In this document: in pieces, positions 1 through 40,279 of the stretch
How positions within the stretch are numbered: position 1 is the stretch's first letter
Layout: every line of letters starts with the position of its first letter
Source: Polyangiaceae bacterium
GTDB lineage: Bacteria > Myxococcota_A > Polyangia > Polyangiales > Polyangiaceae
Direction: 5' to 3'
NCBI GenBank assembly: GCA_044225865.1
Contig: JBGAID010000021.1
Location: 1-40,279, forward strand
Length of the DNA stretch: 40,279 nt
Position numbers and translations under genes: made by a program
Notes under the pieces: generated by a model
The model's database searches: none
The model's input: only the letters and a program-made list of their open reading frames with translations
What the model was told of the DNA's origin: nothing

Positions 1-8997: not shown

Positions 8998-9302
8998 CGC
9001 GCCCCTCGCAGCTTGGCCGTGGGGGAGGCCCAGACCATTTGAAACGCGCGTTGGGCGGCGAGCGCGCGCGCCCCCATCGGTGATGCGCGATAGCGAGGTC
9101 GCGCCATCCCCGAGTGCTGCTCGGGAGAAGGATCACGAAGCACCTCGACGAGGCCTTTTTCCTCCATTCGCCCGAGCGTCACATAGACAGTCCCCCGCTT
9201 GAGGGCGCCCTCCGAGGCGTCGACGAGGGCGAGCCCATACGAGGGGCCACGCTCGATGAGGAGCTCGAGGACGAGCGCTTCTTTCTCCGACAGCTTGGAC
9301 AT
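8994..9302 (-). CDS. PadR family transcriptional regulator.
   Basis: LVLELLIERGPSYGLALVDA...GTVYVTLGRMEEKGLV winged-helix pattern. Confidence 0.7.
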   Translation of the reverse strand: MSKLSEKEALVLELLIERGPSYGLALVDASEGALKRGTVYVTLGRMEEKGLVEVLRDPSPEQHSGMARPRYRASPMGARALAAQRAFQMVWASPTAKLRGAR

Positions 9303-9311
9303 GGCCGAGTC

Positions 9312-10232
9312 TTACTTCTTGTAAGACTCACGCGCAAGCGCCAATCGTGGGTCGGCGCGGAGCCGCTCGACCATGAGCTCGACGAGCGCGCGCGCGCGAT
9401 GGGTCGTCGTCGCGCCGGCGTGGAGCACGTGAATCGGGATGGGAGGGGGCTCCCATTGCGGAAGGAGCACGATGAGACGGCCGCGTTCGATCTCGTCGGC
9501 CACTTGATAGGAGAGCGCCCGAATGACCCCGAGCCCCGCCGCTGCCGCCGCGATGGTCGCGTCCGTGCTGTTCGTCGTGAGCCGGGGCCTGACGACGACG
9601 CGATGAGCTCGCCTCGCCCGTCGAAATGTCCAGCTCGTGCCCGCCGCCGCGGGAGAGAAGGCGACGACGTCGTGGCGGGCGAGATCCTCCGGCCGCGCGG
9701 GCGGCTCGCGGTCCCGCAGGTAGGAGGGCGCCGCGCACACCACGCTCCGGACCATCCCCACCCGCGCTGCCCTCCAGCTCGAGTCGCGAAGATGGGCAAT
9801 GCGCACCGCCACGTCGACGCCCTCCTCCGCGAGATCGACGACGCGATCCAAGTAGCTCGCGCGAAGCGCTACATCGGGGTGAGCACGCAGAAATCGAAGA
9901 ACGATGGGCGCCACATAGAGCCGGCCGAACATGACAGGCGCGGTGAGGAGGATTCCCCCGGAGAGCCTCCCGTCGTCCCCTCGCACCACCGCCACCGAGG
10001 CTTCGACCGCGTGGAGGATCCTCCGCACCTCGACGAGGAATTTCGCGCCTACCTCGGTGAGCGATACGACCCTCGTCGTCCTCCGCACGAGGCGGGCCCC
10101 GAGGTCGGCCTCGAGGGCTTGCAGCGTCCTCGTCACGACGGCAGGAGACTTGCCGAGCCGGCGCGCGGCGGCGGCGAGACCGCCCGCCTCGGCCACGGCA
10201 GCGAACGTCGCGAACGCGTCCAGACGGTCCAT
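9312..10232 (-). CDS. LysR family transcriptional regulator. Start set at ATG 10232 (MDRLDAF...) instead of GTG 10292.
   Basis: MDRLDAFATFAAVAEAGGLAAAARRLGKSPAVVTRTLQALEADLGARL is a canonical LTTR N-terminus. Confidence 0.85.
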   Translation of the reverse strand: MDRLDAFATFAAVAEAGGLAAAARRLGKSPAVVTRTLQALEADLGARLVRRTTRVVSLTEVGAKFLVEVRRILHAVEASVAVVRGDDGRLSGGILLTAPVMFGRLYVAPIVLRFLRAHPDVALRASYLDRVVDLAEEGVDVAVRIAHLRDSSWRAARVGMVRSVVCAAPSYLRDREPPARPEDLARHDVVAFSPAAAGTSWTFRRARRAHRVVVRPRLTTNSTDATIAAAAAGLGVIRALSYQVADEIERGRLIVLLPQWEPPPIPIHVLHAGATTTHRARALVELMVERLRADPRLALARESYKK

Positions 10233-10234
10233 CG

Positions 10235-10259
10235 CATCATTGTGTACGGCGCAATGATG
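10235..10259. promoter_or_regulatory. Inverted repeat CATCATTG-n9-CAATGATG (an ATTG-N9-CAAT, LTTR-box-like dyad) in the LysR/flavoprotein divergent region, 3 nt from the LysR start codon.
   Basis: Read directly. 8-bp perfect arms with a 9-bp spacer. Confidence 0.45.
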
Positions 10260-10312
10260 TTTTGCAGCAAGCACGGATTCTTTCCTTGCCACCGGCGACC
10301 CAAGATGAGGGC

Positions 10313-11251
10313 ATGAGCTCGACCGAAGCCGAAGCGCCGTTTCATGCCGGAGAGATCGCCGTCCAAGAGCGGGCCGGGGCGCGGGAGATCGCCGCCCAAG
10401 TCGGACGCATCATTCGCGACGCGATGCCCGACCAACATCGACTGTTCTTCGCCGAGCTCCCGTATGTCGTGCTCGGCGCGCTCGACGACGCGGGTTACCC
10501 GCGCGCATCGTTCGTCGCGAAGGCGCCCGGCTTCGTCTCCACGCCGGATCCGAGGACGCTCGTCGTGGGGGCGCTGCCCGTCCCGGGCGACCCGGCCCTC
10601 CCTGGGCTCGGAGCGGGGAGCCCGGTCGCGGTGCTCGGGATTCAGCTCCACACCCGGCGCCGCAACCGCGAAAACGGCCTTGTCCTCGACCGATCCGAAG
10701 AGACCCTCACGATCGGCATCGAGCAGAGCTTCGGCAACTGCCCCAAGTACATCGTGCCGCGGAGCGTGATCGGCCCGCGAACGCGGGAGAGGGGCGCCGT
10801 CACCGCCCTGGGGTCGGGCCTCTCCGACGAGGCCGAGCGGATCATTCGCGCCGCTGACACCGCCTTCATCGCGAGCGCGCGGCCCCGCTCGGAGGGGGGC
10901 TCGCTCGACGTCTCTCACCGTGGCGGGGAGCCGGGGTTCGTCCACGTCGAGCGGACGGACCGGGGCACGAGGCTCGTCATGCCCGACTACTCCGGGAACT
11001 ACCTCTTCATGACCCTCGGCAATCTCTACGAGAACCCGCGCGCCGGACTGCTCCTCCTCGACTTCGAGCGGGGCGACGCGCTCTCGATCGCGGCCGAGGC
11101 ACGGATCCTCTGGAACGACGCGCGCGAGGCCGAGACCTGGGGCGCGGAGCGGCGGATCGAGCTCGACGTGGTCGGTGGCATCCTCCTGCCCGGGGCGGTG
11201 CCCTTCACCTGGACCACCCCAACGCCTTCCCGAAGTCGCCCCCGCTCATGA
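10313..11251 (+). CDS. Pyridoxamine-5'-phosphate-oxidase-like (split-barrel, FMN-binding) family protein.
   Basis: N-terminal FHAGEIAVQERAG motif typical of the PNPOx-like family. Divergent from a LysR gene. Confidence 0.5.
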   Translation: MSSTEAEAPFHAGEIAVQERAGAREIAAQVGRIIRDAMPDQHRLFFAELPYVVLGALDDAGYPRASFVAKAPGFVSTPDPRTLVVGALPVPGDPALPGLGAGSPVAVLGIQLHTRRRNRENGLVLDRSEETLTIGIEQSFGNCPKYIVPRSVIGPRTRERGAVTALGSGLSDEAERIIRAADTAFIASARPRSEGGSLDVSHRGGEPGFVHVERTDRGTRLVMPDYSGNYLFMTLGNLYENPRAGLLLLDFERGDALSIAAEARILWNDAREAETWGAERRIELDVVGGILLPGAVPFTWTTPTPSRSRPRS

Positions 11252-11279
11252 GATGGATCGATAGGATTCAGATCTACGC

Positions 11280-12233
11280 ATGAGCAATGTCGAGCTACGT
11301 CGCTCCAATCTGAATCTGCTCCCGGTCCTCGAGGCGCTGCTCGAGACGCGCTCCGTCACGGAGTCGGCGCGTCGACTCCATGTCTCTCAGTCGGCGGTCA
11401 GCCACTCGCTCGCGCGCCTCCGTGAGATGCTCGGCGATTCCTTGCTCATGCCCTCGGGGCGGAGCTTCGTGCTGACCCCGCGCGCGGTGGAGCTGGCCGC
11501 CTCGCTCCCGTTGGCGCTCGACGGGCTGGAGCGGGCCCTGGCTCCGAGCACGCCATTCGAGCCCGCGTCGACGCAGCGGACATTCCGGATCGCCACCCTC
11601 GACTACTTCGAGCTGGTCCTGATCGGCGAGCTGCTCGCGACGATGCGCTTGCGGGCGCCTCGCGCGAAGGTCGTCGTCGACCGCATCTCCCCGGGCACCA
11701 TTCCCGCCCTGCTCGCGGGGGACATCGACCTCGCCCTCGTCGGCGAGACCAGCCTCCCCCGGCACCCCTTGCTCGAGCGGCGGCCCCTCTACGAGGAGCC
11801 GTTCGCGGTGATGATGCGAAGGGGCCACCCCGCCGCGAAGCGAGGCCGCGTTTCCCTCCACGACTATCTGGCCTATCCCCACGTCGTCGTGACGGTCGAA
11901 GGCAGGCTCGACGGGGCCGTCGACCGGGCGCTCGAGCGACACAAAGTGCGCCGTGAGGTGGCCCTCCGCGTGCCTCACTTCGCGACCGCTCCCCTCGCCG
12001 TTGCCGCCAGCGACGCCATTTGCACCATCGCGAGTCGAGTCGCCCATCGAGCGCAGGAGCTCTATCCGGTCGTCGTCAGGAAGCCGCCCATCGCCCTGCC
12101 GAGCCCGACGATCTGCGCCGTGTGGTCGAGGCGGGCCGCTGAAGACCCAGCCGCGAGCTGGTTTCGCGGCCTGTTCCTGGATCCTTCGGGGCCTCTGCGC
12201 GTCCCCGACGTCCCGCGAGCGCGGCGGCGGTGA
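11280..12233 (+). CDS. LysR family transcriptional regulator.
   Basis: LNLLPVLEALLETRSVTESARRLHVSQSAVSHSLARLRE HTH. Confidence 0.85.
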   Translation: MSNVELRRSNLNLLPVLEALLETRSVTESARRLHVSQSAVSHSLARLREMLGDSLLMPSGRSFVLTPRAVELAASLPLALDGLERALAPSTPFEPASTQRTFRIATLDYFELVLIGELLATMRLRAPRAKVVVDRISPGTIPALLAGDIDLALVGETSLPRHPLLERRPLYEEPFAVMMRRGHPAAKRGRVSLHDYLAYPHVVVTVEGRLDGAVDRALERHKVRREVALRVPHFATAPLAVAASDAICTIASRVAHRAQELYPVVVRKPPIALPSPTICAVWSRRAAEDPAASWFRGLFLDPSGPLRVPDVPRARRR

Positions 12234-12256
12234 GTTGACGGCGTCGGCGCGGCGTG

Positions 12257-12288
12257 CAATATGGTTAACCGACTCGTTAACCATATTG
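12257..12288. promoter_or_regulatory. Perfect AT-rich palindrome CAATATGGTTAAC-cgactc-GTTAACCATATTG upstream of the VOC-ArsR-SRPBCC operon. Candidate ArsR operator.
   Basis: 13-bp perfect arms with a 6-bp spacer. Conspicuously AT-rich for this genome. Lies in the 89-nt gap before the VOC gene. Confidence 0.5.
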
Positions 12289-12322
12289 GGCGCGCGAGCG
12301 CAGCGCCCCAGAGGAGCCCACC

Positions 12323-12784
12323 ATGAAGCCGACTCCCCCCGGATGGCCGCGGCTGTCCCAGTCCGTCTATTACCGCGACCCCGCCAAGGGGATCGATTGG
12401 CTCTGTCACGCCTTCGGGTTCGAGGTGCGCCTCAAGGTCGAGCACGACGGCGCCGGGATCGTCCACTCCGAGCTGACCTTTGGCGAAGGGCTCGTCATGG
12501 TGGGCGGCACCGGGCGAACGGACGCCGGGAAGGCCGCATGGCAGGCCCTCCAGAAGAGCCCTTTGGATCTGGAGGGCGCGAACACCCAATCGATCTGTAT
12601 CTTCGTCGACGACGTCGACGCTCACTGCGAGCGCGCCCGCGCCGCCGGCGCCACGATCCTTCGAGAGCCCGAGACGACCGACTACGGAGACGACTATTGG
12701 ACCGACCGCTCGTATGGCTGCCTCGATCCGGAAGGCCACCTTTGGTGGTTCATGCAGCGGCTCCGCAACGGCCCCCCGCGATGA
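12323..12784 (+). CDS. VOC (glyoxalase/bleomycin-resistance/PhnB-like) family protein.
   Basis: VYYRDPAKGIDWLCHAFGFEV ... LDPEGHLWWFMQ fold pattern. Confidence 0.7.
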   Translation: MKPTPPGWPRLSQSVYYRDPAKGIDWLCHAFGFEVRLKVEHDGAGIVHSELTFGEGLVMVGGTGRTDAGKAAWQALQKSPLDLEGANTQSICIFVDDVDAHCERARAAGATILREPETTDYGDDYWTDRSYGCLDPEGHLWWFMQRLRNGPPR

Positions 12785-13164
12785 GCCCTCGGCGTAGCCC
12801 GCTCGACCTGGGCGCCATCTTCTCCGCCCTCGCCGACACCACGCGACGAGACGCGGTCGCCCTGCTCGGCAAGGGTCCGCGCCGGGCGAGCGATCTCGCC
12901 GAGCACCTCGGGGCGAGCCGTCCGGGGATGAGCCGTCACCTGCGCGTCCTCCGCGAGGCTCGGATTGTCCGGGAGGAGGCGGACGGCAGCGACGGGCGCG
13001 CTCACGTGCTCGTCCTCGATCCGGCGGCGTTCGCCTGCGTGCGAAGCTACCTGGACGAGGTCGAGGGCTTCTGGCCGGATCAGCTCGAAGCGTTCAAAGA
13101 AGCGGCCGAGGCTCGGGCCCGTGAGGTCGCGGCCGCGCCGAAGCGAAAGAAGAAGGCCTCTTGA
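12781..13164 (+). CDS. ArsR/SmtB family transcriptional regulator. The ATG overlaps the VOC stop (ATGA).
   Basis: DTTRRDAVALLGKGPRRASDLAEHLGASRPGMSRHLRVLREARIV. Confidence 0.8.
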   Translation: MSPRRSPLDLGAIFSALADTTRRDAVALLGKGPRRASDLAEHLGASRPGMSRHLRVLREARIVREEADGSDGRAHVLVLDPAAFACVRSYLDEVEGFWPDQLEAFKEAAEARAREVAAAPKRKKKAS

Positions 13165-13177
13165 GCGGAGGAGGAAG

Positions 13178-13699
13178 GTGACCGTGCACGATCGGGCAAA
13201 GGTGACGATCCGCGTGGCCGCACCCCGTGAGATCGCGTTCGAGGTGTTCACCGCGGAGATCGACGGTTGGTGGCGGCACGGGCGGAAATACCGCTGCGCC
13301 GAGCCGAGCACGATGGCGCTGGAGCCTCGCGCGGGGGGGCGATTGACAGAGACCTTCGAGGCCGGCGGCAAGGTCACCCGCCGCACCATCGGCGAGGTGC
13401 TCGATTGGTCGCCTCCGAAGCGGCTCATTTTCACCTGGCGCGCCGCGAACTTCGAAGAAGCGGATCCCTCCACCGTGGTGGAGGTTACGTTCGAGCGCGC
13501 CATTGGTCACTCCGGCGAGGGCACCCTCGTCACCCTCGAGCATCGAGACTGGAGCCGGGTTCGCCCCGATCACCCCGCTCGCCACGGACAAGCGCCCGAT
13601 GCCTTCCTCTCCGCCACCGGCCGTTGGTGGGGAGACCTCCTCACCGCTCTCCGCGAGAGACTGGCGATGAGGTCTACTGGCGCAGCTCCCGGCGAATGA
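13178..13699 (+). CDS. SRPBCC (AHSA1/Aha1-like) family protein. GTG start after a GGAGGAGGAAGG ribosome-binding site.
   Basis: GWWRHG..., LIFTWR, GTLVTLEH motifs. Typical partner of ArsR regulators. Confidence 0.7.
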   Translation: MTVHDRAKVTIRVAAPREIAFEVFTAEIDGWWRHGRKYRCAEPSTMALEPRAGGRLTETFEAGGKVTRRTIGEVLDWSPPKRLIFTWRAANFEEADPSTVVEVTFERAIGHSGEGTLVTLEHRDWSRVRPDHPARHGQAPDAFLSATGRWWGDLLTALRERLAMRSTGAAPGE

Positions 13700-14084
13700 C
13701 GAGGCGAAGCCCCGACCAGACCTCGTCGATCGCGCACACCTTGTTGTCTACGAGCCCGGTCGGGAGCGCCACCTCCCGCACCACGTCCTCCGTGACGTCC
13801 GTCTCGACCTTGGAGGCTCGCTTCGGCCAAGCGATCCAGAGGCTCCCCGTTTGCGCCATCTTCGGCCGCAGGGTCGCGATCTTTCGCTCGAGATCGGCCC
13901 GCCGAGTCAGGAACACGACGATGACGTCGATGGGGCCCTTTTCGCGAGCGGACGCCCATCGAACCTCGTCCGGCCCGAGCCCCAGGCCCTGGGCGAAACC
14001 CTCTGGGCCGTTCACGACCGAGAGCAGTTGTCCCTCTCTGATGCCGAGCTTCTTGACGAGAGGCGTGGTCGAATAACCTGCCAT
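13674..14084 (-). CDS. DUF3052 family protein.
   Basis: MAGYSTTPLVKKLGIREG ... LWIAWPKRASKVETDVTEDVVREVALPTGLVDNKVCAIDEVWSGLRL matches the remembered DUF3052 pattern. Confidence 0.55.
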   Translation of the reverse strand: MAGYSTTPLVKKLGIREGQLLSVVNGPEGFAQGLGLGPDEVRWASAREKGPIDVIVVFLTRRADLERKIATLRPKMAQTGSLWIAWPKRASKVETDVTEDVVREVALPTGLVDNKVCAIDEVWSGLRLVIRRELRQ

Positions 14085-14095
14085 GTGCGCCCCTC

Positions 14096-14881
14096 TCAAC
14101 GGCCGGTGAAGGTCGCCTCGCGCCTCTCGACGAAGCTCGCGAGGCCCTCGCTCGCGTCTTGGCTTCCGAGGATGGGCGGCAGCGCAGATCGCAAATGATC
14201 GACCGCTGCGGCCGGGCCGTGGCTGCGCGCGATGCGCGCGTTCGCGAGGGTCGCTTGCACCCCGAGCGGGGCCTGCTTCGCGACGATGGTGGCGATCTCG
14301 CGGGCCCGCTCGACGTGGCGGCCCTTCTCCACCACCTCCTGGACGAGCCCGATCCGGAGCGCCTCGCGCGCGCCAAACTCCTCACCCGTGAGCAGGAAGC
14401 GCATCGCGTTCCCCCAACCGAGCTGGGCGGGCGCGCGGAACGTCGCGCCCCCGAATGGCATGATCCCGCGCCCGATCTCCAATTGGCGAAAGCGGACGTC
14501 TTCGGCCGCGATCACGATATCGGAGGCGAGGGCGAGCTCGATCGAGAGGGTGAAGGCAATCCCGGCCACGGCCATGACCACCGGCTTCGGCACGAGGGGC
14601 CCCCAAACCCCGAAGGGATCATAGACACGCCCTCCCGCGAGCGTCTCGGGGCCCGACGACGCGACGCGAGGCCCGACGACGGCGAGATCCAGCCCGGCGC
14701 TGAAGTGGTCGCCGTGGCCGAACAGCACGCCGCAACGAAGCTCCGGGTCGGTGCCGAGGGTCTCGTAGGCGGCCGCGAGCGCCTCGATCGTCTCCAAATC
14801 GAAGGCATTGCGCTTCTCGGGCCGATTGACCCCGATCAGGAGCACGTGCCCCTCTCTCTCGACCGTGATTCGCACTGTCAT
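14096..14881 (-). CDS. Enoyl-CoA hydratase/isomerase (crotonase) family protein.
   Basis: LIGVNRPEKRNAFDLETIEALAAAYE ... GHGDHFSAGLDL ... crotonase fold motifs. Confidence 0.85.
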   Translation of the reverse strand: MTVRITVEREGHVLLIGVNRPEKRNAFDLETIEALAAAYETLGTDPELRCGVLFGHGDHFSAGLDLAVVGPRVASSGPETLAGGRVYDPFGVWGPLVPKPVVMAVAGIAFTLSIELALASDIVIAAEDVRFRQLEIGRGIMPFGGATFRAPAQLGWGNAMRFLLTGEEFGAREALRIGLVQEVVEKGRHVERAREIATIVAKQAPLGVQATLANARIARSHGPAAAVDHLRSALPPILGSQDASEGLASFVERREATFTGR

Positions 14882-14929
14882 GTTCGCGTCGTCCGCTACG
14901 GACGAGCGGGCGTCAATGCGGCTTCTCCT

Positions 14930-16795
14930 TCACAGAGGGGGGGATTCGCCCCCCCGAAGGCGCCTCGCGACCGCCCAGTGCTCCTCCCCGCCCCTCCGCG
15001 GCGCGGGCAGGGCGGAGAGGAAAGCGCCAATCGCCTCCGCGACCGCGTCGGCGTGGGTCAAATGCGGATTGTGGCCCGCCCCCGGGATGGTCACGACGTT
15101 CTTCACGGCGGGCGGGCACCGGATGGGCTCCGCCTCGGCGTGGATCACCAGGATTGGGATCCGTCGCTCGACCACGCGGCTGAGCGCGCCTCGCAAGGCC
15201 ACGCGCGCCTTGGGAGACGCGGCCCGCGCGAGGGCGCGGGCGATCCGGAGGGGAGCCCCTCGGCGGCGCATCGCCGAGAGGGCGGCGTCGATCGCACGCC
15301 CCGCCTCATCGAGCGCAGGCCCGCTCGCCTCGGATAGGAATCGCCGAACGAACGCCGGCCGATCGATCCGGGCGAGCACGGGGGCGACGATCCGCGGCAT
15401 TCGCAGCAGCCAGGGGGCGGGACCAGCGAGGAACGCCGGCGCTATCAAAATCAGAGCGCGAACCTCGTCCGGGCGGGCATCCGCGTGGGCGACCGCGAGG
15501 CCCGCCCCGAGCGAGTGCCCGACGAGCACCGCCGGCTCGCGGCGGCGCCGCAACACCTTCGAGAGCCAGTCGGTGTCTTCGTCGCTCGCGTGGACCGCGG
15601 ACGACCTACCCATGCCCGGCAAATCGATGCTCGCCGTCGCCGCCCCCAGCCGCGACGCAACGGGAGCCATCGCCTCGCCGTCGAACGGGACGCCGTGCAG
15701 GGCGACGAGCTCGGAGGTCTCGAGCGGCCCCGCGACGAAGATGCCGCCGTGCGTCCTACCGCGCACCGCCCCTGGCACCCGCCCGAAGTAGGTCGACGCG
15801 AGCCCGTCGCACGCCCGCGGGAAGGCCTCTTCGAAGCGGGAGAGCTCAATCCCCTCCGAAGCGGCGAGCGCCTCGGTGCGGCGGGTGTCGTAGCGGTCTT
15901 CGACGAGAAAGCCGAGGCTCTCCGCGTCGACGCCGGTGAGCACCTTCGGCAGCGCGGCGACGAGCCCGACGGGGAGACGCCGAGAGGGAAGCCCGACTTG
16001 CCAATGCGCCGCCGCCGCGCCGAGGAGCTCCGGGAGGGTGGGCGTGCCCGGGTCGAGCACTACCAAATCCTCGCCCGCGCTCTCCTGTCGAAAGGGGACC
16101 GTCGCGAGGATCTCGGCGAGCGTGTCGACCGGGACGATCGGCACGGTCTCGCGGCCCGTCCCGACCTGAGCCAGGAGTCGCCCCTCGAAGAGCCGCCCCA
16201 GCGTCTCGCCGAGCCCTATCGTCTGAATCGTCTCTCCTGTCCGCGAGTCCCCTATCACCGCGCTCGGGTGCACCGCCGTCCACGGCATCGACCGGCCCGA
16301 CATCTCGTCGCGAAACAGCCGATAGGCGGCGTGCTTCGATCGCTCGTACGCGCCGTCTCCGCCTCTCGCGGGCCGGGTCATCCGATAGCCACCCACGAAC
16401 ACGAAGCGCTCCAGGCGGGGGAGCTCCGCCGCCCACGCGATCACGTTCCGCGTCCCCTCTACGTTGGCGGCTCCGGCCTCGCGCCGATCCATCCCGAAGG
16501 CGAACTTCGCGGCGAGGTGAATGACCACCCGCACCGCCCTCGGGTCGAGGGCGAGCCCCAACCCCGGCCTCTCGATATCCCCGTCCACGACCAGGACGCG
16601 CTCCGGGTCGCCCCCGATCCGGGCCACGAAGGCGCGGAGCTCGGCCTCGCGCCGCGCCCCCCCGCGGACCAGCGCGACGACGGTGTGGTGGCGACGGGAG
16701 AGGGCGGCGAGCGTCCATCGACCGATGAAGCCGGTGGCGCCCGTCACGAGCACGGCGGCGGCGGAGAGGTCGGCAGTGCGTTTCATGCCGACCAT
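14930..16795 (-). CDS. Fusion protein: N-terminal thioester/fatty-acyl reductase (NAD_binding_4, TD-like SDR) plus C-terminal alpha/beta hydrolase.
   Basis: VLVTGATGFIGRW, YERSKHAAYRL (YxxxK), and a TD-like region. C-terminal VLVGHSLGAGLAVAHA GxSxG elbow. Confidence 0.7.
   Translation of the reverse strand: MVGMKRTADLSAAAVLVTGATGFIGRWTLAALSRRHHTVVALVRGGARREAELRAFVARIGGDPERVLVVDGDIERPGLGLALDPRAVRVVIHLAAKFAFGMDRREAGAANVEGTRNVIAWAAELPRLERFVFVGGYRMTRPARGGDGAYERSKHAAYRLFRDEMSGRSMPWTAVHPSAVIGDSRTGETIQTIGLGETLGRLFEGRLLAQVGTGRETVPIVPVDTLAEILATVPFRQESAGEDLVVLDPGTPTLPELLGAAAAHWQVGLPSRRLPVGLVAALPKVLTGVDAESLGFLVEDRYDTRRTEALAASEGIELSRFEEAFPRACDGLASTYFGRVPGAVRGRTHGGIFVAGPLETSELVALHGVPFDGEAMAPVASRLGAATASIDLPGMGRSSAVHASDEDTDWLSKVLRRRREPAVLVGHSLGAGLAVAHADARPDEVRALILIAPAFLAGPAPWLLRMPRIVAPVLARIDRPAFVRRFLSEASGPALDEAGRAIDAALSAMRRRGAPLRIARALARAASPKARVALRGALSRVVERRIPILVIHAEAEPIRCPPAVKNVVTIPGAGHNPHLTHADAVAEAIGAFLSALPAPRRGGEEHWAVARRLRGGESPPL
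14937..14955 (-). terminator. GGGGGGG-ATTCG-CCCCCCC hairpin immediately after the stop of the reductase-hydrolase gene. Related to the hairpin repeats at the window start.
   Basis: Read directly. 7-bp G/C stem with a 5-nt loop, sitting between two co-directional genes. Confidence 0.45.
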
Positions 16796-16833
16796 CCTGC
16801 GACCGGCCCATCATGAGCGAAATTGAATCGTTT

Positions 16834-17634
16834 TCATGGCTCGCATGACTCATCTCGCACATTGCTGGCCCGGATCGCGGCGACGAGCCAGGCCGTGAGC
16901 CCCGCTCCATGGCGATCGATGTTCTCCCGAAAGCGCGCGTCCGCCTCGTACATGTCGGCGAGGCCGCGGTGCATCTGCCGGGAGCACGGATAGAACCAGC
17001 GATCGATCGACAGCCGATGCCGCTCGGCGAGCTTCGTCCCTTCGGCGCCAGCGGGAGGCGTGCCGTCGAGCATGAGCGCCGCCGCGTCCGCCATGATCGC
17101 GTCCGCCTCCATCCTGTAGCGCTCCCAATCCGCCTTCGTGTACCGGCTCGTTCGGCGCTTGGACTCCTCGTACGCCTCGGTCTCGCCCCAGCGCGACTTG
17201 GCCTCCGCCTCGTAGCGAGATGGCTCGAATCCGTCGAACAGCGCCTTCACTTCCTCGTCGCTCATTCCGATGGTCATGCTCGTCTCTCCTTCTTTCTGCA
17301 GCGCGAGGAGCGCCGCCTCGACCGACCGCAACATCGCCGCCGTCCGCTCCGCGCGCGCCAAGAGCTCGCGCCGCTGCCCCTCCAACGCGCCCCGCCTGTC
17401 GTAGCTCGGGTCATCCAAGGATCGTTTGATCGCTTCGAGCGGCATCCCGAGCTCACGCCCCACGAGGATTTGCTGGAGGAGGAGGAGGTCCTCTTCGCGA
17501 TAAAGCCGATAGCCGCTCTTCGAGCGGGCCGAAGGTACGAGCAGCCCCACCTCGTGATAGTGGTGCAGCGTCCGAATGGAGACGCGGGCGAGCTCGGCGA
17601 CCTCGTTGACCCGGAGCATTTTGCGACTCGTCAT
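16834..17634 (-). CDS. MerR family transcriptional regulator with a TipAS-like C-terminal domain. An alternative start at 17619 is possible.
   Basis: MLRVNEVAELARVSIRTLHHYHEVGLLVPSARSKSGYRLYREEDL. Confidence 0.8.
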   Translation of the reverse strand: MTSRKMLRVNEVAELARVSIRTLHHYHEVGLLVPSARSKSGYRLYREEDLLLLQQILVGRELGMPLEAIKRSLDDPSYDRRGALEGQRRELLARAERTAAMLRSVEAALLALQKEGETSMTIGMSDEEVKALFDGFEPSRYEAEAKSRWGETEAYEESKRRTSRYTKADWERYRMEADAIMADAAALMLDGTPPAGAEGTKLAERHRLSIDRWFYPCSRQMHRGLADMYEADARFRENIDRHGAGLTAWLVAAIRASNVRDESCEP

Positions 17635-17666
17635 GTCGGGGACGCTACGGCCTCCCGTCGCGTGAG

Positions 17667-17724
17667 GGTCAAGGACATTTGCTGCCCCACGCGCCTTGAC
17701 CATCAATGCGCCATGATGTATCTA
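17667..17724 (+). promoter_or_regulatory. Divergent MerR/ArsR promoter region: dyad GGTCAAGG-n19-CCTTGACC, then CATCA-n8-TGATG lying between a TTGACC and a TATCTA spaced 17 nt apart.
   Basis: Read directly. The -10-like hexamer ends 1 nt before the annotated ArsR ATG, so the transcript may be leaderless or the true start may be GTG 17732. Confidence 0.35.
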
Positions 17725-17725
17725 C

Positions 17726-18067
17726 ATGCGCGTGCAACTAGACCCGTTCCAAGTCTTGGCCGACCCGACCCGCCGGCTCATCGTCGAGACGCTGGGGGCC
17801 GGGGAGGCCCAAGTGAATCAGCTCGTCGATCGATTGCCGATTCACCAGTCGGGCGTCTCGCGCCACCTCCGAATCCTGCACGAAGCAGGCTTCGTTCGGA
17901 TGCGCGCCGATGGGCAGAGGCGCCTCTACTCCCTCCGTCCGGAGCCCCTCAAAGAGATCGAAGAATGGGTCTCTCGCTATCGCAGCCTCTGGGAGGGGCG
18001 CCTCGACCGCCTCGACAGCGCCCTCGAGCGCCGCCGCAAATCCAAGTCCAAAGGGAGTCATTCGTGA
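17726..18067 (+). CDS. ArsR/SmtB family transcriptional regulator.
   Basis: FQVLADPTRRLIVETLGAGEAQVNQLVDRLPIHQSGVSRHLRILHEAGFV. Confidence 0.8.
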   Translation: MRVQLDPFQVLADPTRRLIVETLGAGEAQVNQLVDRLPIHQSGVSRHLRILHEAGFVRMRADGQRRLYSLRPEPLKEIEEWVSRYRSLWEGRLDRLDSALERRRKSKSKGSHS

Positions 18068-18561
18068 AGAAAGAGCACATCACGATGGAGCGCTCGCTCT
18101 CCGCGACGCTCGACGAAGTGTGGGAATTGTGGACCACGAAGGACGGGATCGAGTCGTGGTGGGGGCCCCACGGCTTCCGGGTCGAGGTCCGCGTCCTCGA
18201 CGTGCGGCCGGGCGGGACGATGCTCTATGACATGATCGCGGACACCCCCGAGACGCGGACGTACATGAAAGAGGCGGGGATGCCGGGCCGGCACGAGGCC
18301 CGAATCACCTTTCGCGAGGTCCGCCCGCGGGAGCGCCTCGCCTACACGCACCTGGCCGACTTCATCCCCGGGGTCGCCGCCTACGACGTCGAGACGGTCG
18401 TCACCTTCGCTTCCGTCGGGCCCAAGGTGCGCTTGGTCCTCGAGTTCGACCGGATGCACGACGAGCCGTGGACGAGGAGAGCCACCGAAGGCTGGACGAT
18501 GGAGCTCGCCAAGCTGGAAGCAAGACTGAGTGTGATGATTCACGAGAGGAAAGACGCATGA
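18064..18561 (+). CDS. SRPBCC (AHSA1-like) family protein. The GTG start overlaps the ArsR stop (GTGA).
   Basis: WELWTTKDGIESWWGP ... paralogue of the 13178-13699 product. Confidence 0.65.
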   Translation: MKKEHITMERSLSATLDEVWELWTTKDGIESWWGPHGFRVEVRVLDVRPGGTMLYDMIADTPETRTYMKEAGMPGRHEARITFREVRPRERLAYTHLADFIPGVAAYDVETVVTFASVGPKVRLVLEFDRMHDEPWTRRATEGWTMELAKLEARLSVMIHERKDA

Positions 18562-19022
18562 CGACCAAGGCATCCCCCTTCTTGATGTTCAATGACCAGC
18601 TCGAGCGCGCGATCGAGCTTTACACCTCCATTTTCCCCGACACGCGGCTGCTCTCTGCCTCCCGAAACGGCGAGGGCGGGCCGATGACGGCGGCGGAGCT
18701 CGTGATCGGGGGGCAACGATTCATGGCCTACAATGGAGGTCCCCACTTCAAATTCTCGGACGCGTTCTCGATCTTCGTCAGCTGTGAGGACCAAGCCGAG
18801 GTCGATCGATATTGGGACGCGCTCGTGAAGGCGGGCGCCAAGCCGGTTCAGTGCGGATGGATCACGGATCCGTTCGGGCTCTCTTTTCAGATCGTGCCCA
18901 AGCGCTTCATGGAGCTCGTCGCCGACCCGAGCCCGGCCAAATCGCGCGCCGTCGTCGCCGCGATGATGAAGATGGTGAAGCTGGACATCGCCGCCCTCGA
19001 GCGGGCCCACGCCGAGGCCTGA
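18558..19022 (+). CDS. PhnB-like VOC-superfamily protein (3-demethylubiquinone-9 3-methyltransferase-like, PF06983-type). The ATG overlaps the upstream stop.
   Basis: KASPFLMFNDQLERAIELYTSIF ... FMAYNGGPHFKFSDAFSIFVSCEDQAEVDRYW ... QCGWITDPFGLSFQIVP. Confidence 0.75.
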   Translation: MTTKASPFLMFNDQLERAIELYTSIFPDTRLLSASRNGEGGPMTAAELVIGGQRFMAYNGGPHFKFSDAFSIFVSCEDQAEVDRYWDALVKAGAKPVQCGWITDPFGLSFQIVPKRFMELVADPSPAKSRAVVAAMMKMVKLDIAALERAHAEA

Positions 19023-19864
19023 TGCTCGCCCCCGAGAACACCGCCGCTCGCGTGGCCCTGTGGCGCGCCCTCCACGTCCAAACCGACGCGCCACCCCACG
19101 TGCTGGAGGACGAGGTCGGGCTGAAGCTCGTCGCTCCCGAGCCCGACTGGCAGAAGCGCCCCGACATGAGCCCTTTCACCAGGCCGTTCCGGGCGTCCAT
19201 CGTCGCGCGCGCCCGCTACGTCGAGGACGTGGTGGAAGCGAAGGTCGCGCAGGGCTTCGACCAATACGTGATCCTCGGGGCGGGGCTCGACACATTCGCC
19301 CAGCGTCGCCCGGAGCTCGCCTCGCGCATCGTCGTCTTCGAAGTGGACCAGCCCGGACCGCAGCGGTGGAAAGCGCAGAGACTGATGGAGCTGGGCTTCG
19401 GCGTGTCGTCCTTTCTCAGGCTCGTACCGGTGGACTTCGAACAGGGCGACGACTGGATGGGGCGCCTCTTGGAGGCGGGGCTCTCTCGCGAACGGCCCGC
19501 GATCGTAGCGTCGACCGGCGTCAGCATGTACCTGACCCGGGCCGCGATCGAGGCCACCCTCCGCGAGGTCGCGGCCCTCGCCCGCGGTACGACGCTCGTA
19601 ATGTCATTCATGCTCCCGATCGAGCTCGCCGAGGCCGCTGTTCGGCCCGGCATCGAGGCGGCCGCCCGGGGCGCCCGCGCGAACGGAACGCCATTCGTGA
19701 GCTTCTTCACCCCCGCGGAGATGCTCGCCATTGCGCGCGAAGCCGGCTTTGCGAGGGTCGAGCACGTATCCGCGGCCGCCCTCACGGAGCGCTACTTTTC
19801 GGGCCGCTCCGATGGGCTGCGTCCGCCCCTCGACTCAGAGGAGCTCCTCGTCGCAGAAGCCTGA
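19022..19864 (+). CDS. Class I SAM-dependent methyltransferase, LCM/TIGR00027-like family. Its start overlaps the upstream stop by 1 nt.
   Basis: VILGAGLDTFAQRR motif and overall LCM-family layout. Confidence 0.65.
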   Translation: MLAPENTAARVALWRALHVQTDAPPHVLEDEVGLKLVAPEPDWQKRPDMSPFTRPFRASIVARARYVEDVVEAKVAQGFDQYVILGAGLDTFAQRRPELASRIVVFEVDQPGPQRWKAQRLMELGFGVSSFLRLVPVDFEQGDDWMGRLLEAGLSRERPAIVASTGVSMYLTRAAIEATLREVAALARGTTLVMSFMLPIELAEAAVRPGIEAAARGARANGTPFVSFFTPAEMLAIAREAGFARVEHVSAAALTERYFSGRSDGLRPPLDSEELLVAEA

Positions 19865-20058
19865 GGGCGGACAAATCTGAGGAGCGGAGCGACGAGGCCG
19901 TGTGGATCGGGCGCGAGATCGCGCGAGTGCGCCGGCTTTCAAACATGATCGGTGCTCTGGTAGCAGGGTCTCGGGCGCTGATTTATTCTCGAGCCGCGGG
20001 AGGCGATGTCTTGGAAGAAACGGTCTACGAGCTCACGCCGCGAGGCGTGCGGAGATTC

Positions 20059-20661
20059 ATGGTGTTCCTCGTGATCGCGGCCGTCGGTGGGGTCGCCCTC
20101 ATCGGGCTCACCGTCGCGGGAGACGTGCTCGCGGGCTATGGTTGGGCGACGAAGGACGGGGCGCCGCTCGATCTCACCCACGCCCTCGACGCGGCGCCGC
20201 GCGTCACCAAGGCGGAGGAGGACCTCGCGATCGATGTCCCGGAGGGTCGCGGGGCTTTGGTGGTGCTTGTCGGAAAAAACCTGATTGGCCACGACACCAC
20301 CACCGCGAGCTGCTCGGCCCGGGACGGGGCCGGTCGCCCCATCACGATGCTGTCCCAGCCTTCGATTGCGACCCAGGTGACGACGGGTGAAGGCCACCTC
20401 GTAGGCAACGACGAGCAGATCGTGGTCGACGCGGGGGTGAGGCCGGGGCCGCTCCGCAAGGTCATCTTCCGCTGCTCGATGCTCGACTCCGGGATCCGCT
20501 CCATCTCCGCCGTGACCACGGAGGACGTCCGCTTCCCCGAGGAGAAGCCTTGGCTGCGTCCGGCCAAGCTCGCCGGGTGGGGCTCGTTGGGGATTGGTAT
20601 CCTGGGCATGTTCGTGGCCGTCCTCACCGGGCGCCGACGCGTCATCGCGCCTTCAGCCTGA
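20059..20661 (+). CDS. Hypothetical membrane protein with TM helices at both termini and a ~150-aa periplasmic core. ATG 19945 is an alternative start but has poor codon bias.
   Basis: Hydrophobic N- and C-terminal segments. GC3-rich codons begin only after 20059. Confidence 0.4.
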   Translation: MVFLVIAAVGGVALIGLTVAGDVLAGYGWATKDGAPLDLTHALDAAPRVTKAEEDLAIDVPEGRGALVVLVGKNLIGHDTTTASCSARDGAGRPITMLSQPSIATQVTTGEGHLVGNDEQIVVDAGVRPGPLRKVIFRCSMLDSGIRSISAVTTEDVRFPEEKPWLRPAKLAGWGSLGIGILGMFVAVLTGRRRVIAPSA

Positions 20662-20886
20662 GCTCTTCATCTCTACGGCGCGCGCGACCGCGTGCACGAT
20701 GATGGCGACCGACGCACCCTCCGTCTCGTCTCGGGCCGCGACGACGTCCCCGATGACCCGGCCCTCCATGCGTACGAAGAGGGGTAACGCCTTGGACGCG
20801 CGCGCCGGGACATAGATCGGGATCGCAGCCGCGGCCCCTTTGGGGAGGACGGTGGGACTGATCTGCTCTTTGAAGCGGCCCGACTC

Positions 20887-21654
20887 TCAAGCGCTCCCGA
20901 TGAACGAGATGGAGCGCACGGAGGGCCCCAGGTCGTCGTCCAGACAATAGGCGCCCTCGAGGCCCGCCCGATTGGAGCCTGCCTCGGAATGAAGGTCGTG
21001 CCAGAAGCGCGCGGCCTGCCATATCCACTCCGGGCACGAAGCCCCATTGGGGACGATGGGGGTAAGAGCGACCCCGGCGGCCCCGATCACGGTCTCGGCG
21101 AAGACGGCGGCCGGCAAACCGGCGCCTTCATCCAACGGGGTCGGAGATTTTTCGGACCCCCAAGCGAAGGCGAGCCACGTGACCGCGAGCGTCGTCAGGT
21201 CCCGGCCGAGGCTCCCCGTCCGAAAGTCTCCGATCGCGCTGGCCACGTCGCGGCTCTCGACGTCCGGATAGATGACCGCGACGTTGGGCCAGCTCAAGCG
21301 ATCCGCGAAAGCCCCCGCAGGCACGACCTCGACGCCGCGTTCGGGGTGAGGCGCGGCCGAGCCAGAGAGGGGACCCATCTCCACGTGGTGGAGGACGCTC
21401 TCGTAGGTCAGCTCTCCCTCGTCGGCCATGATTGCCACGTGGGACCAATGGCTCGGCGCCATTCCGCCCCGCCCGTGCGCTTGCGCGCACCGGACCCGGA
21501 GCGCGCCTCGACTGCTACCTCCCAGGAGGATGACGCGCGGGCCTCGAAAGCCGCCGGCTCGGAGCCAGCCGACATTGTCGGCTCCCTCGAGGCGTGGTGA
21601 AGGCTGGAAGTATGGATTCTCGCGCGTGGCGCGGGCGCGGACGATCTGTGACAT
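20887..21654 (-). CDS. Hypothetical protein, possibly a permuted papain-fold (LRAT/YiiX-like) hydrolase. Co-directional with and downstream of the Ser/Thr kinase.
   Basis: Balanced, protein-like composition. SHWSHVAIMADEG (His-box-like) precedes GASCPEWIW (an NCEHF-like Cys box). Functional assignment is speculative. Confidence 0.4.
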   Translation of the reverse strand: MSQIVRARATRENPYFQPSPRLEGADNVGWLRAGGFRGPRVILLGGSSRGALRVRCAQAHGRGGMAPSHWSHVAIMADEGELTYESVLHHVEMGPLSGSAAPHPERGVEVVPAGAFADRLSWPNVAVIYPDVESRDVASAIGDFRTGSLGRDLTTLAVTWLAFAWGSEKSPTPLDEGAGLPAAVFAETVIGAAGVALTPIVPNGASCPEWIWQAARFWHDLHSEAGSNRAGLEGAYCLDDDLGPSVRSISFIGSA

Positions 21655-21870
21655 GACCGGTCACCGCTCGAGATCGAGGGCGTCCGCCCGCACCGAGATC
21701 CCCCACCCGGCCCATTCGAATTGCTTGGAGCTCACAGTTGCCTCCCCCCGACCCCGTCGACCGCCCGGAGCCTCTCAGGTTAGAAACGCGAGGCACCGCG
21801 TGTCCAGGCCCAACCACGCGACGGAGGCCTTGGCGGTGGGTGCCCACCGCAGCGTGCCCACCGCAACGGG

Positions 21871-23196
21871 TCATGGGGAGCGTGAGAGCGAGGTCACGAT
21901 CCGGTCGCCGAACAGCATCCAGGCGACAAGCAGCAGCGCCACGACGAGCGGCGAAAGGAGGAGGAGCACCGTCATCGGGCGGAGCCGCGACGGCGAGGGA
22001 GACGGGGCCGGACTGGCATGCGCCGTCCCCGACCGACGAAACGCCGGGAGCGAGCCCATCGCTCCCCGCGCCGTCGGCTGGTGAGGCCGCGTCGCCTGCT
22101 CCATCGTGACCGACTCCACGCTCGGTACGGAAGCGCGCCATCGCGGGGGCGGGGGGGCGGCGGGCGCTTCGACCTCGGCGGCCGGCGCCTCGAGCGTTCC
22201 CGCCTCGGACCCTTCGAAGCTGCCGATCTCGATCGGATCGAACTCCCAGGCCCCATGCGCCGAAGGGGATCTCGTCCGCTCTGCCGCCGTGTCGTCCGGG
22301 AGCGGGAACGCGGCCGCGAACGAGCGCGTCATGTCGTCGATGGTTTGGAATCGGCGCGTGCGGTCTTTCGCGAGCGCCTGCTCGAAGAAGGCGTCGGCGG
22401 ACGCGGGCAGGGATGCATTCACGGCCGTCGGCGGGCGCGGATCGGTGCCACGAATGGCGATGATCGCGGCCGCGAGACGTCCCGGGAATGGCAGCTCACC
22501 GGTGAGGGCGCGATAGAGCACCACCGCGAGCGACCAAAGATCGGCGCGGGCGTCCAAGTCGGGGCCGCAGTCGATGTGCTCGGGGCTCATGTATGAGGCG
22601 GACCCGAGCACCATCCCGGGGCGGGTGAGGTTCGCTCGATCCCAGCCGTCCTTCGCGATCCCGAAATCGAGGAGCTTCACCGTCTCGTCGAGGTCCCGAA
22701 TGGAGCGCGTCCCGGATGCCTTCGGCTTGTGGCGCTCGAAGAAGATGTTCCCCGGCTTGAGGTCGCGGTGAACGATCTGGAGCGCGTGAGCGAGGCGCAG
22801 GCCCTCCGCCACGCCCGCGAGCAGGCCGCGGCACTCCACTGGGTCCAATCGCTTTCGACGGCGCAGCCGGTCGTGCAGCGTCTCGCCCTCGAGCAGGCCC
22901 ATCGCGATGAACGCGGAGGTGCCGGTGAGCCCGTGGTCGAAGACCTCCACGAAAGGCCGGCCGCGGAGCTGTCGGCTCAGCATTGCTTCGCGTTCGAAGC
23001 GGGCCTTCGCGCGCACCGGATCTTCGCAGTCGAGCGAGATGATCTTGAGGGCGACGCGCTCGCGACGGACGCGGTCGAACGCGGCCCAGACCTCGCTCAT
23101 CCCGCCGCGCCCGATCCGATCTTCGAGCTCATACCTGCCGGCGAACGCCTCCTTCTCCGGCGTCGGCGTCGGGATGGATGGAATCGACGGTCGCAT
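21871..23196 (-). CDS. Ser/Thr protein kinase, tail-anchored: a Pro/Ala-rich linker and a single C-terminal TM helix.
   Basis: IGRGGMSEVW, HRDLKPGNIFF, DFGIAKD, and a C-terminal MTVLLLLSPLVVALLLVAWMLF. Start chosen at the Met before RYELEDRIGRGG. Confidence 0.85.
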   Translation of the reverse strand: MRPSIPSIPTPTPEKEAFAGRYELEDRIGRGGMSEVWAAFDRVRRERVALKIISLDCEDPVRAKARFEREAMLSRQLRGRPFVEVFDHGLTGTSAFIAMGLLEGETLHDRLRRRKRLDPVECRGLLAGVAEGLRLAHALQIVHRDLKPGNIFFERHKPKASGTRSIRDLDETVKLLDFGIAKDGWDRANLTRPGMVLGSASYMSPEHIDCGPDLDARADLWSLAVVLYRALTGELPFPGRLAAAIIAIRGTDPRPPTAVNASLPASADAFFEQALAKDRTRRFQTIDDMTRSFAAAFPLPDDTAAERTRSPSAHGAWEFDPIEIGSFEGSEAGTLEAPAAEVEAPAAPPPPRWRASVPSVESVTMEQATRPHQPTARGAMGSLPAFRRSGTAHASPAPSPSPSRLRPMTVLLLLSPLVVALLLVAWMLFGDRIVTSLSRSP

Positions 23197-23376
23197 CGAG
23201 ACGAGCGTGCTCGGCGCCTCTCGCGCGCTGCGGCGCGGCCGAGCCAGCCGCTCTTTGGCGACGTGAGAGTACTGCGTCGATTGGGACGCGCCTTTGTGCT
23301 TCGGCCGCATCACGCATTCGAAGCCTATCGGAGGAGGACGATGATTCCGATGAGTCGTCGAGGCCGCACCTCCGAC

Positions 23377-23793
23377 TCACCCTGTCGAACGTCGAGTCGG
23401 CAAGGGTGAGCCCGTCGAGAACAGGAGCCTCCGCCTCACATAGAAGGTGAACAGCATCACGGCGAATCCCGCCGCGGTTTTTCCAATCGCATAGTGAAGT
23501 CCCGCCGTGGCTGTCATGAGCTCCATGACGAGGGTGTTGACCCCCAGCCCCACGATCCCGACGAGCGCGAAGAGCCCCATCTCGATGGCCCTCTCGCGCG
23601 CGAGGCGGCGTCGCGAAAAGACCCACCGAACGGCGCCCGCGTAGTCGATGGCGAGCGCGACCGCGTATCCGATGACCGAAGCCGAGACGGGGTCGACGCC
23701 GCGCCACTCCACGAGCACGGCGATGATCGCCAGATCGAGCCCGAACGAGGCCGTGCCGACGATGGCATATCGGGCGAGCTCCTTGAGCCACAC
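23377..23793 (-). CDS. GtrA family membrane protein (polysaccharide-synthesis associated).
   Basis: RYAIVGTASFGLDLAIIAVLVEW ... about 4 TM helices in ~130 aa. Confidence 0.7.
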   Translation of the reverse strand: MWLKELARYAIVGTASFGLDLAIIAVLVEWRGVDPVSASVIGYAVALAIDYAGAVRWVFSRRRLARERAIEMGLFALVGIVGLGVNTLVMELMTATAGLHYAIGKTAAGFAVMLFTFYVRRRLLFSTGSPLPTRRSTG

Positions 23794-23892
23794 CCGATCC
23801 GTCAGAGCAGCTCACGTGCCACTTCGTCGCTCGACAACGCCCATCGACGACAGCGTCAGGCTGGCGAGCGGCGTGCCGTCGCTCGCGCCATC

Positions 23893-24699
23893 ATGGATTC
23901 GCTCGCCGTGTTGCCGCGCCGCTTTCGGCAAGCGCGCCTCGACCTCAACCTGCTCCGGGAGCCCATCTCGACCGGGCGCCGCTCCGCCCGCGCCGTGGAG
24001 ATCGTTCAGATCGATATCGCGCGAGCCCGCGGCGCGGAGACGTTCCGTCTCTTCCCCGGTGCGTCCGAGAACCGCATCGAGGTCCTCGGCACCGACCCGA
24101 CACGACGCCAGTTGGTGCTCTTCGTCGAGGAAGCGCGGCGGCGGTTCGAAACGACGGTGAGCCGCGCCGCCACGCTGCCGGCCGGGTCGCGGGTCGTCTC
24201 CGAGACGAAGTACAGCCGGGTCGTCGAGCAGTTCACCAACGCCGAGAAGCGCCATTTCCTTTGCGGCATGGACGAGCAACACCTCTTCATCGCCCAGCTC
24301 CCTCACGGCGCGTCTTCCGTCCACGCCGCTCGCGAGTCGCTCCGAGCTCCCGAGGTGCCGCCCTCTTTCGCCGACCGGCGGAGCGGCATCGTCCGCCAGG
24401 GCGAGTGGTTCTTCCTGCCGACGAAGGAGCGCGAGGAGCGCGAGCTCACGACCGCGCTTCGCAAGGGCGACGTCATGCGGTCGATCGGCATCGCCCAAGC
24501 CGCTCGCATCGCGCGCGCCGGCCGTCCGCACGTCGCGGACGAGGTGGTCGTTCTGTTCGGTGAGCCCTCGCCCCGCATCTTCGTGCGCGGGGAGATCCGG
24601 CATCCCGATCATCGCACGGTCGTGTTTCGTGACTTCCGTCGTGTCGTCCCGAATCGCGAGCGATCGAGCCAACCGGCGGGCGTCCTCTGGATCGACTGA
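23893..24699 (+). CDS. Hypothetical protein (268 aa), no recognisable family.
   Basis: Protein-like composition. The opposite-strand ORF is Arg/Asp/Gly-rich, i.e. off-frame. Confidence 0.45.
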   Translation: MDSLAVLPRRFRQARLDLNLLREPISTGRRSARAVEIVQIDIARARGAETFRLFPGASENRIEVLGTDPTRRQLVLFVEEARRRFETTVSRAATLPAGSRVVSETKYSRVVEQFTNAEKRHFLCGMDEQHLFIAQLPHGASSVHAARESLRAPEVPPSFADRRSGIVRQGEWFFLPTKEREERELTTALRKGDVMRSIGIAQAARIARAGRPHVADEVVVLFGEPSPRIFVRGEIRHPDHRTVVFRDFRRVVPNRERSSQPAGVLWID

Positions 24700-24703
24700 C
24701 GGG

Positions 24704-25699
24704 TCACGCTTCGTCGAGTCCGAAGACGCGGGCGACGGCCTCGTAGGAGGCGAGGCGCTCCGCCGGATCGGGGACCATCGTCGCGATCATCAGCTCGTCT
24801 GCGCCCGTCTTCTCCACCAGCGCCTCGAGCCCGGCCTTGACGCGGCTCGGATCGCCCACCACTGCCCCTTCGCTGAATCGGCTCGCCGCCATCTCATCCA
24901 TGGTGTCGAAGACAGCGGCGGCCGCCTCCTCCACCGAGGGGAAGGGCTTTCGCTCTCCGCGGGCGAGGCGCGCCACCGCGAGCTTCACGCACCTCGCGAG
25001 CTCGCTCGCCCGCGCATCCGTCGGCGCGCAAATCACCCCGACCCCCATCATGACCCGCGGCTCCTTCAATGTCGCGGAGGGCCGGAAGAGCTTGCGATAC
25101 GTGGCGAGGGCGGCGTCCGCCTCCGCCATGCTGAAGTGGCCGGCGAACGAGAACCCAACCCCGAGCTCGGCCGCGATCTTCGCCCCCGCGGACGTCGAGC
25201 CGAGCATCCAGATCGGAGGCAGGGGAGCGTCGCTCGGCTGCGCCTCGATCGACGCGAACGGATGCCCCGAGGGGAAGTCGCGCCCCGCGAAGGCGACGAG
25301 CTCCGCGATGCGCTCGATGGACTCGCTGCTCGCGTGCCGCAGCGCGGCCGAGGTCACCCGGTCCGTACCGGGCGCGCGGCCGATGCCCAAGTCGATTCGC
25401 CCGGGGTAGAGCGCCTCGAGGGTGCGGAAGATCTCCACCACCCGCAGGGGGGTGTGATTGGGGATCATGATGCCGCCCGCGCCCACCCGGATGCGCCTCG
25501 TCATCCCCGCCACGTGGCCGATCATTACCTCGGGCGCGGAGCTCGCGATGGATGGCATGTTGTGGTGCTCCGCGATCCAATAGCGCCGGTAGCCGAGCTC
25601 ATCGGCGCGACGGGCGACCGCGAGGGCGTCGTGGATCGCCTGTGACGGCGACCGCGAAGAGGAGACGAGGAAGAGCTCGAGGACCGAGAGGGGGATCAC
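24704..25699 (-). CDS. LLM-class (luciferase-like) flavin-dependent oxidoreductase.
   Basis: YRRYWIAEHHNMPSIASSAPEVMIGHVAGMTRRIRVGAGGIMIPNHTPLRVVE. Confidence 0.85.
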   Translation of the reverse strand: MIPLSVLELFLVSSSRSPSQAIHDALAVARRADELGYRRYWIAEHHNMPSIASSAPEVMIGHVAGMTRRIRVGAGGIMIPNHTPLRVVEIFRTLEALYPGRIDLGIGRAPGTDRVTSAALRHASSESIERIAELVAFAGRDFPSGHPFASIEAQPSDAPLPPIWMLGSTSAGAKIAAELGVGFSFAGHFSMAEADAALATYRKLFRPSATLKEPRVMMGVGVICAPTDARASELARCVKLAVARLARGERKPFPSVEEAAAAVFDTMDEMAASRFSEGAVVGDPSRVKAGLEALVEKTGADELMIATMVPDPAERLASYEAVARVFGLDEA

Positions 25700-25739
25700 G
25701 GGCGGAGTATGCCCCGCGCTGGCCGCGTTGCGAGCCCTC

Positions 25740-26081
25740 TCAGCGACCGAGGATCCGCCCGTAGACGAGGGCGCGACGCACGACCGCCACGTCGAGCCCC
25801 GAATGCGCTGAGATCTCCGAGGGTGAGGGCCTCCGCCCGTGCTCGCCGACGAAGCGACGCGCGGTCACGAGCACCACGCGGAGCTCCTCTCTCGGAGAGG
25901 CGTCCGGATCTCCTTCCACGAAGCAGCCTCGCGCTTCGAGCCCGCCGATCAGAGCGTCGATCGCCTCTGCATCGAGGTCGTGAGGCGCACAGAGCTCCGC
26001 AAAACGGTCGATGGATAGCGTGCGCGCCCCTCCCGCGGCCGCCGCCACTTCATCCAATATCGTCGGGTCGAGGGGCTTCAT
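25740..26081 (-). CDS. Small protein resembling a standalone sigma-70 region 1.1 domain.
   Basis: RTLSIDRFAELCAPHDLDAEAIDALIGGLEARGCFVEGDPDAS parallels RpoD region 1.1 (YLTYAEVNDHLPEDIVDSDQIEDIIQMINDMGIQVMEEAPDAD). Confidence 0.4.
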   Translation of the reverse strand: MKPLDPTILDEVAAAAGGARTLSIDRFAELCAPHDLDAEAIDALIGGLEARGCFVEGDPDASPREELRVVLVTARRFVGEHGRRPSPSEISAHSGLDVAVVRRALVYGRILGR

Positions 26082-26131
26082 CGGGCTCACTTTACCGCAC
26101 CGCGCCGCGCGCGCTTCGGCCCACCACGGAC

Positions 26132-26938
26132 TCATTCGTCCACCCGGTCCGCCTCGATGGTTCCAGGCACGCAAGCGAGCGCCCGCCATGCCCCTCGAAG
26201 CGCCCCCGCGCGGGGGTCGATCACGGCATAGCCACCCTTCATGCACCACGCGAGGAATGGACTGATGTCCTGGTCGATCACGCCTCTGTCGGCGAAGTAG
26301 ACCGTGGTGCCCCGGAGGCTTCCCCGCAATCGGAGAAGACCCCATTGGTCGCCATCGACGGTCGCGACCTCCGACGTTCCCCTGACGAGATCGCCGCGCC
26401 GCGAGAGATCCAGGCGCAGGTCGTACCTCGCATAGGGCCCTCCCGGCTGCCGCAAGACGCCCCTCCAGACGCCCCCGAGGTCGAAGCCCTCGAGCGTGAG
26501 CTCTCGGATCGACACGTCCACGAGGCGACCTCGCGCGTCGAACGTCGCCTCGTCGACGACGTGGGTCGCGAAGGGGCACGCTCCACGGAGATCCAGCGCG
26601 CGGTAGCCACCTCCGCCCCGCGCGAACGTGGTGGCGTCGCCCTCTCTCCGCGCCTCGATGTTCCCGCTCGTCGTGCAGCGGGGGATGACGTCGACTCGAC
26701 ATCCGAGCGCGCTGACGACGACGGGCTCGCCCTCGTCCAGCGCCTCTCGCAGCGCGCGCTGCTCGCGCTTCGGCCAAGCCCCCGCGCGGGGATCCACGAG
26801 GGCGCCCGGCGCGCACCGGTCGTCGTCCCCGGGACGGAAGGTGCGGTCGGGGATCGAGGCAGCGGGCAGGTGAAAGCACCCCGTAAGCGACAGGGCGACG
26901 AGCACGAGGAGGAGGGCGAGGAGGTTCGACCGGATCAT
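26132..26938 (-). CDS. Hypothetical lipoprotein.
   Basis: Signal peptide LLALLLVLVALSLTGC with a lipobox. Confidence 0.5.
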   Translation of the reverse strand: MIRSNLLALLLVLVALSLTGCFHLPAASIPDRTFRPGDDDRCAPGALVDPRAGAWPKREQRALREALDEGEPVVVSALGCRVDVIPRCTTSGNIEARREGDATTFARGGGGYRALDLRGACPFATHVVDEATFDARGRLVDVSIRELTLEGFDLGGVWRGVLRQPGGPYARYDLRLDLSRRGDLVRGTSEVATVDGDQWGLLRLRGSLRGTTVYFADRGVIDQDISPFLAWCMKGGYAVIDPRAGALRGAWRALACVPGTIEADRVDE

Positions 26939-27094
26939 GAGGCCTTTCCTGTGAGCACGGGTCGCCTCGAGAGAACGTGCGCAAGGACCGCACTTTGAGA
27001 CGTCGCGGAGGAGAAGCAGGGATCTGTCCGCGCTCCGGAGGCCGCCGTTGGGCGCCGCTTGTCACCAGCGGCCCGGTCGATGAATGATGCGACG

Positions 27095-28018
27095 ATGAGT
27101 CGAATCGTCACCCCGCTGAGCGCCCGGCTCGGCCTGCGCTATCCAATCGTGTGCGCCCCCATGTTCATCATCTCGAACAAGGAGATGGTCGTCGCGTGCG
27201 CGGAGGCCGGCATCCTCGGGACGATGCCCTCGCTCAACCTCCGCACGCGCGAGGCGTTTCGAGAGGCGCTCGAGTGGATCCGTGCCCGCACCGACAAGCC
27301 GTTCGGGATCAACCTCACCATCAAGCTCACCGACCCGGAGCGCCTCCTCCACGATCTCGAGACGTGCATCGAGCTGAAGGTCCCCGTCATCATCACGAGC
27401 TATGGCAACCCGAGCGAGATCGCGAAGCGCGCCCACGCGAGCGGCGCGATCGTGTTCCACGACGTCATTCATCTCAAGCACGCCCTCAAGGCCCAGGAGA
27501 GCGGCGCGGACGCGATCATCGGTGTCTCCGCGGGGGCGGGCGGCCACGCCGGGACGACGAGCCCCTACGTCCTCGTCCCGTATTTGAAAGAGAACCTCAA
27601 GGTGCCCGTCATCGCCGCCGGCTGCATCGCCACGGGGCGCCAGCTCGCCGCTTCCCTCGCCCTCGGGGCCGAGCTCGCGTACATGGGCACGCGCTTCATC
27701 GCGTCCACCGAGTGCGGCGCCGACGAGGCGTACAAACATCGCGTCGTGAACGGAAGCCCGGAGGACATCCTCTACACCGACGCCGTCAGCGGGGTGCACG
27801 CGAACTTCATCAAGGACACCGTCCCCGGCCACGAGCCCGTCGACCGCGACGGCGTCCAGAAGGAGGTTCAACGGGGCGAACGCAAATGGGTCGACATCTG
27901 GAGCGCGGGGCAAGGCGTCGCGCTGGCAAAAGACATCAAGCCCATCGGCGCGATCGTCGAGGACATCGTGCGGGAGTACGTCGACACCATGGGCCAGCTG
28001 CCCCGTCTCGAGACCTGA
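27095..28018 (+). CDS. Nitronate monooxygenase (2-nitropropane dioxygenase-like, FMN TIM barrel).
   Basis: YPIVCAPMFIISNKEMVVACAEAGILGT ... GVSAGAGGHAGT ... VIAAGCIATGRQLAASLALGA. Confidence 0.85.
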   Translation: MSRIVTPLSARLGLRYPIVCAPMFIISNKEMVVACAEAGILGTMPSLNLRTREAFREALEWIRARTDKPFGINLTIKLTDPERLLHDLETCIELKVPVIITSYGNPSEIAKRAHASGAIVFHDVIHLKHALKAQESGADAIIGVSAGAGGHAGTTSPYVLVPYLKENLKVPVIAAGCIATGRQLAASLALGAELAYMGTRFIASTECGADEAYKHRVVNGSPEDILYTDAVSGVHANFIKDTVPGHEPVDRDGVQKEVQRGERKWVDIWSAGQGVALAKDIKPIGAIVEDIVREYVDTMGQLPRLET

Positions 28019-28070
28019 GGGGCGTCATTGGCCGACTTGGGAAGGCCATCGATCGACCCGATCCACGGCC

Positions 28071-28087
28071 CCGCAACGTCCTTGCGG
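28071..28087. terminator. Short hairpin CCGCAA-cgtcc-TTGCGG in the convergent gap between the NMO and AraC genes.
   Basis: Read directly. 6-bp stem, no U-tract. Confidence 0.2.
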
Positions 28088-28176
28088 CGTGGCATTCACG
28101 TTCCGCCGACCATAACGTCACCGCCACGGTCCACAGACATCAGTCGGCTGACGAGAGAAGAGAGCCCAACCCGCGC

Positions 28177-29082
28177 TCAACCATTCGGTCGCGGCGGAGC
28201 CGCGCTACGACGAGAGCGCAGGCGGCCAGGGGTAACCCCGAGCCTGGCAGAGAGATGTCGAGCCAAGTGGGCACGGCCGTTCATCCCCACCCGCAGCGCG
28301 ACCTCGTCCACGTCGACGCCTTCGAAGAGGAGCCGGGCCGCCTCGTGCACCCGAGCCTCGATCAGATAGGCGTGGGGCGACAGTCCAGTGGCGTTCCGGA
28401 ATTGCCGCGAGAAATGAAAGCGGCTCGTCCCCGCGAGCGCCGACAGCTCCGCGAGCGAATGCGGTGCCTCGAGCGCGTCGTGAATGCGGTCGAGCACGCG
28501 CCGTAGCCGCGCCGGAGCCACCCCTCCCCGCGACTCGGCCGAGAGAGAGCGGGGGCCGTCGCCCCGGGAAGCGAGGCGCGCGCACATCGCCGCGACGAGC
28601 GACTCGAGGGCGAGGCCCTCTCCTTTGCGGTCCCCGAGCGCGCCGCGCATCAACGACACCGCGAGCGTCGAGAGCGCAGCGTCCCGGTGCCCGAAGCTCC
28701 CTGTCAGAGCGGGCGGTGCTCCGCGCGCGCGAGGCTCTCGAGCCTGCTCCACGAGCGCCGCCGAGAGGGCGATGTCGACGAATACGGTGGGCTGGTCCCA
28801 GCGCATCCGCGCCCGCTCCCCCGCGGCCGTGACAACCACGTCTCCCCACCGATGCAAACCATCGCGCTGCCCGCGATCGCGCATCTCCCAAAGTCGATGA
28901 GGGGCCCCGAGGTGCACCGCCACCCGATGGGCGGATGGGTCCTCCACGACCCCCGCCCCGGGCGGAAGCATAACGTAAGCGACCTGTGCCCCTTCGAGCG
29001 CGGCCACCACGCGCTTGCTCACAGCGACCTGCGGCGGCTGTCTCACCAGGACAGCATGGCACGCGCGGACGCCGATGCTCAT
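28177..29082 (-). CDS. AraC family transcriptional regulator.
   Basis: C-terminal LAELSALAGTSRFHFSRQFRNATGLSPHAYLIEARVHEAARLL. Confidence 0.85.
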   Translation of the reverse strand: MSIGVRACHAVLVRQPPQVAVSKRVVAALEGAQVAYVMLPPGAGVVEDPSAHRVAVHLGAPHRLWEMRDRGQRDGLHRWGDVVVTAAGERARMRWDQPTVFVDIALSAALVEQAREPRARGAPPALTGSFGHRDAALSTLAVSLMRGALGDRKGEGLALESLVAAMCARLASRGDGPRSLSAESRGGVAPARLRRVLDRIHDALEAPHSLAELSALAGTSRFHFSRQFRNATGLSPHAYLIEARVHEAARLLFEGVDVDEVALRVGMNGRAHLARHLSARLGVTPGRLRSRRSAAPPRPNG

Positions 29083-29459
29083 CGCTGAATGGGGGGCGAA
29101 GGACGTCGCTGCGCGGGATCGTAGAAATACTGCTCGCTGACGATGCGATCGCCTCGCCAGATTTGGAGAGCGACCTCGTCCAGTCGGACCTCCGTCCCGT
29201 CGGCGAGGCCCAGCTCGAACAGCCAGTGGATCGCCACCACGTCCCCGTCGACCGCGACGTGGAGGGCGCGGGCCGCGAGCACCCTCGACCTCGCGAGGAC
29301 CTGTCGCTCGTTGGCGAGCTGGGCCGGCCGCCCGACGCGGGGCGGCTCCTGATTCTCCTGAGCGGTCATGTCCTCTGCGTAGAACGCGGGGATGCTCTCG
29401 AGGAGCTCCCCGCGCTCGACCATCGCTATGAACGACCGGACACGTTCTTTCGTGGGCAT
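29079..29459 (-). CDS. NTF2-like/SnoaL-like small protein. Its stop overlaps the AraC start (ATGA).
   Basis: About 126 aa, MPTKERVRSFIAMVERGELLESIPAFYAEDMTAQEN pattern. Confidence 0.45.
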   Translation of the reverse strand: MPTKERVRSFIAMVERGELLESIPAFYAEDMTAQENQEPPRVGRPAQLANERQVLARSRVLAARALHVAVDGDVVAIHWLFELGLADGTEVRLDEVALQIWRGDRIVSEQYFYDPAQRRPSPPIQR

Positions 29460-29523
29460 GGCTTGGAGGGTAGGGCGGCGCCGAGTGAGGCGGTGATCAC
29501 GTTCTTGCTCCAATTGCGACCGC

Positions 29524-30477
29524 TCATGCCGGCTCGCTCGCGGGCGTCTCTTGGCGAGTCTTGATGAGCGAGACGATGACAGAGGCGGCGAGCACGCTCG
29601 CGATGATGGTGAGAGAAGCCCAGATGGGCACCTTGTAGATGTCCATCAGGAGCATCTTGGCGCCGACGAACATGAGCACGAACGACAGGCCAATCTTCAG
29701 ATAGGCGAAGCGCTCGATCACGGCCGCGAGGAGGAAGTACATCGAGCGGAGCCCGAAGATCGCGAAGACGTTCGAGGACAGCACGATGAACGGGTCTGTC
29801 GTCACCGCGAAGATGGCCGGGATCGAGTCGACCGCGAACACGAGGTCGAAGACCTCGATGACGACGAGGGCGGCGAGGAGCGGAGTCGCGTATCGCTTGC
29901 CCTTCTCGACGACGGTGAACCGCTCCCCGTGGAGCTCACGCTTGATGGGGAACAAGCGCGCAAAGATCTTCACCACCGGGTTGTTCTGGAGATCGGGCGG
30001 GGAGTCCTTCTTCACGAGCATCTTGATGCCGGTGAGCACGAGGACGCCCCCGAAGAGATAGAGGATCGCGTGGAACCGCGAGATGAGCGCGCTCCCCGCG
30101 AAGACGAATATCGCCCTCATGACGAGGGCGCCGAGGACGCCCCAAAAGAGGACCCGGTGTTGGTAGAGCGGCGGGATCGCGAATGCCGCGAACACCATGA
30201 CGAACACGAAGATGTTGTCGACGGCGAGGGCCTTCTCGATCACGTATCCGGTCGTGAACTCCAGCGCGCGCTCCTTGCCATAGAAGGCATAAACGCCGAC
30301 GCCGAAGAGCCCCGCGAGGGCCACCCACGCCGCGCTCCAGCCGGCGGCCTCGCGGAGAGAGACGACGTGCGTCTTGCGATGAAAGAGGCCGAGGTCCAAC
30401 GCCAACATGACGAGCACGAAGGCGAAAAACCCGCCCCAGAGCAACGGCGAACCTATCGATTCCATTCGTTCATCCAC
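29524..30477 (-). CDS. TerC family integral membrane protein.
   Basis: EKALAVDNIFVFVMVF and DSIPAIFAVTTDPFIVLSSNVFAI motifs. Confidence 0.85.
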   Translation of the reverse strand: MDERMESIGSPLLWGGFFAFVLVMLALDLGLFHRKTHVVSLREAAGWSAAWVALAGLFGVGVYAFYGKERALEFTTGYVIEKALAVDNIFVFVMVFAAFAIPPLYQHRVLFWGVLGALVMRAIFVFAGSALISRFHAILYLFGGVLVLTGIKMLVKKDSPPDLQNNPVVKIFARLFPIKRELHGERFTVVEKGKRYATPLLAALVVIEVFDLVFAVDSIPAIFAVTTDPFIVLSSNVFAIFGLRSMYFLLAAVIERFAYLKIGLSFVLMFVGAKMLLMDIYKVPIWASLTIIASVLAASVIVSLIKTRQETPASEPA

Positions 30478-30478
30478 C

Positions 30479-30814
30479 TCACGAGGCGCCTTCCAGCTCT
30501 CCGACCCGGCCCTCGCTCAACCGGGCGAGCTCTCGTCCCACGATCCGCGCGACCTTCGAGCACGCGGCGTCGACGGCCGCGTAAGCATCCTCGTGCTCGA
30601 CGGCCAAGGAGACGCTGCCGATGGCGGGGCCCCGCACCACCACGTGACAGCGCTTGTCGACGCCGCCCTTCGGACCGTTCTCGTCCGAGACCCGGACCAC
30701 GACGGCGGCGACCGACTCGCCGAACCGCGCGAGGTGGAACCGGGCCTGGCCGAAGGCGTGGTCCCGCAGCGCCCCCGACGGCGTGACCCCTCGAAATCGA
30801 ACTTCAACCTGCAT
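30479..30814 (-). CDS. Ribosome hibernation promoting factor / RaiA (S30AE) family protein. Start at MQVEV after a GGAGGAGAG ribosome-binding site.
   Basis: MQVEVRFRGVTPSGALRDHAFGQ ... HVVVRGPAIGSVSLAVEHEDAYAAVDAACSKVARIVGRELARL parallels HPF/YfiA. Confidence 0.6.
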   Translation of the reverse strand: MQVEVRFRGVTPSGALRDHAFGQARFHLARFGESVAAVVVRVSDENGPKGGVDKRCHVVVRGPAIGSVSLAVEHEDAYAAVDAACSKVARIVGRELARLSEGRVGELEGAS

Positions 30815-30825
30815 CGTGCTCTCCT

Positions 30826-30861
30826 CCTGCGCCTTCGCGCCCATAGGTTCTAAGGCGCAGG
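30826..30861 (-). promoter_or_regulatory. Strong hairpin (10-bp stem CCTGCGCCTT/AAGGCGCAGG, 16-nt loop) in the HPF 5' UTR, abutting the Shine-Dalgarno sequence.
   Basis: Read directly. Confidence 0.45.
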
Positions 30862-30883
30862 GCACATGTCGACCATGACGAAA

Positions 30884-30920
30884 GCTCTACATATCGTGTC
30901 GTTGAGCTCTACATGTCGTG
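30884..30920. promoter_or_regulatory. Two 15-bp direct repeats GCTCTACAT(A/G)TCGTG spaced 22 bp apart in the HPF/LysR divergent region.
   Basis: Read directly. One mismatch between copies. Confidence 0.45.
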
Positions 30921-30935
30921 GTAGGCTTCCACGCC

Positions 30936-31916
30936 ATGGCCGAGCAGAGGACGCCGCGGGAGTCCGCCTGGCTCCACACCCTGAACTACCAGCACCTGCT
31001 CTACTTCTGGACGGTCGCGCGGGAGGGCGGGTTGGTGCCCGCGGCGAAGGCGCTGCGCCTCACCCACCCCACGTTGAGCGCGCAGATCCACGCCCTCGAG
31101 GATCGATTGGGGGAGAAGCTCTTCGACAAAGTCGGTCGACGCCTCGTGCTCAACGAGATGGGCCGCGTCGTCTTCCGCTACGCGGACGAGATCTTCGCGC
31201 TCGGGAGGGAGATGGTCGACGCGGTGGCGCATCGCTCCGTGGGCACCCCCCCGCGCCTCGTCGTCGGGATCGTCGACGCCCTGCCGAAGCTCGTCGTGCG
31301 GCGCCTCCTGGAGCCTGCCCTCGCCATGTCCGAGGCGGTTCGCGTCGTGTGCGTCGAGGACCATTTCGACAGGCTCCTGGCCGATCTTTCGCTCCACACC
31401 ATCGACGTCGTGCTCTCGGACACGCCGGTCCCCGCCGGCAGCAGCGTGCGAGCTTTCCACCACTTCTTGGGTGAGACGGAGATGGCCCTCTTCGCGACAC
31501 CCGCGCTCGCCGACCGCATCAAGCGCGGCCTCCCCGAGTCGTTGCACGGCGCCCCCGTCCTCTTGCCGCTCGAGGACAATCCGCTGCGGCGCGCCCTCAA
31601 TCACTGGTTCGAGACCCGCGGCGCGCGCCCCCGCGTCGTCGGCGAGTTCGCGGACAGCGCCCTCCTCAAGGTCTTTGGTGGGGACGGGCTTGGGATCTTC
31701 GCCGCCCCCACCGTCGTCGCGCGCGAGATCACGAAGCAGCACGGGGTCCGGCTCCTCACGCGACTGAAGGGGGTTCGGGAGCGCTTCTACGCCGTCTCCG
31801 TCGAGCGCCGCCTCACCCACCCCGCCGTGCTCGCCATTCAAAAGGCAGCGCGCCAATCGATCTTCGAGGCGCGCCCAGCGAGGGGGCGCGCCGCCGCAAA
31901 AGACGTGTCGCGGTGA
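30936..31916 (+). CDS. LysR family transcriptional regulator (NhaR-like).
   Basis: LNYQHLLYFWTVAREGGLVPAAKALRLTHPTLSAQIHALEDRLGEKLF. Confidence 0.85.
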   Translation: MAEQRTPRESAWLHTLNYQHLLYFWTVAREGGLVPAAKALRLTHPTLSAQIHALEDRLGEKLFDKVGRRLVLNEMGRVVFRYADEIFALGREMVDAVAHRSVGTPPRLVVGIVDALPKLVVRRLLEPALAMSEAVRVVCVEDHFDRLLADLSLHTIDVVLSDTPVPAGSSVRAFHHFLGETEMALFATPALADRIKRGLPESLHGAPVLLPLEDNPLRRALNHWFETRGARPRVVGEFADSALLKVFGGDGLGIFAAPTVVAREITKQHGVRLLTRLKGVRERFYAVSVERRLTHPAVLAIQKAARQSIFEARPARGRAAAKDVSR

Positions 31917-31933
31917 CCGTTCTCGGATCGTCG

Positions 31934-32545
31934 ATGCGTCCCTCCTCGATCGTCCTCGGGCTCGTCGCGTTGGTCATGGGGTGCGGCGCCGCGCCCGCGT
32001 TGGCCCCGGCCCCCGCGACGCCGAAGACCTCGGCGGCGGCGCCTCCCGCCGCGCTCTCGATGCCATCGACCCAGGCGATCGTCGTGCGCTCCGAAGGGGA
32101 GCTCGCGTCGACTGGCTTCACCGTCGACCCACCCGTGAGCTTCGACGCGGTGTCTCTCATCCTGATCGTGGGGACGACCACCAAGGCCCTCCCGGTCGAC
32201 GCCACGGGAGGCTCCGTCGTGCTCGATCGGCAGACCGGCGCTCTCGTCTCGGGGGATCCGCGGACGCTCGCTCGCCCACAAACCCTCACCGTGGATGTCG
32301 GCGCCGAAGCAATCACCGTCGTCCAGCACACGACGTTCACCCGCGATTGTCCCCCATCTCCCTTCGACCCGCTCCGCGGCTTTCCCCTCAACAAGCCGTT
32401 CTCGCTGCCCCCTACCCTCGCCATTGCCGTGCGCCGCGAAGCGGCGAGCCTCCCGCTCCGATGGCTCGTGGCGATGCGGACAGTCGATCCGATATGCCCG
32501 TTGTTCATCCGGCCACTCGCGGCGGTAGGCGATCCCGTTCCTTGA
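31934..32545 (+). CDS. Hypothetical lipoprotein.
   Basis: MRPSSIVLGLVALVMGC lipobox followed by an A/P-rich linker. Confidence 0.5.
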   Translation: MRPSSIVLGLVALVMGCGAAPALAPAPATPKTSAAAPPAALSMPSTQAIVVRSEGELASTGFTVDPPVSFDAVSLILIVGTTTKALPVDATGGSVVLDRQTGALVSGDPRTLARPQTLTVDVGAEAITVVQHTTFTRDCPPSPFDPLRGFPLNKPFSLPPTLAIAVRREAASLPLRWLVAMRTVDPICPLFIRPLAAVGDPVP

Positions 32546-32561
32546 TCGTAAGATCCAGGCC

Positions 32562-33425
32562 GTGCTGGGCCTTCGCGCATCGGGAACAGTCGGGGCAGCG
32601 CTCGCCATCCTCTTTTTCCTCGGCTGCGCCGAGGGCAGCGAGGTTCCCGGCGACGGGAGCGGAGCAAGCTCTTCGGGCGCGGGCAGCAACGTCGGCGGAG
32701 GGTCCTCGAGCGGTGGGGGCGACGGGACCGGCGGCGGAGAGACGTCGTGCGGCGACACCTGCGACGAGGACGGGGATGGGGTCTTCGATCCCGACGACGC
32801 CTGCGGAGGCACGCCTTCCGGTGAGCCGGTCAACGCCGACGGCTGCTCCGACTCGCAGGTGGAGCCTGCGCTGCGAGACGAGTTTCCGCCCTACGGATTG
32901 ACCTGGACCCCCGAGGGCGATCCCGGCCGGCCCGGGGGGCTGACCTGGAGCTATACCGGGATCGACAAGGCAGATTTGTTTCATATCTATTGGGTCATCT
33001 GTGACGATCCCGCGACCCCGTGCGGGGTCTCGCTCGACGGCCCGATCGACGTCGCGTCCGAGCATTGGCAGTTCAGCGCCGCCGACTCCGACTTGCCGGC
33101 GGGGCGGGTGGCCTTCTTGAACACCACGAACATCGCGCTCGCCGACGGCAGCGCGCCTCCGGTGACCGGGCGGCTCACCGTGACGATCGTCGACGACGCG
33201 GGGGCGGCCATTCCGTTCGCGGATTTGGCGACGCTCGGCGTCTCGGGGCGCGATGGTCAATATGGCGCCGAGATCCCGGGGGGCGGCTTCACCGTCACGG
33301 TCCAGATCGAGGTTCAGGACGACGCCGTGTGGACGCCCTACCTCGACTATTTCGACGCCGCCTCCACCCCCGACCCGGGGCCGGGGTCGGCGCTCTCGTT
33401 TGGCGGCTCCTTCTACGACGAGTGA
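32562..33425 (+). CDS. Lipoprotein with thrombospondin-type-3-like Ca-binding repeats.
   Basis: Lipobox FFLGC, a G/S tether, and CDEDGDGVFDPDDACGGTPSGEPVNADGC (a TSP3-type DxDxDGxxDxxDxC repeat). Confidence 0.55.
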   Translation: MLGLRASGTVGAALAILFFLGCAEGSEVPGDGSGASSSGAGSNVGGGSSSGGGDGTGGGETSCGDTCDEDGDGVFDPDDACGGTPSGEPVNADGCSDSQVEPALRDEFPPYGLTWTPEGDPGRPGGLTWSYTGIDKADLFHIYWVICDDPATPCGVSLDGPIDVASEHWQFSAADSDLPAGRVAFLNTTNIALADGSAPPVTGRLTVTIVDDAGAAIPFADLATLGVSGRDGQYGAEIPGGGFTVTVQIEVQDDAVWTPYLDYFDAASTPDPGPGSALSFGGSFYDE

Positions 33426-33463
33426 CGCGGAGCCCCCGCCCCCAGCGTGATAGCTTCACGTCC

Positions 33464-34261
33464 ATGCGCGCGGCCGATTCGGTCTCGGACTTCCTCCGCG
33501 ATCCCATCGGGAAGTGGGTTCTCGCCGCCCCGACCGTGCTCGTGTTCTGTGCTCACCCCGAGCTCTGCGGCGCGGTCGTGTGGGGACGGCCGCCGGTGGA
33601 GTCCGCCCACGCGATGCTGGAAGCATTTCACTACCGGCACCCCAAGATGAGCGAGCGGTTCGACGTCGTCCTCGACGGCAGCGGGATCGACGTCCTCGAC
33701 CCGGACACGCTGGCGTGCGTGGTGGGATGGCTGCGAGAGCGCCGCGAGGAGCTCGCGCGGCGGGTGCGGATGCAAGTGGGCGTCGTCTCCGATTCGTTCG
33801 TGAGCATCACGTTGACCGGCATCCTGCCCATTCTGGGCGAGACGCACCCCTTCCGGCTGTCGCGCGACCGCACCGAGGCGCTGATGTCTCTCGGAGAGGA
33901 CAATGGGCCCGTGGCGGCCACGCTCGACGAGGCGGTGGTCGCGGCGCGCGGCGAGTCGTATGACCTGCGGCGCCTCCGCGAGCTGCTGCGCGCCGATCCC
34001 GCGCGCGCGACGATCGACGGCTCGGCGCGCTCCTTGGCGCTCTCCCCGCGGACGCTGCAGAGAATCCTGGAGAACGCCGGCACTTCCTACCGGGAGGAGC
34101 TCCGGGCGGCGCGGCTCGCGGTGGCGCTGCCCATGCTCATCCACGGCGACGCGAAGATCGCCGTCATCGCCGGGCGTGTCGGGCTCTCCGAGCGCGCGCT
34201 CACGGAGCTCGTGAGACGCGACAAGGGCACGACGCCGGGCGCGCTGCGCGAGAAGAAGTGA
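33464..34261 (+). CDS. AraC family transcriptional regulator.
   Basis: C-terminal LALSPRTLQRILENAGTSYREELRAARLAVALPML. Confidence 0.8.
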   Translation: MRAADSVSDFLRDPIGKWVLAAPTVLVFCAHPELCGAVVWGRPPVESAHAMLEAFHYRHPKMSERFDVVLDGSGIDVLDPDTLACVVGWLRERREELARRVRMQVGVVSDSFVSITLTGILPILGETHPFRLSRDRTEALMSLGEDNGPVAATLDEAVVAARGESYDLRRLRELLRADPARATIDGSARSLALSPRTLQRILENAGTSYREELRAARLAVALPMLIHGDAKIAVIAGRVGLSERALTELVRRDKGTTPGALREKK

Positions 34262-34278
34262 AAAGTACGCGCGGGGCG

Positions 34279-34821
34279 TCAAATGGCGTCGTCGGTGACG
34301 CAATATCCATGCGGCCACGCCGTGTGGGAAGCGCAGATGCCCGACGAACAGTCGGAGTCCTTTTCGCATGCGTGCACGTAGCAACCTGCAGCGGTGCACG
34401 GGAAGGAGCCGCAGCGCGCCTCGTCGCGCCCGACGCCCTCGCTCTCGGGGGTGCACCGGCAGCCGGACCAAACCTGCCAATCGACCGCCTCTCCGGTCGG
34501 GGGCGCGAATGGCCGGCACGCGCGCGCTCCGTCCTCTTCTGCTCGAACGCAATAGCCCTCTGAGCAGAAGCCGAGGCTGCAGTGAGTGCGATCGTCGCAC
34601 ACCGCGACGACGCACTTCCCCCCGCTGCACGGGAAGGGCCCGCACGCGGTGGATTGCTCCGCACACGTCTTCTCCCTCGCCGCCTCGGCGGCCGCCGGGA
34701 GATCGCCCGCGGATACGACCTTCACCGCGCGTCCGTGGACGACGACGACCGTCGAGGAGCAATGGAGGCCCAGGCACGCGGCGAGCACCTCGACGCGCGC
34801 CCAGATCAGCCGATGCTTCAT
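34279..34821 (-). CDS. Secreted cysteine-rich protein (about 22 Cys in the ~150-aa mature chain).
   Basis: Signal peptide MKHRLIWARVEVLAACLGLHC, then Cys-rich modules (DSDCSSGICASHTAWPHGYC). Confidence 0.55.
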   Translation of the reverse strand: MKHRLIWARVEVLAACLGLHCSSTVVVVHGRAVKVVSAGDLPAAAEAAREKTCAEQSTACGPFPCSGGKCVVAVCDDRTHCSLGFCSEGYCVRAEEDGARACRPFAPPTGEAVDWQVWSGCRCTPESEGVGRDEARCGSFPCTAAGCYVHACEKDSDCSSGICASHTAWPHGYCVTDDAI

Positions 34822-34922
34822 CGCGCGATGATACCAGTACCGGTGATGAGAACCCCTCCCGCGACGGAGCTCGAAGAGCGTAGTCGCCGGGGAGGGGTCG
34901 GCGAGCGCGACGCGCGCCGGGA

Positions 34923-36089
34923 TCAGCCGATAGCGGGGAGACTGACGCGGAACACGGTGCCGCCGCCCGGGGGACAATCGACGGTCGTGTCACCCCCATG
35001 AGCCCGCGCCGCGAGCTGTACGAAGGTGAGCCCGAGGCCCTGATTGCGCGCGCGGGCGTGGGCGCCCTCTTGCCCGACGGGGGCGAACCGCTCGAAGATC
35101 TTCCCGCGCGACGCGGCGGGAATACCGGGCCCGTCGTCGGAGACTGCGATCACGGCGCGGCCTTCATCGGCGTGGGTGGAGATCCTCACCCGCTTTGCGA
35201 ACCTCGATGCGTTGTCGACGAGATTGCGGATGATTCTCAGTACGATGTCCGGATCGACGTTGGCGATCACCGGCTCGCCCCCCTCCTCGACCTCGATGGT
35301 GCAGAAGGCGGTGAGGGCGGGAGCCCGCGACAGCCCCGCGGCCTCCCTCGCGAGCGCGGACAGGTCGACCTCGCGCTTCGACAGCGGGAGGGTGTTCGTC
35401 TCGAGGCGCGCCGTGTCCAGGAGGTTGATCAGCACCGACTCGATTCGGCGACACCCTTCTCGAGCGTCCGCGATCGCCTCGAGGGCAAGGACGTCGTCTC
35501 GCGCCCGCATTTCTACCAGGGAGAGGCTGAGGGCAATGGCGGTGAGCGGGTTCTTCACATCGTGGACGAACATCTGGGTGAGGGTCTCTCGAACCCGATC
35601 GACGGAGCGCTCGAAGGCGACGTCTCGAATCACCAAGAGACCATAGTGCTGTCCGTTCGCCTCGAACGAGGTGAGGAGGACACGGACCTCACGGGGAATG
35701 GCGAGGAGCGGAAATGGAAATGAGAAGTCTGCTTCGACGGCGAAAGGCTCGCGGCCGATCTTCTCCCGGAACACACCCGCCATCGCGGGGATGTTCATGC
35801 AGACGCCGAGCTCGCCAAAGAAGTCGCGCCCGAGGACCTCTTCCCGGCGCCGACCCGCGAGGCGCTCCTCCACCGCGTTGTAGACGACGGCCCTCCCCTC
35901 CACGTCGAGGACGATGACGCCGACGGGAAGCATATCCGCGAGGTTGGAAAGAAGTTGAAGCAAGGCTGGCTGCCCCCCCGGCCGACAAGGGAACCCCAAA
36001 CGAACGTCCAGCGCAAACCAGATCGCTTCCCATGCTCGATTTTCGACGACCACACCGTCCGCCTTCGAGGAGGCGCCGTTCACCGGCAT
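34923..36089 (-). CDS. Sensor histidine kinase with an N-terminal PYP (photoactive yellow protein)-type PAS domain.
   Basis: The N-terminal domain aligns to H. halophila PYP: VYNAVEERLAGRRREEVLGRDFFGELGVCMNIP versus [33 protein letters not shown] (Y42, E46, R52, F62, C69 conserved). Followed by an H-box MFVHDVKNPL and an HATPase with N, G1 (DDGPGIP) and G2 boxes. Confidence 0.75.
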   Translation of the reverse strand: MPVNGASSKADGVVVENRAWEAIWFALDVRLGFPCRPGGQPALLQLLSNLADMLPVGVIVLDVEGRAVVYNAVEERLAGRRREEVLGRDFFGELGVCMNIPAMAGVFREKIGREPFAVEADFSFPFPLLAIPREVRVLLTSFEANGQHYGLLVIRDVAFERSVDRVRETLTQMFVHDVKNPLTAIALSLSLVEMRARDDVLALEAIADAREGCRRIESVLINLLDTARLETNTLPLSKREVDLSALAREAAGLSRAPALTAFCTIEVEEGGEPVIANVDPDIVLRIIRNLVDNASRFAKRVRISTHADEGRAVIAVSDDGPGIPAASRGKIFERFAPVGQEGAHARARNQGLGLTFVQLAARAHGGDTTVDCPPGGGTVFRVSLPAIG

Positions 36090-36184
36090 GGCAATCTCAC
36101 TCCGCCGCTGCACGCGCTCGAGCGTGGCCACTGGACATGCTCACGTCCGGCCGCTCAGGCGTTCTTCTGCCGAGCGAGGCGCGG

Positions 36185-37975
36185 ATGGTACGGGACGTCA
36201 TGCGCAAGCATTGGCTCGTCCCCCTGGCCCTGCTGGCAGCGTGCGACGGAGCGGCCTCGCCCAGCGATGGAGGATCGGGCGGCGAATGCGGTGAGGGCGG
36301 CGCGGCGGGAACGCCCGCGCGCGAAGAGCCCGAGGACGAGCTCTCCCCGCTCCGCCTCCTCCGCCGCGCGAGCATCGCCCTGCTCGGGGTTCCCCCGACC
36401 GACGCGCAGCTCGCGGAGGCGGCCGCCCTCCCCGACGACGAGGCTCGCTTCACCTACGTCGACGCCTTCATCGATGACGCCCTGAAGGATCCGCGCTTCT
36501 ACGACACGACCTTCGAGCTCGCCAAGCGCTGGCTCAACATCCCGCTCATCGACCGCACCGCGGACGCGCCGGAGTACGGCCCCCAGCAGCAGCGCGTCTT
36601 GACCGCGTGCCCACCGGAGTCCGCCCATGGCGGGGATCTCCATTACTATCGCGACAACTTCGAGAGCGCGGACGAAGCTTGCAGCGCCGCCGCCCCGACG
36701 CGCACCCTCGAGCCGTGGTGGGCCCCCGGGACGATGGTGACGCTCACTGGCAATGCCGCGAGCACCTCTCAAACCGGCCAGAGCACGCAGGAGGGGAACC
36801 CGATCGACATCCAGTGCAATGGCCGACCCGAAGGGACGTGCGGCTGCTTCACGGACGCCGCGGGCTGCTGGTTCGACCCCGGAAGCTACCCGGGATGGGG
36901 CGCCTTCGTCCCTGGCAACCCCAATGGCCAGCGTCGATTGCTCGCCGAGGAGCCGGCCCGCCTCTTCGCCCACATCGCATGGCACGATCTCCCGGCGACC
37001 GATTTCATCCTCGCCGATCTCTCGGTGGGACCGAGCACGGTCCAGGCCGCCTATGTGAGCCAGTCGCTCGCGGGCGGGGATCTCGCGGTCGTCGACGACA
37101 AGAGCTGGTGGAGCCCGGCCCAATTCGGGGCCGCCAAGGTCGATCCCCACCACGACGCCAATGACCCGTCCGCGTGGCGCGAATATCATCCATCCGAGCG
37201 CAACCGCTTCTTCTTGGCGGACCGCGATTACCATTTCGATCCGCGAGAGACCACGGAGCGGTCGGAGGGTATTCCCTCCGCCGGCATGCTGACGTCGCTG
37301 GGGTTCCTCGACGCGTACCCGCGCGAGCGGCTCAGGGCGGCGCGCGCGCTGGAGGCCCTCGCCTGCGAGCAGCTCTTGCCCCCGGGCGGGGACATCGAGT
37401 TCAACCCGTATCTGACGGATCCGGGGGACGAGGGGCCATGCCAGAACTGCCACAAGCGGATCGACCCCGCCGCGATGCACTTCAAACGATATGGAAAGCG
37501 CGGCAGCGCCTTCGAGGGCTGGGGGGCGCAGTACTTCATGCCGGGGGTCGGGGAGTGGACGTGGGACCCGGCGTGGCGCGAGGGTGAATATCCGTACTCG
37601 ACGGAGCCGTTCGCGCAATGGAACAAATGGTACCGCCCCGGCTCCGTCATGACCCCTGCCACCGAGGAGGAGGTCGCCGCCAATCCGTACGCCCTCTTCA
37701 TGGACTTCTTGCCTGAAGAGCAGACGCTCTTGGGTCAGCACGGAGACGGGACGGTCGGTCCCCTCGGCTTCGCCAAAATCATCGTCGCCGCCGGCTCTTT
37801 CGATCGGTGCGTAGTGCGCCGGCTCCACGAGCGGATCATCGGGCGGGACATCGATCCCGCCAGCGAGACAGGCTACCTCGAGACGCTCGTCGCTCAGTTC
37901 GTCGAGGGCGGGCGGCTGGTGCGACCGTTCGTGAAGACGCTGACCCAGTCGACCTGGTTCCGGAGGGGGTTTTGA
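36185..37975 (+). CDS. Secreted lipoprotein carrying a CxxCH motif, planctomycete/myxobacterial DUF15xx-like. An alternative start is at 36200.
   Basis: Lipobox LALLAAC plus a G/S tether. CQNCHKRIDPAAMHF heme-binding-type motif. Confidence 0.55.
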   Translation: MVRDVMRKHWLVPLALLAACDGAASPSDGGSGGECGEGGAAGTPAREEPEDELSPLRLLRRASIALLGVPPTDAQLAEAAALPDDEARFTYVDAFIDDALKDPRFYDTTFELAKRWLNIPLIDRTADAPEYGPQQQRVLTACPPESAHGGDLHYYRDNFESADEACSAAAPTRTLEPWWAPGTMVTLTGNAASTSQTGQSTQEGNPIDIQCNGRPEGTCGCFTDAAGCWFDPGSYPGWGAFVPGNPNGQRRLLAEEPARLFAHIAWHDLPATDFILADLSVGPSTVQAAYVSQSLAGGDLAVVDDKSWWSPAQFGAAKVDPHHDANDPSAWREYHPSERNRFFLADRDYHFDPRETTERSEGIPSAGMLTSLGFLDAYPRERLRAARALEALACEQLLPPGGDIEFNPYLTDPGDEGPCQNCHKRIDPAAMHFKRYGKRGSAFEGWGAQYFMPGVGEWTWDPAWREGEYPYSTEPFAQWNKWYRPGSVMTPATEEEVAANPYALFMDFLPEEQTLLGQHGDGTVGPLGFAKIIVAAGSFDRCVVRRLHERIIGRDIDPASETGYLETLVAQFVEGGRLVRPFVKTLTQSTWFRRGF

Positions 37976-37977
37976 CC

Positions 37978-38991
37978 ATGAGACGAGCCCTTTCCCTGTT
38001 GGTCGCTTCGGTCGCGCTCGCCGCCGGGGCCTGCGGCGAGTCGGCGAGCGAATCGCAGACCGATCCCACCCCCTGCGGCGGACCCACCCCCGAGGAGCGC
38101 GCCGCCAATCAGAAGGTCTTCGACGCGCTGTCGCCGACGTGCGCGGGGTGCCACAGCACCGGCAGCCGGGGTTTCTTCGCCTCGATCGAGGCGTTCGAGG
38201 CGCTGGTCGTCTACGCCCAGAACGAGGTCGTCCCCGGGGACCCCGACAATAGCGAGCTCGTCCTCCTGTTGGAAGGTCACGGGACGCGGGCGTTCACCCA
38301 GATGCCCATCGCGGGCCCCGCGTACGCCGACATGGCCGATATTCCCATGAGCATGGCCGACATTCGCGCCTGGGTCGTCGGCCTCGAGGCGCGGCAGCTC
38401 GATCCGCTCCCGTCGATCGAGGCGCGGCGGGTGACCCGGATGGCCGCCGACGACATCCAGCGAGCGCTCTACCAGCAGCTCGGCCTCACCGACGAGGACT
38501 TCTTCGTCCCCGCGAACAACTACGACATCGAGCACAAGAGCAACCAACAATCCGACGAGCGGTACGCCCTCTCTTCGCCAGAGGCGATCCCGGCGCCGTT
38601 CGAGTCTCTGCCGGTGGAGCGCTTCGCGTCTCTCGGAGGCGGGTCGGCGATGTTCCAAATGAAGTCGGACTCGACCGTCACCCCGAGCTATTTGGGCACC
38701 CTCTCTCAGGTGTCGCAGCGCTGGTGCGCGATGGCCCTCGACAAGGCGAACAACACCGCCCTCCTGCCCGCAGGCGCGAGCGTCGCGACCGGCAGCAGCG
38801 ACCCGGCCGCGGTGAAGGCGGTCATTCGCCAATGGTTCCTCCACTTCCACGCCACCGTCGCCGATGACGCGTCGGTGAACGAGGTGTTCGACACCGTGTT
38901 CGTGCCCCTCGAGACGGAGACGGACGCGCGCGCCGGCTACATCGGGACCTGCTCGTACTTCATTCGTCACCCCCACTGGGTCTTCTACTGA
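37978..38991 (+). CDS. Secreted lipoprotein with an N-terminal CxxCH motif.
   Basis: Lipobox LAAGAC, then LSPTCAGCHSTGSRGFF. It begins 2 nt after the previous stop. Confidence 0.5.
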   Translation: MRRALSLLVASVALAAGACGESASESQTDPTPCGGPTPEERAANQKVFDALSPTCAGCHSTGSRGFFASIEAFEALVVYAQNEVVPGDPDNSELVLLLEGHGTRAFTQMPIAGPAYADMADIPMSMADIRAWVVGLEARQLDPLPSIEARRVTRMAADDIQRALYQQLGLTDEDFFVPANNYDIEHKSNQQSDERYALSSPEAIPAPFESLPVERFASLGGGSAMFQMKSDSTVTPSYLGTLSQVSQRWCAMALDKANNTALLPAGASVATGSSDPAAVKAVIRQWFLHFHATVADDASVNEVFDTVFVPLETETDARAGYIGTCSYFIRHPHWVFY

Positions 38992-38999
38992 GAGGCGCC

Positions 39000-40279
39000 A
39001 TGAAACCCACTCGACGACAGCTCCTCCTCGCCGCCTTGGGCGCCTCTCAGGTCGGCCTGCTCGACGCCTTCTCCGGGCGCCCCGCCCTCGCCGGGCCGAA
39101 GCCGGGCGGACCGACGAAGCTGCTCGGCATCTGGCTCGACGGCGGCTGCAACTGGGAGCACATCTTCACGCCATTCTCGTCCGCCGGCGTCGATAAGCTC
39201 ATCCAGCCCCCCGAGGGCGGCAATCACCCGTTCGGCTACGACGCCGCGATGGTGAAGAACTTCGACGGGACGGCGGCGGATCTGGATGCGCCGATCCGCA
39301 AGCTGCGGGGACCCATTCACTGGAACCCCGCCGACCCCGCCGACGCCACCGGCTCGAACACGCTCTCCGGAGGGACCCAGCTCTATCGGCCGTGGGGATA
39401 CAGCTGGGCCAACCCGGACTACAAGCTCTACGATCGCGCGTGCCTGCTCGTCGGGGCCGACCAGGGGACGGCGTCCCACGCGAGCGGGATCGTCGCCAGC
39501 ATGTGCGGCGTCGCCGGATCATCCTTCCGGGCGCCCTCCGTCCACGCGGTGCTGGCCAATTACCTCGCCGCATACTTTCCGGATAGACCGGTGCCCAACG
39601 CGACATTGGGCGGGACAGCGCCGTCGGCGGCGGGGCTACCGGCCATCGCCAATCCGTATTCGTTGTCGAGCTTGGCCCTCGTAGAGTCGACGATCTCGGA
39701 CCGACGCGACGGGGCGTGGGCGGGGCTGCGGACGCGCACCGATCGCGACGCGGTGGACTTCGACGGCAAGCCGCTCGGGGAGAAGTGGCCCCTGACCGCG
39801 ACGGACGCAGCGGTGATGGAGGCGATCCGGCGAGACAAAGGCGTCTCCACCACCGGCACCGACGAAGCGCTGCGCCAGCTCTACGAGACCTACGCCGGCG
39901 TCAGCAAGACGATCGCGCGCGACGTGCTCACCAAGCTCGAAGCGACCGCCGGCTTCGAGCACATCGACGCCGACCCGCTCTACGCGGGAGGCGCCTTCGG
40001 CACCGCGTGCATCGGCGCGGCCGACGTGTGCGGCCCCGTACGCAGCGGCGGTCCTTGGGAGTTCGCGCTCCGGCTGCTCAAGTCGGATCTCGTGAGCTGC
40101 CTGAATCTTCGCGCCACGAGCATCGCGAACGCCTCGTTCGACGTGCACTTCTCGGGGGGCGCCCGCGCCCAGACGAGCCACTTGCGAATCGCCCTCGAGG
40201 GGATCGCGCAGATGCTCATCGAGATGTCTCTGACCCCGGCCCCCTCCGGACAGGGCACCCTCCTCGACGAGACCCTCGT
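39000..40279 (+). CDS. Tat-signal protein, DUF1501/DUF1552-like. It is 3'-truncated by the window edge.
   Basis: MKPTRRQLLLAALGA twin-arginine signal. LLGIWLDGGCNWEHIF core motif. The reading frame is open to the end of the window. Confidence 0.5.
   Translation, partial: MKPTRRQLLLAALGASQVGLLDAFSGRPALAGPKPGGPTKLLGIWLDGGCNWEHIFTPFSSAGVDKLIQPPEGGNHPFGYDAAMVKNFDGTAADLDAPIRKLRGPIHWNPADPADATGSNTLSGGTQLYRPWGYSWANPDYKLYDRACLLVGADQGTASHASGIVASMCGVAGSSFRAPSVHAVLANYLAAYFPDRPVPNATLGGTAPSAAGLPAIANPYSLSSLALVESTISDRRDGAWAGLRTRTDRDAVDFDGKPLGEKWPLTATDAAVMEAIRRDKGVSTTGTDEALRQLYETYAGVSKTIARDVLTKLEATAGFEHIDADPLYAGGAFGTACIGAADVCGPVRSGGPWEFALRLLKSDLVSCLNLRATSIANASFDVHFSGGARAQTSHLRIALEGIAQMLIEMSLTPAPSGQGTLLDETL

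Follow-up and report, generated by a model that had tools for sequence, protein, structure and literature searches.

Two ArsR–SRPBCC–VOC operons in a Polyangiaceae contig as probable members of two old ArsR-COG3832 subfamilies

The window, the whole 40,279-nt stretch of Polyangiaceae contig JBGAID010000021.1 analysed here, carries two gene clusters, each from a separate branch (both old and widespread) of a known module that combines a repressor with a ligand-binding protein. The evidence supports both as compact operons comprising an ArsR-like repressor, an SRPBCC ligand-binding protein and a VOC-fold partner. On balance, we favor the interpretation that they are two independent ArsR-COG3832 (AHSA1/SRPBCC) operons from two old subfamilies rather than products of a local duplication, with ArsR acting as repressor and the SRPBCC and VOC proteins handling a toxin. 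Because each cluster is an old, widespread branch of a known module, the finding is mostly ordinary; added to that module are the subfamily-specific operator motifs and the conservation of a 4-nt gene overlap. The relevant features are the following.

12254..12288, + strand: putative cassette A promoter-operator, a palindrome with -35-like and -10-like hexamers
12323..12784, + strand: VOC_A, glyoxalase/bleomycin-resistance fold, 153 aa (PF00903, E 2.6e-15)
12781..13164, + strand: ArsR_A, ArsR/SmtB-fold winged-helix repressor, 127 aa (HTH_5, E 1.1e-11)
13184..13699, + strand: SRPBCC_A, AHSA1-family helix-grip protein, 171 aa, GTG start (PF08327)
16834..17634, - strand: MerR-family regulator with TipAS antibiotic-recognition domain (PF13411 and PF07739, E 2.9e-37)
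17642..17672, - strand: putative own promoter of the merR/tipA-like gene (TTGACC 17672-17667, 19-nt spacer, TAGCGT 17647-17642)
17696..17737, + strand: putative cassette B promoter-operator (-35 TTGACC 17696-17701, then four ATGCA-like cores)
17732..18067, + strand: ArsR_B, ArsR-fold repressor, 111 aa from GTG (HTH_5, E 6.6e-12; alternative start ATG 17726)
18064..18561, + strand: SRPBCC_B, AHSA1-family helix-grip protein, 165 aa (PF08327, E 3.9e-14)
18558..19022, + strand: PhnB-like VOC-fold protein, 154 aa (PF06983, E 8e-35)
19022..19864, + strand: LCM/TIGR00027-type SAM-dependent methyltransferase, 280 aa (PF04072, E 7.8e-48)

Gene content and ancestry of the two cassettes

Pfam bears out the gene and domain content that an earlier note had read from this DNA. 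VOC_A is the first gene of a conserved VOC-ArsR-SRPBCC trio, whose order is kept in nearly all of ~70 metagenomic loci; among A-type loci with enough upstream DNA, only L120 and L157 depart from it. The sequence reads as an ATGA overlap at the VOC_A/ArsR_A junction. The ArsR_A stop codon ends at 13164 and SRPBCC_A begins with GTG at 13184, leaving a 19-nt gap that holds a strong ribosome-binding site, GGAGGAGG. This GTG start is backed by the orthologues (N-terminus MSDRA..), and SRPBCC_A has conserved motifs of its own, WWRHG and ERAIGHSGEG. An SD-like tetramer precedes 42 of 45 VOC_A-type starts.

In cassette B, ArsR_B probably starts at GTG 17732 rather than ATG 17726, a placement chosen because a conserved array of operator-like cores ends on that start codon; its orthologues are 110-116 aa long and begin MH/MQ-x-D-x-F. 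An SD-like tetramer lies upstream of only one of 79 B-type starts, the other 78 being SD-less. The downstream junctions are a GTGA overlap (ArsR_B/SRPBCC_B, with the GTG start of SRPBCC_B backed by conserved orthologue N-termini), an ATGA overlap (SRPBCC_B/PhnB) and a 1-nt overlap in TGATG (PhnB/LCM). Overlaps of 1-4 nt, which had been proposed throughout both cassettes, are thus present at VOC_A/ArsR_A and at every cassette B junction, but not at ArsR_A/SRPBCC_A.

The ArsR_B-SRPBCC_B order, with or without PhnB, is kept in 79 of 80 species. PhnB adjoins the pair in ~35/80 orthologous loci, lying downstream of SRPBCC in some and separating the two genes in others. The methyltransferase (TIGR00027 score 156.7 bits) was found in none of the 80 orthologous B-type loci and is therefore a lineage-specific addition. 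SRPBCC_B has 1781 homologues; its model (pLDDT 93) is nearest to uncharacterised AHSA1 proteins, e.g. 1Z94 and 1XFS. The PhnB-like protein matches 1U69 (1.8e-27) and PhnB 3OMS, and the relatives of both proteins are all uncharacterised. B-type loci span Myxococcota, Acidobacteriota, Chloroflexota, Dormibacterota, Actinomycetes and Verrucomicrobiota; any common origin for cassette B therefore predates those phyla.

It had been suggested that a single ArsR-SRPBCC-VOC cassette was copied within this lineage, with operator and ligand specificity diverging afterwards. The cassettes do share a strand, ~4 kb from each other, both SRPBCC proteins match PF08327, and the two ArsRs align with 34% identity over 99 aa (47 bits), including the C-terminal helix region. 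The claimed resemblance of the ArsR pair is thus detectable, but each ArsR scores higher against its own orthologues, at 65-176 bits overall and 65-134 bits for ArsR_A. The median score of ArsR_A orthologues is 85 bits to ArsR_A against 51 to ArsR_B, that of ArsR_B orthologues is 134 bits to ArsR_B against 42 to ArsR_A, and ArsR_A has at least 250 closer relatives than ArsR_B among the representatives of 50%-identity clusters.

The SRPBCC proteins, described earlier as recognisably paralogous, are no more similar to each other than random AHSA1 members: BLASTP returns nothing at E<=100, phmmer nothing at E<=1, and hhalign a probability of 0.4%. Cross-matches between the A and B SRPBCC orthologue sets number 0/80 in both directions. 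The VOC partners are unrelated by BLASTP, belong to different Pfam families (PF00903 and PF06983) and occupy different operon positions. Elsewhere, both cassettes have syntenic orthologues, which resemble them far more closely than the cassettes resemble each other; those of B lie in other phyla. We consider a local duplication quite improbable, and the bit scores already indicate that A and B would fall into separate deep clades.

Operators and neighbouring regulators

The palindrome at 12257-12288, CAATATGGTTAAC-n6-GTTAACCATATTG, has perfect 13-nt arms. Of 45 orthologous loci, 38 carry the consensus cTTGcA.ATgGTT-N10-gGTTAAC(c/t)ATT ahead of VOC, and the palindrome aligns with it in the same ungapped register. 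A position weight matrix built on 37 orthologues gives 12255 a score of 27.4 bits, compared with -2.1 for the runner-up site in the window and a shuffle maximum of 18.8. Its earlier proposal as a candidate operator is therefore supported, as a conserved operator-like element. Assigned from the register with the orthologue consensus, the -35-like hexamer is GTGCAA (12254-12259) and the -10-like hexamer TAACCA (12278-12283). A strict sigma-70 scan of 11200-20200 found no promoter, and the -10 hexamers cannot be fixed with confidence. The LysR gene upstream of cassette A had no matches in A-type loci and is not conserved, so ArsR_A is the only regulator that travels with the operator motif.

Upstream of ArsR_B, four ATGCA-like cores span 17706-17736 (ATGCG 17706, ATGTA 17716, CTACA 17722 and GTGCA 17732), the last of which forms the ArsR_B start codon. 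Orthologues of ArsR_B share this 0/10/16/26 spacing in their upstream DNA, where it amounts to a pair of overlapping ATATGCA-N6-TGCATAT repeats: a score of at least 15/20 is reached at ~55 of 80 loci, compared with a random maximum of 14. The copy in the window is degenerate; it scores 15/20 at 17706, the top position on either strand, and 6% of shuffled windows reach 15. The CATCA-n8-TGATG element previously put forward as the operator is present at 17701-17718, but is shifted by 4 nt relative to the conserved array, and its 5-nt arms are weak, matched with at most one mismatch in 40 of 100 shuffles.

The promoter-like element around it had also been described as shared with the divergent MerR/TipA-like gene. 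That gene appears instead to have its own operator and its own back-to-back promoter, with 7 nt from TAGCGT to ATG. The promoter spacer holds an inverted repeat, CCTCCCG-TCG-CGTGAGG (17651-17667), statistically weak alone, which presumably resembles the tipA operator; a similar CCTCACG-CCG-CGTCAGG adjoins the orthologous MerR at locus L139. None of the 80 orthologous B-type loci has the MerR/TipAS gene, which is therefore a lineage-specific neighbour.

Repression, ligand handling and the role of the pair

We propose the following mechanism, which extends to the inducer, the biochemical role and the assignment of each site to its protein. The ArsR-fold repressor of each cassette, which has no metal site, most likely silences its operon by occupying a palindromic operator that overlaps the promoter from which it is itself expressed. 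This operator would be ATGGTTAAC-n6-GTTAACCAT in cassette A, running from the -35 to the -10 region ahead of the VOC gene, and the four cores over the -10 region and start codon in cassette B, whose SD-less mRNA is probably leaderless. A signal, probably organic and hydrophobic, would relieve repression. A toxic small molecule may then be bound, sequestered or modified by the SRPBCC pocket protein, which is co-translated, and by its VOC-fold partner; the methyltransferase of cassette B may also contribute.

We give hardly any credence to classical ArsR/SmtB metal or metalloid sensing. Both repressors pass a generic ArsR/SmtB NCBIfam subfamily model, which for ArsR_A (NF033788) is the only subfamily assignment. 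By sequence reading, however, ArsR_A has a single Cys and ArsR_B none (as in 69/79 of its orthologues), and neither has the alpha3 CxC or the alpha5 His/Asp/Glu metal residues. Neither cassette contains a transporter or reductase gene by Pfam, and Rv2034, called related, is insensitive to seven metals (PMC3338718), which by analogy would also argue against metal sensing.

A toxin-antitoxin-like module, with SRPBCC as toxin and ArsR as antitoxin and autorepressor, appears highly improbable. A two-gene, autoregulated, multi-copy module of patchy distribution resembles such systems, and Makarova 2009 (PMC2701414) listed it as a candidate, although the authors themselves favored antibiotic resistance. 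The pair is enriched on chromosomes, with 310 copies there against 13 on plasmids, a toxin-like catalytic motif is not apparent, VOC or PhnB genes often extend the pair, and PADLOC gives generic HTH matches only.

A binding or sequestration role, as first suggested for these proteins, fits the nearest solved relatives by analogy. The closest of these to VOC_A is TioX (3ITW, E 8.9e-17), a drug binder. The SRPBCC_A family profile matches TxnO9 (1e-15) and CalC (1.4e-11), and its AlphaFold model (pLDDT 87.8) has a predicted helix-grip fold; this likeness, read from sequence profiles, is at family level only. Together, these relatives hint that cassette A might act on DNA-targeting natural products or aromatic polyketide-like compounds. 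Sequestration is not the sole reading, because TxnO9 acts as an enzyme and not as a binding protein (PMC13525633).

The ArsR/SRPBCC 4-nt overlap occurs in 53/64 A-type and 51/67 B-type loci (~80%), supporting tight coupling as a deeply conserved trait. The coupling claimed earlier thus holds for the families, whereas the window's own A junction is uncoupled. Conservation of the overlap in two unrelated subfamilies favors equimolar synthesis, which raises an unlikely alternative: that ArsR and SRPBCC form a regulatory complex instead of acting as repressor plus effector. Here SRPBCC would be the ligand-sensing partner, whose ligand-loaded or ligand-free form binds a sensor-less ArsR and shifts its DNA affinity. 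Both ArsRs lack any known sensory site, and PYL abscisic acid receptors, which act likewise, are among the predicted structural neighbours of both SRPBCC models. A close ArsR_A relative, P0278, is an ArsR-AHSA1 fusion (HTH_5 21-66, AHSA1 128-255); such fusions have been noted (PMC2577659), and a generic regulatory role was also raised by Makarova 2009. Nevertheless, the ArsR-SRPBCC interaction is itself a prediction, the lone fusion could be a frameshift or gene-calling artefact at the 4-nt overlap, PhnB separates the two genes in some clades, and the window's A junction has its 19-nt gap. A simple repressor-plus-cargo operon, the arrangement we favor, is also expected to show coupling.

Comparison with known systems

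Among individual proteins, VOC_A shares PF00903 with TioX, a VOC-fold protein of the thiocoraline cluster, and with bleomycin- and mitomycin-binding resistance proteins; TioX differs in that an NRPS context is absent here, and a binding function for VOC_A is putative. CalC (calicheamicin self-sacrifice resistance) and TxnO9 (trioxacarcin heterocyclase) are SRPBCC proteins with the helix-grip fold predicted for SRPBCC_A, whereas the neighbours examined here include no enediyne or polyketide cluster genes. The 16834-17634 neighbour has the MerR HTH and TipAS domain of TipAL-type regulators, and its promoter resembles theirs in its 19-nt spacer with a 7-3-7 inverted repeat; it lies outside the conserved cassette, and its regulatory link to cassette B is only putative.

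The M. tuberculosis Rv2034-Rv2035-Rv2036 operon is an autorepressed, metal-insensitive ArsR-SRPBCC operon with overlapping coding sequences and a palindromic operator from -30 to +3 (PMC3338718). That operator reaches the start codon, as the cassette B array is proposed to do. It consists of CCGTAAGT-N4-ACTTACGG, as opposed to the ATGCA cores of B or ATGGTTAAC-N6-GTTAACCAT of A, and Rv2034 has a functionally important Cys61 where ArsR_B has no Cys.

The closest match is the ArsR-COG3832 pair of Makarova, Wolf and Koonin 2009 (PMC2701414), described as multi-copy, without metal motifs and most plausibly involved in antibiotic resistance, its function unproven; the module has also been reported from Frankia genomes (PMC4531530). 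As in the window, an ArsR-like HTH gene is followed on the same strand by an adjacent Aha1/AHSA1 (START-superfamily) gene, ArsR lacks metal-binding motifs, and the module is chromosomal with several copies per genome. The cassettes described here differ from it in their extra genes, a conserved VOC before A, and PhnB and a methyltransferase after B.

Gene organization of the two cassettes

Using the ORF listing, direct sequence reading and Pfam matches, we identified two gene clusters on the same strand of the window, which has a G+C content of about 69%:

11280-12233, LysR gene, upstream of cassette A
12323-12784, VOC protein of cassette A (VOC_A), PF00903
12781-13164, ArsR of cassette A (ArsR_A), HTH_5
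13184-13699, SRPBCC protein of cassette A (SRPBCC_A), AHSA1 PF08327
16834-17634, minus strand, MerR+TipAS regulator, divergent from cassette B
17726/17732-18067, ArsR of cassette B (ArsR_B), Pfam HTH_5
18064-18561, SRPBCC protein of cassette B (SRPBCC_B), PF08327
18558-19022, PhnB-like protein of cassette B, PF06983
19022-19864, LCM/TIGR00027 methyltransferase of cassette B

Four junctions overlap (ATGA, GTGA, ATGA and a 1-nt TGATG), and the start codons of both SRPBCC genes are supported by the N-termini of their orthologues. The junction between ArsR_A and SRPBCC_A is formed by a 19-nt spacer with GGAGGAGG, without overlap. The same arrangement, with identical proteins, is carried by 12 short metagenome contigs, so the source organism is uncultured, and the closest relatives of the window's proteins come from Myxococcota assemblies. 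Beyond the two cassettes, no additional homologue of the ArsR, SRPBCC, VOC and PhnB seeds occurs in the 40-kb window. No Rfam family attained its gathering score in any part of the window (1-40279), PADLOC returned generic HTH matches only, and NCBIfam assigns none of the SRPBCC, VOC and PhnB proteins to a specific family. A strict scan for sigma-70 promoters and terminators detected no promoter and nothing else of use.

The earlier note had proposed tight translational coupling throughout both cassettes. ArsR and SRPBCC genes overlap by 4 nt in 53/64 loci orthologous to cassette A (A-type) and in 51/67 orthologous to cassette B (B-type), with the start codon taken heuristically as the nearest match to the aligned N-terminus; coupling is therefore a conserved trait of the module, although the window's cassette A has lost the overlap at ArsR_A/SRPBCC_A. 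P0278, a 259-aa relative of ArsR_A, combines an ArsR HTH_5 domain (residues 21-66) and an AHSA1 domain (128-255) in a single polypeptide; it could be a true fusion or have arisen by a frameshift at the 4-nt overlap typical of these genes. Together with ArsR-AHSA1 fusions noted earlier (PMC2577659), it hints that the two proteins may act jointly.

Several neighboring genes lie on the opposite strand. SRPBCC_A and a minus-strand gene (13674-14099) are convergent, their 3' ends overlapping by 26 nt (13674-13699); the minus-strand gene matches DUF3052 weakly (22.3 bits, cutoff 22.7). The metagenome contigs show the same gene calls. Precomputed Pfam matches further place, between the cassettes, a 621-aa fusion of NAD-binding reductase/epimerase-like and alpha/beta-hydrolase domains (14930-16795, minus strand), followed by an enoyl-CoA hydratase (14096-14881).

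Relationship between the cassettes and their orthologous loci

The two cassettes had previously been read as duplicated modules that later diverged. The SRPBCC proteins give no BLASTP alignment to each other at E<=100 and no phmmer match at E<=1, and profiles built from 30 orthologues each align with an hhalign probability of only 0.4%. VOC_A and the PhnB-like protein are likewise unrelated by BLASTP and belong to separate Pfam families. For both pairs, pairwise and profile comparisons reveal no kinship beyond a common Pfam clan or family. The two ArsR proteins share 34% identity over 99 residues (phmmer, 47 bits), compared with 65-176 bits between each of them and its own orthologues. In a full search of 1.84 billion cluster representatives, 5367 matched ArsR_A at E<=1e-3, and at least 250 did so at E<=1e-10, all of them outscoring ArsR_B (47 bits). 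The median score of A-type ArsRs is 85 bits to ArsR_A versus 51 to ArsR_B, and that of B-type ArsRs is 134 bits to ArsR_B versus 42 to ArsR_A; between the two SRPBCC families, there are no cross-matches in either direction. Neither the SRPBCC pair, which yields no match, nor the ArsR pair, at 47 bits, shows the closest-relative relationship of a recent paralogous duplication. Because the cross-scores separate the families cleanly, cassettes A and B appear, by sequence comparison, to be two old, distinct operon families that are neighbors by chance. The details of the earlier note are thus largely right, and its duplication-and-divergence reading finds no support.

Relatives of SRPBCC_B occur in 492 species genomes. 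The best 80 B-type loci are distributed over Myxococcota, Acidobacteriota, Chloroflexota, Dormibacterota, Actinomycetes and Verrucomicrobiota, and in 79 of them the gene immediately upstream of the SRPBCC_B relative is an ArsR_B orthologue (113-176 bits). A PhnB-like gene follows the SRPBCC gene, or lies between it and the ArsR gene, in about 35 of these 80 loci; the methyltransferase and MerR genes are found in none. Relatives of SRPBCC_A were found on at least 549 metagenomic stretches. An ArsR gene is followed by an adjacent AHSA1 gene in about 68/80 A-type loci, most exceptions being contigs truncated upstream, and the order VOC-ArsR-SRPBCC is kept wherever the upstream DNA suffices, except in L120 and L157.

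The order ArsR-PhnB-SRPBCC is seen in Chloroflexota and Dormibacterota (loci L037, L045, L051, L066-L069, L078, L080, L081, L089 and L091). These loci carry a different promoter motif upstream of the ArsR_B orthologue, a repeat resembling ATATATCG-N6-CGATATAT in which the -35 box TTGACA makes up the 6-nt spacer.

The MerR+TipAS regulator combines an N-terminal MerR HTH (PF13411) with a C-terminal TipAS domain (PF07739), as in the TipA class. Its own putative promoter, TTGACC-19 nt-TAGCGT, has a spacer within the 19-20 bp of that class, holding the inverted repeat CCTCCCG-TCG-CGTGAGG, which is statistically weak taken alone. At one other locus (L139:2179-4327), a strong MerR/TipAS orthologue (325 bits) is divergent from and adjoins an A-type VOC-ArsR-SRPBCC cassette, with a similar repeat, CCTCACG-CCG-CGTCAGG, beside GGTCAAG in the intergenic region. 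The regulator therefore adjoins an A-type cassette there and a B-type cassette in the window, these being just two cases.

Candidate operators and translation starts

Upstream of the VOC gene, 38/45 A-type loci share one ungapped register, cTTGcA.ATgGTT-N10-gGTTAAC(c/t)ATT, and the palindrome at 12257-12288 upstream of VOC_A fits it exactly. A PWM built from the orthologues, without the window's own sequence, scores 27.4 bits at 12255, compared with -2.1 for the runner-up site in the 40 kb and a maximum of 18.8 in 200 shuffles. The half-sites of the palindrome adjoin the predicted -35 box and cover the predicted -10 position. We considered the product of the upstream LysR gene (11280-12233) as the binding protein and rejected it, since none of the orthologous A-type loci has a LysR gene. 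This leaves ArsR_A as the likely binder of the palindrome.

B-type promoters display a different organization, in which four ATGCA cores, placed at offsets 0, 10, 16 and 26, come after TTGACA. The array amounts to a pair of overlapping ATATGCA-N6-TGCATAT repeats, and its last core is the start codon. About 55 of 80 B-type loci score at least 15/20 for the core array, compared with a random maximum of 14. In the window, the cores ATGCG, ATGTA, CTACA and GTGCA, starting at 17706, score 15/20; this is the top site of the window on either strand, at a score that 6% of shuffled windows also reach. The element first proposed as the B operator, CATCA-n8-TGATG (17701-17718), is weak against chance, and it overlaps the region of the conserved array 4 nt out of register, so we discarded it. 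A 12-nt inverted repeat returned by a repeat finder (TGAGGGTCAAGG/CCTTGACCATCA) was also rejected as an operator, since it consists of two back-to-back divergent -35 boxes, TTGACC on each strand.

The core register and the N-terminal alignment (MH/MQ-x-D-x-F) agree in placing the probable start of ArsR_B at GTG 17732 and not at ATG 17726. An SD-like tetramer precedes only 1/79 B-type starts, compared with 42/45 VOC_A starts, which indicates that B-type initiation is probably leaderless or SD-less and occurs within the operator. In the window, GTG 17732 lies 7 nt after TATCTA, and in the merR start region (17619-17634) the ATG lies 7 nt after the -10-like TAGCGT, both genes seemingly without a Shine-Dalgarno sequence. 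This spacing suggests that merR and ArsR_B may be expressed as two back-to-back leaderless transcripts.

Functional interpretation and comparison with known systems

Both cassettes contain an HTH_5 gene followed by a PF08327 gene on the same strand (Pfam), the arrangement of the ArsR-COG3832 pair, described in 2009 as multi-copy and free of metal-binding motifs (PMC2701414). The same ArsR-AHSA1 group is present in Frankia genomes (PMC4531530). The window holds two such pairs within 7.6 kb and no further copy in its 40 kb. ArsR_B has no cysteine, as do 69/79 of its orthologues, and ArsR_A has one; neither has a CxC in helix 3 or a histidine in helix 5. Both have the fold of a classical ArsR/SmtB metalloregulator (HTH_5; NF033788) and lack its alpha3/alpha3N thiolate or alpha5 His/Asp/Glu site, and NCBIfam assigns them to the generic ArsR/SmtB subfamily only. 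The locus thus adds two new members to a known module that is widespread and still uncharacterised.

The authors of the 2009 description considered antibiotic resistance the most plausible role of the pair and named a toxin-antitoxin-like or a regulatory function as other options (PMC2701414). The closest solved relative of VOC_A is TioX, and those of the SRPBCC_A family are TxnO9 and CalC; the solved relatives of SRPBCC_B and of the PhnB-like protein are all uncharacterised. The SRPBCC_A and SRPBCC_B models are both confident helix-grip folds, which fold searches confirmed without identifying a function.

We also considered a split sensor, in which the SRPBCC protein would bind a hydrophobic xenobiotic, contact the sensor-less ArsR and free the operator covering the promoter. 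The conserved 4-nt overlap would then provide 1:1 synthesis of SRPBCC and ArsR, and in the B subfamily, the operator would additionally cover the start codon of a leaderless mRNA. We regard this reading as unlikely. If true, it would represent a bacterial counterpart of plant PYR/PYL logic, reused many times per genome with varying pockets and operators. The ArsR linkage goes unmentioned in a 2026 review on START proteins of bacteria (PMC13525633).

Few uncharacterised two-gene modules of soil bacteria are as abundant as ArsR-AHSA1 pairs, whose function has been in question since at least 2009, and the window leaves the existing picture of them unchanged. Its modest additions are features that ease testing, namely two subfamily-specific operator motifs, the conserved 4-nt ArsR/SRPBCC overlap, the putatively leaderless B-subfamily design with SD-less starts inside the operator, and the stable VOC-ArsR-SRPBCC trio, which has its nearest solved relatives in antibiotic gene clusters. 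With such handles, screens for binding, induction and ligands can be designed in a straightforward way.

Among known systems, CalC is related to SRPBCC_A only, in fold and in sequence (the family profile matches 1ZXF at E 1.4e-11), and CalU16 is among the structural neighbors of the SRPBCC_A model. No enediyne PKS is found among the neighboring genes, which encode regulators, the enoyl-CoA hydratase and the reductase-hydrolase fusion. For a type II toxin-antitoxin system, only the operon architecture would fit, with no TA-family or PADLOC matches beyond generic HTH. The Rv2034-Rv2035-Rv2036 operon of M. tuberculosis, experimentally autorepressed and metal-insensitive, has overlapping coding sequences and a palindromic operator at the start site (PMC3338718), and cassette B, which matches it in architecture and in the position of the putative operator, may be an operon of this Rv2034-Rv2036 type.

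Follow-up and report, generated by a model that had tools for sequence, protein, structure and literature searches.

Photoactive yellow protein (PYP) is, in biophysical terms, among the best-studied photoreceptors, yet how it signals downstream remains for the most part unknown (PMC12826048). According to work cited in the same paper, the kinase Ppr of Rhodospirillum centenum is regulated by light excitation of its PYP domain. Fifteen short N-terminal fusions of PYP to HisKA/HATPase_c, or to HATPase_c alone, have since been catalogued and predicted to be blue-light kinases (Dohmen et al. 2025, J Bacteriol, PMC12826048). For the engineered LOV kinase YF1, the length of the coiled-coil linker is known to set the sign of the light response (PMC6798134). 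Myxobacteria are reported to form fruiting bodies more readily in the light, and a blue-light response in this group has been attributed, as a proposal, to PYP genes (PMC6126659).

Here we analyse a stretch of 40,279 nucleotides from a Polyangiaceae bacterium (contig JBGAID010000021.1; hereafter the window), in which an earlier note, made from the letters alone, had described a histidine kinase with a PYP sensor domain. We read the gene product as an orphan sensor histidine kinase of class I, soluble and cytoplasmic, whose sole input is a PYP-family domain, predicted to be switched by blue light, and give this reading a probability of about 0.7.

Results

The sensor comprises residues 1-115 of 346 (35619..35963, minus strand), a short N-terminal helix followed by a PAS core. 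With the isolated PAS domain as phmmer query and the whole set of PDB sequences as target, we obtained significant matches to PYPs only (E 5.6e-14 to 3e-6), the PYP domain of Ppr (1mzu) coming first at 5.6e-14 and the prototype, Halorhodospira halophila PYP, at about 1e-9, while the best non-PYP PAS domain, EcDOS, reached E 0.2. The NCBIfam model TIGR02373 (photo_yellow) matched the sensor over profile positions 22-121 of 124 with E 5.6e-17 and 62 bits; the generic PAS model TIGR00229 gave E 2.6e-4 and 21 bits. TIGR02373 also matched every one of the 40 family domains scanned (best E 6e-24). The sensor's score on this model, 58.5-62 bits, lies under the curated equivalog cut-off of 143.05 bits, a value tuned to canonical PYPs that stand alone. 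We describe the sensor as a divergent member of the family rather than as an equivalog.

The same placement emerges from phylogeny and structure. In a neighbour-joining tree (Poisson distances, 200 bootstraps) of the kinase family, 20 published PYPs and the PAS domains of LOV, FixL and DOS, 199 of the 200 replicates set the kinase family and the published PYPs apart from the other PAS domains; mean identity to the published PYPs is only 31%. The AlphaFold model of the sensor domain (pLDDT 90.8) was compared with the PDB using Foldseek: the best 35 matches are all PYPs, heme and LOV PAS domains rank below them, and superposition on H. halophila PYP (2phy) gives a TM-score of 0.78 and an rmsd of 2.0 Å over 110 columns. 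These results confirm that the sensor domain belongs to the PYP family and is specifically PYP-like rather than a generic PAS domain. The earlier note had drawn this assignment from an alignment covering residues ~45-150 of a 388-aa form, and had proposed to test it by asking whether the domain scores as generic PAS with no PYP-specific match; PDB searches, profiles and predicted structure all proved PYP-specific, and its claim stands.

One element of free PYP is reduced. The two-helix N-terminal cap (PYP residues 1-25) was not found in the models, which show a single short helix at residues 2-10, and four PYP residues are deleted in the cap region of the alignment. The Foldseek matches include 1odv, which we take to be the structure of the delta-25 truncation of PYP. 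Delta-25 PYP still binds its chromophore, which makes the cap dispensable.

We then compared the chromophore pocket residue by residue with H. halophila PYP, counting conservation over an alignment of 66 orthologues. The chromophore cysteine is in register, GVC falling on APC, so that Cys55 (codon 35799..35801, minus strand, checked) corresponds to PYP Cys69, the predicted p-coumaric acid thioester site and the residue that the definition of Dohmen et al. 2025 asks of a PYP homologue. VYNAVEE likewise falls on QYNAAEG, which places Tyr28 and Glu32 (YNAVE, 35868..35882, minus strand, codons checked) on the phenolate hydrogen-bond pair Tyr42 and Glu46. Ala36-Gly37-Arg38 (35850..35858, minus strand) aligns with Thr50-Gly51-Arg52, and an FF pair with Phe62/63; the register that the note had proposed for Cys69, Tyr42/Glu46, Arg52 and Phe62 is thus borne out. 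The equivalents of Cys69, Glu46, Arg52, Phe62 and Phe63 are each present in 66/66 orthologues, that of Asn43 in 65/66 and that of Phe96 in 63/66. The position of Tyr42 carries Tyr in 48/66 orthologues and Phe in 18/66, the window kinase itself having Tyr; the corresponding figures for published PYPs are 90.8% Tyr and 8.9% Phe (PMC12826048). The note had further singled out the replacement of Thr50 by Ala. The substitution is indeed present, but it is no oddity: Ala50 is the PYP-family consensus (PMC12826048), and the orthologues have Ala in 58 cases, Ser in 4 and Thr in 4.

The loop next to the cysteine is less canonical. VAPC has become LGVC in the window kinase, which changes three residues of the published nine-residue pocket (V66L, A67G, P68V), while Ile31, Phe62 and Phe96 are retained and V/I-A-P at positions 66-68 is kept by the majority of the family. 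Published conservation ranges from 73% to 96% for Ile31, Phe62, Val66, Ala67 and Pro68, and is 56% for Phe96 (PMC12826048). The subclade of the window kinase often has His at position 66 and Tyr, Phe or Val at position 68; more distant members of the kinase family have the canonical VAPC loop. Beyond this motif, the equivalent of Thr70 is Met in 53/66 orthologues, Tyr98 and Met100 are replaced by Phe and Leu, and the 97-102 loop, with a two-residue insertion, is modelled at a pLDDT of ~68. Given V66L, A67G and P68V in the pocket, the binding of p-coumarate and a photocycle are put forward as predictions.

Such a pocket might belong to a sensor that derives from PYP without being a p-coumarate photoreceptor, and which responds to another hydroxycinnamate or small molecule, or through the Cys thiol to redox state, so that the signal would be chemical and not light. 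Several observations are compatible with this: the clade is deep-branching, with the low mean identity to known PYPs given above; the TIGR02373 score falls under the equivalog cut-off; the pocket loop is remodelled across the subclade (V66L/H, A67G, P68V/Y/F) and Met usually replaces Thr70; chromophore-synthesis genes lie near none of the ~20 loci described below; and PYP is fused to V4R small-molecule domains in some myxobacterial proteins, a V4R gene also lying near the orthologue in one locus (L003). On the other hand, the photoreceptor residues Cys69, Glu46 and Arg52 are invariant in all 66 orthologues and Phe62 and Phe96 are conserved, which is hard to explain without a chromophore. Phe42, Ala50 and variation at 66 and 68 also occur in accepted PYPs, and the more distant family members keep VAPC. 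We consequently regard a purely chemical sensor as unlikely, though the most serious competitor to a blue-light kinase. Somewhat less probable again is that this deep-branching, cap-less clade, so far seen in metagenome-assembled genomes only (nearly all of them Myxococcota) and tied to a kinase by an invariant 20-residue helix, has through its remodelled loop (LGVC here, HA[Y/F/V]C in close relatives) taken on another chromophore, a colour far from that of PYP, or a non-photochemical ligand or redox role; if it had, the PYP fold would here have acquired a new function and the clade would not be just another blue-light PYP.

We next consider the genes around the blue-light kinase that we favour. 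As the earlier note had stated, the window holds no adjacent response regulator and no gene for TAL or 4-coumarate-CoA ligase (pCL). Neither TAL nor pCL was found in the 40-kb window by a Pfam scan of 40 candidate ORFs or by a motif scan for MIO and AMP-binding signatures in all six-frame ORFs; no response regulator was found by Pfam scans or by a receiver HMM run over the six-frame ORFs, and no second PYP by the family HMM and H. halophila PYP run against the same ORFs. A weak receiver-HMM match in the window (E 0.008) proved to be a LysR regulator.

The kinase family comprises about 70 sequence clusters; the orthologues come nearly all from Myxococcota MAGs, and orthologues already carry the label "photoactive yellow protein" in IMG. 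We gathered orthologous loci using an alignment of 11 closer full-length sequences as query. Within 10 kb of ~20 orthologues, we found no TAL or pCL gene. An AMP-binding gene 9 kb from the Archangium orthologue (L001/L018) was considered as a pCL and rejected, as it occurs in one lineage only and lies beside asparagine synthase and methyltransferase genes. No cognate receiver is conserved beside the orthologues, a receiver domain being nearby in only 3 of 20 loci, and the gene contexts of three orthologues together with all-against-all ORF clustering of the 20 loci returned only the kinase and its antisense shadows as conserved. A single-domain receiver lies downstream in L023, and a receiver of the REC-HTH_3 type near L020/L022; regulators of these two types are first candidates for the partner. 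An adjacent response regulator is typical of class-I kinases without defining them; the PYP kinase is an orphan, its partner genes being unlinked. The pyp operons of S. aurantiaca, S. cellulosum and H. ochraceum in the published data set likewise lack TAL and pCL, so that unlinked TAL and pCL genes are weak evidence against a PYP function. Separately, the clustering contained a seven-locus ORF cluster that includes a Ser/Thr-kinase gene (Pkinase, in L018), which we take to be myxobacterial paralogy.

The extent of the coding sequence was also assessed. The minus-strand reading frame ends at 34923 and offers four candidate starts: GTG 36131 (402 aa), ATG 36089 (388 aa), TTG 35963 (346 aa) and ATG 35933 (336 aa). 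Judged from the sequence comparisons, TTG 35963 is probably the true start, giving as the most likely form a CDS of 346 aa at 34923..35963 (minus strand, TGA at 34923-34925, translation checked). The note had placed the start at ATG 36089, and with TTG 35963 as start about 42 codons of its interval are likely untranslated. A database protein of 346 aa (P0001) is 99% identical to the kinase, and a run of seven G, resembling a Shine-Dalgarno sequence, lies ~9 nt upstream of the TTG. The in-frame upstream extension (35964..36131, minus strand), which holds both ATG 36089 and GTG 36131, is probably 5' untranslated, and its GC3 is 0.71-0.75 compared with 0.82 in the 346-aa CDS.

A 388- or 402-aa protein, whose additional 42-56 residues would cap the N-terminus as in free PYP, seems to us improbable. 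The frame is open up to 36131, the GC3 of the extension is still fairly high, and one NCBI record (P0126) annotates the 388-aa form, which leaves the TTG start probable rather than certain. However, the N-termini of three orthologues (P0003, P0005, P0013) align with the TTG residue; the extension has no counterpart in a 72%-identical orthologue (L009), which likewise carries a TTG behind a G-run; conservation across the kinase alignment sets in only with residue 2 as counted in the 346-aa form; and the orthologues listed at E <= 1e-50 are 297-394 aa long, covering ~71-88% of the 402-aa query.

In the 346-aa form, the sensor passes directly into the transmitter. A conserved D-V-A motif at the end of the PAS domain leads into a helical linker (residues 116-133; 35565..35618, minus strand) supported by AlphaFold and the alignment, and the full-length model shows an unbroken helix over residues 116-153 with a second helix at 158-188. 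In every orthologue (66/66), the invariant Asp114 at the PAS end and the position of His134 are exactly 20 residues apart. His134 (codon 35562..35564, minus strand, checked), the predicted phospho-acceptor, lies in the H-box HDVKNP, of which His134 is conserved in 65/66, Asp135 in 66/66 and Pro139 in 66/66 orthologues. Pfam identifies above cut-off both the HisKA/DHp dimerisation and phosphotransfer domain (PF00512, E 3.6e-7; 35397..35591, minus strand) and the ATP-binding HATPase_c domain (PF02518, E 3.8e-22; 34932..35255, minus strand). The latter assignment is further supported by Foldseek and by the N (NLVDNA), G1 (DDGPG), F (FERF) and G2 (GLGLT) boxes. The motifs lie at residues 134 (H), 247 (N), 276 (G1), 290 (F) and 309 (G2), the tabulated residues being conserved in 65-66 of 66 orthologues, and Foldseek matches the transmitter to HK853, CpxA and WalK. 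The complete HisKA/HATPase transmitter with H-box MFVHDVKNPL that the note had read is accordingly present, with every catalytic box. By its motifs the transmitter is assigned to the HisKA-type (class I) histidine kinases, with its motifs intact.

No GAF, PHY or PAS_2 match was found by Pfam, in agreement with the note's statement that the bacteriophytochrome module is missing. This, and the mere 20 residues between the PAS end and the histidine, show that the kinase is no Ppr. An ordinary PAS-histidine kinase whose PYP likeness is a coincidence in a few residues could be argued from Pfam, which reports the sensor as generic PAS PF00989 only (E 8e-6, beside HisKA and HATPase_c), and from the top NCBIfam whole-protein matches, PhoR/PnpS-type kinases driven by the transmitter, but it is effectively refuted by phmmer, where PYPs lead every other PDB PAS domain by 13 orders of magnitude, by the 41-bit advantage of TIGR02373 over the generic model, and by the uniformly PYP Foldseek matches and the bootstrap grouping with known PYPs.

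Discussion

In the scheme that we infer for the kinase, which takes in pCA binding, the photocycle, the wavelength and the sign of the light response as well as the identity of the response regulator, p-coumaric acid (pCA) would be charged as a thioester onto Cys55 (PYP Cys69) of the apo-protein. Its phenolate would be held by Tyr28 and Glu32 (Tyr42 and Glu46) and shielded by Arg38 (Arg52). Blue light, probably of about 435-465 nm, would isomerise the chromophore, and proton transfer from Glu32 would disturb the PAS beta-sheet. The change may then be relayed by the conserved D-V-A junction, where the last strand ends, to the rigid, helical (coiled-coil) 20-residue linker, which would fix the register of the DHp helix bearing His134 and so toggle the dimer between kinase and phosphatase states. 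The phosphoryl group would finally go to a response regulator presumably encoded elsewhere in the genome.

Where PYP is wired directly to a histidine kinase, the read-out is enzymatic, which offers a direct route to how PYP converts light into a biochemical signal. The predicted kinase would be a naturally occurring PYP analogue of YF1, the engineered LOV kinase, and since neither its chromophore nor its colour is that of a flavin sensor, optogenetic use is conceivable. As an orphan, it would also be a candidate input to light-stimulated fruiting in myxobacteria. The concept is not new, since the class has already been catalogued computationally; what this analysis adds is a well-defined family, with about 70 sequence clusters, an alignment and models, together with its invariant residues, the linker rule and the unlinked partner and chromophore genes.

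Comparison with known systems

The classical reference, H. halophila PYP (2phy), has the fold of the window sensor (TM 0.78, rmsd 2.0 Å) and shares Cys69, Tyr42, Glu46, Arg52, Phe62, Phe63 and Phe96 with it, although identity is only 24-28%. It is a free-standing protein of 125 aa with a two-helix N-terminal cap, whereas the window sensor is fused, has a reduced cap and differs by T50A, V66L, A67G, P68V, T70M, Y98F, M100L and the two-residue insertion. Ppr (1mzu), the sensor's best PDB sequence match (E 5.6e-14, ~35% identity), resembles the window kinase in having an N-terminal PYP domain in a histidine kinase. In Ppr, however, a PAS-GAF-PHY bacteriophytochrome lies between PYP and kinase, in place of the 20 residues to the DHp helix found here, and position 50 is Ser rather than Ala.

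Over the whole chain, the best structural analogues are a WalK model (9a5d) and then the LOV-kinase chimeras YF1 and SB2F1 (4gcz, 8a6x). YF1 and natural LOV-histidine kinases share with the window kinase a single PAS sensor and a continuous helical linker to DHp/CA, but they bind a flavin that forms a Cys adduct, are not PYPs, and show a sensor identity of ~18-20%; we use YF1 as a comparison of how such a kinase may work, and claim no membership of that group.

The closest architecture is that of the short fusions of Dohmen et al., in which, as here, an N-terminal Cys69-PYP runs straight into the transmitter with no phytochrome, their loop being (V/I)APC where the window kinase has LGVC. When ten peptide motifs specific to our family were searched for in the supplementary files of that study, 8 were absent and 2 occurred only in unrelated PYPs, so that the Myxococcota members described here appear to lie outside its data set. 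One listed protein, MBA2731661.1 from an Acidobacteria bacterium (PAS 18-116, HisKA 144-204), has a PYP domain 44% identical to that of the window kinase and shares its FxFPFP...PREV...LTSF motif. By sequence and domain order, we assign the window kinase to the short N-terminal PYP-kinase fusions of the type described by Dohmen et al. 2025, an architecture already catalogued.

Sensor domain

The kinase open reading frame lies on the minus strand, ends at the TGA stop at 34923-34925 and remains open to a GTG at 36131 (402 aa). A Pfam domain scan of this 402-aa frame assigns residues 61-108 to a PAS fold, 181-245 to HisKA and 293-400 to HATPase_c; the frame has no transmembrane segment or further domain. 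The isolated PAS domain was searched with phmmer against every PDB sequence: the 33 significant matches are all PYP or PYP-derived, with E values of 5.6e-14 for the Ppr PYP domain (1mzu) and ~1e-9 to 1e-10 for H. halophila PYP, and the next PAS domain, the heme PAS of EcDOS, follows at E 0.2. Over positions 22-121 of its 124, the NCBIfam photoactive yellow protein profile TIGR02373 matches the domain at 62 bits (E 5.6e-17), as opposed to only 21 bits for the generic PAS S-box model. Since this score is far under the TIGR02373 equivalog cut-off of 143 bits, the sensor is a divergent relative and not a canonical PYP.

An AlphaFold2 model of the sensor domain, built from a 40-sequence alignment, has a pLDDT of 90.8 and a pTM of 0.84. 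Its best 35 PDB structural matches in Foldseek are all PYP, heme-PAS and LOV domains rank after them, and the comparison with 2phy gives a TM score of 0.78 and an rmsd of 2.0 Å over 110 columns. Both the profile comparison and the structure prediction are in agreement with the earlier note, which had read the protein as a PYP-sensor histidine kinase, and we estimate a probability of about 95% that a PYP-family sensor and a competent kinase are fused in it.

Gene model

The earlier note placed the start at the ATG at 36089 (388 aa), but the orthologue starts, the comparison with the orthologue of locus L009 and GC3 favour the TTG at 35963. The first residue of three database orthologues (P0003, P0005 and P0013) aligns to Leu57 of the 402-aa frame, which is the TTG codon at 35963, and a database protein with 99% identity (P0001) has 346 aa. 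The 42-56 codons 5' of the TTG have no counterpart in the L009 orthologue (72% identical), which likewise has a TTG start with a run of G before it. The G+C content is ~69% all along the window and the GC3 of the kinase frame is 0.81-0.82, a third-position bias as expected for a genuine gene at this G+C content; GC3 is lower in the codons upstream of the TTG than in the rest of the frame. Based on the orthologue starts, the unconserved upstream codons and a family-wide conservation from residue 2 of the 346-aa form onwards, we take 34923-35963 (minus strand, TTG start, 346 aa) as the coding sequence. Given that one NCBI record is annotated with the 388-aa form, this start is likely rather than proven. 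Residue numbers below refer to the 346-aa form.

Conservation of the predicted chromophore pocket

A search of 5.8 billion proteins returned ~68 full-length relatives (E 1e-50 to 1e-216) of identical architecture, which are 330-394 aa long apart from a few truncated entries; several are already labelled "photoactive yellow protein" in IMG. In an alignment of 66 orthologue sequences, it is the positions defining PYP photochemistry that are conserved. Cys69, Glu46, Arg52, Phe62 and Phe63 (H. halophila PYP numbering) are each kept in 66/66 sequences, Asn43 in 65/66 and Phe96 in 63/66, while position 42 is Tyr in 48 and Phe in 18 and position 50 is Ala in 58, Ser in 4 and Thr in 4. The residue correspondence first read from the sequence alone also holds (Tyr28=Tyr42, Glu32=Glu46, Ala36=Thr50, Arg38=Arg52, Phe48/49=Phe62/63, Cys55=Cys69). 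For Phe82=Phe96, Phe84=Tyr98 and Leu86=Met100 the alignment is backed by the strand and loop assignment of the model; a two-residue insertion follows Leu86, in a loop of lower confidence (block pLDDT 68). Among the 984 sequences of the published PYP set, 8.9% have Phe42, Ala is the consensus at position 50 and Phe96 is kept in only 56% (PMC12826048), so that these deviations fall inside the variation known for PYP.

The chromophore loop is VAPC in most members, HA[Y/F/V]C-type in close relatives and LGVC in the window protein. Position 66 is Val in 37, His in 16, Ile in 12 and Leu in a single sequence, the window protein; position 67 is Ala in 57 and Gly in 9; position 68 is Pro in 48, Tyr in 8, Val in 4, Phe in 3 and Ile in 1; and position 70 is Met in 53, Leu in 11 and Thr in 2. 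The V66L/A67G/P68V combination is the least usual feature of the window protein. This loop speaks for the main alternative, in which a domain descended from PYP has changed its ligand or function, and the conserved photochemical positions speak against it. We regard this alternative as unlikely; the window protein probably binds p-coumarate and is light-regulated as proposed.

Transmitter and proposed signal path

The transmitter boxes are all present, namely H (His134 in HDVKNP), N (NLVDNA), G1 (DDGPG), F (FERF) and G2 (GLGLT), and their tabulated residues are kept in 65-66 of the 66 orthologues. In the full-length model (pLDDT 86.2) the PAS strand 105-114 leads directly into helix 116-153, which bears His134. 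The PAS domain ends at the invariant Asp114 in a D-[V/I]-[S/A/T] motif, the DIT-type junction described for PAS kinases, and the distance from Asp114 to the position of His134 is exactly 20 residues in 66/66 orthologues. Over the whole chain, the structure is closest to a WalK model and to two LOV-kinase chimeras, YF1 (4gcz) and SB2F1 (8a6x). In YF1, linker length governs, with heptad periodicity, both how active the protein is and even which sign its response to light takes (PMC6798134). Because an invariant linker length is expected for such transmission, we infer from the architecture that a change in the linker between the sensor and DHp, rigid and helical or coiled-coil, may carry the signal.

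Genomic context

An AraC-family regulator (33020-34261, plus strand) is convergent with the kinase. A Cys-rich predicted lipoprotein of 180 aa (34279-34821, minus strand) lies ~100 nt downstream on the same strand; it carries a VLAAC sequence that resembles a lipoprotein signal and cysteines repeated at CxxxxC-type spacing, matches no Pfam family and was not found beside the kinase in the orthologous loci. Divergent from the kinase is a gene for a 647-aa protein with a weak match to DUF1549/PSCyt2 (36032-37975, plus strand). The genes 3' of it, with a frame at 38868-40277 (plus strand), include a DUF1501 gene, seen on the Logan contig L005. The pairing of DUF1549/PSCyt2 with DUF1501 is typical of Planctomycetes, and here it is found on a contig whose kinase has mostly myxobacterial relatives.

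The 40 candidate frames of the window encode, according to Pfam scans, regulators, oxidoreductases, a Ser/Thr kinase and others. Among them are a eukaryote-like Ser/Thr protein kinase (21871-23313), a MerR/TipAS regulator (16834-17706) and a fused NAD-binding reductase/alpha-beta hydrolase (14930-16795), all on the minus strand, as well as three LysR regulators, one TetR regulator and a TerC membrane protein; these genes look ordinary for a large myxobacterial-type genome. A receiver domain, an aromatic ammonia-lyase or an AMP-binding ligase was found neither in the 40 candidate frames (Pfam) nor, by HMM and motif scans, in any six-frame ORF of the window; the earlier note had stated that no response regulator is adjacent to the kinase and that the window has no TAL or 4-coumarate-CoA ligase gene.

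A scan of GTDB species representatives gave ~20 orthologous loci (34-72% full-length identity), all in MAGs and none from a cultured myxobacterium. They are labelled Archangium, Polyangiaceae, Sandaracinaceae, Sandaracinus, Polyangiales, Myxococcales and "Deltaproteobacteria"; two loci outside Myxococcota, in a Planctomycetota MAG (L024) and an Acidobacteriota MAG (L025), suggest lateral spread or binning errors. No gene is conserved across the flanks of the ~20 loci. A receiver is nearby in only three: in L023 a single-domain receiver (~11470-11855, plus strand) follows the orthologue at a distance of a few hundred bases, and there are REC-HTH_3 (Xre-type) response regulators ~2.7 kb off on the strand opposite to the orthologue in L020 (13738-14427, minus strand) and L022 (13211-13912, minus strand). 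Both types are candidate partners. The motif scan found no MIO-lyase motif in any of the ~20 loci. Partner and chromophore genes are not linked to the kinase, which is thus an orphan with no sign of its chromophore supply in the surroundings.

In the published operon table, TAL and pCL are likewise missing from the pyp operons shown for S. aurantiaca, S. cellulosum and H. ochraceum, and pCL occurs in only 42/113 predicted pyp operons (PMC12826048). Since most published pyp operons are also without pCL, the absence of TAL and pCL nearby is weak evidence against p-coumarate.

Two loci in Myxococcales MAGs carry additional PYP-like sequences. In L003 (the same locus as L010:9659-10345), a second, more canonical PYP homologue of 186 aa with a VAPC loop and Tyr42/Glu46 (9253-9813, plus strand) lies directly upstream of the PYP-kinase gene and next to a small V4R-domain protein on the other strand (8268-8624, minus strand), a pair that recalls the PYP-V4R fusions reported in myxobacteria. 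In L021 (6517-8679 and 8633-11032, plus strand) the kinase frame is open for ~800 codons, and directly upstream a different frame holds one more PAS segment resembling PYP (family HMM E 8e-17); the locus may encode a kinase with tandem PYP domains or contain a frameshift of the assembly.

Family breadth and phylogeny

A profile search of 1.84 billion cluster representatives gave 51 matches at E <= 1e-30, mostly of the 330-385 aa PYP-kinase type, followed at ~1e-20 to 1e-25 mainly by small proteins (~100-260 aa) that, judged by length, are in the size range of free-standing PYP; very long multi-PAS proteins also appear, with a profile score summed over many repeats. The PYP-kinase family is small and adjoins PYP in sequence space. 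A neighbour-joining tree was built from 19 domains of the family and 20 published PYPs, with three PAS domains that are not PYPs as outgroups. The family and the known PYPs are split from the outgroups in 199/200 bootstraps, and the family branch stands beside the sampled PYPs, with monophyly of the known PYPs in 160/200 and of the family in 106/200. Mean identity is 31% between the family and known PYPs and 38% among known PYPs. The tree, which is small and simple and supports no finer placement, would put the family inside or immediately beside the PYP radiation.

Discussion

The earlier observation is confirmed apart from the start codon, and the PYP-sensor-kinase interpretation is supported as far as computation reaches. 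We found no report of experiments on a direct PYP-kinase fusion in the open-access literature, and in a 2019 review of photoreceptor histidine kinases PYP comes up only via a Ppr reference. Although it will not surprise specialists, the window protein offers a good experimental way into PYP signalling and could serve as an optogenetic part.

PYP genes have been noted in myxobacteria and proposed to underlie a blue-light response in fruiting-body formation (PMC6126659). Dohmen et al. (2025, PMC12826048) catalogued 984 PYP homologues, 9.7% of them in Myxococcota, and 153 multidomain PYPs, including 15 "shorter" proteins in which an N-terminal PYP precedes either HisKA and HATPase_c or a single HATPase domain; these they predicted to give blue-light input to a two-component kinase. 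One of the 15, MBA2731661.1 from an Acidobacteria bacterium (PAS 18-116, HisKA 144-204), has the FxFPFP...PREV...LTSF motif of the family and a PYP domain 44% identical to that of the window protein, so the PYP-kinase family is represented in this catalogue. Of ten peptide motifs from myxobacterial members, eight are absent from the supplementary files of that study and two occur there only in unrelated PYPs; by this comparison, the Myxococcota branch appears not to be included in its data set. The architecture is therefore already known, and the window protein adds to the catalogued PYP-kinase fusions.
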